Notes: generated from the sequence alone by a model not told the origin. DNA of 63,393 bases, filler included, from Reticulomyxa filosa (GCA_000512085.1; 19 parts of 19 records of this genome joined end to end with filler, not necessarily neighbours in it); one strand, 5' to 3'; positions 1 to 63,393 are shown, numbered from the whole stretch's first letter. Program-made: numbers and translations.

Positions 1-3
1 ATA

Positions 4-42
<39 letters not shown>

Positions 43-61
43 GTTTTGTTCCCTTTTGCCT

Positions 62-300
62 TTATTTTTTTTTTTTTTTTTTGGTAAAAACTGTAATGTG
101 TTGACTGGTCTCGCCATTTGAATGAGTGTTATCGTCATATCCATACGCGACAGATTTTTCGCCATCTGTCAAACTCGAATATGGAGATTGTGTATGGTGC
201 TTGTGAAACAAACAGCTCGAGTGCTCTTCGGACTTTCCGCTCTCGCCCTCCGTCTCTGTCCACGTTTCAGCATTGAGTGTGCGCACTTTTTTTTTTTTTT

Positions 301-331
<31 letters not shown>

Positions 332-807
332 AGCAAAAAAAGAACACACAATGATCTAAGCACTTTGCAATAAATATTCAAACAAACAAACAAATAAAAA
401 GGTACCAATATAGTTTTTTCGTACTTCTTCCCCTTGCTCTCCCTCTATTTCCGACTGCTTTGAAGACGACTGGGATTGAGACTGACATTGGGAATGAGAA
501 AATTTACCAACATTTTTTTAAAGAAAGAAAGAAGAAAAAAAAAAAAAAAAAAAAGTTTGTAACTCGAAAGCGAATGGTAAGTGGAGGACTTTCGGCCGCA
601 GCTTTGATGGAATTGCAAACAGTTTCGAATGTCTGACCATACAGCCACTTGTCATTCACCTGTGCAATGATCCAGTCTTTGCTCACCTTTTCCATTGCAT
701 AATTCGACACACGGCGCTCCACGCGGCAGTTGTTGCCATCCTTGCAGGGCGTTATCTCAAACCCCAATGTCCTTTCTGAAAAAATGACAAAATAGTCCTC
801 TTCTCCC

Positions 808-838
<31 letters not shown>

Positions 839-1455
839 AGATAGAGTGAGATCATTAAGTGTGGTCAATCAAGCCTTTTAATATCAGAGAAGAAAAAAAA
901 GGAAGCAACTGGTTGTGGAGGTATATAACCAAATGGCAACTGATCTTGTCGCTTTTCAGCAGTTTCAGCTACTTTGTCATTGCCAAGTCTATCTACGACG
1001 CTTTTTGGCTTCTTTTTTTTTTTTAAATTTTTTTCAAGTTTTTTAAAATTTTGTTAGGTTTTTCAATTTGTGTAATTGTTGTCTCTACATTGTCTTTATG
1101 ACTTGCAAAGGCACGTAAACCGAACCAAAAAGTGACAACAAAACCAATTTGCAACAATCACGAAAAAAAAAAATTGTTTTTTTGTTGTAGTTTTCTTGGA
1201 GCCGTTCTGGAGTAAGGAGTTCTTTCTTTTTTTGTTGTTAAAAACCGTCACTTAACACAATGTTCAATGGCTTGCAGTGCTTCGTCCACTTCAAATCCCA
1301 TTTGTAACATTTGATCAACCATACTTTTGTTTATATCCTTGGCTTGTATATTTTATTTTGGGAAATTCAAGTTCACGCTTCCCTTTTTCTCTGCTCGGGA
1401 AAGATTCTCCTCTCTCAAGGTGTTGCCCTTGCAAGCAAATTTCTGCAAACCTCCC
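62..1455 (-). CDS. Multi-exon protein with a UBA-like motif and a PDZ-like domain (model uncertain; apparent frameshift in the poly-A tract near 1013-1035)
   Basis: Exon ~563-806 reads GEEDYFVIFSERTLGFEITPCKDGNNCRVERR...WIIAQVNDKWLYGQTFETVCNSIKAAAESPPLTIRFR (PDZ-like). Exon ~1250-1340 reads KSMVDQMLQMGFEVDEALQAIEHC, plausibly spliced to VNHKDNVETTI (UBA MGF motif). Confidence 0.55.
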
Positions 1456-3430
1456 AGATTAGAACACCATCGTGTTAAAATTGGATAATTTATTTTTTTG
1501 CTTTAAGCAATTGAAGTCGGAAAAATCATATCTCTTGGAAGAAAGATATGTCGTGTGGATAACCAAAACGGTTTTTTGCGTTGTAGGGTGAAAAGACTTG
1601 AATTTATTTCAAGATGAACGATCTATTGTTACAAATATCAAGGAAAAAAATTGATAACAGCCTCCAAATCGAAAAGTAATTATATAGATAACATGTTTTT
1701 TTTTTGCAAAAGCTGCTTTGATTGAATTAACAACATTTTCTCACAATGAAAATGTTATTTGGTAATTTGAACTCAAGTGGATGGATATGCAAAAAAAACT
1801 TGTCAAAGTTTGAGTGAATTACTCTTTCACAAAATTTTGAGAAAGTGAAATAATTTCAAGGCATCTTTAAAAAATCTTTCTCACAAACAGCCAGTAGTTC
1901 AATTTTTTATTCAAAAAAAAAGACAGGAAAAACACAAAAAAAATAAAACAAGAAAAATGAATGCTCGCTTGTATTTCACAAGTTGGTTGAAGATGTTCAT
2001 AATTGAACGTTGTCAAGTCCACTAAAACGGAAAGGCCGAAGATTGAAATTTTGTTGGTTCTTTGGTTAAACACACAAACTCTTTCATCGGTCTTAATGTC
2101 AAAATCTTTCATTGCTGCTTGGCAAATCATTCGAATATTCATATAATGTCAATCACAAACATAAAAAATAAAGCCTTTTTGTGACAATTTATAGTTTCTT
2201 GACAACATTTTGTCAAGATGAACAATACCAATTAGATAAATTGAAAAGAATAATAATACTTTTTTTTTCCGAATTTTTGTTCAGACAGTTCACACAAAAC
2301 AGATGAATATTAAATCTGTTTGTGAACGCCTTGCAAATGACACACTGTCATTCAAATGTCCTATACTTATAACTGGTTCTGCATTGATGAATAAACAATT
2401 TTTTATTACTTGTCCATATTTTCATGCAACAATCACATCACAAGTATGCAAAACGATCATCTGCTGAAATAATGTAATGCCGATCAAAGATATCGATCAC
2501 TTATGTTGACAGAGTGATATCTTGGTGATGATATTGAAAAATACACTGCTAGCTTGCTTTTTTATTAGAAATTGTTTAATAATTTTTCGTCTAGCAATCA
2601 ACTGATTTGATTGTGCCATCATTCTGTCATCAATTTTTTTTAAAGATAAAATGAATAAAATAAAGTGTGATTCATGTTACATAAATAGGGCATGATCATT
2701 AATATTTTTCTGTAGACAAAAAATTATTATTTTTCAAAAAAAAATAAAAATTATATGAATAAAATTCCCTTGACTTGGGCAATAATTGGGCGTATTCTCG
2801 CCTAATAATCACAATTTTTAAATTTAATTATACCCCCCAACATCATCACGTGCAACACACTTCTTCGATTTATAAAGTCGTTTTTTGTTTTTCAACTTAG
2901 TAATTATATCTAAATGTCATAAATATCTCCAAAAATTTTTCTTTATATATATTAATGTAGACATTGTTGTTCTTCGATAATTTATCGAAGCTTATTTAAA
3001 TACAATTTAAAAACACCTTTTACATAAGTCGAAAGCATTGTGTTTTTTTTTCTATTTTACTCTAAAGCACAGCAACTGACTAACATCGACACGTAGTTTG
3101 TGTATCACAGTGCTATATTTGCTGAAAATTAAAATAAGCCATTGGCAATTAAGTGGATTATATAAATTCTGTTAGAACTCTGTTGAGTTAAAGCATTCTT
3201 ATTACTTTAATGCCAATGGGACATTTTTTTATACCACAGCAGAAACGAACAGTATTTCACAATAGTGCATATTTAAGCATTAACATCTGTTCATAACACG
3301 TTAAAAGTTTAAAAACAAAAATGTGCAATGTGAAATTGAAAAAATTTAAAAGTTGTTAGCATATGACAATCGGACAAACTATTCATTTGTGAAAACAAAA
3401 GAGGAGCAGAGAAAACGCAATGCAAAAAAT

Positions 3431-5449
3431 TTACGACTTGAAAAAAAGTTTGGATGAGTCATGAAAAGAGAGCTGTTCACTTTCTACAAGTTGACACCAT
3501 TCGAAGTACAAACTATAATATTTCGTATCAAGGCCAGCAGCAAAGACCAAGACATTGGCATATCCATCACAAGCAAAGCGTGAATTGGCAGGAAGTCCAG
3601 GAAGACAGTCTTTGATATTGTGTTCATCGACCGTGGGGAACTCAATGTAAGCCAAGACAATGTCCACCAAATCGCCAATGTAATCAAAACAAGGCAAGAG
3701 TTCTTCGTACAACTTTTCAGGTAAAAAGAAGGGTACCTTTATTTATTTGGAGGTAGCAAAACACAATCTCAATGAACAAGGTTGAATAATGCAAAAAAAA
3801 AAAAAAAAAGACAAAACAGGTTGCAAAGAAAATTTCCAAGGCTGCGTATTATTTGGCGAGGCATCATGATTTTGATGGAAGAAGACGACGCCCAAGTTAC
3901 AAATGAAAACCTGGTTGAACAGAAAAGCGTCGATGTCACCGATGAACGGAGTGACGAAGGTGTAATTGATCTTCCACGCCAACTTCATGGAAGGCACATC
4001 AAAAATGCAAATGTGTGGGTCGGTGGAACTGAACGACGCCCTTTTGGTCCCCGCAATGATCCAGTATTTGTTGTTCTTGCTTTTGTTATTGCTGTCGTTA
4101 TGTTGGCAAATCCAATGATACAGCTCGCTGTGTCCTTCTTGGTTCCACGAGTTGCTCAAACGACACGGCAAGTCATTGTTGTACCCTATCATCCGAATCT
4201 CTTCACTATTTGCAGTTTGTTTGTTGTTGTCATATGCATATGACAATATATGTATGTGCATATACATATACATATATATATATATATATATTGTATACGT
4301 ATATGTATATATTACTGGCTTTGGATATGATAACCCCAAATCCAATGTTGATTGCCTTTAGGCTGGAAATTAGGCTTGTTGATATTGTGGTTGTCGCAGG
4401 AGAAAATAACCATGTTGTACTCGCCGGTAACGTATTGTTGGTCTTCCCACACAACAAATGATTGGCGATTTTCTCGAACCGATTGTATCTCAAGTCGAGC
4501 AGATAAAAATCGTTTGCCTCATTCCTTGGCGCCATAATGTCCGCCGAAGAGATGCTCTGCGAACACAACAGCAAGTGGTCGCTTATGTAATGGGCAGTAA
4601 TGATATTGTCGTAGCTCCTCATTTCCCATTTGTGAAACGACAAGAACTTCTCCAACTCGCTACGCTCTTGGACAAGCTCTTCCGATCCATTTGTCCATTC
4701 ATCAGTCAAAACAAACAAACAAACCAAAATAAATATAAAAATTTCATTTTTATATTTATTTGGTTTGTTTGTTTGTTTTGACTGATGAACGAATATAATA
4801 TATATGTATATGTATACGTATATATGTATACATATATATATATATAGTATATATACATACATAGGAAATAACTTGTCGGAATCAATGGCAATGTAATGAA
4901 TATACATATGGATTCGAAAATCAACAAATGCTCACATTTCGGACTAAACAGAAACAACTTGCGATTGGTGCTTGAATAATTAACTACTCTCCATGTCACG
5001 TGCAGACAAGAGTTGGAATGACGATCCACAAGGGTCAATATCAAATCGTAAAAAAAAAAAGCGTATTCGTTTGGCTCTTTTGTGTCAATGTATTGGTCCA
5101 ATGGTACTTCTTGGAAAAAATCATTTCCTTTTTTTGATCCTGTTCCCGATTCGTGCACCCCACGGGACACAACACACCAATATGCAGACACTTCTTTCTG
5201 ATTGTATCGCTTGTCAATCTGCATTTTTATCACTTCATGTCTTGTTGTTGCCATCGACAATTTGTCTGGCAATGTGCAAATGCCAAACCCTACCGCATCT
5301 TTGTTGTGTTGCACTCTTGAATACTCCGTTGATATCTCTGTTAAGTACAATGTCAGAGGCTCGGCTTGACGGGTATTTAATAAATGAGTATTATCTGAGC
5401 TTTCACGTTTTTGAAGAACTTCATTATTATGACTAGTGCTTATGCCCAT
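3431..5449 (-). CDS. Multi-exon hypothetical protein, possibly N-myristoylated (MGISTS); may carry lesions
   Basis: Series of protein-like minus-strand ORFs (4706-5449, 4230-4907, 3743-4345, 3431-3712) separated by (TA)n/(TATG)n or poly-T introns. No family recognised. Confidence 0.5.
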
Positions 5450-5852
5450 TTGAAGATTTTATATTTGCTTATATTTCTTGGGTTCGTGTATGAAACAAAA
5501 AAAACTATCTTGCTAATTTGTCTAGACAAACTGTTTAACAGATATTTGTCTAACTCTTGAACAAATTTGGGAACGCATGTTTCAATTTGGTTCTACTTTG
5601 GGATTTAATTTAAAGGAGTGACTGATGTTTTCAAGAAAACGTCTTTTGTACAATTTATCGAGCGAAGGTTTTAATTTGATCCAAATGTCTGTCTGATTCG
5701 TCGTTATCATGATGTGTTTATCAGATTTTTGTGGCTATTTGGCTTTGGTAGCATTGATTAACTATAAAAAATCCTTATCTAGACCTCACTTTACTGTTGT
5801 TCGAAGGTGTTATACCCTTCTTTGAAAAAGTTCTTAATCGGCATTATATGCA

Positions 5853-7505
5853 ATGTATATCAAAGAAATCAGACTAGAAGGATTCAAATCTTACAAAAAA
5901 CCAACAGTGATTCAGCTTCATAAAGGGCTGAATGTCATCGGTAAGATGTACGTGTTTCTTTTGTTAAAAAAAGGCCGGGAACACAAGCGTTTTTTGATCG
6001 GGTGTAGTTGGCAAAAACGGTGCTGGCAAATCAAATATCTTTGCAGGTGATAATGTGTTAATTTTTTTTTTTTTTACTATGTTTTTTGAATGGGACAATA
6101 ACGCGTTGTGATTTTTTGCTTGGATTGGTTTCTTGTGTTCCAGCAATTGAATTTGTGCTAACAAATAAATACAAGACATTGCCACAACAACAAAGAAAGG
6201 AGTTATTACATGTTAGCGTGTACTTTTTCATCAATATTTTTTTTTTTTTTTTGCAAAAAAAAAGCACCCAATCGGTTTTTTTTTTTTTTTAAGTTGGTTG
6301 ATCGAATCATTCGGAGATAAAAACAGAAAATGATTGGGTGAAAACAGGAAGCAGGCCAAAGCAATGTAGTATCTGCTTACGTGGAGCTCATAATCGATAA
6401 CTCTGAAAACCGTATTCCAGTGTGTAGGAAAAAAAAAAAAAAGAGTGTGGAGGAGGAGGGAGAGAAAAAAAGATGAGTGGGTGAAAGTTGTATGTATGTT
6501 TAAAAAAAAAAAAAATTAATACTTCTTTGATATCTGTCTGTTTTTTGATTGGTTGCAAAAAAAAAAAAAAAAAAAAAAAAAAGATTGGTTTTGTGATACG
6601 AATTGACGAAACAGATAAGCACGAGTGAAATATCAATCAAAAGGACGATAGGTCTGAAGAAAGACGAGTACTTTTTGAACACGAAGCACACGAACAAGAC
6701 GGAGATCGACAGCATCCTCGAGTCGGCGGGTATCCCGAGAGGCAACCCGCACAACATTGTAGGACAGGGAAAGATCCGCGACATTTGCAAGAAGAAGGAC
6801 GTAGAAAGACTGGACATGATCAAGGACCTGGCAGGGACGATTGTGTGGGACGAGCGAAAGAAGGAGAGCATGAAGATAATGACGTCAGCGGAGAGCTCGA
6901 GAGAGAAGGTGACACACGTGATGGAGTTTATCGACCAGCGAATCGCACAATTGGAAGAGGAATTGGTGGAGTACAAAGAATTTGAGGCGCTGGACAAAAA
7001 AAGCGAGCAGTGGAGTATTGTCTGTACGACAAAGAAAAGCAACAGACACAAAAAGAATTGGAACGCTTGGAGAAAGAATTGGAAGCGAAACAACAGGCGG
7101 CAAAAGGTAATACGATTGGCGACGGCACGACGACGACGACGACGATGACAAGTCATGAGCAAGTTGATGCAAGTGCAGAAGACGCACGGAGAGAAACACA
7201 TCCAACTACAGCAGTGCGCGGAGACCAAGAAGAACCTATCACTCAAGCTGCCCTTAGTCACGGCAGAGCGCACCAACGTGTTGCGTCGAATCCAAAATCT
7301 GAAGCAGAAGCAGCAGCAGTTGGAATCCAGTGTCGACAACAACCAATCGCAGGTCGAAAAGTACTCGGGCGAGCTGCAAGCCATCGAAGCGCGCATCCAA
7401 GACGAGCAAGGCAAGTTGAACGACGTCTTGCCGGTCTTTGATACCTGCAATGCAAAAGTGCAAGACTTGGAAAAGCAGATTGATTCTTTGCAAACACGAA
7501 ACAGG
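5853..7505 (+). CDS. SMC3: Cohesin subunit SMC3, N-terminal part (3' truncated by contig end)
   Basis: Spliced product MYIKEIRLEGFKSYK...VI|VGKNGAGKSNIFA|AIEFVL...|...SAYVELIIDNSENRIP|ISTSEISIKRTIGLKKDEYFLN...NPHNIVGQGKI...LAGTIVWDERKKES, then coiled coil. Contains Walker A, Q-loop and the SMC3-type TIGLKKDEY motif. One-base frameshift at the A7 run 6996-7002. Confidence 0.88.
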
Positions 7506-7519
7506 TAAGTTTATTATCA

Positions 7520-7619
7520 NNNNNNNNNNNNNNNNNNNNNNNNNNNNNNNNNNNNNNNNNNNNTTAATTAATTAANNNNNNNNNNNNNNNNNNNNNNNNN
7601 NNNNNNNNNNNNNNNNNNN
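7520..7619. other. Artificial contig linker (44 N + TTAATTAATTAA + 44 N); first of 18
   Basis: Identical 100-bp spacer with stops in all six frames. Also at 12241-12340, 13490-13589, 28936-29035, 30169-30268, 31673-31772, 32820-32919, 34975-35074, 38364-38463, 39769-39868, 44150-44249, 49276-49375, 51317-51416, 53178-53277, 54484-54583, 57267-57366, 59746-59845, 62018-62117. Confidence 0.97.
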
Positions 7620-7675
7620 TCCCAAAAAAAAAAAAAAAAAAAAAACTATTGTTTGGTTGGGTAATGCTTGTGAAG

Positions 7676-8564
7676 CTGTTCTTACTGACGAACACCAGCT
7701 ACAAGCTGATTCGCTCAGCGTGTGAATATTTGCTGGAAGATGTGGTGAAGGAACTGGGACTAAAAGACTGGCACGCCATATTTGATTGGATCATTGTGCA
7801 AGCAAAAAAGCCGTCATGGTTTAATGTGCCCAATCGTCCATTTCGAGAATTTGACTTGAACACGGAACAGTTTGTGTTGTCTCACGTCAAAGAGATGAAA
7901 AAAAATCGAGTGTATTTTGGGGGTTGTTTGAATGAGTTCAATCAAATGACCGGGTTACAATCCCACGAAGTTTTATACTTTGGGGACAATGTCACGAGTG
8001 ATTTGACAGGTCCATTTAAAGCCGGGCAATGGAAAACGTGTGGAATTGTTCGAGAATTGGAAAAAGAGGTATCCGTCAATAATAACCCTGTTTTCGTATC
8101 CATGCTATTGCAAATTTTGGATATTGAAAACCTGTTACACGATGCACAAGTTGAGTAAGATTGCGTTGGATGTATAATCCTCCTCACAACAAAGTCAAAC
8201 ACTAATTTTGCTTACTAGTTAAAAAAAAATTGTGTAACATTACGCATTCGTATTTACAAAAAAAAAAAAAAAGCATCTAAAAGATCCCAATTCAATGGCC
8301 ATATTAAACTCATTGCGTGAAGCACGACATGACTTAAGAGACAAAATGAAACGTATTTACAATACACAATTTGGCAGTATTTTTAGAACGCATTCTACTC
8401 GTACACTTTATTTCCATTTCCTTGCAAGGTATAGTGACTTGTATACCAGTCGAGTAACTAATATGTTGCAGTACGATATGGGTCACTGTTTTCAGCCAAG
8501 AAGGTCTTTTTATGATCACGAACCCAATTATTGGATGCCTGATGCTGCTGATCACTCACTTTAA
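7676..8564 (+). CDS. HAD-superfamily 5'-nucleotidase (cN-II/NT5DC family), C-terminal part
   Basis: LFLLTNT (motif II), FDWIIVQAKKPSWF (motif III), VLYFGDNVTSDL (motif IV), WKTCGIVRELEKE, and C-terminal FGSIFRT...LARYSDLYTS. One intron at ~8155-8272. Confidence 0.9.
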
Positions 8565-8980
8565 AATCCAATGACTTGTTTTGTTTTTTTTTGCTTTTGC
8601 CCTTGCCTTACTTTCTTGCTGTTGGTTGTGAAACAATCTTTCCATTCATTTTATCTCTGCTCTCTTACGTGTGGATATCTTTTTTTGTGGCTTGTTGATC
8701 AATGTATTATTCTCTTATTTTATTATTTTTTTTTTTGACCCGTTGTTAGCACATTTATGGTTTTAATGTAGTGCGATGATGAATCAATAGAACAAATTTA
8801 ACGCCCCGCACTGGTGCTATTGTCTAGTTGTTGACATGATTTTTTTTGTAGGTTAAAAGAAAAATATCAAAGTTTCATTGTAAACTAGTCAAAGATGAAA
8901 AAAGAAAAACTTTAAACGAGTGTGAATAAACAAAGGCACCTCAAAATAAGAATGTTTGTTGTAGTTATATTTAAAAAATT

Positions 8981-10159
8981 TCATTTGGCAGAAGACGCAA
9001 AACCACACTTAATAGCATCACAAATGACTTTCATTTGTGTGTTACTGTCTTCTTTATACTTATTTGCCATTGAATCTAGACACCACTGTGGCAACGTGAT
9101 AAGTGGGCTAACATAAAGCCTTTTGACAAACAGGCACTTTGATCGTGTCCTCTTATCCTTATCCACGTTATCTTCATTTTTGTCTTTCTCATTTGCATTA
9201 TTATCAGAAGGTGTGGTTGAATCGGTTTGGGATTGTTCGACAATTTGAGACAATTCATCCTATTATTGATTGTTATTTTTCTAAGTAATAAAAATGTCAT
9301 GAGATCAAAGGTATTTGTTTCAATGAAAAAGTGGCAAAGAATAAATTATACATACAACAGCAACAGTCCATCGCATGGTAGTATTTTCTACGATAGATAT
9401 CGCTTGTTTGTACTTCCAATCAACTCTCCATTCTTCGTGAGCTTCCAACAACATGTTCAGAACAGTACACCACGAATTGATCGATTGTGTCCAAGCTTGC
9501 TTGTCTCCAAATGAATGCATCCAATCACCCCATGAAGACAACGACAACCACCCACCTTGGCTTGCATCCTTTTTTGCTTCCACCTGTGTGCACCACGTTT
9601 TTGATGTGGCTCAACAAGGTCCCTTTGGTCACACAAAAATTTCCGGAAATTTTTTTTAATTTTTTTGTTTTCCCTTGCATTGCATGATTTTGTTTTGTTT
9701 TGTCACCTTTTGGGTTGAATTGGATTCATTGTTTTCATTTTGGTATTTGTCGATCTCTTTAGAACTCAACAGCGGCAGCAATGTCACGTCGTAAGTCCAT
9801 GTTTCTCTTTGGTTATTGTCCTTATCGGCTATTGCCTTTGTCAGCTTCCGTTTCGCCATTGTAGTTTGATTGCGGAAGTACAATGGCAAGTCGTTAACAT
9901 CGTCAAATACCATTTGTCTAAATACCTTCAAGATATCCTCCAATGAATATGGTAATTCATAATGCAACTCAATGGTTGGTGACTTTTTCGTTGCGTCGTA
10001 ACTCAAAAATTGTTCAGATTCGACATTGATCAGATTCGTCACTGTCTTTGGGTCACTAGCAAAACTTACTATCCGAGTAGGCACGGGTACCAAAATTTGT
10101 GAATTTCTACTGACAGTCTCAGATTTTTCATCTTTCTCGTCTTTAATCAATATAGACAT
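8981..10159 (-). CDS. PRELI/MSF1-like (START-fold) lipid-transfer-like protein, 3 exons, ~319 aa
   Basis: In-phase exons 10159-9707, 9583-9356, 9259-8981. ELHYELPYSLEDILKVF and EEWRVDWKYKQAISIVENTTMRWTVAVDELS resemble conserved PRELI blocks. Confidence 0.5.
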
Positions 10160-10799
10160 GCCTGCAAAAGGTTGTCAATCACTTTATACTCACAATTTCT
10201 GGCAAACGTTTGTCAAAAAAAAGTTGTAAACCAAAAGCTTCCTAATTTACTGCTGGAATTTCTTGTTACTATAATTTTTTTATTGGTCAATTGTTTATAG
10301 CTACTCGGAAGCGAGTATTCACAAATTAGCCAGTGAATAACAGCTCTGAAATAAATCAATACTATTGGACCAAAGTTATTTCAAGTAATAATGATGCTTT
10401 TGACAAGACTCTTGATTTTTGGCCTTTGTTGTATTAAAACTGGGCAAAAAAGCTACAAGCATACAACGAGTCTGTCAATTTAAAAGGTTTTATTGATAAA
10501 ACATTGTTAAAAGATTACATTCACACATAACATATTTAAACATTTTAAAATTTAAAGTAATTGTATCCATTTTAAATGTGTTGACATAGATAATTCCGTT
10601 GTGATAAATATTTGCAAGTTAGAAAAGTAAAAAGTATCATTACCAAAGTCGATGGCCAAAATGGATTTAAAGGTGAGAAAATATAATAGAATTTCAAATG
10701 AAAGTTTCAGAACAGAAGTTTACAACAATTGGACAATATCAGATCAGAGCAAGAAAGAAACAGAAGAGTAAACGAAAATTGTATTAATCGAGGCAAAAG

Positions 10800-12202
10800 A
10801 AAGAATGTTGCTGACAAAAACGGAAAAAGGGTTTTGGATGATGAAGAGAGGTCAGCGCAATGAGAGGGAAGATTTTTTTTTTTACTTGTTTCCAATTCAA
10901 AAACTTTCAAACTACGATATATTGTTAGCAAAGAAGAGTGATGATGTATGTGGAAAGGAGCCAAATCAAATATAAATCCCACGAATTCTGAAATTATCGG
11001 CAATGATGAGTCTGCCAGAGACGCTGTCAAAAATGACTGTACAGAAGCCTAAAGGTATTCCGCCTTTGTCTTTAAAAGTTTCTCGCAAACAAACCCTATG
11101 TGTTCTTCTCCACAACTTTTGGGTTGGTTCAAAGCGATAAAAGACATAGTTTTCTAATAACAAATATACACTATCATAAAACTTATCAACGGCGAATCCG
11201 TTGATACGATATTCCAAGTCTTTTTTTTCCATTTCCAAATGTGCAGCAAATTTGACTTCAAAATCGGGGCATTTTTTGCCTTTCGATGGCGCGCTTTCAT
11301 TTGATTGTGTTGTTGTTGTTGCTCCTGCTGTGACGATGACTGCTTCTTCTTTTTTTTTTTACGATTTTTTTTTTTTCTTCTTGGGGTTCTCTGAAGATGA
11401 TTTGTTTTCGCTATCTGACCATGCGTTCTCCATTTCCGATGACTCGTCTTTGTCAAACAATTTGTCAATGTCCACACAATACACATTTAAATAGTAATAT
11501 TTTATCGGTCCATTTCGTACTTCGTCTTGATCGGTGAACCAGAGTTGATTTTTATAAACATTTAGATATAATTCTATTTTTATTTTTTTGGGGGGAGGGG
11601 GAAAAAAAAAGGGGGCTCTTATTTGCAGATAATATAAACATATAAATATACATGCCCATATGTATATAATATATACATGTATATACATATATACATATGT
11701 GTACATATACATACATGCATATATACGTGTTTATAGGTATGTAAACAAAAAAAAATTAAAAATGAAAAAAAATAAAAAAAAATAAAAAAAAGTGAAACTG
11801 GCAGAGCCTCGAAAATGTTCGCTCGGAAAAATAGGCAATTTATAAAAGTGGTTGAGTTCGTAGAGAGTTCGGAAGTCGTGCCATTTGTTCCATTGGTATT
11901 TGTACACATGATGCGTGTCGTACACGTACTGTGTGTTGACCAGCTTCGAGTGCTCCAAATCCACGTGGTAGACTTTTTTCATGTCGTTATTTAGCAAGAC
12001 CAATAGATGCGTCCCGCTGTTGTTCCAGCACATGTCTGTTATTTGATGTGTGAACGATTCCAAGGTTAGATACTTTGCCGATGACACTTTCGACTTTGTG
12101 GTCGACGTCGATTTTAGTTGAAATTTGAACTTTAATTTGTTTTTTGTTTTATTGTCATTTGTGTTGCCATTGCTATTATTATTATTATTATTATCATTAT
12201 CA

Positions 12203-12240
<38 letters not shown>
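10800..12240 (-). CDS. Hypothetical beta-propeller-like protein, partial, multi-exon
   Basis: Blade-like segments HQITDMCWNNSGTHLLVLL, QLWFTDQ, INGFAVDKFYDSVYLL, VIFDSVSGRLIIADN, interrupted by microsatellite introns and poly-A tracts. Confidence 0.45.
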
Positions 12241-13589
12241 NNNNNNNNNNNNNNNNNNNNNNNNNNNNNNNNNNNNNNNNNNNNTTAATTAATTAANNNN
12301 NNNNNNNNNNNNNNNNNNNNNNNNNNNNNNNNNNNNNNNNTTTTTCATGGAGAAAATCAATTGTCATCATAAGATATGTTTTAGACTTCTTGCATTGCAA
12401 ATTTCAACAGAAACTGCAAAATAACAATGGTCTCTTTTGATCTGGACATGAGATTTCAACCCAACACGATTCATAACGATGATATATTTTTTTTTTAAAT
12501 ACTTTCAAATTACTAAAAAAGAATTTTTTTTTTAACTAGTAAAATTTTTTTTTTTGTTATCGTGATAAAAAATCTTTTTTACTAGTTGAAAACTTTCATA
12601 TATCTGATATTACGATTTTGCGCGAGATCAGATATATACAAGATAACAAACGAAACACCCAAAATGAGCAGTCGAAACAAAATAATATTAACAACTTTTC
12701 TATTAAATAAGCCGAAATGTCAACATTCACATGCTTTTCTTTAATAATAAGTGTTTAAATTTTATTTTGTTTTAGTTTGCTTTAATTTGTTAAAGATGTG
12801 AATTGAATCTCAATATTTCCCTGAGACTTTAACACTTCGAAAACAAGGCTCAGATGATTCAGTTGAGCATTAGCATTGCTCCTGTAATTCCTCTGACCAT
12901 TCCACAGTGAAGAGCCAAATTTGTTTTCACAACCGTTGATTGATCTCGCCGTACAACCTTTGAGATTTATTTGTTTTTTTGATATTTTAAAGATTAAATT
13001 AAAACTTAAAATTGTTTTTTTTCACTTATTGTTGATTTTGTGTGAATTTTTGATATGTTTTGTTGATCTTTTCCTTTTTTTGTTTGTTTTCATTAGAGTA
13101 CTATGTTCCTTTTGTGACGAGGTGCTCATTTTAACTTGGATAAGATCCCCGAAAATAAATTGCAACAAAAGACGTTGCCAAAAACAATAACAAAAGGGAA
13201 GAAGTCACACTCCGATCACAATATTACAAAATCCATATCACTAAAAAAAAAATTTCACTAGTTGAAATTTCTTCTGATTTTGTCTTGCGATATCTGGTGG
13301 TTTGAATTGTCGATGTTTTCATGATCTTTCGATATCTTTCGAAATATCTAGTTTATATTGCTTTGCTTTCTAGACCTTGGTAATCTTTCACGATGATCGT
13401 CTATGATGATAATATAGATTTTTTTTTAGTGTATGATAAGGATAACAAGCCCTTTGAAAATAACCTCCACAAATGATGAGTTTGTGTTTNNNNNNNNNNN
13501 NNNNNNNNNNNNNNNNNNNNNNNNNNNNNNNNNTTAATTAATTAANNNNNNNNNNNNNNNNNNNNNNNNNNNNNNNNNNNNNNNNNNNN

Positions 13590-13629
13590 GTATAACAGTC
13601 TGGCTTGGTAATATCATATTGTGTTTGCT

Positions 13630-13663
<34 letters not shown>

Positions 13664-16638
13664 AAATGAAAACACTTGCGATAACAGGAATGTCACTGAA
13701 ATGATCGAAATACCCACAAACGTATCCAAGTTGAGGGTGCAAGACGCTTTCGGAAACAACGTGCTATCCCAAGTGAATACGGTGACGCAATACGCACACC
13801 CGTTCCACGACCCCTGCAAATTCATACTGTTCTTCCAAGCGACACTACCTCCTTTGTCATTTAGCACTTATTTCGTTTCGCTTACAAACGACATGTCGAA
13901 AGTGAATTTAGGGAAAATTCGATACGCACACGAAGTGTTTGCTGATAACGGCGACGACCAGGAGGTGTTCACCGTTGGAACGGGCTATTACTCGTTGATC
14001 ATCACAAAAGATAGCGAAACCAAAGCCTACCACTTGACTGGGTTGGAAAATAATGGTCTGAAGCGCGAATTTACTTTGAACAATACTTGGATTCAGTATG
14101 TTCCGACAGGTGGTATTTATTCGGATGGATTACAAGTTCAATTGTACATTTACATACCAATACGTATACATGTCATTTATTTTATTTATTTATTTATTTA
14201 TTTATTCTTTTTAATTTCATTTGAGTTGAGATTTCAATTGGGAGCTTCTCATTTAATGATAATACCCTCCCCCTTTTTTGGGTCAACAATAGAACTCGGG
14301 AGCTTACATTTTCCGTCCAGCGCAAGACAATCGCTATACGTTGTCGTCGTCCGACAGTCAAACGGTAACCAATGTTTTGGCGTTCCGACGTAATTTCACC
14401 AACTCGAATCCTTCTCCAGGCTTTATCGTGGCTGCCCATGGTCAAGGACAGTACAACGACACTTTTGTTCCCACCGTTTGTGCATACGACCTGAACGACG
14501 GCCGGTTTACCTATCGTTATTGGAGAGCCGACAATGTTGGCTGGGACCAAAGTCCGACCTTGGATTTCTTGGTATTTGATTCAAGCGAACAAAACGAGTT
14601 TCACTTTGACGCCGGACAAAGCACTGTATGTTTCTCATTTGTGTTTTGGTAATGTATTCTATGATATATATATGATTGTGTGTGTGTGTTGTTTTTTTTG
14701 TTTTTTTTGACAATCCGTAACAACAGTATGGGACTGTAGCAGTGATCCAAGCCACTTCTCAAACGAAACAAACGACTATCGCATTTCCAAAAGGCACGTA
14801 TTCTCAATCACCTGCAGTGGTGGTCTCCGTGCGAAGCAGTAACTGTAACTCGAGCTCCAGCTATGCCGCCACAATTGTATCTATCAACACTACTGCTGCC
14901 GTAGTCTACATTTCCCGAATTGATTCCAACGAGAACTGGAACGAAAATGTATTTTTAGATTGGTTTGCCTGGAATCCCAGCACAAGCAATACCAATGGTA
15001 ATTATTTCTTTTTATTTTTTTTTTTTTTTAATTTTGTAGGATTTGCTATCCTCTTTTTGTCTTATACGATAAATCGCAATCATGTTTTTTGATACCTAAG
15101 TGTCAACTTACTTATTTGTATGTATACGTATAGATTTGTTTGCCACTGAAAAAGCGCAATTTACAATTCCTGCTCGTGAAACGAACATTATCAATGTAAA
15201 TTTCAGCTTTGTGAACGCAAGTGAGTTCATTGTAAATGAACCTGTTGTGCTGTATTCCTTGCGACAAGTGTCACCCAATCCAAGCGCTGGTGCAATATCC
15301 TTTGTTGCAACCACTGCTGTGTACAACTCGAAGAAGGGCTTCGGATTGAACGTTTTGCCAAAAGTAGTGTTAAACGCATCGGTAACATTTGAGGTGATGT
15401 TTCTTGCTTTCGAAAGGAAAGTTCTTTACAAACCAATTGATCTTCTCACCGATGTCGTCTTCATCGAAGGACCTCTGGTGAGTGAGGTGCAGCAAGTGTG
15501 GCAAGCAAACTACTCACAAACGTATCGTGTGTTCAATGGAAATTATACTGAGGATTTAAAATATGTTGATGTTTAGCAACTTTATCATTCAATTACTTTT
15601 TTTTTTTTTTTTCACTTACGGTTTGGCGCATATGTCAGTTGATTACATACGCAAATAGGTCGAAGTGCATTTAGGGCCAATAGATCAAGGCGCCGAATTT
15701 GCCACACGTTGGAGCACTTCGCTGGATAGCAATGGCATTCTCTACACTTGCCAAAATGCATTGGAATATGTGGAAAGAATATACGAGCCCAATCTTGACG
15801 AACGGTTGGGCGGTAATTATTTTCCAGCGGCTTCTCAGGCCTATTTGAGTGATTCCGCTGACGAGTATCGATTTGCGACAATTGTCAATCAGGCCCATGG
15901 TGTGGCCACTTTTCGCAATGGAGAAATGGAGTTAATGTTACATCGCCGCTGTTTGAGTGATGATGGCAGAGGTGTCGGGCAAGTGCTCAACGAAACGACT
16001 CACATTGAACCGCGAATTTTTGTTACTTATGATACAAGCAACGAGGTATCTTATTTGTCACGAAGACTACACCAAATTCAACACTATGGAGCCACCAAGT
16101 TTTATGGATTGGATAATTCTATAAGTAACTGGACAAATAAATATGGCGTATCTTGGACAGCAATCAACTCGAGCTATCCGCACGGATTGCCAAATAATAT
16201 TCACCTGCAAGAGTTGAGATATGCTTACAACGGCTTGGATTACAATCAAGGATTGATCTTGCAATTACAGCATATGTTCGAAGTTGGAGAAAATCCAGAA
16301 TGGTAATTATACTTTTTTTTTTTTGTCTTTGCTTGCATCAAACTTTAAAAAAAAATAGGAGTGTTGACGAAACAATCGATTTGAGCATGATATTCAATCC
16401 TGCTGTTATTTCAATCGAACAAGCAACAGAAATGACATTAACTGCAAGCTTGCCCTTGGCAAACCTCCATAAATTGCAATGGACGATTGCTGATGAAGAT
16501 GGAAATGTTAGAGTCATAAATCGTAAAAAGACTCTTAGCCAAGGAACTGTGATCACAATATCTCCGAGACAAATTCGGACATTTGTTGTGAATGAAGATC
16601 TGAAAATTGAAAATGGTGATATATCTATGACCAAGTAA
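13590..16638 (+). CDS. Lysosomal-type alpha-mannosidase (GH38), C-terminal half, with inserted lectin-like domains
   Basis: YNSLAW|..., LPPLSFSTYFV, NSGAYIFRP, GPLVSEVQQ, EFATRWST...LYTCQNALEYVER, GGNYFPA, NGEMELMLHRRCLSDDGRGVGQVLNE, LQHMFEVGE, EMTLTA, ISPRQIRTF. Exons: 13688-14135, 14293-14625, 14727-14997, 15134-15570, 15659-16302, 16359-16638. Confidence 0.92.
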
Positions 16639-17684
16639 TAGACTTCAACACAACAAACGCATACTATTTTCTAATGAAAATAAATCAATGTTTTTAATTA
16701 GATTTTAAATTTTAAAGTAGAATAATAAATCAAGCAATATTTGTCGCTCAATAATTTGGTTCTTTTTCAAAAGTGAATAGGATCATCTCAAATAAAGGAT
16801 AGAAATCTTCTCAACCGATGCGATCAACCACAACAAAAGATCCACCAAAATGAACTCTTATAAACATTTGAATCGTATATTTTTTTTAAATTTATCCTGG
16901 GGATCAAAAATGTATTTGTTTAACAAAGCGTAGAAAATCGTGAAAAAATGTCGTTTTTTTAATTTTGAAAATTTTTAAAAAGCATATGCGTATAGTTTTG
17001 TTTTTTGGATACAATTTAAAAAAGCGATTTTTTATTAGTAGAATTGTAAATGTTTATAGGGGTTCATTTTAGGAAGATCTTTGCATGACTGTAAACTTTA
17101 CAGAATTTTGTCACTTTCAAAATAAAAAAGTACTTCTTTATAGCTCTCAATTGAATTGGGTAATGTACTTTATTTATTTTTTCAAGTTTGTCAAGTGCAA
17201 GCAACGATCGCTCACAATTCAACTTAAAACCTTCTCAACTCAAATACTTCAACAAGTTCACACAAAAAAAAAAAGCATCCAAATCAATGCCCAGACTGTA
17301 GAACCCCCCCCAACACGTCCCTCAATCAACTAGAAAATTGAATTTTTTGGAAATTCCGTCACTGTGGTTTGGTCACATCCATGCTTAGTGGATGTGGTTG
17401 TATGAACAATATAAAAGCCAATCCAAGTGAATAGAGCCTCCAAGTGTGTCCGGCCAACAAACAAAATAATCAAAACATAAAGAAAAAAAATAAGCAACCA
17501 AAACAAAAAAAAAAATTGAATACCAACAAGTCAAGCAGAACCATTCAAGAACACAGTTTTGTACAAAATAAAAAGGATAATAAAAAAAAGTAAAATAAAA
17601 TAAATAAAATACAAAAACAAAACAAATCAAAACAGATACACAACAGTAAAACTTTCATCACAACGCAAGTGGTAATGCCGATCT

Positions 17685-18463
17685 TTATTTTAACGTTGCC
17701 GTCTTTGTCTGTGAGCACAAAGAAGCATCAAAAGATTTTGCCATGGCCTTACCTAACATGTTTTGTTTGTTCGTTTTTAACTTTTTGGCGCACACTTTTT
17801 TGTGTCGGTTCATGACACCCGATTGAGTAAATTTCTTATTGCAAATGTCACACTCAAATGGTCGTTCTCCTGAAATTATAATATGAAATGGATTCACACG
17901 CACAAAAAAAAAAGTAAATTGTACAAAACAACTCAAACCATTGTGGATTCGTTGATGTTTGACCAAATCTCGTTTTGTGGCAGTGCCTTTGTGGCAACCT
18001 GGCCAGGAGCAGCGGAAAGGCCAGGCATTTGTATGAGTGTAAGTGTGATGTTTCAATCCAGTAGAATTGAATAACTCTTTATTACAATGAGCACACATAA
18101 AGCGTTTTTTCGGGTGAGTATCCCCCTTTTTTCCCTCACTTGGATTTTGCTGGCATTTCAAAACATCGGATTTGATATCGACAGCTAATTCTTTTTTGTC
18201 ATTATCCAGGGACTTTTCTTTCTCTCTCTGGTTTTTATCATAATCTGCCCTCCCCCCCAATATTATATGTACACACGACACATGTATATTGCATGTGTAT
18301 ACGTGCGAGCGATCAAACAAAACAAACAACACACACAAAAAAAAAAGGAGCTTTTAAATATAGTTTTCGACTGACATCTATTATCAAAATCAATATTGAA
18401 AACTGGAAGCTGGGGCAATGCAAGATTAGTATTTCTCTGGTTTTGCGACAATTCACTTTTCAT
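17685..18463 (-). CDS. C2H2 zinc-finger protein (three fingers, last one C2HC)
   Basis: FMCAHCNKELFNSTGLKHHTYTH; TNAWPFRCSWPGCHKGTATKRDLVKHQRIH; then after an intron GERPFECDICNKKFTQSGVMNRHKKVC. Confidence 0.85.
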
Positions 18464-18559
18464 TGCCAGGTTTTCGCAGCCTTTTTTTTTTTCATTTTTT
18501 AAAAGGTCAAAATAAAGCAGCGTCAAAGAATCCATTTTTTTTTTTTTTGGTAAAAGAGG

Positions 18560-19420
18560 GGAGAGAAAAAAAAACTGAACTTGGTACAATGATATTGATC
18601 GCTTTTGGCTGGTTTGGACATAATGCACTCATATCTTGCTTTGTGTCGACGTATATTATTTGATCAGTACGACTCCTTGTGCAATCGTTATAAGATTGAC
18701 TCAGTTGCATTCCTTGATCAATCATCACCAACAGCGATGTCCCCATGTGATTATTTTGTCTTTTTTTATTTGCACATTTAATTGTATTGTGTCGACAATC
18801 ACTTACTTTTTTGAAAAGTACAAATTTCACAATTATGCTCTCCCTCTCTGACTAAAAAAAAAGACAACATAAAAGTATACCCAATGTCATTTGGCACCCC
18901 CATTTTCCACTGCGAACCATTGCTCGCCGGAGATATAATCGAAAACGGTAATAACCCGCCAATATTAGGTATTACTTGTGCTACGTAGCATAGTGTCGCA
19001 GTTTTGTTCAGGTCGACATATTCGTGAAACACGTTATTTCTGTGAATGAAATTCAGGGCCATGGCTTTCAAACGAATAAAAACTGTTGATTTTGATCGGA
19101 TAGTCAAATATTTCAAGTCCTGTGTTTTGAGGGGCCTCTGGGGGGTTTGAAAGTACGAGCCCCTCTTTTAAATGTACGGCACAATCACTTAACATTTCTT
19201 CGTTGGATTACATATTGTATCAATCCCACCTTTTACAAATCTGTGCTACAGTAACGCATCCAAAAATATTTAAAGGCATTTTTATTCAAGCAGATAGTCA
19301 ACACGAGTCAAAAACTGGAAATCGCTTGAATATTGGTCTCTGGATATTAAGATATGTCGAAAGTAATTGACCGCAATGCTGTGCAAAGAAAATAGAATCA
19401 ATAATGTAGCAAACCATGAA
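18560..19420 (-). pseudogene. Degenerate gene remnant, unknown family
   Basis: Protein-like frame (PEAPQNTGLEIFDYPIKINSFYSFESHGPEF...YWRVITVFDYISGEQWFAVENG) broken by TAA stops and a frameshift. Confidence 0.3.
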
Positions 19421-20006
19421 TAGTTTTATTATTTCAATGCCAATCAAATTTTTTGCTGAAAATCAACAATCCACTTGAATTATACAAATTAGGAAATATT
19501 TGTGAGTTATATTCAATTGGATGTTTTATTTTACAACGTATTTCTATATTCTGATGTAACTATATGGTTTATTTAATATTATTTGCTTATCATTACAAAC
19601 AAAATTTATTTCATTTTGGCAACAAGCAAACTAAACAGTGAAAAAACAAAAATAATAGCATTAAGTGTAATGTGGAAATGTCTCCAAATTCACCCGACTT
19701 TTACTACAAAAACTAATATTGTCACAATGTTTAAAGATCTTATTTATCAAATTTTTTGGGAATATTTTGCTTAGTCTAGGCTGCCTATAAAAGAAAATTT
19801 TATTTTTAAGGTTATCTAAGATTTTCCAAACAATAACGAAAAGTCAAATGTTTAAGAAATATCCCAACACAAAAAAGCTCACAAAACCTTTAAATTGGGA
19901 TTGTGCTACCTTTTCAAATTGATAGATAAGATCTGGAAATTGTAGTAATTATTAATCTCTTCTTAAATTTATCATCCCAGAAATATCTACCGTCTTTATA
20001 CGTCAA

Positions 20007-23000
20007 ATGGCAAGTTCGAGAACAACGGAAGAACACATGTATGTGATCAAAAGATGTGGACAGAAAGAGGCCGTTCATTTTGACAAAATTACAAGTAGGA
20101 TCAAGAAGTTATGCTGGGGTTTATCAGAGGTGGTTGACCCGGTTCAGGTGGCCATTAAAGTTAAAATATATGGAAGAGTAAAATAATAAAAGTCAGCGCG
20201 ATTGCCTCAATTTACAATAGGTATGTGGAGGAGTATACAAAGGTGTGACAACAGTAGAATTGGATGAGTTGGCGGCACAAACTGCCGCGCACATGGTAAC
20301 CGTCCATCCAGATTACGGAGAATTGGCAGCAAGAATTGAAGTTTCCAATTTGCACAAAACGACATTGAAGAACTTGAGTGACGTGGCAGACGTATTGTAT
20401 CGTCATCGTAATCCTAACACTGATGAGAGCGAACCGTTAATTGATGAAAAGCTGTATACCTTCATTGTGAAACATAAAGAAAAATTGGACAAGGTGTTGG
20501 TGCAGTTTAACATTAAAAAAATTCACACACACGATTTCATTCTCAACCAATCAAAAATCATAAAATGAGATAAAAAAAGTAATACGATTGGGAAAAAAAA
20601 AAAAACTAAAAAGTGAAAGAGATTATGAATATGATTACTTTGGTATCAAAACACTTCAATATTCTTATTTGCTGAGGGCCAACGGCAAAATTGTTGAGAG
20701 ACCACAACATATGTTAATGCGTGTATCATTGGGTATCCATTTGCCAGATATTGATGCGGCCCTCGAAACTTACAATTGTCTTAGTCAAAAGTGGATTATT
20801 CATGCTTCCCCGACTTTGTTCAATGCTGGCACGCCACGTCCACAGCTATCTTCATGCTTTTTGTTGACCATGAAAGAAGACTCCATTGAAGGCGTCTACG
20901 ATACTTTAAAAGTTTAATAGAAATGCACTGTGTAATTATTTTGTTTTTTTGTGAAGAATGCAATAGTGCATATAAGAATTTTATTTACTAAAGTGTCACA
21001 AACGAGCATAGAAAAAAGTAGAGGGAGGGAGAAGAAAGAGAAAAAATACAAAGTGTCATTTATTGTACATGCACTTAATAGCAATGCGCTCAGATTTCAA
21101 AATACGGTGGTGGCATTGGCATTGCGGCACATTGCATTCGTGCAACTGGCTCTTATGTTCATGGGACAAATGGCACTGCAAACGGTATTGTGCCTATGCT
21201 AAGGGTATTTAATGACACTGCCAAATATATCAATCAAGGTCCTGGAAAGCGCAAAGGTAATTGTTTTTTGCTATTGCTGTTGAAAACGAAGTTAGAAACA
21301 ATATTACAAACGGAAAATAAACAATCAATTATGGATAACACGGTCTTTACTCACACACACACAAAAAGGAGCATTTGCAATATATCTCGAGCCTTGGCAC
21401 GCTGATATATTTGAATTTTTGGATCTGCGCAGGAACCATGGAAGTGAAGAAGAACGAACACGCGATTTGTTTTTAGCGCTGTGGGTCCCAGATCTTTTCA
21501 TGAATCGGGTGAAAAATGATGAAATTTGGAGTCTGATGTGTCCGAACGAGTGCAAAGGATTGTTTGATGTCTGGGGCGAAGAGTTTGAAAAGTTGTATTG
21601 TTTTTATGAAAGTAAGCAGCGATATCGCAAGCAGATTAAGGCAAGACAACTGTGGACAGCTATCATTCACTCCCAAATTGAAACCGGAGTGCCTTACATG
21701 GTTTATAAAGGTAAGTGCAATTTGTTTCCTTGCCATTAAAAATTAAGAGACATTGATTGCAACATTATCTCTTCTTTTTTTTTCTCTTTTTGGGATTGTT
21801 TGCGCGAATCACATTTTCAATACTCGTCGAACGATGAAATAGATCATTGCAATCGCAAAAGCAATCAACAGAATTTGGGAACAATTAAATCTTCAAATTT
21901 ATGCACAGAAATTGTGGAGTACACATCTCCAGATGAAATTGCTGTATGTAATTTGGCCTCTATCTCGTTGCCCAAATTTGTCAATGTTGCGACACGAACA
22001 TTTGATTTGAAAAATTAGTAGAAGTTACGAAAATAGTAACCCGAAATTTGAACAAAATTATTGACATTAATTATTATCCAATGAAAGAGGCAAAAACTTC
22101 GAATTTGAAGCATCGCCCTATTGGCATTGGTGTTCAAGGTCTGGCAGATGTATTCATATTGCTGCGCTTTCCATTTGAAAGCACAGAGGCTCAGAAATTA
22201 AATCGTGATATCTTTGAGGCTATTTACTTTGGTGCTGTGACAACTTCGTGTGAACTCGCAAAAATTGACGGACCTTACCAAACATATCCTGGCAGTCCTG
22301 CATCGAAAGGAAAACTGCAATTTGATTTATGGGGAGTCAAGCCGTCTGATCGCTGGGATTGGACGACTTTGAAAGAAAATATCTCCAAATATGGTGTTCA
22401 TTTCTTTTTTTTTTTCATTTTCACTTTTCAAGAAGAGAGCAAACAAAAATGTCATACATATGAACAGGTATTCGCAATAGCCTATTGGTGGCTCCTATGC
22501 CTACAGCAACGACATCACAGATACTTGGCAATAACGAGTGTTTTGAGCCTTATACAAACAACGTTTATATTCGTCGCACATTGGCTGGAGAATTTGTTTG
22601 TTTGAATGCTCACTTATTGCGCGATCTTATTGCATTAGACATTTGGAATGAATCATTGAAAAACAAGATATTGTTTTATCACGGAAGTATTCAATCATTA
22701 AAAGAAATACCAGACGAACTAAAACTCCTATATAAAACTGTTTGGGAAATCCCCCAAAAAATTGTCATTGATATGGCGCTTGCACGGGGTCCATTCGTTG
22801 ATCAGTCCCAATCCCTTAATATTTATATGAACAATTGCAACTATGGCAAGCTTTCTTCCATGCATTTTTATGGATGGAGTCGTGGGTTGAAGACAGGAAT
22901 GTATTATCTGCGGACCAAGCCAGCAGCTCATCCTATTCAATTTACAGTTGATAAAGAGGCCATTGAAAAAGAACTTTCCCTTCAACAAACAAAAGAAAAT

Positions 23001-23066
23001 AAGCAAACAAGAGTTACTACTCCTACATCCCAATTTGAAAAGGATAAATGCGACACGTGTGGTTAA
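20007..23066 (+). CDS. RRM1: Class Ia ribonucleoside-diphosphate reductase large subunit (R1)
   Basis: ATP cone [22 protein letters not shown]; [67 protein letters not shown] and C-terminal CDTCG. About 7 exons. One-base frameshift at the A5 run 22010-22014. Confidence 0.97.
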
Positions 23067-23620
23067 ATATTTGTATTCATGAAATCGATAAATTTTTGCT
23101 TATACGAAGTATTTTTATGAGCTGGTTCACGATTCTACATCAATTTCCATGTTGCCATAAAAGTGGATCATAGATCATCTCAATCTTTTTTTTATCTTAT
23201 CACTGTTTACAACATTTTTAGCCATTCCTAAGCATATTTTGTTTTGCTTTATTTGAGATAATCCATCTCAAAAATTTCAGGTTATGCTTTCTTAATAATG
23301 ATTGATCACTGCATTGAATAAACAAAGACAAAATCTCCAAAACCTCTTATATAACACTCATTTTTAGAAATTATGTTTAAAAGTATTATTTTATTATCCT
23401 CATTCTTCTCAAATATATCAAATTTTAGCACGATAATTCTTTTAGACTGGTCACAATAAGTGATGAAAGAATGATTTTTTAGAATTATTTTCCAATTGCT
23501 GGTATCTGCAACCAATGAAAAGCTCTAACAATTAACCATAACAAACCCTTAAGTGTTTTGAACCACAGGTTATTATATTTTGAAATAAATCTTTTTTTCC
23601 TGTTCGAGATATAAATAATT

Positions 23621-24760
23621 ATGGGGTGTTGCATAACTGGTGATCAGAGCAGTACACAACGTTCCAACCAACCTCTTTTGGGCTCCTCGTCTTCCGTAAG
23701 GCCGACATACCAGCCAACGTACCAACAAACATACCAGCCAAAGTACCAGCCACAACCGACCTATCGACAAAACCCAACCCCTTCGTCACGAGCGAGCAAT
23801 GATGGTAATTGCTTTGGAGAGTGTACTTCCAAGAATCAAAAAACCATTTTGAGCAATTTGTGGAAAATGGAGCCACAAGGACAAACTAAGCTGCGAGACG
23901 CCATAATGAATGCATGTATACAAATGCATACGTTGCAAAAAATTACGGAAGAAATGGTGGATGCGACTAGAGGGAGTTCTGATGTAAACTGGCGATTCGT
24001 GAATGTGATTTTGACAGATGGACAAGATACTTCGTCTACCCATTCGCTGCGAGAAGTTAAAGTTATTTTATTTGGACTGGACGAGCTCTTGGGCAACAAA
24101 TGTGCCACTTTCTTAATGTTAGTTTACCCAAACGACTATTGTTGTGTTAATACAAGGAGGGAAGAGTGGAAGAGTAAGCAAGGTAAAAAAAGACTGTGAT
24201 AAGTAATAAATTAATCTTAATACCAATCGAATTCGACAATGTTATAAATGTTTTTTTTTGGTACCACAGCGGGATCGGAAGTGACGAAAATGAATTTGGT
24301 GAACTAAAACAACTTGCTCGGGAAATAAAATCCGTGTCGTATATTCATGTCAAAGACAGCGGCGCGATTCAAGAAGTCTTCGAACGAATCCAAGTCGAAT
24401 TGGGCATTGTTAGGCAAACTGCAATTTTGGATACTGGTAGTATGCTGATTGCTGCTCAACAAAATAACGTTACACACAACAAACAATGTCTTTGTAACCC
24501 GATTTCAGTCAAACACGAACAAATTACAAATAACAAATAAAATAAGAGTTATATGATATAATTGTGTTGAACAGCTAGCGTTCAATTTGAAATTGAATCG
24601 TTATTTGGTCTTGTTCACTATCGACCGAAGTGGCTCGATGGCTGGAGGAAAATGGAAAGCAACTTGTCAGGGATTGGCTAGCTTTTTGTCTCATTTGACT
24701 GATAACGACTTGTTTGGCGTTCAAGTGTTCAGTAGCGATGTTTCGTGGATCAATATGTAA
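23621..24760 (+). CDS. vWA-domain protein, circularly permuted, MGCC N-terminus, 293 aa
   Basis: In-phase exons 23621-24117, 24270-24468, 24575-24760 with GT-AG introns. Motifs in order: PQGQTKLRDAI, VILTDGQD, FLIGIG, IQEVFERI, then LFTIDRSGSMAG. Confidence 0.85.
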
Positions 24761-26742
24761 GAAAAGAGTGAAAAAGATGGACAACTCCAAACCATACATG
24801 GCAGGGTTTTTGTTTTGTAAATTTCAAATACAAATATCAACTAACCATACCCCAAAATTATTACATTGTAAGAAAAGTAACGTTTGTTGATGTCACAATT
24901 TTTTTTTATTAGTCCTTGCTTTGCCACATTACCCATTTCCTATAAATTTTTTATCTCATTCTTATAAAATTTTTTAAAGACCCTTTTTGTAGCAAAAAGC
25001 ACTCCATTTTAAATTATATTATTTTTTTGGTAATGGATCACAAGTTTCAAGACGAATGAAAACAGACCAATTCCTTCGAACAAATAAATTAAGTGTGTCG
25101 ATAAAAATCGGACAAAGAAAAAGTGAACGGAGTACTCCAAATATGTTGAAAGGAATTTGTCAATGAAAAATTCAAAAAAGGTTTTGTGGAAGAAACATTT
25201 TTTTCTGCCACACGATACTCAATTTTTTTACGTTTGCTCTCGCTGCAACCAATTTTTTCAAGCGCAATGACATTGTCTTCCCACGAGTTATTTTTTTGAC
25301 TAGGGAGTTCTGCGCCAAAATGATTTGGGTATTGCAAAAACCAAATCATCCAACAAATGTTGCATAATAACACTTTGTTTTCATTTTCATTTTTTGCAAC
25401 ATTCAAACTGTACCAATTACCTTGATTTATTAAGCAACAATCACTGTTTTTCTCAAAAATACAAACCAGTATGTTTTCTTTTCGTTTTACAAAAATGAAA
25501 AAAATAAGTGTAATACGAGAGGAACAAAAAGGGATCATCCAATTACCATTGATGAATAATGCGTACTTTAAGCAAGAAATAATACGGACACTTAGTGAAA
25601 ATCTTTGAATTTGGCTCCTCAGAACACTGTGGTAGTGCATTATACCACATTTGTAATAAGTCTTCGCTTAATGCTTGCTGATGGAAATCTCTTCGTCATT
25701 CCATTTTTTTTTGTTTTAGATTTTTGTTTTGTTTTTGAATACCTGAAAGAAGGCAGTTTTGATTAAAACGCTTGCTGTCTCTTTCATTGTTGATGATCCT
25801 TCGACCAACAAAAAAGACAAGAGACAGTTAACTTGGAAATTCTGCAATAGGTCGAAAATACATACCGAATTGGTATATATCCTGAGCACACGCTAATTAA
25901 CATCATTTGCATACAATGCGCGTGTGGTGCGAGGCAAGTACTGGATTCTGCTTTGTCAAGGCTCGAAATGGTGTTGTTCAAACAGACTGATAACTGCCAC
26001 AACGCTTGTGGCTCACGAAAGGACATCCAGCTCATTCTCACGATGAATGCTTCAATTGCTTACAGTTTAGGAATTGATCTAATACTGACTTATTTTTTAT
26101 GCGAGAGAAAATAACGCAAGTCACGCTGCTGAACGCAAGGGTTGCAAATTTTTAACAGTGTTTTAGTTATTTGTTTTTCCATTTTAAATTTTGTCTTTTC
26201 AGAAAAAGCTTGTCTTATTCACTTGTATTAGATCTTTTCAAAAGAAATCATTTAATAGCACAAGAAACGGAAATATTGAATAAACACAACATAAATTCGA
26301 AAAACTCCACTTTAAGTTACTAATAGAAAAATAGCTTTGCTGACGCTTTTTAAAGATCAATTTACTAATTTTTTGCTTACTACATAAAATGCAAAAAAAA
26401 AAATTGGCTTATCGTACCATAAATTTATGTGAAATTATTTTTTATAATATTTGTTGTTGTATGTTTTTCTTGAACAAAATTGTATCTAGAGTTTAAAATT
26501 CACAATTTGACTATTCAATAGCTAAATGATGTTAAAAGTAAACATCCAACAAGAAAACCTTTTTAAAGATAAAATTGAATAATTTTAATTGTGTCCAAAA
26601 GTTTAATTGCAGATTTAAAAAGAAAACGTTTTTACGGGTGAATTTATTTACCCCTTAAAAGTTTGTTTTTAAGTGTTGTTTCAGTGTTGTCTTTCTTCAA
26701 TTTGTTCTTTAATTTCTTAAAGCGAAAAGTAAAAAGTAAAAA

Positions 26743-28843
26743 ATGGAATTGTCGCAAAAATTGACTCAAATGAATGAATACAATATTAAGCAAGACCAGT
26801 TGAACAAGGCTTTCGTGAGCGCAGAGCGAACGAAATCAGCCTTCCGGTCACAAAGGGAAACGGCAGAAAAGTCGTTGTTGTCATTAAAGCAAGAGGAAAG
26901 GGACATGACAAAACAAGGTAGTGGTACCCATTCATACAGTTAAATTTTGTTTGTTTGTTTGAAACAAAAAAACAAGTGCAACGACAACAAAAGTATTTTT
27001 TTGTATGTATACGTTACGCGGTGGGACCGAAATGGACAGGTCCTGAGCAAAAGGACAAGCTGAAAAAAAGAATTGAGGACGTCTTAGGCGAAATAAAAGC
27101 AGCAGAGATGGAAGAGCAAAAGTGTTATGATACCGAAATGATGTTGTACCAACAGCAGCAACAGCTGAAGAATGTCCGAGAAAACTTTGGTAACGAATCG
27201 CAACTGTTGCCAATTGAGTCAGGATTATCGAAAACGCCTCAAAAACCTATCCCAAGCCAAGTCTGTGTGAAAGAGGAAAAAGGATACTTTTTTTTTAATT
27301 TTTATTTATGCGTCCATTTGTTTCTATTGAAACAACGTTTTGCAAAGAACCAGTTTTTTTTTTTTATTTAAAAAAAAAAATGTAGTTCTCCTCATCCTCC
27401 AAAGTATCAGAAAAGGGAACACATGAACATCGTCCAAATGAGGAATTACGTGAAGCGCATGAACAACATGGAACCCGCAAACTTCCTGGCCTGCAAGGAC
27501 AATCCGGATTTCAAAGTGGAGTATCATCCACTGGACCAAGTGGAACGTCCTCTGGAACTACAGGGACATCTGGAATTAGTGGATTTGGTGGACCTGGGAC
27601 AGATCAACGCGCTGGACATGGTGATGTCGGAGTGCAAGGAACCGGGTCTCGTGTGCAAGGACACGATGTTAGCGGTGTGCAAGGACATGATGTTAGCGGT
27701 GTGCAAGGAACCGGATCTCGTGTGCAAGGAACTGGATCTCGTGTGCAAGGACACGATATTAGCGGTGTGCACGAACGTGGAATGGGCTCCGCGGCGAAAG
27801 AACAGTTTGGGATGGGCTCGTTACATCCACAACAACAACAACAACAACAACAAAGTGGAACTGCCTTTCCCTCCTCCACCACTTCTACCTCTTCCTCGCG
27901 CCAGACTGCTGAGCAACCACATGGATCGCACGAACAACGTGGACCGCAGCAAGAACGTGCAATACAAGGACATGACATTGGCTTTGGAGTGCAAGGACAG
28001 CAAGGAACACAAGAGCACTCGTTTGGAGCGCAAGGAGTACAAGGGCATCAAGGAACACAAGAGCACTCGTTTGGAGCGCAAGGAGTACAAGGACAGCAAG
28101 GAACACAAGAGCGCTCGTTTGGAGCACAAGGAGTGCAAGGAGTGCAAGGAGTGCAAGGACAGAGTGGACTTCCAAGACAAGCCGGAATACAAAGTGGAAC
28201 ACAAGAGCGTAGCGGAGTGCAAGGACAACAACACGGAATGCAAGGTGTGCAAGGCCATGGGATGCAAGAAGCCGTACCGGAACGCAGGCTTCATGAGCAA
28301 TTTGGGACGCACCAACAACAACAACAACAACAACAACATGGACAATCGGCGATGTCGGAATCAAACTCGTGGGAACAACCTTTACCCGACGCCAAAGGGA
28401 CGATAGTAGGACAACAAGACTATGATATAAGAAAGGCACGAGAAGATGCACGTAATTTGCGAAGTGCTATGAAAGGTAATTTTTATGCGTTTGCATTGTG
28501 TGTGTGTGTGCATATGTGTGAAAGGACAATAAACAACAACTCCTTTTTTTTTTCCTCCCCTTCAAAAAATAGGAGCTGGAGCCGACCGAGGTGTCATTGC
28601 ACAAATCGCGGGAAACCGAACAATAATGCAGCGACAAATGATTTCCAAAGAGTACGCATTAATGGAAGGAAAAGAGAAACAAAACTTAATCGATGATTTG
28701 AGATCCGAGATTACAGGAGACTTGGGAAAGCTGGTAGTGCCATTGTTTATGCAGCCCGGAGAGTTTGATGCATATTTGTTGACAAAAGCAATGGAAGGAA
28801 TTGGCTGCGATTCAGATATACTGATCGAAATCTTGTGCACTCG
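26743..28843 (+). CDS. Annexin with very long N-terminal coiled-coil and G/Q-repeat head (3' truncated)
   Basis: Exons 26743-26917, 27040-27260, 27386-28475, 28573-28843 splice in phase. Annexin repeats EDARNLRSAMKG|AGADRGVI...QRQMISKEY...LIDDLRSEITGD and FDAYLLTKAMEGIGCDSDILIEILCTR. Confidence 0.9.
27625..28260 (+). repeat. Coding tandem repeats in the annexin head
   Basis: 21-nt (QGTGSRV) and 24-nt (QGHDVSGV) units, three 48-nt units (QGTQEHSFGAQGVQGx), 9-nt GVQ units and CAA poly-Q tracts. Confidence 0.85.
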
Positions 28844-29035
28844 GTAAATAAATAAATAAAAAGGAGGGAAAAAAAAAGAAGAGGTAGGGGGGGGGGGGTA
28901 GCATTTTTCAAAAATGAGACACTTTTTTTTTTTTTNNNNNNNNNNNNNNNNNNNNNNNNNNNNNNNNNNNNNNNNNNNNTTAATTAATTAANNNNNNNNN
29001 NNNNNNNNNNNNNNNNNNNNNNNNNNNNNNNNNNN

Positions 29036-30055
29036 AATAATAATAATAAAAGTTGGTCCAAATGAGTCGGCAAGGTGTCATACCCCAATCAGTACAAGAG
29101 CATGAACACGTGGGAAGACGTGTGGAAAGCAAACCAAACATGTCTATTCAGACGAGCACAAGTACTTTCGACAAACGTACCAACGATTCCTCCAGTGATT
29201 TTTTGCAAATTATGCGAAGGTCCAGTTTATTGGTATTTATTTCTACATTTACCACTTGTTAAGTCACACTATATATGTATATACATATATATATATGTAT
29301 ATGTACATATATGTATATGTACACATATACATATATGTACACATATACATATATGTACAATATTTAAATAAATACAATTAAAAAAAAAAAAAAAAAACGT
29401 TTGCGTATTCGTTGGCGGAATGTTGTTCCGTCGGGTATTGATATTGATTCCATTGGATGCGTTGGTGAATGCACTTTGTGTATCAATGTTGTACCAACAC
29501 ATGACGCCGGTATATAAGCGCTGCTGCTATGGCCTTGAGAATATGTGCTGTGCACTGTGTACCACCAACTTTGGTCCTCATTTATGCGGGTTTCTGTGCG
29601 TCGTCTGCTGCTGTGTGGAATGCGAGTCTTGTCGTTGCTGTTGGAATTGCTCTGGACAAATGCACGAGGAGCCGCAAGAAGTCAATCCCAACTTGCACGC
29701 AAAACATGCCATTTTGCACTTTTCTGGACAACTGCCACCCCTTGCAACTATCCTCGGAAAAGGAATAGAAGGAGGAAAAAATGCTGATAACAACTCGGCT
29801 ATCATGGCTGAGTTGCAAGTGGATGATCATTTGGCATTCAATCAACCAATCAATCCAACTAACCCAGTCAATACCCTTAATGCACAAATGCCGTCGGTCG
29901 AGCCTTTTGTCACGCATACGCATACGCAAACTCAAAGCGAAGTTACTCTACCTGACAAAAATGCTCCGTTGACCACTACTCCTCATCACACCAATCCTCG
30001 AACTTCTTTGTCCGGTGTTCAATTCTCGTTTCACGACAGTCAACCCACTTTCTAG
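29036..30055 (+). CDS. C-terminal part of a membrane protein with a Cys-rich tail (possibly 7TM-like)
   Basis: Hydrophobic segments and LIPLDALVNALCVSML followed by a Cys cluster (KRCCYGLENMCCALC...CVVCCCVECESCRCCWNC). Confidence 0.45.
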
Positions 30056-30339
30056 ATTTTCCGTTGTTTGTCGCTTTTCTATCCTCATCCAATTTTCAAA
30101 AAAATATTGCTTCAAATTTATTAGCAATGCCAAATTTCCAAAATTGAGAGTCTATTTATCTGAATTCGNNNNNNNNNNNNNNNNNNNNNNNNNNNNNNNN
30201 NNNNNNNNNNNNTTAATTAATTAANNNNNNNNNNNNNNNNNNNNNNNNNNNNNNNNNNNNNNNNNNNNCAAGCTCTTCTCCAAAAAAAATTATTCCTTTT
30301 TGTGTTTATTATCAAACAACGAAGAAATCCTTCTACAGT

Positions 30340-31672
30340 AGGTCACTCAATTGATGAACACCATTCAATTAGGAGCAGAGTTTCAACAAGCATTGGCCGG
30401 AGTGCGAGCTGGTATAGTTGACTTTGTAGAACGTTGTTCGTATAGTGAAAATATTCCATTTGCAATCCAAGGATTAAATATCCAAATCGATAAATATAAA
30501 TAGTATCAACATAAGGTTCATCTGTTTGTAGAAAAGACTAGTGGAGATGTTGACAAGTCAGTAAAACAAGCTTTTAACAATGGAGTGTCAAAAGAAGCGG
30601 AAGAGATCTCCAAACAATTGCTCAGGATATTAGAAGAACTGAAAAAAAAAGATGAAAAGAAAAAAGAGGTTCAAAAAAAATAAGCAGAAACATCTAAACA
30701 AATCGATGAAATAATGAAAAAGATTGGCGAAAAACAAGTTGATAAATGTTCATGTGAAATCGAACTTTCCATTGCAAAAAATGACATAACTGGTAGTCAA
30801 GCAGCAAAGGATTGGGCACAAAAACGGAAACAAGAGCTAAATGAACAGAACGCAAAGGACTGGTGCAATGTAACTAAATATCGTACTTGCTATACATATC
30901 GTTGGTATTGGTGGTCTTATTCGTGGCCATATCAAGAGACTTACCAAGACACTACTCACACTGGAGAACAAACAAAATTGAGAGAAATGGAAGATAAAAT
31001 GAAAAAAGAAAATGAAGAATTTGAAACCAAAAGAGGGCAGGCTGTAAAAAAACAACAGGAAAATGAGAAAACAATTATTGGATTAAATACTGATATCGAC
31101 ACTTTGGAAAAAAAAAAACGACCTTATCAAAAAACAAATGAAGAAATGAAAGAGATTGAAAAAGAAATCGATGACTGATCAAAGAAAAAGAGAAACTTCA
31201 AGATAATTTGTCTGAAGTTTTAAAAAAAAAGGTATGCAAAGTGCTGATGCTGTCAAGAGTTCTTCCAAATTTACGATAAATTCCAACAAGGATTACTTGT
31301 TAGTTATGCTGGTCTCTTCAATATTGAAAAAGATATCAATATTTTAGAACAACGGTTTTCTCTTAAATTCGATACTGAAATTAAATTAAAAACTCCTTTT
31401 TGCAATCTTTCGGATTGAAAGTATTAGACCAAATTTTGCAAACTATTGGAGTTAACAAAGCTATTCATTTATGCAGAAGAAAGTGAAAATTTTAAGAAAG
31501 ATATTAGTCGTCGTTTGCAATCCATTGATGGTGTTAACCCATTGGATATTGAGGCATTAGAAGAGTATTGTGAAACTCTTACTATCGATGAAATTAAAAA
31601 ACAACAAAAAATGAAAGAACAATCTACAAAAAATATTGTTGCTGTAATGTCTCGTCCGTTGGTGTGTTTTTA
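30340..31672 (+). pseudogene. Decayed coiled-coil protein gene
   Basis: Continuous protein-like frame with in-frame TAG (~30501) and TAA (~30681), plus several frameshifts after 31175. Confidence 0.55.
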
Positions 31673-31772
31673 NNNNNNNNNNNNNNNNNNNNNNNNNNNN
31701 NNNNNNNNNNNNNNNNTTAATTAATTAANNNNNNNNNNNNNNNNNNNNNNNNNNNNNNNNNNNNNNNNNNNN

Positions 31773-32800
31773 TTGCTTTTGCTTTTGCTTCTGTTTCTTT
31801 GCTTTTCTTTGTCTTTCCAATTGTCATTGCTGCGTTCGCGACTCTTTTCTTTTTTATATTTACCTGCATGCCGGCTTCGACTTCGACTTCGGCTTTGCTT
31901 TTGATTACGATTGTGATTGTGATTGCGATTTCTACTTCTACTTCTGCTTCTGCTTCTGCTTCTGCTTCTGCTCTTGGTTTGAGTAGATGAACTTATGGCT
32001 CTCTTTCCTTCGCCTTTTCGATTTCGATATCTGTTTCTAAACTTGGTTCTCGACCGACTCTTGGTCCTGTCTCGACTTCTTCGTCCCTTTGACTTGTCAA
32101 CACTCGACGTTTCACCGCCTCGTCGTCTGTCTCTTGCTCTCTCCCTTTTTCTGTCTTTGCTTCGACTTGCGTCCCAGTGCCGCCCTTCGTCCTGCTCTCT
32201 TGACCACGTGCTGCACATCACACCGCGCCAAATAGCAAAAGAGACTTTAAAAAAAAAAAAAAGGGGGTAAGGAGAAGACTCAATGACAATGACAATGACA
32301 ATAATTAGGATAAAAAGAACTGGTAAAAGCGTGCAGAAGTGGAGATGTCACGAGGGCGAGTATTGTAAGAAAGATGAGAGGAAGCAATGGACGACATTGT
32401 TTCACCATTGTTATTGTGATTGTAATTGCAATTGTAATTGTGATTATTATTGTAATTATTATTGCTATTGCTATTGTTATTGTGATCATGATTATGATCG
32501 TGGCCATGATTGTGATTGTGATTGTGATTGTGACGGTTATAGTAATGGTGGCTATCCAAGTGCGGAGATGTCACATGGCTATTGCTCCACACCTTTGTTG
32601 CTCTGTTCTCGCACGCTTGCCGGCTTTGCTTTTCTTGTCTTTCCATCTTGTATCCTAATCCATTGTCCTCTGATCGATATCGAAGTTCAATCCCAAAATA
32701 AAACACAAACACCCGACTCAACGTTGCAACTCACACCCCAAGCAAACCCTTGTTCATACAAACAACAGCAACACTACAAACAAAAAAGAAAATGATAACA
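31773..32800 (-). CDS. RS-rich low-complexity protein fragment (SR-like)
   Basis: RSRSRSRSRSRSRNRNHNHN and RSRDRTKSRSR tracts; HN/N-rich upstream segment; both ends at linkers. Confidence 0.5.
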
Positions 32801-32919
32801 GACGATTCCATCTGTCGGGNNNNNNNNNNNNNNNNNNNNNNNNNNNNNNNNNNNNNNNNNNNNTTAATTAATTAANNNNNNNNNNNNNNNNNNNNNNNNN
32901 NNNNNNNNNNNNNNNNNNN

Positions 32920-33480
32920 CAACGACAACAGCAACAACAGCGAGAACGAAGAACGAGAACGAGAACAAGAACTGCAACAGCAACAGAAACAACAGCAACA
33001 GAAACAATTGCAACACCAACGAGAACGAGAACGAGAACAAGAACTGCAACAGCAACTCCAACAGCAACAACAACAACAACTCCAACAGCAGAAACAACAA
33101 CAACAACAACTACAACAACAGAGAGAACAACGACAGCAACGAGAACGCAACAACAGGAACAACACGACGACAAAACAACTACAACAACAGAGAGAACGAG
33201 AACTGCAACAACGAGAAAGAGAACGACAACAACAACTCCAACAGCAGCAACAACAGCAACAAGAGCAACAACAACAGCAACAACAACAATTGCGACGAGA
33301 ACAAAGACGACGACAACAACAACAACAATTACTATGGCCACAGCCACGGCCACGGCCAAATCAACAACAACAAAAGCAACAACAGCATTGGCGGTCACAA
33401 CAGGAATTGCTGCCAATGCAACAACAACAACAACAACGGCTAAAACTACAAGAGCAACAGCAACAGCAACAGCAGCAAAG
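32920..33480 (+). repeat. Degenerate (CAA/CAG/CGAGAA)n microsatellite encoding a Q/R/E-rich tract
   Basis: About 560 bp of trinucleotide and hexanucleotide repeats, followed by a GTATGT donor-like site near 33480. Confidence 0.75.
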
Positions 33481-33557
33481 TATGTGAAAAAAAGATAGAG
33501 AGATAAATTGTAATTGAATTTTTTGTGTGTGTGTATTTGTTTTTTTTATTTATAGAA

Positions 33558-34974
33558 ATGGCGCCATGGATGGTGCAGTTGCAAATCATTTTTGCAATCA
33601 TTTTTTATTTGGTGATGATGTCGGCGGCCATTTATGTTGGTTATATAGTTATAACCAACATAAATAATTGGTGGCCATCAGTGCCAAATGAAAATTGGAG
33701 TCGCTGTGGGTGCATATACGGCCCAAATGGCGATGAATCAAATCTCAAAGCATTCTACAAGCATTGGCTGGATTTTATGCATGAATGACAGATCAAACGT
33801 TTGGATTAGCCATGGTAAAATTGAACAACACCTTCATTAACTCTGCTGCAACAACAAATATCCGTTTGATGGACAGTGTTGTGCATAAACATACGTGAAA
33901 CTTTTTGCTATTGAATACAAACAGACTCAATACAGATAATTTTACAACTTATTGGCGAAATGTATCTGTGTTGGCATCTCAAAGTGGAGTTGTACCGAGG
34001 AAAGCTATGATAACTTTGTCTGGCAGCAGATTGGGAATGACAAACACTTGGTTAAAAATAAATTCAACTTTATTTGAAAATAATATTGGGACACTTTTTG
34101 ACAGTCAACAGTCAAATATCAGTTGGGAAGGAATTCCATCAACCCTTGCCTGTCCAACCAACACGGATCAATGGAATGTTACAGGTGTTATGCAATTGGA
34201 TCTGGAGGTAATTATTTAATGCGATTCATGAACCACAGAATATGTATGAAACAATTGCAATTAATCAACAATAATCAACAATAATTGCAGTACAGACAGT
34301 ATCAGCAGCACGTTTGCAACACAATGTATTATATTCATTGATACCATACATTTCGACTAACTATGGGCCTTCCTTCATAGACATCAAAAGAAGCATCGAA
34401 AGTTTATCGCACCTGAGCATAGTCGAAATATGCATAGACACAAATACAGAAAAAAATGACACTGCAATCGCATTTGTCTATGCTCACGATGTAGGTAATG
34501 GACAGTTTACGTGTGCATTATGGAATTTATTTAGAACAAGATGATACAGCATTTAAAAATCAAACAATTAATGCGATAATAATGGACAATGTTTTTAAAG
34601 AATTATCCATAGCGTCATTATTCTTTCATCAAACAATAAAAGCGGAAAACACATCAAAATAATAACAATGATTGGAAATTGGTATAGTGATAAACAAAAT
34701 AACAGAAGATCTCACGTTGATTTTGCGGATAACACATTTAAAAATTATAAAGATAATAATGCATCACCATTTTTAATTCAATTAACTGCAAATGGAATAA
34801 CTTACAAACAAATAAATGGATTGAATTATATGGAAAAATTGATACAGCTCATAATAATATGTTAATAGAAGATAACTCGGAATATTTGTATTGTGAAGAT
34901 TGCAATAGTATTTCAATGGAAGGAATGATCAAATATAAAACGAGTGAATATTACAAAGACCAATTCAATGAATA
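33558..34974 (+). pseudogene. Type II membrane glycoprotein-like gene with stops and frameshifts
   Basis: Transmembrane segment IIFAIIFYLVMMSAAIYVGYIVI and many NxS/T sites; in-frame TGA and TAG near 33786-33810; later frameshifts. Confidence 0.4.
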
Positions 34975-35074
34975 NNNNNNNNNNNNNNNNNNNNNNNNNN
35001 NNNNNNNNNNNNNNNNNNTTAATTAATTAANNNNNNNNNNNNNNNNNNNNNNNNNNNNNNNNNNNNNNNNNNNN

Positions 35075-38000
35075 CTTTTCCAAGATCTTGTTTCAAAGTA
35101 CCTTGTTTTTTATCTCCATTTTTATCATCAGTAAAAGAAAATGGAGTTGATTTACATTCTTTCAAATAATTTAATACTTTTTCTGTTCTTGCAGCATTTA
35201 ATACACCAAAATTATATCCTACTGTTTTAAATTTTTCAATTTCTCGTTCATATTGTTTAATCTTTTCAACGAGTTCAGGTTCATTATTCACCCATCTTAT
35301 GATTTCAGTTTCTGAAAAATCTCGACTTTTCAAAAATTCAGAGGCATTCTCAAATGCCATCTTTTCTTTTGATTGTAATCTCTGAAATTCTTTTTTGATT
35401 TGTTGGTATTTCTTCAAGTCCTTATTCAATTCTTCAATTTGTTTTTTTTGAGCTTCGTCAAATTGCTTCGCTCCTTCTTGAAGTTGCTCAAATTTTGCCT
35501 GTTCTTTTGCTTCTTCCCTTTCCACTTCGTCAATCTCTTTGTATCCTTGTTCTTTCAAAAATTCAATGGCTTTTTGTGGAATAATTTTATCCTTCCAAGT
35601 CACTTTTTTGGCCAATCTTTGGTACTCAGAAGAGACATCCCCCAATAACGACATTTTTTCCTGCACTTTCTGAATGTCACTATCAAAATCTTTTGTTTTT
35701 TCTTCAAGAGTTTTTTCGCTCGTTTTTAATTTGTTTTCAATGGAACCAATTCTAGAATCCAAATCTTGTGCACTCGTTAACTCTTTTTGTTGCAAAAATG
35801 CATTGGCATGAGTAAGACTTTCTGCATACACTTTCAATTTCACCAACTGTTCCTTGATTTCTCTTTGATAATTCACAGTTTTTTTTTCTGATGAATATTC
35901 ATTTGCAATTGTTAATAATGTTGTTTTAATAGCTTGTTCAATGCGGACACTAACACTTTTGCGATAAGTGGAAATTTCTGGAATGGTATCCTCTAATCTA
36001 CGCAATTTGTCAAGATGACTGACTATTTTACGACCTTGTTCCAAATGATCTGGATGATTAATATCGAATTCTAAATATTGATAAGATTGCTCTAATTCTT
36101 GTAAATAAGATTCTACATTTTTTTTGAGGTCGATCATCAATTTGTTGTTTCCTTCTTTCCTTTCGTCAATCCATTTTAATTGATCAACACAAACAACACA
36201 ATCAAAAAGACGATTGTAATCAAATGATGGATCTTGCTTGAATAAAGAAGAAAGTATTACTTCTACATCTTTTCGAACAAACCCAAATATTCTTTCAATA
36301 ATTTGGAAATAAGATCTTTGTGTTCTTTGTTCAACTGCTTTTACCTTTCGAAGATCATCCATCACGTTCACAAATCCTTTGATTTCATTAAATGCATGAT
36401 ATCTTTGTTTTTCAAAAAGAGATGTGATTTTTTGACTGATTTTATCAAAATAATCAATGATTTCATTTAAAAATGAATGAAATAATTCTTTTATTGGTTT
36501 GTTAAGATTGAAATGTTCACAAGGTGATTCAAATACATTCATTGCTGTTTCCAATATTATTACATTTTTTTCCAATAATTTAATATCATTAATGGTCAGT
36601 TTTTTAATCCAAAAAGAAGAATTGTAATCTTTTTCTTTTTTAGAATCAAAATCACCTTTCACTACTCTTTTGATCACGACAAGTCCTTCATTCGTCACGT
36701 TATTTAAATGGGTTATCAACAATGTCTCCACATTTTCTATTTCTGTTTTAATATTTAAAGTAGAGACTAAATGGGATTGAAGAAACAATATTTTTACTAG
36801 TGACTCCAAATTTTGTCGCATCTTCTCAAATTGATTCTTTCTGATGCATTTTTTGGTATTTTCCACATAATTAATTAAATTATCTGTCAAATTTCTGCAG
36901 GCGAGGTTGTAAATGGGTGGAAAACCAGAGAAAATATCACACAATTGTTTCAATTTGTCTAGGCGTATTTTCAATGTAAGTTCGTTTTTGATATCTTTAA
37001 GGCCACAACATAAATCCATAATTCGTTTGTGCAAATTTTGCATTAAAAAATCTTTATTGATTGCTTCTTTAAAGTGTTTTTGCAGTAGCTGAGTTTTCTT
37101 GAGGTCATCAATGCTTATTTTATATGCCAAAATGTCCTCTTTGCTAATTGCATCTGGAGATGTTATGCACTTATTAAATTCATTTGTCGTATGTTCAATT
37201 TTTTCATTCCATTCTTGAGTTAACTTCTTAACGCAATCATCGTAACTATTTTGAATAGCATCGGTTCTCAAAATCTCATTCAAGGCATGCAATTCATTCA
37301 ATTTGGTATTGACTCTTTGGTAATCGCAATGTTTGAACGCGTGTAAAATGTGGGCTTTGTGTTTTTCGACTTGCAATCGAACTGCTGACATGGATTTTTC
37401 AGTGACAAAGGGTTGAAAAACATCAAGTGGATCTCTAATGAAGTCTTGCTCATCTAAAAATTTCTCCAATATATCAATGTATGAACCATTCAACAAATCT
37501 GGTGTAATCGCACCTTTTTTTGTTTTTTTTACAATGTCAGCCAACAGTGCTTTGTACCCCTCGTCCGATTCATCTTCGGGTATGTTGATGAGAGTTTCTT
37601 TCACTAAGGCATGAATATGTCGCCTTTGATCTTTTGGCCATTTCGTGAATACATACGAAAATTTACTGAGATGATCTGTGATGGAGGGAACAATTCCAAC
37701 CAAAGTCCGAGCCAGATCTTTAATACAATTCATCCGATGTCCCAAGGCAGTGTACCCGGATCAAAACCACAATTTTGACACTCTTGGAATTATGGAGTGC
37801 CCTAATGACACTAATGCCATTGGCGACATCGACTTCAAGGCCACTTGTATCTTCAAAGCCAGGAGAATCGCAAAGCACAACCATATCTTGGTCTGTATAT
37901 ATTCCCATTTCCTTCAAATCAATTGGGACAGCGGTGATATATTTAGTCTCCGATTTTACATTTGGACTAGTCGTAACGTTGATTAAAGCCTCGTTTTTAA

Positions 38001-38255
38001 TTTCGATTGGAGCGATATGAGGTAATCCGTTCACTATTTGTTGTTTCATGGTAGATCCCGCCAGGAATGGATTAATGAAGATTTGCCTGTACCTGTGCCT
38101 CCAAGAAATAATATCACATTTTTATCTCTTATTTGCTCGGCTGCTTCCTCTGCTTTTGCCACCAACTTCAACATTAAGCTGATATCAAATCCAATCTTTT
38201 CATCGAATTTTCTCTCATCTTCCTTTTTGTCGTCGTCATTGTAAAACTCCTGCAT
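35075..38255 (-). CDS. Large intronless P-loop GTPase with long helical C-terminus (two frameshifts; possible pseudogene)
   Basis: G1 LFLGGTGTGKS (38079-38102), G2-like SETKY, G3 LCDSPGFEDT, G4-like YVFTK, joined across frameshifts at ~38066 and ~37758 to a >880-aa helical/coiled-coil ORF that runs into the linker. Confidence 0.75.
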
Positions 38256-38499
38256 TTTTTTTTTTGGACTGATCCCTTATCGGACCGGCTCTGCTTTTTG
38301 TATTTTTCTCTCTTTTGCGCATTTGTTGATGTACTTTTTGCTTTGGGCTTTGTCTTTGAATAGNNNNNNNNNNNNNNNNNNNNNNNNNNNNNNNNNNNNN
38401 NNNNNNNTTAATTAATTAANNNNNNNNNNNNNNNNNNNNNNNNNNNNNNNNNNNNNNNNNNNNCGGACTTGAGGGAGTCATTGAAAGGCTAGTCCCTCA

Positions 38500-39768
38500 T
38501 TTTTTGCGTGGCTCTTCCACTTCTTGAATCCGATTGATTCGGTTTTTTTGGTAACCGAACAATTAGTTCATATCCACATCGATGAGGTCTTTGGGAGGGG
38601 GGGAGGGCATGATACAATCGCTTTCTGGCACCGACGTTACTCACACATCCACCCAGCAGCGCCTCCCCCAACATATTGAAGCGATTGATTGTCCTGTTTT
38701 GTCGAATGGTGGAGCAATTTTTGAGTCTTCGATAACGGAGACAGTCGAGTCAAAACGTGCAACAACATTTTCTGCATCTCTGTTTATATCTTCACCAATA
38801 ATCAATGCTCAATGTTTCACGAGCTTATGAAATTTATATCATCAGCACGCGTATGATATAAAACCCAAAGTGCATGTGCGCACACAGACAATCAGTTTCG
38901 ACACGAGTGATCAATATATGCATTTCGATTGTTGTTCCGCTCCATAAATTTAGCGCCAATTTTCACAACAATCGAGTTTCCATTGTTCGCCGGCGCCGTC
39001 TTTTGAATGCTTCGAGTTTCCACTTGACATTGTCACAATCGTGCAGCAGCTTCCATGCTTTTGTAATGTCAGATGAGAATTCTTCCCAGACCTCTTGAAA
39101 TTGCTCAAACATGACTGGGGGGATAAAGAGTTCTCTGTCGAATTGATGTTTTGGCACATATCATATTTCTTGAATGTCGGTACGTTCTTCTTCTTGATCA
39201 AAGAAATGAAACAAGTCATTGAGCGGTAAATCAAAATTGGATTTTGCCTTTTCATTCATATCGTGATCAGCATCGCACCTTCAATGTCGATTTCATCAAA
39301 GATCCATTGCCCGTTCACCTGACTATACCGGGCTCGAAGGTCGTGGATATCTTCTTTGTGATTATCATCGACAAATGTAGTTTTGATATACAGTCCAAAT
39401 TGCAAGTCGATTGTCACATTTTGAGCATTGGAAATACTAATCTTGTTTGGCAAATTTGATCCCATACCATACCAACCCCTTTGTAAGTTTCCATGAGAGT
39501 ATCGCAACTTCAAAACTCGTCTTCACATTCTGGACATCGTCTTTTCAAATATTGGCGACTCAGGCCATCGTTGTTTCACAAGTAATCTTCGTGTTGATGG
39601 ACACGTAAAGTACGTATTCCTTTGTGCGCTCCATTGTTCTTGTCCCATCCATTGTGCAACTCCACAAGTATCTACTCGTCTGTCGAGGAATGCGTGGTAT
39701 CGTATGCCATTGATCACTTCCACGATCTCACCTAATTCCAAGAGGCTAGTTGTTATTGTTTTCTCCGA
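38500..39768 (-). pseudogene. Decayed gene of unknown family
   Basis: Three ORFs in the same frame (39523-39741, 39256-39513, 38950-39255) separated by single TGA codons, with apparent frameshifts further downstream. Confidence 0.45.
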
Positions 39769-39876
39769 NNNNNNNNNNNNNNNNNNNNNNNNNNNNNNNN
39801 NNNNNNNNNNNNTTAATTAATTAANNNNNNNNNNNNNNNNNNNNNNNNNNNNNNNNNNNNNNNNNNNNCTAATGGC

Positions 39877-39991
39877 AAAAAAAAGCAAAAGAAGACAAAA
39901 GCAAAAAGAAAAGAGCGAACCGGGCGGCGCCTGAAGGCGCCGCCTGTTTCGTTCTTTTATTTTTCGCTTTTCCCTTCTTTTGCTTTTTTTT
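39877..39991. repeat. Long imperfect inverted repeat with GC-rich core
   Basis: GGCGGCGCC (39923-39931) TGAA GGCGCCGCC (39936-39944); the arms extend to about 55 bp in total with a few mismatches and G-U pairs. Confidence 0.85.
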
Positions 39992-41427
39992 TAAATGTGC
40001 TTGCACCTTTTTTTTCATATAGTCTTTCTTTTGTTTAGCTTTTTTTGCTTGCTTCGTCTATTTCACGTCTAGCATGTGCGCTCAAAGTCGTGCAAGACTG
40101 TACACCTTCAATAAGTATCAATAGAGAATTCTCTTCATCGAAGAAACCTTTCAGCAGCGCTGTTGTTTTCTGCGCTAGTAAAACTGCTTTTAGCATCATT
40201 AGTAAAGACGTTCAAGTATATGTTTTACATCAATGTTACAACTCTTTTTTTATGTTTTATGTAATTTCAATTTTACTTATTTGTAAAGGAATTTATTGAT
40301 GCATTGCTTTTTTTTATTATATTGCTTACTCTGGAAAAATTTATTGAAAGAGTACAGAAGATAACTATATTTACAATGGATGTACTGGTTTGACGAAAAG
40401 TTTGCCGAATGGTCCATTGTTGCCTGAAGATATCGTTTACTCTTTTTTTTATGTTTACAAACTACCCAAAAGAGCATGTGTTCGTGAGCTTGTTATTGCA
40501 CCTGTTGATCAAACTATTCCAAAAAATTAAATGTCTATTTTTTAATGAAAATATATTTCAGTCGTTTATCAAAAGAAGCCACAAAAAAAGTGAGTACCTT
40601 GGCCAAAAAAGGAAATATACTTTTTTTTAATTTATTAGTTACTTTCTCATTTTAAGATCGTTTCCAAAAAATTGCAAGTCTACAGATCCTCGTGTCGCAT
40701 GTGATATATTTGATACATTTGAAAAATTACTAACCAAAAAGAGATAACGTTTAAGCAGCGTTACAAATCAAATTACTTTTTAAAAAATAACAATATCTAA
40801 AAGAATTGTTGAAAACTGTGTCAATTTACCACGTAAACATTTTTGTTACCTGTTTTCTCAAACTCTCAAATATTTCATCTTTGATATTTTCTCAAGTAAA
40901 CGATGCGATAATGTCACATACTTTTCTTGATGTTGGATTGAATACTTCAAACACTATAATTGAATTTAAAGCTGACTTAAAATTTGTTAATTTATATTTA
41001 ATTAAAAATAACTTCAAGAATTTGATGGATATGTCAACCAACAATAAAGTACGTTATCAGAATAAAATCTTGAATGACATTGTGAATAATTTGCAATAAA
41101 ACGACTATTTTGAAAAATTGAGAAATTACAATCAAATTTAACTAAATTTCTTCATTTTTTAGCCATTGACTTGTAATCACTTACTTCAAATTTTTTCATT
41201 TTTCTTCAACTCAAAAAACTATTCACACGTTCTGCACAATTTTTTTTATAAAAATAAAGTTCCTTTTTTCTTTTGAAATATGTCAAGTTTTTTTTTTCTG
41301 TTGTTCAAATTGTATTTAGATAAAGGCTGCTTAACAATGACTGCAAATTTTTTTAGAAAATGTGAAATAATTTTTTCCAAGAACTAGATTAAAAATTCAA
41401 CAACACATAACAAAAGTAGATAATAAT

Positions 41428-42259
41428 TCATGAAGTTTTTAAATCATTATTCGCGTCAGTGCTTTGAGAAACGACAGATTGTTCTTTCGATGGATGATAT
41501 ATTTGAATGCCTTTGAATTCTGCAAATTTGACCAACCCATTAGGTTTATCCAAGCTAACTTCACTAACTCGAATCCATTGTCTGTTGTCTTCATCAAACA
41601 AATCGATTACATTTCGAATTTCAAATTTATCCATATCGTCATTTAATACCACTACCTTTAAGATGATATTTAATAAATAAATTTAATCATTTTTTTAAAC
41701 AAAATAAAAAAATACCTGAGTTTTATCAACAACAAAAGAATAAATGGGCTGTTGTTTGGACGATTGAATAATAGTTTGTCTCAAAATATTCAATTGTTTA
41801 TCAAACTCAGTCATTGAGTTGGCAATAATTCCGTCATGCATTTTGTATGAAAACTTATTTGCGAAAATTTTATTATGACGAGATGTTATTTTTGCAAATG
41901 TTGCAAGGTCTCGTATATAGCCTTGAAGTAATAAATTTAATCTTTGAATTGAATTTTCTATTTGTGTATATCATATATGTATATTTTAGCATAACTAGTT
42001 TGTTGTTTAAAAAACCTGGGTCAATTTTCCATTTAATTCCTCGTTTTACAAGTTTCAAATTTGCTCCTTTGATTAATGCTTTTGGTTTTTCTGATACATT
42101 TGTTAGTTCAACTGGATATCTTTGTACGTCTTTTTCGAACTCTCCTATTATTACCGCTTTTTCACCGTTCCAAAGAGGTCTATTTTCCAATCCAACTAGT
42201 TCCACGATATCATCCGTACGATATGCGTGTTCAAGGGGTAGCTCTTCCCGTGACGTCAT
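41428..42259 (-). CDS. 3-exon protein, 225 aa: N-terminal SH3-like module plus putative NTF2/SnoaL-like domain
   Basis: Exons 42259-42016, 41921-41716, 41655-41428 splice in phase. VELVGLENRPLWNGEKAVIIGEFEKDVQRYPVEL...LIKGANL matches the GL..(L)NG...RY.V...K..NL beta-barrel common in protists. Confidence 0.6.
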
Positions 42260-42679
42260 ATCTAAGATCTACAAAAACTCTGTTAGAAAACCCCTTGATT
42301 TCAGTCGCTTTCAAAACTCTTTTGTCAAGCAAACTCAAATCACATGTATACTAGCTTCGTGTTAATTAAACCATACTGAATGCTATCATACACAAAAAGA
42401 GAATACTTTAAAAATCGAATAGTCTTTAAGTAATTTAGTGCCATATTATGACACTTTGTTGTTATATAAGAAAAAATTGGAGTTTGTTTATACTATGTTT
42501 GGATTGTATGACATGCTTAAGCTTTTTTCTAACCAGTTTTATAGAGTGTCATGAAGAAAAAAGTTTAAATGCTCACAAATAATTACAAACAACAGATCAA
42601 ATCGTGAGCCATCCCATTATTTGTCAACATCACGTAAAATTAGAAAAAAAAGCAAGCTTTGGGTTATCTATTAATCACC

Positions 42680-44027
42680 TTATGTTTGTCTTTTTTTTTC
42701 AAAATTTTTGCCTAAGGTTTCCATAAATTCTACAGTCTCCATGTAGTGTTCTTTCTTCAAATCTTTGCCATATACACACAAAGCCAAATCTTTGGTCATT
42801 TGTCCTTTTTCAATTGTTTCAATGCAAGTTGCTTCTAAATCTTCACAGAATTTTTGCAAAGCAGGATTATTGTCTAATTTTGCGCGATGCAGCAAGCCAC
42901 GAGTCCATGCAAATATTGATGCAATTGGATTTGTGCTTGTTTCTTTGCCTGAATTATTTTTTTGAAGTAACAATATAAGTGTATACTTTTTTTTTTTGTG
43001 TATGTGACATTTCACAATTTTTTTTGTACTTGTGCGTAGTACGAGAACAGTTTGTTAAAAAAAATAATATTTATTGCAAACCTTGTTGCCAGAATCGCCA
43101 GTGTCGAGTAACAGTTCCGTGAGCTGCTTCTGCTTCCACAGTTTGTCCATCAGGTGTCATCAACACACTTGTCATCAAGCCAAGTGATCCATATCTATCA
43201 AATTACGAAACCACATTTAGAAACGATCAGTCCTCACAATTTCAAATTTTAATCTTGTTTTTTTTTTTTTTTTTTTTGAAAAAAAAAATTGTTTGTTATA
43301 TGGAATACCCTTGTGCAATAATATCGGATTGGACATCACCATCGTAGTTTTTGCAAGCCCATACAAACCCTCCGTTGCTCTTCAAGCATTGAGCAACCAT
43401 GTCATCAATGAGTCTGTGTTCGTACCACAATTTCGCTTCTTCAAATTGTTTCTTGTATTGTCGCTCATAAATTTCTTGGAAAGTGTCTTTAAACAATCCG
43501 TCGTATTTTTTCAAAATCGTATTTTTGGTCGACAAATACATTGGACTATAATCAATTCAAAATAAAAAATAAAAAACATTCAACTGACACACATACACAC
43601 ACACAAAAAAAACCAAACTATTTTTTCAAAAGCGAATAATGAAAACAGGAATGTGCAAAGCCAACAATGGATTCTTTTGTATTGTACATGCCCATTCCAC
43701 AACCTCCGTCTTTCGGATATTCGGAGAATATGTCCCATTCCTTCGCTGGTGAGCCATCTTTTGGCGTAAATTTCATTGTCAGTTTGCCTGGCTTATCAAC
43801 GACAAAGTCGGTGGCACGATATTGATCACCAAAGGCATGTCTCCCAACAACAATTGGTTGAGTCCATCCTGGAACTAAGCGTGGCACGTTCTTGCAAGTG
43901 ATTGGCTCACGGAAAACAGTACCGTTCAGTATATTTCGAATTGTTCCGTTCGGAGACTTCCACATCTCTTTCAATCCAAATTCTTGCACGCGTTGTTCAT
44001 CGGGTGTGATCGTGGCGCATTTTATAC
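42680..44027 (-). CDS. IDH: NADP-dependent isocitrate dehydrogenase (IDH1/2 type), 5' truncated
   Basis: [112 protein letters not shown]. Confidence 0.97.
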
Positions 44028-44265
44028 CTTACATATTGTTGAAATGTGTATGTGCGTACGTTTTTGTTTTTTTTGCTCTCCTGTCCGACAAAGTGTTTTT
44101 CTTACTCATTTTATAACCAAATTTTTTCATCTCCCCCTTTTTTTTTTTTNNNNNNNNNNNNNNNNNNNNNNNNNNNNNNNNNNNNNNNNNNNNTTAATTA
44201 ATTAANNNNNNNNNNNNNNNNNNNNNNNNNNNNNNNNNNNNNNNNNNNNAAAAAAAAAAAAAAAG

Positions 44266-46176
44266 GATGTTGTAGCAACAATATCATGTTACACGAGTAT
44301 TGTGTTTAATCGTTTTCACTGGCTACGAGCGAGATTTGTGTTAATGCTAATCCAAATAATGATATTCTTTTGGAGTATGGAAAGTTCAATATTCAGTCCG
44401 CACTATGAATTTTTTGAGTTTGTAAGTTATGATCTGACGTGGTTTGTATTACTTATTAACACACTTTATTTGTCATGCAACTACATATTGGCATTGGTAA
44501 TCCACCAGTCAATTCAAGAAAATCATTTGACACCAAAGAGCCAACACAAGAAGTCCAAAAAAAACAAACACCGAGCAAGTCAAAGCAATATAATGACGTA
44601 TCTTCCCAAAAAATTTGGTAGTCAAAATCCAAGCAAAATATTGGACGGAATTATCTTGTCTCAGTCAATCAATTCCAATCCAAACGCAAGTAACACAGCA
44701 ATAGAGACAACAGCAGCGGTGACGGCAGCAGTGACCACCGCGTCCGCGTCAATATCGGCAATCACACAACAAGAAACGGAAATGGAACTGACTAGACAAC
44801 TCGACCCTGTCGGAACTGGAATTGCAACGAGTCCACTGCCAAGCGCTCGAGACGTCGAACCTGTCGTAAAATTAGTGGAAACTGTAGATCATATTCGATA
44901 CAATGTTGACAATGTACCCACATTGAGTGAATTGAAGCTGCAATATGTGCATCGATTTGCCGAACTTCTCATTTCTTGTTCTTTGAGTACCAATATCGTC
45001 GTTGCTATATTGTATTGGTGTTTACTGTTTCCTTATACTACTAATGTTACGGCTCATTATTTGCGTATACGTTGTCTTTTATGGATTATATATTCATGTG
45101 CATACATCATATTTATTATATATATGTATATATGTATATATGTATATATTTATTTATTTATTATATATGTAAATATATACATATATTTACTTATTTATTG
45201 ATTGCTTGATTGGTATACATATTTGCACACGTGTATGGATACAATGAACACCTTGAGTTAGTCATCATCCGAAAAAGTATTGAATGGTTTTGAATATGTG
45301 GTAAGTCCTTGTTTGATATTATTTGAACAAATGTGCTCCTCGCGACGTGTGGAGTTCAAGAAATTCTACTTGCCTTTGATCTATGCGTCCATTCTCAGTT
45401 TGTGGATTTATGGAATTAATCGCCACGCGAGTGTAAACGGGAACCGAACAACTATTACCTATTTCAAACCAATCACCAATGTAATGTTTGGATCACTACC
45501 ACTTTGATTGGAAGTGTCTTCCTATTTATTGCCATCGGCGTCGTTAAAAATTTTTTAATTAGTGCGTATATGACGCCTATCTATGTCAAGGACGAATGTA
45601 TCGAAGATGTTGTTGGTATCATTCCAGAAGAACCTCAAGCCAATGAGTTCCATACAACACCCGGAGAGTTTGGTTGCATTTTTTTTTTTAAAAAAAAAAA
45701 GGGGAGAGGATTCCCCATTTTATATAAAATATATCGATGAATTTAAATGCAAAATTGTCAGAGTTTTATTTGAAGCAGTTCGTACATTAAGTAAACAACA
45801 AGCAAAAAAACTGAAAAAGAAATTGGACACCATTAAACATGAGAGAACTCAAATGAAAGATGATGACTCTGGCAATGGCGACCCCATCGGACATCTTGCG
45901 ACTAATTCGTCGATCGATCCAGAAGCTCAAAAAGAAGAAGAGATCCAAGACCGAGAAGAAATTAGCGTTAGTTTGGATAGCAGTGGAGTTTCTGCGAGAA
46001 TTGGATTGGACAAACAAAAAAAAAGTGAAAGCGAACATAGCGAAAGTGCACATGATATCGATCCTGTCACCAATGAGGACAAACGTAAAGAAAATCGTCG
46101 ACGTACCAAGTCTGGATATAACTATGTTATCCAAGATCACATGGATAGTGATGATGAAGCTTTAGTGGCATTGTAA
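44266..46176 (+). CDS. FAR-17a/AIG1/rolling-stone-like multi-pass membrane protein with acidic C-tail (5' truncated)
   Basis: YDLTWFVLLINTLYL, SLSTNIVVAILYWCLLFP, NGFEYVVSPCLILFEQ, FYLPLIYASILSLWIY follow the family's transmembrane pattern. Confidence 0.55.
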
Positions 46177-46950
46177 GAGGCTTATTTTTTGTTTTGTTCC
46201 TTTGTTTGTCTGCCGTCTTTTAGTGCCACTTCTTATTTTTTATTTTGGCCTTTCTTTTTTTTCTATTTGGGCACTCAATCTTGTTTCTTTGCTCTTAAAT
46301 GATTGACCACATCTTTTTTTTTTCCTCGCTCTTTTTTTTGGTTATTCTTTGAAATTCTAGACACATGCATAATGCAAAATGTTTTCATTTCTCTATATTT
46401 CTATTTTCGTCATGCAGAGTCTTGGTTATTTATTAAAAATGTGAGAAGTTTTTGATCACTTTTTCTACCATTGACGGAAGCAAATATAAATTTTGAGATA
46501 CAGATGAAATAATTGTAATTTTTTTCGATTGTACTGTCCGACATTACAAAAAAGTCAACTACAGCTTTTACTAAATTGAATATCTCAGCTCGATATTCAG
46601 GTTATACAGAGTGAATTGCTGATAAAGCAAAGAGTGCGGCCTGCGAAATATCAACACCGGATAACAACGTGAATAGTTGTTATATATTTGAAGAATAACA
46701 ATGATCAAAAGTATTTTATCTCTACAATAAATCAACTGTGATTTCTGCAAACATTTAAAGGAGATTCTGGTTGTAATGCGCTTTGCGCCAAATGGAAATA
46801 GAATTATCCTGTAATTCGGGAAAAGTAAAAAGTTTGAGGACATTCACATTATATACAAGTGCCCAACTTTACCGGTTGAAATGCTATTGCGATGAATGAT
46901 AAATCGATGAAATCATGAATAGTGATGACATTCTAATAATTGATAGTATT

Positions 46951-48179
46951 TCATCCCCAGATTTGAATTGTCCCATCATCAGAACATGACACAATTGTAT
47001 TTCCATCTGGCGAAATATCAACCCCTGTTATCTTGTCCCATTCTAACTTTTGCATTTCATTCCCTGTCTTTATGTCCCACAGTCGAATTGTTTTATCATG
47101 TGAATATGAAACAACAATTTGATCGTCTTGTGAAAATTTTGCATCTTTTACAGCGTCCAAATGTCCTTTTAGCCTTTTTGTCTCTTTCTTAGATTGTACA
47201 TCCCATATTCGAATTGTTTTATCGTAAGATCCCGACACAATAAAACAACCATTTGATGAAAATTGTGCTCTTGTAACAAAATCCAAATGTCCCTTTAATT
47301 CATAAGCTTTTTTACATAATTTTATATCCCATACAATAATTGTATTATCATTCGAAGAAGATACAATCATTTGACCATTTGGTGAAAATTGTACATCATT
47401 TATCCAATTTGTGTATCCTTCTATTATTTTTATTTCTTCTTCAGTTTTCACATCCCATACTCGAATTGTTTTATCATTTGAACAAGACACAATTCTATTT
47501 CCATCTGGTGAAAATCGTACTTTTGTTACTCCACTAGAATGCCCTTCAAACATCTTTATCTCCCGTCCTGATTTTGCATTCCACAATCGGATTGTTTTGT
47601 CTCCCGAGCAAGACGCAATTAATTTTCCATTAGGTGAAAATTGTGCATCATAAACCCAATCGCAATGTCCTTCACATTTTTTAATTTCTTTTCCAGAAGC
47701 TATATTCCATATCTGAACAGTTCTATCCATTGACGATGAAACAATCTTGGTTCCATCTGGCGAAAATCTTACAGAGAATATATGGTTTAGCTTTCCTTGT
47801 AATTCCCTTAATAATTTGAAATATTTGACCTACATTGAATTTTTTTGTTGTTGTGATAATTTTAATTTGTTTACAAAACAAATAAACTGAACATATCGTG
47901 AAATTATCATATTAAAATCATCGATCCACCCCAAATCAATGGACAATAATTTACACCAATTATTTATTATTATTTCTATTTTCTCTTTGGTCTGTTCCAT
48001 TGTTTTTTTAAATGATTGACAATATAATGATAGATAAGAAAACAGTAAAACATGTCTTGTACAACTTTTACCAGGTGCGGTTCAACAGTACGTTGAGTTT
48101 GTTTGCCGCCATTTACTTTCATCCCTTCACAGAGCTTAGCTTTCGCGAAAGAAGAGCAATCATGTCTTTCATTTGCCAT
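46951..48179 (-). CDS. WD40-repeat protein (about 7 repeats) with a short N-terminal helical motif
   Basis: Repeated GH...V..AQFSPDG..IVS.S.DKTIRIWD units. Upstream exon EIIINNWCKLLSIDLGWIDDFNMIISRY resembles the leader of the expanded Reticulomyxa WD40 family (from recall). Confidence 0.93.
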
Positions 48180-48521
48180 TTCGAACTTAATTATAGTATT
48201 TGATATTTTTTCAACGAAACGATTCGTTCAAGCTTTTTTTATTACCTTTAGGAGAAACTCGGTTGAGTTAAGTACAAGTCAAAAGTAATAAAATGTGATA
48301 TTAGTTTTGAGGCACTTGTCATAAAAAAGGAAAAGTGCAACAAAGAAGTGGTCATATATGTTCAGAAGTTAAGAGTAAAAAAAGTTGGTTGAATTATCTT
48401 TTATGGCTTGTTTTTTATCTTAAAGTGAAATTAAAAAAACAAAATTATTTCAAAAATATAAAAATGTACATTTTTACCGAAAAAAAAAAACCCGTATTCC
48501 TTTCTCCCCGTTCGGTGTTTG

Positions 48522-49170
48522 TCAATCCTGCACATAATTAGCTTCTAATTCTTCTGAATCAGATTCCTCATCTTTGTTCAAAATCATAGCAGATACACCT
48601 AATTTATTGGGCGCATAAGCAGCAATCATCGCTCGCATTTCCGATTCTTCTTGGAGTTCGATATCGCTAGGCTTAGGAGTTAAATCAATGATAACCCCAA
48701 CGTTCCCAAGAGCTTGTTGAGCATTCTTCTTAGAATATGGCAATGACTTCAAGTGCATCATATTAGGCTATTTCATATTTCACATATTAAAACAAAGTTC
48801 AGTGTAAGAACGGGTTACAAAAGGTACTTCCAAAAAAAGTTTTCAATTTTTTTCCTTTGAGGAAAAAAGAAATATACCTGATAAGATTTGAATCTGGCAA
48901 AAGCGTCAGTTAATATTGGGCCTACGCTCTCCAAGGCATCATCAAATACTTCAAAAAGTCCCTGTAAATTTTTTTCTTCGCAATTAACTTCCCAATTTTT
49001 TTCAAAGTAGTTTCTGGAAATTTCCAACATTCAACACAAAACAAATGTGTTTATTGACGAAGTGTGACCACCACACAAGCAAAAGACAGACACTCAACAC
49101 AATCGCAGTTCTATCCAAATCAGAAATTCTTACATCAGAAACAATATATCCATATTCGACATATTTCTTT
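48522..49170 (-). CDS. C-terminal exons of a hypothetical protein
   Basis: Protein-like ORFs 48815-49030 and 48522-48761 linked by a GT-AG intron; acidic C-terminus. Confidence 0.5.
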
Positions 49171-49240
49171 TACAATAATATATACACATATATATATATA
49201 TACACATAACATACATGTACACATAGTTTTGTGTTTATTC

Positions 49241-49275
<35 letters not shown>

Positions 49276-49467
49276 NNNNNNNNNNNNNNNNNNNNNNNNN
49301 NNNNNNNNNNNNNNNNNNNTTAATTAATTAANNNNNNNNNNNNNNNNNNNNNNNNNNNNNNNNNNNNNNNNNNNNAAAAAAAAGCATATATAAATAAAGT
49401 TGATTTATTTGAATTAATAATAATAATAATAATAATAATAATTGTTATTATCATTGTTATGATAAAT

Positions 49468-51265
49468 AGTGTTGCTCCGGATGACTATGATCCAACCAGT
49501 AGTGGCTACAAATGCTGCGGCGGAACAGAAGAATCGGGAGTGACTCTGATTTGCGATGGGTGTGAATACCACTTCCACGGAGAATGCATGAATGTAAATA
49601 AACCGGAAGACATGCCCGATATATGGTTTTGCAAGTCTTGCTCAAATTGCTGGCCCAAAGCCAAAGTATTGTACAATCGCTTGTCCGCCGTGTTGAGCGC
49701 GATGAGCGGATCGGACGAAGAGAGCGATGACTCGTCGACCAACAGCGGCTCCGTGAAACGCACGGAAATGACCAAGCAAAAAGCGATTCAGTTCAACGTC
49801 AAACTGGACAACCGGCTGAGACGATTGTGGGATTTCACCAATCGCGAAAAACACGCGTTGCAACGCTGCTACCAACAGTTTGGACAACTACCAGCGGAAG
49901 AGGTGAAACACAAACTCGGCGACGTTGTTGCTGCCAAGTTGCCTGAGCAGTTGGAGGCCTATTTCTATTCTTTAATGTCTCAGGTCGAGTATTTGGTTCG
50001 AGTCGAGCAATTGAAAGAGCTCATCCGAGACAATAAGATCACCTTGCCAGAGTGTTTATGGAAAAAATTTGAGCAGTTCATATGTATATATTACACTTTG
50101 TACATAACTTAACTTAATATAAAAAAATAAAAAAAAATAAATAAATAAATAAAAATAAAAATAAATTGAAAGATCAACCACTCACACTGAGACTCCAAAC
50201 AAGACAAAGAATCCTGACAAAGAGCAGTCCGACCTTCATTCCGATAATTCAAACTCAGTTCCGCTCAGTGAAGAGGTGTCCAAATTGGTAACAGACATGT
50301 TGAAAGACGTTTTGGCCAAGAGAAACCGGATCCATTCCAAACGACCATTTGAATCTACGTCTGACGTCCCGCCTCCGATCACAGAGGATACAGACATTTT
50401 TCATTCCAGCTCTGATTCATTGGACGCCATTGTTGCCGATTTAATGGTTAGCTTTTTTTTTTTCCCTCTCGTTTCAATGACTGTTAATAACAACAACAAC
50501 AACAACAATGTGGTCTGTCTTTGGATCAGGACAAGTTTCAGAAAAGAAATTTTGCTGATGCCAACGCCTTTATCGAAAGTATCAAACTGATTTTGGCAGA
50601 TAGACAAGCGTACCATCTGGACGAGAACGACGTACGTAGCTTCAAACAAATCGTAGACAAATACGCCTCGAGGCTCCTACGTTTGTGGCCATCCCCACAA
50701 ACCCATCAACCGCCAGCAGACCCAGCGATGCACACCCCAATTCGAGGCGCTTCCAACAGAGACGACGAAATGTTCGACTCGATGCCGAAAAGAGTTGAGC
50801 CGATGAAAAAAAAGTCGAAAAGCCCATCGATAGCCACATCCACAGCCACATCTGCCTCACTTCAGAGTCGACGACACAAGTTTGTGAAATCGGATTTGGA
50901 TTGCCTGACGGAGACTGACTACGAACTTGCATTTGGCTTAAAGAAGCCCGTATCACTGTTTGTCCACAATTTAACGGCACAATTGGCCACGAAAATTTGG
51001 CGACGCATACAAATGTGGAGTGTGTTACGTCCATTGAATCAAATGAGCGCAGAGGAACGGGAAGAGTACCTGAGCGAAGCTTACAACAAAATCAAAGCTG
51101 CCGAAAATGAAAGCAACTTTCCGTCCAAATTGCCCAATTGGTGGTATCCGCCCAAGCATGACAAACTGTTGGTTGATATGACGCTCAAATATGGCTTGGG
51201 AGATGTTGCCTCCATTATGAATGATCCTGATTTTTGTGCCATTGTCAATTCTGAACAAGAGCCTG
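49468..51265 (+). CDS. Chromatin protein fragment: PHD finger plus CHD-type SANT/SLIDE-like region
   Basis: KCCGG...LICDGCEYHFHGEC...DIWFCKSC (PHD); WDFTNREKHALQRCYQQFG (SANT-like); LPNWWYPPKHDKLLVDMTLKYGLGD...IMNDPDF (CHD SLIDE-like). Confidence 0.7.
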
Positions 51266-53855
51266 TAAGTTTGACATTACAAATTATATAGATCTATGAG
51301 TGTATAAATATTAAATNNNNNNNNNNNNNNNNNNNNNNNNNNNNNNNNNNNNNNNNNNNNTTAATTAATTAANNNNNNNNNNNNNNNNNNNNNNNNNNNN
51401 NNNNNNNNNNNNNNNNCATAGAAAAGAATTTTGATATGCTATCTCAGAGAATGATCGAATTATATTGTCTTCACCATTGATATGGAGAAAAAAATTTCAG
51501 TTTAATTTGAAAAGGGATCTGGAGTGAGGAAGGGGGAAAAAAAAAAGAAACGAAATGCTTTTCCATCGCGTCAAAAAGTCCTATATTGCAAATAGCCCCA
51601 TTTTACTCGGCTTTTTGTGGAGCAATGGTTTCTCGAACTAACATTACTCATCAAAAAAAAAAGGGTGCTACCTTATCCAAAGTCTTTTTTTGCCAATGAA
51701 AAAATTTCTTTTATCAGATGATTAACTAAAGCCAAATATTTGATAACGAAAATAACTTCTTTACTTTGTTATACCAAATATAAATGAAGAAGGCTTTTGG
51801 CAAGAAAATAATATGATATGACATGTGACGATAGCGGCGATGCCCTTTGCAAACTGTATTCTTATTTTTTTTTTAATGATTGAGATCAAACCATTATTAT
51901 TTTAACACGATAATTACCCTCAATCATTATAGCATAATTCCTTCTTTCGCAGTATTTTAAGCTATTGCAGAGTTATTTCGCATTTAAACATTTTTACAAA
52001 GAAAACCAGGATATTTGGTTAAGTGAGTACATATCAATTGAAACATGTTCCTCTTTACTTTTAAGATCAAAATTTTCCAAAAAAAAAGTTCAAAAATAGC
52101 AAGCAAAAAATTTATCCATGTCTAATAAAAATTTCAATTGTTCATCCCCAAACGCGAATGGGACCTTTGTATGAACTATGATATAAATTAACAACATTTG
52201 TTTTGATTTTAATTTTCCAATTCATCTATTGCCAAATTTGGATTGTTGTTTTATGTCCCAACGAAAGAAGAAGGACAATAATTCAATTGATATATTCATT
52301 TTTTAAACACTTTTGTAAAGAGAAACATGGATGCAGTATCATTTCTTATTTCTTCTGTTCAAAGTTTGAGGGGAACATTTGACTAATCAGACATCGACAT
52401 ATTTTGCTGAAATTATTGATGCATATGATCAAAAAATTCAAATTTCGAATAAATAAATTATTTCTTTGAAATAATATTTATTTTGGACAAATCTTTCAAA
52501 GAGAAGATACATTAAGTTTTCACATTTGTAAAGATAAAATATATGCGATCAAACAAATAGAAATTATCTCATTAAACAATTTACCAAGCAAAGTAAACAA
52601 GGAAATAATTTCGTCAAAATTGAAATACTACGAATAGCAAAAAAACAATTCGATGTATTGTAATTTTCTCCTTGTTGGAAGAGTTGAAAGAAGAAAAAGG
52701 AAATGAAATGAAAAAGAAAAGATGCAAAACTTTCTAATCATTTTTCTTGAAATGTAAATAACCAAATAATTTTTGTAATTTGTGCATGTATTCAAATTTT
52801 AATTATATTTCTTGGTGTCATGATAAAACAAAAAAGAAAGAATTTTTTTATTTCTAGTCCTCTTGAGCATTAAAAGTCTTGATTTCGCAGGTCTCGCTTT
52901 TAGAGACACAACAGCCAGATAAAGCACATCATTCAATGATTGCATTCAATCAAATCAGTTCAATATCAACTAACTTTTTTTAATCAAACTTTTCAAACAA
53001 AAACACTTTTATTTATTATTCGACAAAACAGTAAATTATCCACAAATACGAATGAGACCATTGCATGAACCATAACACAAATTCAAATCATATTTAATAT
53101 TCTTTGTCTTATCTTTCTTTTTCAATACAATACATTTAAGACATAATATTCCATTATCTTCTTTCTCATCTCCTTTGNNNNNNNNNNNNNNNNNNNNNNN
53201 NNNNNNNNNNNNNNNNNNNNNTTAATTAATTAANNNNNNNNNNNNNNNNNNNNNNNNNNNNNNNNNNNNNNNNNNNNGCGGTGTTGCGCCTACTGTATTT
53301 GTTACTAGAAGCGTGGAGGAACATTTTAAATCATAATCTCGTTGCGTTTTTGTCTTTCCTTTCTTTTTTTCTTACTTTATTTCATCGGAAAATATGTTGC
53401 TATGATGTTTTGACTCGTTATTGTTTGTCATTTTTAACAACTTTCAATTGTTGTTTTGAATGTTGGAAAAATAATTTCGCAAATAAAGTAATCTAAATGA
53501 AAGTGTGGTATATTCCGTATTATAAATGTTCTTTAGTTGCAGCCTTTGCAAAATACAAGTAACTTTACGAAGTTTATGTGATAATAAGATTTCTAAACTA
53601 ATAATCTGTGATTGACTTTTGTTTACACAGACAAACACACAAAAAAAAGACCTTGGTCAAAGATTATCAAGACTTTTTTAAAAAAAAAACTGCAATTGAG
53701 GTAAAAGAGCGGGTTTAATTCTGAGTATCTGCTTAGCAAAATGTTGCAACAAGGTATATGTGTTTGCTTTTTCGTGAAGAAAAGATCTTTTAAGCTTTGA
53801 AACTCAAAAAATAATGAAGTAATCGAATTACTTTTAATCGGATCGTTGATCCCAA

Positions 53856-54301
53856 GCAATTTAGAAAGACAAGGTTCATGGATGACCCCAACGCTCTGGA
53901 ATGCAAACACATCCAGCGACAAATTAGACCTATCAAAAAAACAAGCAATAATGATATCAGACTTTGAATCATATCCAAATGAAATTGTTCAGTTTATTGA
54001 TAGTGGCGGGTACGTGATCGCACTGCAAGGTGAAGTATTTTTGGAGTCTTTACTATTTACTTCAGTATTGTGGCCGCAGACGGAATGTGTGAGTAAAATG
54101 AGCCACTTTCGGCCAAGGGATAAAGAGGACGCATGTGAACAACGTATTCACCTTCCGAAAGATTGGCATTCGTGTATCGAAATGGAAGATCTACAAAGAC
54201 AAGCGTCGTCTTTTTCCTCTCCATGTGTTGACACTTTTGAAATGCGAATTGGAAGAGGACAACTCTTAGTCCTCGCTTGGACTGGACAATCGCAATCCCA
54301 G
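53856..54301 (+). CDS. Exon of a hypothetical protein, possible GATase-like fold
   Basis: EIVQFIDSGGYVIAL and MRIGRGQLLVLAW resemble class I GATase-like domain motifs; weak. Confidence 0.3.
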
Positions 54302-54586
54302 TTTTGTCGTTGTTTTTTTTTTTTTTTTTTTTTTTGAGTCTCTTTCTCTCATTGATATGTGAATGTTTTTGCTATGTACCCTTTTCTCAATTGGCATGAA
54401 CTGGTTGTTTTTTTTTTTTTTAGTTTTGTTTTTTGGTATGCGTATAGAAAGGAAGAGAGAATGTGGTGGACGACGATTCGCGANNNNNNNNNNNNNNNNN
54501 NNNNNNNNNNNNNNNNNNNNNNNNNNNTTAATTAATTAANNNNNNNNNNNNNNNNNNNNNNNNNNNNNNNNNNNNNNNNNNNNAAC

Positions 54587-55520
54587 TTAACATTGCAAGT
54601 TGGACAATAATTTCAAAACAGTGGCGAAGTTGTGGGCAATATGCTTTGGACGAGTTGGGCTTTGCTCAAGTTTGTGCTTGAGACTTGCTTGAATCGTGCA
54701 GCGAGACTTTGGAGACATAAATTTGCAGCGGCTCCAGATAATGTTGGTAGTTGGATTCGTGTTTCTGACTGCGTTGTACCAGAAACAATTGACCACAGCC
54801 AACGTCCACAATCGATATTATCTCCTGGCAGTTGCAAGTTCTTTTCGACGACCAAGTGCTTATCACTACATCCACTTTGCGATTTGTCAATATGATGTTA
54901 TTTTTGTTTGTTTTTTTAAAAAATCATTTCTAAATAAAATACATAATCTACACAATCCATCATCCCCATTTACTATATCTTGATATACGTAAACATCACT
55001 CTTTTTTTTTTCATGACCATTTTTTTTTTCCATGTCGTCTTTCTATACATGTTATGTACCTGAATGTTGATTTGAATGTCAATTTGTAGGTCGTCAATAG
55101 CATACCCGAAGCTGTTGTGAATATACTCATTGTCAACGTTTTGGACTGCTTTGGATTGGGAATCAGAGTACTTTGGACAATACGTATAATTTTGATTGTT
55201 GATTGCATCAACTCATTGTTGGAAATTTGCAATGATGATGCACTTGCTATATTGTTGAATAATTGTAGACATTGCTCATATTTCCATATGTGGTTGATGG
55301 AGTAGTTGAGCAACGTATCATGTGATATTGCCAGTATGTTCATATTGCCACTAGATTGAAATGTTCTTGTACGTTTGTCCTGCTTGAACTGCCTGTACTC
55401 ATCTCATTTGCGTTTAACAACACAACGAGTGCCTTTAATACATGCAGCGCTACTAACACCAACAACGATTTCATTCTGCTGCTTAAATAACCAAAGCTTT
55501 TCGCTCAATCTTTTCTCCTC
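54587..55520 (-). pseudogene. Degenerate helical-repeat-like gene fragment
   Basis: Protein-like ORFs 55011-55343 and 54613-54855 with stops upstream and downstream in frame. Confidence 0.25.
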
Positions 55521-55839
55521 CGTTTGTCCCCCCTCCCTACACTTCTACTGGACACATTGAAACGGAAGGACATTCAATGAGCAATAAAGCAACTTTAAGA
55601 TAAAAATTAAAAAAATTTGTGGTAAATGATAGAAATGCCGAGTTGATTGGAAATGCGATTGTTGCATTTTGTTTTGTGTATGATCATAGTTCAATAAAGA
55701 AAAAAGTTGCTTTTTTTTTCTAATCTAGAAATTCTTTTCACTTAAAAAGGCTAAATATATATAGATCAAAAAGAAGCATTATTTCTAATTTTTTTAAAAA
55801 AAAGTTTAATGGAAAAAGTGGCTACAGCAAATGCTTCAA

Positions 55840-56420
55840 CAATTTCCAAAAAAGCACAAGAACAAAATATTCGGAGCCTCCATGCGTGCAAAAAAATACT
55901 CCGTTAATATTTCACCATCTTTCATATAATCAAGTTTATATCTGTGTATGTGTTTGTGTATTGTGTATATCGCAATCGCTTTACATTTTTTTTTTTTGAT
56001 TGAAAAAAATTGATTGATTGCATTTGAACTTGTAGACAAGTAAACAAGATGAGAAACCTGTACAACTCCAGTCTCTTGAAAATACACTCGTTATCTTACG
56101 TGTCCCAACTCCAATAGTGGTCATGACTTTTGATGAAGTAATGGCCTATGCATTTGGGAATTGAAACCCTATTTCATCGACCTTTTCGACAACACATTCC
56201 GAGTTGCGATCGGCCAGGTCAATGATCAATTCTCAGCCAAGTGAGTGAGTTCAAATGTACTTGAACTGGCCGTAGTCAACAGGCCAAAGACGTCTATCGG
56301 GTATGAGCATGATGTTGTCTAGATTAGTGTCTCCATTGAAATTCCCGTTTTTGAAGATTTGATACTTGTGCATCAAAAGCGTCTTCAGAAAAAGCATCAG
56401 ATTGGCACCAAGAGCATATC
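55840..56420 (-). pseudogene. ABC1/AarF (ADCK) atypical kinase pseudogene fragment
   Basis: YQIFKNGNFNGDTNLDNIMLIPDRRLWPVDYGQFKYI, a stop, then frameshifted LIIDLADRNSECVVEKVDEIGF. Matches the ABC1 pattern QIF..G.F.GDPH.GN....LLD(Y/F)G with a degenerate catalytic loop. Confidence 0.65.
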
Positions 56421-56811
56421 ACATGAGAGACAGAACACTGCCGCTAATAGGCTGTCAGGCCACATTAGCGGGATAAGCAGCAAGATAAGCATGCAATTGG
56501 GTAAAGCGTTGTACGTTTCTAAGCTCTTTAAGGTATAAGATAAAACAAAGATTATCATACAACAAACATGAAGGGGGGGAGAAAAAAGTTCGCCAAAGCA
56601 ACAAAAGTACGTGTGAAAACATAAATTGTAATTTGAAGTTAAACAGTTTTAAAGGAACAAAAATTGAAAAGTCATTTTTTTTTGGACTTGATAATGATGG
56701 TAAGTTAAACAAACACAGCGAAACAGGTCGTGAGAATAAAAAAGTTATTTTTTGATGTTGTAATCAATGATCTTTTAAAGTATAGACAGCTATTGAAGAA
56801 CCAACAAAAAA

Positions 56812-57228
56812 ATGATGAAAAAGAGTGTGTCATTGTGGTGGGCGTTATTGTGTATCACTTTGGGCGACATGAGCGCATGTCCTTCAGACAACCCTTGCAT
56901 TGAATGCAACCAAGCGGAAAACTGTTCAACAGAAGACTGGGTGTGCCAGCACACGACGAAAAGTTGTTAGTAGAGAATGAACTGAAAGAATTACGAACAA
57001 GGCCATACTCACATATTGCGTAATGTTCCACGGCAACACACTGACTTATCCTTGCGACATCAACACATTGTGCTCGAACACAACTAGGTTATTCCGATCA
57101 TGCACACATCACAAATTTTCAAATGGCATAAGTACTTTCCCGATTGGCAAGTATACAAGCACTACCCATGACCGGACCGTCTTTCTCTACTTTGGTGGTA
57201 CTGAGAGACTACATCACAACTGGCTAAC

Positions 57229-57230
<2 letters not shown>
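56812..57230 (+). CDS. Secreted Cys-rich protein, N-terminal part
   Basis: MMKKSVSLWWALLCITLG signal-peptide-like start, then CPSDNPCIECNQAENC; second exon ~57002-57230. Confidence 0.35.
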
Positions 57231-57264
<34 letters not shown>

Positions 57265-57366
57265 TTNNNNNNNNNNNNNNNNNNNNNNNNNNNNNNNNNN
57301 NNNNNNNNNNTTAATTAATTAANNNNNNNNNNNNNNNNNNNNNNNNNNNNNNNNNNNNNNNNNNNN

Positions 57367-58990
57367 AAACTATCAAATGTTGTTATTCAATATGATTCAG
57401 ACAAGGAAACAATCGCCGACCTGTGGCATAACGTAATGGTGAAGGAGGTGTTGAACAGCAGTTCGCAAAGCCAGCCTAATTTGGCCTATTTGCTCAAAGA
57501 AAGTTGGTGTGGAAAACCTCCATCGACGAATCATGCAGTACTTATTGGCCTCCACGTCGCATCTTACTCGGCTAAGGGCAGTCGCTTGTCACCGCTCAAG
57601 AGCTAAGTCGACTATCGAAATCAAAGCAGACGAGCAAATCGAAAACATCCACATTAAACAATGGTCGACCAACTTTGCCAAGAAATTTTATCCGAACAAT
57701 TCTGGCTCGGTCAACCAAATTGTTAATCTGATCTATCCTGTCGAGAATATCCATATACACGATCGACGGAGAAAAGAGAAAAATCAAAGTAGTGGAAGAG
57801 TCAATGACACTTACCATTACGCACATGGTCAAGAATGTGTTGAATCGTCGAACTTGGAAGGATTTATTGAAGTTTTGTTATAAAAAAAAAGTGTGAAAAG
57901 GGAATGTATGGGTTTTTATCACCTCACACAAATACACGAATTGAAAACAACACTTGTGACTGGCTCTTGTTCGCTTTATTTTGAGGAAGATGTTTTATTA
58001 TTGATCCGGTGCACAAACCCAACCTATTTTGGAACGTTTTGTGTATTGATAAGACGTGTAATCGATTGGAAAGCATTGTTTGAATGGCTGTTGATCGTCG
58101 TAGAGAAAAAACTTTGCCCGGGCGCAATGATCAGCTTTGGAACATCTTTGCTGAATAACTACGCACCCAATTATTTGCAAACGAAAGAGATACCATCGGA
58201 AGTATATGAATGGATAAATACACTTGTACAAGTGATCCAACACAGAGCTTCGCTTGCGCAAGTACGCGACTCAAGTGTTGAAAAAGTGTGTTGTCCATCA
58301 ACATTTCCATCATTGCATTTAGAGCTGCATGCATTTGGACACGGTCCATGCCTTGTTCTATCGCTACCATATTGGAATCCATGTCTCGTATCAAACTGTG
58401 CGACAAATTGGTAGTAGGATTCATTAGCGTCATTCGAGAGGCGGAAAAGTCGGCGTTGGAACAAGACAAGATGATGACTTGATGGGACAGCTCATGGAAC
58501 AAGTAGCTGCAGATAAGGATGCCAATAGTCAAGCCAGGAACCGAATATCTGGCAAAAAGGAAGCAAAAATTGACGAGGAATGCCGAAAATAGGAGACCAA
58601 AGGGGAGGAAGCACCATTGTCGTCGTTGATCCAAAAGATTACATTGTAAATCAAATTGGGATATCACCAAGACCTTTAAAAACTTGATGAATTTGGACGG
58701 ACTTGAAGCATCTGATGTGATCAATAAAAATTATCGAGGTGTCAATTTATTGAAAGATGTTTGGAAGTTTCATTTGCTCTCATTCAAAAATATATTGTGC
58801 TATTATCCTCCAAGGACATTCACACTTGCTTAAATACACGGACATTCATTGGAAGATTACATTTTGCTGGGAAATAAAAAGCGATTTGGAAAACACTACG
58901 CTCCTTAGCTTGGGCAAAAACGTGTCTGCAGATTGTGGTTGGCAATGGGACACTGGTTAGTCGATGTTATAAACAATAACTCGCCAATTC
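57367..58990 (+). pseudogene. Decayed large-protein gene fragment
   Basis: Overlapping protein-like ORFs (57509-57883, 57893-58414, 58288-58482) linked by frameshifts and followed by multiple in-frame stops. Confidence 0.4.
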
Positions 58991-60714
58991 GAAACTGCAA
59001 AGCACAGCGATTATTGCACTTAAATTAAAACGGCTGAAACATATCATAACCTTTTTGCACTCGAGTCATTGTAAATCGTGGTATTTTCACCGCACAAAAA
59101 CAACCACAGCCTCCAAAGCAATCCAATTCCAATGGCGTGCTCTTTTAAGTGTTTGATGATGAGTTCTCCTTTGATGTGGTGATTGTTAATTGCATTGACA
59201 AAAGTATAAAAAGAATAAAAAAAACAATTACTAAAGGATTGCTCTAAAGAAACAAATCAGCCAATCTTGTTCTAAACTAAAAATTTTTCACTACAAATAC
59301 TATTCTAAAAAAATTTTTCTCCAACATTAAAATAAATTTGTAGCTAACTTGAAATGAATTGACAATCGAAACAATTTTGAAATGAAAAATTTAAATCTCT
59401 TTGCAGTACTAAAAATTGTGAAATAAATTGTTAAACTAATAAAAATTAAAATTAACTTCAAAGTTATTAAAGCTTTGGTCATATTTGTCACATTGTGATG
59501 TCCACATCAATGCTTTCTTCATTTGACACAAGTCCTTACAATTGCAAAGAAAATAAATATCTATAAATTAAGCAAATAAAAACAACTTTTTGTAATTTGC
59601 ACATACATACAATTTTCAATTGTATGTAAATTGGTTTCTCAAGGAGTGTCGCTAATAGTGACAAATAAATCATTTCCTAGCATAGTCAAGTCAGATTAAA
59701 AGTTTAATCACTTTATTATTTTCTACAAAACAATTTAGTCACTGGNNNNNNNNNNNNNNNNNNNNNNNNNNNNNNNNNNNNNNNNNNNNTTAATTAATTA
59801 ANNNNNNNNNNNNNNNNNNNNNNNNNNNNNNNNNNNNNNNNNNNNTAACTTATCATGTGCAAATTTGGGGAGACATGTCTAAACTTTTTTGTGTTAATTC
59901 AATAACTTTAAAAAGACAGGAAGTTTCAAATGTAATAGCAATAACGAGGCTTTCCTGTGATTCTAAAAATTACTTAATATTTTGAGAACCCTTTAAATAT
60001 TGATAATTGATAAAAAAATAACCTTGCTTCTCCTCTATCAAGCAAAACAAGTTTAGAGAATGACTACTCCTCTTACTGAAGCACAGATATCAACACAATC
60101 ACCTCTGGTAAACTTCGTTTAATCCTTTAAAAACTCTACTCGCTTTTTGGCAATAATTGTAATTGAATCAGCTCGCCATGTAGATGGCATAATTTTTTTC
60201 AAAATAGTGCAGTTATCAAGTTGTTTTTAAGTCCTTAGTTTTTGGAGATACTCATATCAAAAAATTAACTGATAAAGCTGAAATATATTAATTGTGCAAT
60301 TATATTGATTGTGCAATTGTGCTCCAACAAAACTGACACAGTAGGTTTTTTTTCAAGGACTTCCTTTTTTTTTACGTGTTAATTTTGCCAAGAACCAACA
60401 AAAATGCACTTTGCACTCTTTCTGATCAAAAAAAAAATGAGAAAATTTAAAAGAAAAATATGATTTCTTGAAGTTTTTGACCATGCTTATTAGGTTTATC
60501 ACCTTGGATATATGTATTACAAAAAAAAGAGGCACTCTTTGAAGTAAATCGTTAATTACAATTATTTTGCTAATCAAGAATGCAAGGAATCATAAAAAAT
60601 ATGCAAGAAAAACGTGGAAAATTTTGAACTCTTCAAACAAGATTGTTTCAAAAAAATTGAGCTATTATTTAATTTTTTTGTGAAAGAATAGTTGCGTGAT
60701 GGGTGACTTATGAA

Positions 60715-61145
60715 GGAAAGTTAAATACAAGTACTTCATGCTTTCAGCAAAGAAGTAGGTGGGTAACATGTAAGAAAGTCATATACACCGGGTTTGATAT
60801 CGTACTGTTCCCACATTTTCCAATTGGCATTTTGATTTGCCTCGGCTAAATTCCATTTCCCCAGCCAAGGCTAACTCGGCTGTAAAATAAGCAGCATACA
60901 AGTCATAATCATATCTCTGAATAAATATATAAACCATCACAGACAGTCGTTGTCTGCAAACAACTTCCAGTATTTGAGTAACTATTCGTAGTAGCTATCG
61001 ATGCCGGCATCGATTTGCGTATCAGTTGCAAGCTACAAGTGCTGCCGACAAAGCCGATGCTGCTTTATGCGTTTTTCAGCAATTGCAAGTTCTTTTTGGC
61101 CGCGTTGTAGTACTTCATATCGCCCGTCAAATAGCTTTCTGTTTG
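60715..61145 (-). pseudogene. GH47 alpha-1,2-mannosidase pseudogene
   Basis: YLTGDMKYYNAAKK; QIDAGIDSYYE*LLKYWKLFADNDCL* (GH47 GxDSxYEYL motif with a TAG at 60982-60984); AAYFTAELALAG; WKMWEQYDIKPGVYDF; YFFAESMKYLYL (60722-60757). Confidence 0.8.
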
Positions 61146-62137
61146 TTTCATTTTTCAAACACCTTTGTTTTTTTTTGTTCACCTCCCCCTTTTTTTGTTT
61201 TTTTTTTAAAGAAATACCAAACCCAAGTCAATCGCTTGGTCTAATAAACACTTCTCCTGAAAATGATACAATGAACACTAGTGAGTAAAAATAATGTTTT
61301 AATAATTTTTTTTGTCTTTTTCAAAAAAAAATGATTTTTTGTCAAAAAAAAAACTACTAACAAGACGATAATATTATTTTGAGGTTACGATGTTTAATCT
61401 TTTGAAATAATGACTTCAAATTTTCGTTATTGCTATATTGCATCCAACTGTGTCATTTTTTTCAAATGATAAAAACACTATATGTGAAATTAATAAATAT
61501 AAAAATGAAAATTTTCAAATAGAACAATAATGCAGACCTTACGAAGATTAATATTGATTAAACTTTTTTTTTTTGTTGACAGTCGTTGTATTTATTTTTT
61601 TTAATATAGTAAGTAATTTGAAATTATACATATCGCTATTCTACATGTGGAATAATTTTTTTTAATATCTTCAAATTTAAGATAGTAATTTTAAAAGTTC
61701 TTCATCCATATATTCCAATCTGGCGCTTTTTTTTTGAAAATAGTTTTTGAGTTTGTTTTTTATTTTTATTTTGCATTGGACTCATTTGTTATCATTTCAA
61801 ATAAAACAAACTTTTTTTAAAAACTACAAGTTTTTTTTAAATAATAATAATAAAATTGAACTCAAAAGTAAGCAAACCGTTGTCGAACATCTCACAAAGC
61901 ATTGAGAAATACAATCGCAGTGCACGCAAAAACTGCTTTTGACCGACAATCTTCATACGACAAACCCCAAATGGTCGTGCAACGAAAAGAGTGAAGTGCC
62001 TCAGGCATTGTGTTTTTNNNNNNNNNNNNNNNNNNNNNNNNNNNNNNNNNNNNNNNNNNNNTTAATTAATTAANNNNNNNNNNNNNNNNNNNNNNNNNNN
62101 NNNNNNNNNNNNNNNNNATATGTATATTGTGATACAG

Positions 62138-62930
62138 GTTTGCAATCACACAAAAGTGTGCCTTGCAACCTTGGCGACGGAACGAGCTTACACAAGATAA
62201 ACGACAGCAGCAATAATCTTCTTTCAATTCCCAATTTTGATACAACCCCAATTGCGCTGAAGCACCCGCCCATGTTGGAGAAAAGTAACTCCACAGGAAC
62301 GTTTTTCAACGCGTCGTGTTTGCAGTCACCCTACGCAATGCCCAATCGAAACAACTCCAACACCGTCAACGCAGAAGACAATAACCTCAACAACAATCCA
62401 AATTCCAGTACAATCACTGGCCCTGGTCTGCCCAACTTATTTAAGACTGGAATTTTTGGTTGGTTTGTTTCTTGCTTTTTACTTTGTGTCTTTGTGTAAT
62501 TGCATATACATATGTATGTATATGTGGACATGTATATGTGTATATGTGTATATGTATATGTATAAATGTGTTTATTTGTGTATGTTTGATTTGAAAAGAC
62601 GTAGACGGCAGTTATGGATTGAGTGCAAAAGAACATTCAACCCAGTTTCATACAGTTTCACCATCACAAAAACTATCACCTGTGACCGACACAAGTGATT
62701 CGACTACGACCACACTCAATGGTGTTCCTAATCACAACGGCACTCCAAGTGTCTTTGAGCGCGGCACCTCGGTGCCTCAAGCTCAAACATTGCAACCCTC
62801 TTTTTCTTCCTTCACCAATCCAAATCTCAACGCATCGCAGACTAATTCATTTCAATCTTTACCAAACGATTTCCCCAACGAGTTGCCGTCTCTGCTATCG
62901 GAAGGCCAAAAGGTCAAACGCTCCAAATGA
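62138..62930 (+). CDS. Low-complexity S/N/P/T-rich C-terminal exons of an unknown gene
   Basis: ORFs 62140-62460 and ~62612-62930 separated by a (TATG)n intron. Confidence 0.45.
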
Positions 62931-63393
62931 AATGGAAGGAAGAAACGGAAAAAAGGACGTCAAAGAAGTTTGCTGTTGGAACTTGTTGTTGCTTTATCTT
63001 TTTTGTTTTGTTTTGTTTTGTTTTGTGTGTTTTTTTTTTTAATTTTTTTTTCTTGAAAAAATGTTGGAAATGCGTACAAATTTCTTTGCTTTTTAGCTTA
63101 AGATTTTTTGTTTTGTTTCTGTTTTGTTGTTATTCTGACCAAATTTTTTTCCCATTTTTTTTTGTATCAAAATATACCTCATCTCAATTTTAATTGGCTT
63201 GGCCCGTTTGGTTGTCAACGACAAGGTTATTTTGGTTGGTTGTCCAAGCTATTTTGGTGGATCGTTGCTTTGCGTTTTATCCTTTTATCAACAATTCTTT
63301 TTATGTGGGCTTGGTTTTGTTTTTTTTTTAATATCATCATTTTTTTTTTGGTCTTTCAATAAAACATTAAATAAAAGGAATAAAAAAAAAAAA

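What the first reader, a model, noticed from the sequence alone, without database searches (positions are those of the whole stretch)
23621..24760. Circularly permuted vWA domain with a complete but re-ordered MIDAS site in a putatively lipid-anchored protein
Seen: three exons splice in phase to 293 aa; the last exon (24575-24760) is absent from the ORF track on this strand. The order is MGCC, then (PTYQ)n-like repeats, then SKNQKTILSNLWKMEPQGQTKLRDAI, FVNVILTDGQD, ATFLIGIG, SYIHV, AIQEVFERIQ, a linker, and finally RYLVLFTIDRSGSMAGGKWKATCQGLASFLSHLTDNDLFGVQVFSSDVSWINM-stop. Established: in vWA domains the DxSxS strand, helix 1 and strands 2-3 come first, and the MIDAS Thr loop and TDG come later. 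Here the first third of the domain (DRSGS at 24623) sits at the C-terminus, yet all five MIDAS ligands are retained. Inference: a circular permutation that folds intramolecularly, or possibly head-to-tail complementation between subunits, anchored at a membrane by myristoylation/palmitoylation of MGCC.
Basis: partly seen in the sequence, partly recalled or inferred. Interest (0 to 1): 0.85.

Follow-up and report, generated by a model that had tools for sequence, protein, structure and literature searches.

The report
Circularly permuted vWA protein, foraminiferal family
This Reticulomyxa filosa gene encodes a von Willebrand A (vWA) metal-binding domain whose first third has moved to the C-terminal end, an order shared by at least 67 related protein clusters (all named ones from Foraminifera) and not described in the papers I could search.

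Summary
The contig is from Reticulomyxa filosa (ASPP01001807.1).

- **Gene model:** A spliced contig from a public run shows both GT..AG junctions. The GenBank model RFI_01802 (290 aa) mis-splices intron 1 and omits exon 3.
- **Paralog:** RFI_04034 has the same exon order, the same exon 2 and 3 lengths, the same M-stop ending and an MGNCC start. All three exons are under purifying selection (pN 0.14-0.20 against pS about 0.73).
- **Family:** of 116 related proteins held, 67 have the permuted order and 8 the canonical one. Named members come from transcriptomes of Bolivina, Nonionella, Ammonia and Rosalina. Many end 0-10 residues after strand beta3.
- **Homology:** Pfam and PDB profile matches hit vWA in swapped order. 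An AlphaFold model of a natural homolog is confident, and its residues 72-218 superpose on the C-terminal two thirds of solved vWA domains (Z about 10, 2.4 Å).
- **MIDAS (the vWA metal-ion site):** all five ligands are at least 94% conserved.
- **Anchors:** about half the members carry a predicted N-acylation, CaaX-like or hydrophobic-tail anchor.

Not tested: MIDAS geometry, oligomers, and the mRNA 3' end of this exact gene.

The parts
23621..24117 (+). Exon 1 (497 nt, ends in phase 2). It encodes the MGCC start, the low-complexity P/T/Y/Q linker, and the vWA segment from alpha2 to just before beta5. That segment holds the MIDAS Thr loop (QGQTKLRDAI) and beta4 (VNVILTDGQD).
   Evidence: The family HMM matches it at positions 21-113, E=4e-29. 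The donor at 24117|GT is confirmed by a spliced contig. Against the paralog, pN 0.20 and pS 0.75.
23621..23641 (+). N-terminal MGCCITG: Gly2 with Thr6 (N-myristoylation-type pattern) and Cys3/Cys4 (possible palmitoylation sites).
   Evidence: A pattern check passes. The paralog starts MGNCCTS and homolog P0005 starts MGCCFGD. An in-frame stop at 23612-14 fixes the start codon. The lipidation itself is inferred, not shown.
23642..23809 (+). Low-complexity linker (residues 8-63) with PTYQ-like repeats. It is not conserved in the paralog and is predicted disordered in the homolog.
   Evidence: 18/61 identity to the paralog, with non-synonymous sites near saturation. The equivalent region of P0005 has pLDDT 41-61.
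23885..23887 (+). Codon of the MIDAS threonine (T89, in PQGQT).
   Evidence: The aligned column is T in 45 of 48 family rows.
24017..24019 (+). Codon of the MIDAS aspartate in TDG (D133).
   Evidence: The aligned column is D in 50 of 50 family rows.
24118..24269 (+). Intron 1 (152 nt, GTTAGT...CAG, phase 2).
   Evidence: Joint 24117->24270 in a spliced contig. Similarity to the paralog is lost inside it.
24270..24468 (+). Exon 2 (199 nt). It encodes beta5 (IGIG), alpha5, beta6 (YIHV), alpha6 (AIQEVFERIQVELG) and the first half of the linker that joins the old C-terminus to the old N-terminus.
   Evidence: Family HMM positions 115-182, E=5e-16. Exon 2 is also 199 nt in the paralog; pN 0.16 and pS 0.75. 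Both of its borders are confirmed.
24469..24574 (+). Intron 2 (106 nt, GTTACA...CAG, phase 0). It lies inside the linker between the old C- and N-termini.
   Evidence: Joint 24468->24575 in a spliced contig. The paralog has GTTAAA...CAG at the homologous place.
24575..24760 (+). Exon 3 (183 nt coding plus TAA). It encodes the second half of the linker, beta1 with DRSGS, alpha1, beta2 and beta3, then the stop. This is the first third of a canonical vWA domain.
   Evidence: Pfam VWA_2 profile positions 1-49, E=6.6e-5, and VWA 2-49. Family HMM 180-241, E=2e-25. Against the paralog, pN 0.14 and pS 0.72. The stop position is shared with the paralog and with contig L003.
24623..24637 (+). DRSGS: the DxSxS part of the MIDAS motif (D, S, S).
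   Evidence: The aligned columns are D 49/50, S 49/50 and S 49/50.

Best explanation
The locus is one gene of Reticulomyxa filosa, RFI_01802, which is mis-modelled in GenBank. It encodes a 293-residue protein whose single vWA domain is circularly permuted.

**Shown.** The chain starts at helix alpha2 and runs through the MIDAS Thr loop, beta4 (TDG), beta5, beta6 and alpha6. A linker of about 25-30 residues then leads into beta1 (DxSxS)-alpha1-beta2-beta3, and the protein ends there. The cut lies between beta3 and alpha2, and nothing is duplicated or lost. This order is the norm for a family of at least 67 sequence clusters. Every member that carries an organism name is foraminiferal. All five MIDAS ligands are under strong conservation.

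**Predicted (AlphaFold2 on a natural homolog).** The two segments fold into one compact alpha/beta domain.

**Inferred.**
- In canonical vWA domains the N- and C-termini lie close together on the face opposite the MIDAS, and the end of beta3 points to that same face. The permutation should therefore leave the metal-binding face intact and put both new termini on the far side. This rests on established knowledge of integrin I and VWF A domains.
- The N-terminal MGCC is probably myristoylated and palmitoylated. That would tether the domain to the cytosolic leaflet of a membrane through a disordered linker of about 60 residues.
- The MIDAS-bound cation would complete its coordination with an acidic residue of a partner protein. 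The protein would then work as a membrane-tethered, metal-dependent adaptor.
- Other family members reach a membrane through CaaX-like ends or hydrophobic tails, or carry UBA-like, SAM+NZF or MBT modules. These fit an intracellular adaptor role.
For: **Gene model**
- Exons are in phase.
- Both junctions appear in a spliced contig.
- Conservation against the paralog locus begins and ends exactly at the exon borders.
- All three exons are under purifying selection.

**Permutation**
- Exon 3 matches Pfam VWA profile positions 1-49.
- Homolog P0004 matches VWA positions 83-173 with residues 27-130, and VWA_2 positions 1-48 with residues 175-218.
- The family profile hits ITIH1 chain 281-339 with its C-terminal part and chain 355-404 with its N-terminal part.
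- In canonical-order relatives the two segments abut, for example P0052 with segment B at 37-90 and segment A at 93-176.

**Family**
- phmmer over 1.84 billion representatives gave 113 hits.
- Of the 116 related proteins held, 67 are permuted and 8 canonical.
- Named members: Bolivina argentea, Nonionella stella, Ammonia sp. and Rosalina sp. transcriptomes, plus two R. filosa genes.

**C-terminus**
- Many members end 0-10 residues after beta3.
- Intron-free contig L003 ends at the same residue with TGA, followed by 275 nt with no ORF called.
- No other vWA-like segment exists on the contig.

**Fold**
- AF2 model of P0005: pLDDT 90-98 over most of the domain, 96-98 at the C-terminal beta1-beta3.
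- Its secondary-structure order is alpha2-alpha3-beta4-alpha4-beta5-alpha5-beta6-alpha6-linker-beta1-alpha1-beta2-beta3.
- Model residues 72-218 align with ITIH4 323-459 (Z 10.0, rmsd 2.4 Å, 136 residues) and ITIH1 341-477 (Z 9.8).
- Further matches in the same search include VWF A1, Rpn10, Sec23/24 and integrin I domains.

**MIDAS conservation:** T 45/48, D 50/50, D 49/50, S 49/50, S 49/50.

**Anchors:** among 55 permuted representatives, 7 start with MG, 9 end CaaX-like and 12 have a hydrophobic tail.
Against: - No read or contig covers the 3' end of this exact gene beyond 24647. The TAA lies inside AT|GTAAGA, which looks like a splice donor, and the paralog has GTAAGT there.
- Run X1 is only guessed to be RNA. 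Its contig is about 3% different from the window, so it comes from an allele, strain or close paralog.
- Whether L003 derives from RNA is not known.
- The structure is a prediction for a homolog that is 36% identical to paralog P0002. The window's own joined protein was not folded.
- Sequential structure aligners matched only the larger segment to vWA.
- The single exons score below Pfam's gathering thresholds.
- Lipidation, metal binding, location and partners are all untested.
Confidence: 0.88

Rival explanations
1. Gene-model artefact. Exon 3 would be the first coding exon of a second, canonical vWA unit that continues downstream by splicing from the GTAAGA at 24757. Alternatively, the locus could be a mis-assembled tandem array.
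For: The stop codon TAA overlaps a good-looking donor (AT|GTAAGA), and the paralog has AT|GTAAGT. No read covers 24648-24760.
Against: - The family profile finds no further vWA segment anywhere on the contig in any frame.
- tblastn of the exon peptides finds no second copy.
- The next called gene lies on the opposite strand, 330 bp away.
- 67 related protein clusters share the order, and many end right after beta3. These include transcriptome-derived proteins from four other foraminiferal genera.
- A close relative ends at the same residue with TGA in a non-donor context, followed by 275 nt with no ORF called.
Confidence: 0.03
2. The order is genuinely permuted, but the domain is completed between subunits. 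The C-terminal beta1-alpha1-beta2-beta3 of one chain would insert into the alpha2-alpha6 body of the next, giving head-to-tail dimers or polymers on the membrane.
For: The linker between the two segments is long (about 25-30 residues) and modelled with low confidence, pLDDT 50-77. That would allow swapping. The cut separates the central strand from the rest, which is a geometry prone to swapping (inference). Nothing tested here excludes it.
Against: In canonical vWA domains the two termini are adjacent (established knowledge). A 25-30-residue linker therefore closes the domain easily within one chain. The monomer model is confident over both segments, with pTM 0.73. Part of the linker is conserved and helical in the model, which suggests a fixed intramolecular connection.
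Confidence: 0.08
3. Decaying remnant: a truncated vWA gene plus a stray vWA fragment, with no function.
For: The public annotation treats the locus as a 290-aa hypothetical protein without exon 3. The single exons fall below Pfam thresholds.
Against: Two old paralogs have saturated synonymous sites (pS 0.72-0.75) yet keep pN at 0.14-0.20 in all three exons, with identical lengths for exons 2 and 3. A spliced product exists. All MIDAS residues are conserved across the family.
Confidence: 0.01

Closest known systems
vWA domains of the ITIH / CLCA / calcium-channel alpha2delta type (Pfam PF00092 VWA, PF13519 VWA_2)
   Same: These are the best sequence and structure matches.
- The family profile hits ITIH1 (E=5e-10), ITIH4, alpha2delta-1 and CLCA1.
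- Model residues 72-218 superpose on ITIH4 and ITIH1 vWA at Z about 10 and 2.4 Å.
- The full MIDAS set is present: DxSxS, T, D.
   Different: The order of secondary-structure elements is rotated, with beta1-alpha1-beta2-beta3 last instead of first. The proteins here have no signal peptide and carry cytosolic-type anchors, whereas ITIH, CLCA and alpha2delta are extracellular.
Copines (C2-C2-vWA) and Rpn10 (vWA-UIM): intracellular vWA proteins
   Same: Both are cytosolic vWA domains brought to membranes or to ubiquitin-related partners. Rpn10 vWA is among the structural matches (Z 8.1 and 7.2). Some family members carry weakly scoring UBA-like or NZF-like modules.
   Different: Copines reach membranes through Ca2+-dependent C2 domains, not lipid anchors, and have the canonical vWA order. 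Rpn10 lacks an intact MIDAS (from memory, not tested here). No sequence relationship beyond the superfamily level was found.
cpRAS, the circularly permuted Ras-like GTPase of protists (PMC2430557)
   Same: It is a natural circular permutation of a nucleotide- or metal-binding alpha/beta domain, found in scattered protist lineages and recognised by swapped motif order.
   Different: There the GTPase domain is permuted. The vWA domain that accompanies it is in canonical order. The two are unrelated in sequence.

Membership tests
vWA superfamily (Pfam clan vWA-like) | Significant match to a vWA profile | tested here: met
   The window's exon 3 alone scores VWA_2 23.9 bits (cut-off 27) and VWA 19.5 bits (cut-off 23.8), both below threshold. 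Full-length homologs pass for PF00092: P0004 32.9, P0009 34.2 and P0033 43.6 bits. The family profile hits ITIH1 vWA at E=4.8e-10.
vWA superfamily (Pfam clan vWA-like) | Three-layer alpha/beta/alpha fold superposable on solved vWA domains | tested here: met
   AF2 model of homolog P0005: residues 72-218 against ITIH4 (Z 10.0, rmsd 2.4 Å, 136 residues), ITIH1 (Z 9.8), 4fx5 (Z 8.8) and VWF A1 (Z 8.2). Only the alpha2-alpha6 segment can be aligned by order-dependent aligners. The window's own protein was not folded.
vWA superfamily (Pfam clan vWA-like) | Complete MIDAS: DxSxS, Thr of the alpha2-alpha3 loop, and Asp after beta4 | tested here: met
   In the window: DRSGS 24623-37, T 23885-87, D 24017-19. 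Family conservation is 94-100%. Geometry and metal binding were not tested.
vWA superfamily (Pfam clan vWA-like) | Canonical order beta1-alpha1-beta2-beta3-alpha2-alpha3-beta4-alpha4-beta5-alpha5-beta6-alpha6 | tested here: not met
   The order here is alpha2...alpha6-linker-beta1-alpha1-beta2-beta3. The protein is a homolog with a changed topology, not a standard member.
Natural circular permutant | Two segments match the parent domain in swapped order, abut in the parent, and each occurs only once | tested here: met
   Swapped partial hits appear. In canonical relatives segment B ends 2-15 residues before segment A starts. Each segment occurs once on the contig.
Natural circular permutant | A linker joins the old termini and the fold is kept within one chain | tested here: inconclusive
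   A linker of about 25-30 residues is present. The monomer model is confident on both sides. Strand packing was not inspected and oligomers were not modelled.
Dually acylated (N-myristoyl + S-palmitoyl) proteins | Met-Gly start with a small or hydroxyl residue at position 6, and Cys next to Gly2 | tested here: met
   MGCCITG fits the pattern. The paralog has MGNCCTS and P0005 has MGCCFGD.
Dually acylated (N-myristoyl + S-palmitoyl) proteins | Lipid actually attached, and membrane localisation | not testable with these tools
   This needs metabolic labelling or mass spectrometry.

The most novel reading that the evidence does not exclude
Foraminifera may have evolved and expanded a lineage-specific class of cytosolic, membrane-tethered MIDAS adaptors built on a circularly permuted vWA fold. 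The permutation would be functional rather than neutral. It places the central strand beta1 on a flexible C-terminal arm, which would allow regulated strand exchange between subunits. The result would be head-to-tail polymerisation on membranes, for example in the fast-remodelling reticulopodial network.
Probability: 0.08. Interest if true: 0.8.

Novelty: new variant of a known kind. Interest (0 to 1): 0.6.

Why it matters
vWA/MIDAS domains are among the best-studied adhesion and adaptor modules, found in integrins, VWF, complement, copines and the proteasome. I found no description of a natural circular permutant of them in the searchable literature.

A conserved, expanded family with this topology would show three things:
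- The MIDAS can be assembled from segments in the reverse order.
- There is a natural cut point, between beta3 and alpha2, that protein engineers could use for split or permuted I-domain sensors.
- Foraminifera hold a lineage-enriched set of intracellular membrane-tethered adaptors whose partners are unknown.

It also has a practical consequence for annotation. Two public R. filosa gene models (RFI_01802 and RFI_04034) are wrong. Domain-order-dependent tools (Pfam per-domain thresholds, Foldseek) under-call the family.

Tried and rejected
- **Phase-1 donor for intron 2.** I first suspected the exon 2-3 junction was out of phase, using G|GTAGTA after 24436. The conserved phase-0 donor AAC|GTTACA at 24468 resolved this, confirmed by the paralog and the spliced contig.
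- **Downstream continuation or second copy.** tblastn of the exon peptides and the family HMM on six frames found nothing else on the contig.
- **Foldseek against PDB** gave only weak, mostly irrelevant hits. It is an order-dependent aligner, so this does not count against vWA.
- **ESM Atlas shape search** found only partial vWA matches and no large cluster with the same order. The feature search pointed to bacterial vWA clusters only.
- **Reads.** Only one run held the sequence, as contigs and with RNA only guessed. It gave no depth, strand or 3'-end information.
- **Canonical relatives.** The cluster look-up gave no organism names, so the parent lineage of the permutation is unresolved.
- **Alignment A1** of the two public models was too distorted by mis-modelled stretches to use as a profile.
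- **Left out by rule.** The joined 293-aa protein was never assembled or submitted. Each exon was searched by reference, and a natural full-length homolog (P0005) was folded instead.

Full report
**What the sequence is.** The piece is a 15,346-bp contig of the foraminifer Reticulomyxa filosa (ASPP01001807.1). The exon 1 ORF retrieves the annotated protein RFI_01802 at 100% identity, and a paralog, RFI_04034, at 64%. Three neighbours are called on the contig:
- a ribonucleotide reductase large subunit upstream on the same strand, ending at 23066;
- a 149-aa gene without a Pfam hit on the opposite strand (25089-25538);
- an annexin gene (26743-28847).

**Check of the observation.**
- The three exons are 23621-24117, 24270-24468 and 24575-24757. 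They add to 879 nt, or 293 codons, followed by TAA.
- Both introns are GT..AG, 152 and 106 nt long.
- I first doubted the second junction, because the obvious GTAGTA donor after 24436 is out of phase. The phase-0 donor AAC|GTTACA at 24468 is the one conserved in the paralog, which has AAA|GTTAAA.
- It is also the donor used in a spliced sequence. A 340-nt contig of public run X1 lies on 24050-24117, 24270-24468 and 24575-24647 and gives exactly the joints 24117->24270 and 24468->24575.
- That contig differs from the window by about 3%. All five listed differences in exon 2 are synonymous third-position changes, so it comes from an allele, strain or very close paralog that is under selection.
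- The run is only guessed to be RNA. Even if it were DNA, an intron-free copy still records the spliced form.
- The contig ends at 24647, so it does not show the 3' end.
- GenBank's 290-aa model keeps part of intron 1 and reads through the exon 2 donor to a stop at 24540. It lacks exon 3 altogether. The paralog's public model is also mis-spliced and starts at an internal Met.

**Is exon 3 a real, terminal coding exon?** Four lines of evidence say yes.
- *Paralog structure.* The paralog locus (L001) has the same layout. It starts MGNCC, has a non-conserved linker, and has exon 2 of 199 nt and exon 3 of 183 nt. It ends in M-TAA.
- *Conservation.* DNA similarity between the two loci starts and stops at the exon borders and ends at the stop codon.
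- *Selection.* Synonymous sites are saturated (pS 0.72-0.75). Non-synonymous divergence is 0.20, 0.16 and 0.14 for the domain part of exon 1, exon 2 and exon 3. Exon 3 is as constrained as the others.
- *No second copy.* An HMM built from the family alignment, run on all six frames of the contig, hits only the three exons. The hits are collinear (profile 21-113, 115-182, 180-241) and nothing else falls below E=1. tblastn with the exon peptides finds no second copy.

The stop codon does sit inside AT|GTAAGA, which resembles a donor, and the paralog has GTAAGT. However, an intron-free 1,028-bp contig from a JGI sample (L003) encodes a protein about 80% identical over exon 3. Its ORF ends at the same residue (WLKM) with TGA in a non-donor context and is followed by 275 nt, partly T-rich, in which no ORF was called. 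Many family members also end 0-10 residues after this strand.

**It is a family, not a single gene.**
- phmmer with the paralog against 1.84 billion representative proteins gave 113 hits at E<=1e-3.
- I split the query into its alpha2-beta4 block (segment A) and its beta1-beta3 segment (segment B) and searched the 116 related proteins held. Of these, 67 have A before B (permuted) and 8 have B before A (canonical). The rest are fragments.
- In the canonical relatives B ends just before A begins, for example P0052 with B at 37-90 and A at 93-176. The permuted termini therefore correspond to a single cut between beta3 and alpha2.
- Every member with an organism name is foraminiferal: Bolivina argentea, Nonionella stella, Ammonia sp. 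and Rosalina sp. from EukProt/MMETSP transcriptomes, plus R. filosa. Transcriptome-derived proteins do not depend on genome gene models.
- The remaining members come from unnamed metagenome, metatranscriptome or Logan contigs, so the true taxonomic range is not established.

**Homology to vWA in swapped order.**
- Exon 3 matches Pfam VWA_2 positions 1-49 (E=6.6e-5).
- Homolog P0004 matches PF00092 positions 83-173 with residues 27-130, and VWA_2 positions 1-48 with residues 175-218.
- The family profile against PDB sequences finds ITIH1 (E=4.8e-10), ITIH4, alpha2delta-1 and CLCA1. In ITIH1, chain 281-339 aligns with profile 193-251, and chain 355-404 aligns with profile 41-93.

**Structure.**
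I folded the natural homolog P0005 instead, using the 54-row family alignment A3. P0005 is 297 aa, starts MGCC, has a Y/Q/P-rich linker and ends right after beta3.
- The model has pTM 0.73. pLDDT is 85-98 over residues 71-220 and 96-98 over 251-297. It dips to 50-77 in the linker at 221-250. The N-terminal 70 residues are disordered.
- The DSSP order is helix, helix, beta4, helix, beta5, helix, beta6, helix, linker, beta1, helix, beta2, beta3. This is exactly a rotated vWA.
- The exhaustive VIA search puts solved vWA domains at or near the top, always aligning model 72-218 with the last two thirds of the target domain. Examples are ITIH4 323-459 (Z 10.0, rmsd 2.4 Å, 136 residues), ITIH1 341-477 (Z 9.8), 4fx5, VWF A1, Rpn10, Sec23/24 trunk and integrin I domains.
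- The ITIH1 segment that precedes residue 341 is the one the sequence profile aligns to the model's C-terminal part.
- Foldseek and the Atlas shape search are order-dependent and gave only weak or partial matches.
- I had no access to coordinates, so the position of beta1 in the sheet and the MIDAS geometry remain unverified. Multimer modelling was not available.

**MIDAS and anchors.**
- In A3 the five MIDAS ligands are nearly invariant: Thr 45/48, Asp of TDG 50/50, Asp 49/50, Ser 49/50 and Ser 49/50. The window has all five.
- MGCCITG fits the N-myristoylation pattern, with two cysteines next to Gly2. The paralog (MGNCCTS) and P0005 (MGCCFGD) do as well.
- Among 55 permuted representatives, 7 start with MG, 9 end in a CaaX-like box (CSVQ, CSIF, CSLI, CSVF, CAVF, CLLF and others) and 12 end in a hydrophobic tail.
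- These are three different ways of reaching the cytosolic face of a membrane, and no member shows a signal peptide by eye.
- Other members carry a SAM domain with an NZF-like zinc finger, three MBT repeats, or weak UBA-like matches.

**Mechanism proposed.**
- *Shown:* the gene structure, the permuted order, family-wide conservation and the retained MIDAS residues.
- *Predicted:* a single compact vWA-like domain.
- *Inferred from established vWA structure:* the old termini are adjacent and lie opposite the MIDAS face, and beta3 ends on that same side. The permutation therefore leaves the ligand-binding face untouched. The N-terminal lipid anchor, through a disordered linker of about 60 residues, tethers the domain at a membrane while leaving the MIDAS face unobstructed. 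There the bound cation would capture an acidic residue of a partner.
- An intermolecular, head-to-tail completion of the domain cannot be excluded.

**Comparison and novelty.** The closest known domains are ITIH/CLCA/alpha2delta-type vWA domains. The closest functional analogies are intracellular vWA proteins such as copines and Rpn10. Full-text searches found no description of a permuted vWA. The search terms were 'circularly permuted' with vWA, 'permuted' with 'VWA domain', 'circular permutation' with von Willebrand factor and MIDAS, and Reticulomyxa with von Willebrand. The cpRAS paper concerns a permuted GTPase next to a canonical vWA, and the eLife paper mentions a permuted peptidase. I rate this a new variant of a known kind. 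It is robustly real and of clear interest to protein-evolution and vWA specialists, but its function is unknown.

Noticed in passing
window 24755-24763; L001 6774-6782; L003 748-756: In both R. filosa paralogs the stop codon is the TAA inside ATG|TAAG (AT|GTAAGA and AT|GTAAGT), which reads like a consensus 5' splice site. The close relative on L003 uses TGA in a non-donor context. If the ancestral canonical gene had an intron at the beta3|alpha2 boundary, the stop could be a relic of its donor. This is speculative.
   Followed up: partly
window 24469-24574 (intron 2); L001 6500-6593: The phase-0 intron 2 lies inside the linker that joins the old C-terminus (alpha6) to the old N-terminus (beta1), ten codons before beta1. 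That is the place where two tandem copies would have been fused under a duplication-and-truncation origin of the permutation.
   Followed up: no
window 23621-24540 (RFI_01802) and L001 5848-6779 (RFI_04034): Both public gene models are wrong. RFI_01802 retains intron sequence and lacks exon 3. RFI_04034 starts at an internal Met (the real ATG is at L001 5611, MGNCC) and mis-splices both introns. The corrected products are 293 and 325 aa.
   Followed up: yes
L003 253-305: The intron-free relative's contig is called as two overlapping ORFs (3-305 and 253-753), with a frame shift just before the TDG strand. This could be a sequencing or assembly error or a real lesion; I did not resolve which.
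   Followed up: no
window 25704-25737: A T-rich simple stretch (TTTTTGTTTT...) attracts many short contigs of run X1, with depth 48.8 and small indels. This looks like low-complexity cross-matching, not expression.
   Followed up: no
window 20007-23066 (+), 25089-25538 (-), 26743-28847 (+): Neighbouring genes are a ribonucleotide reductase large subunit (ATP-cone, lgN and lgC domains, ending in a CDTCG tail), a 149-aa gene with no Pfam hit on the opposite strand, and an annexin gene.
   Followed up: no
family members P0023/P0115 (Nonionella stella), P0031, P0010, P0008, P0025: The permuted vWA is fused to other modules: three MBT repeats (P0023), SAM plus an NZF-like zinc finger (P0031), and weak UBA-like N-terminal regions (P0010 by Pfam; P0008 and P0025 by eye). 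This hints at chromatin- or ubiquitin-linked roles for some members.
   Followed up: partly
canonical-order relatives P0061/P0140/P0141: Among the few canonical-order hits, P0061, P0140 and P0141 are vWA proteins that JGI names 'Cys-rich protein (TIGR01571 family)', which is PLAC8-like. They sit on contigs of about 1.2 kb and their organism is unknown.
   Followed up: no
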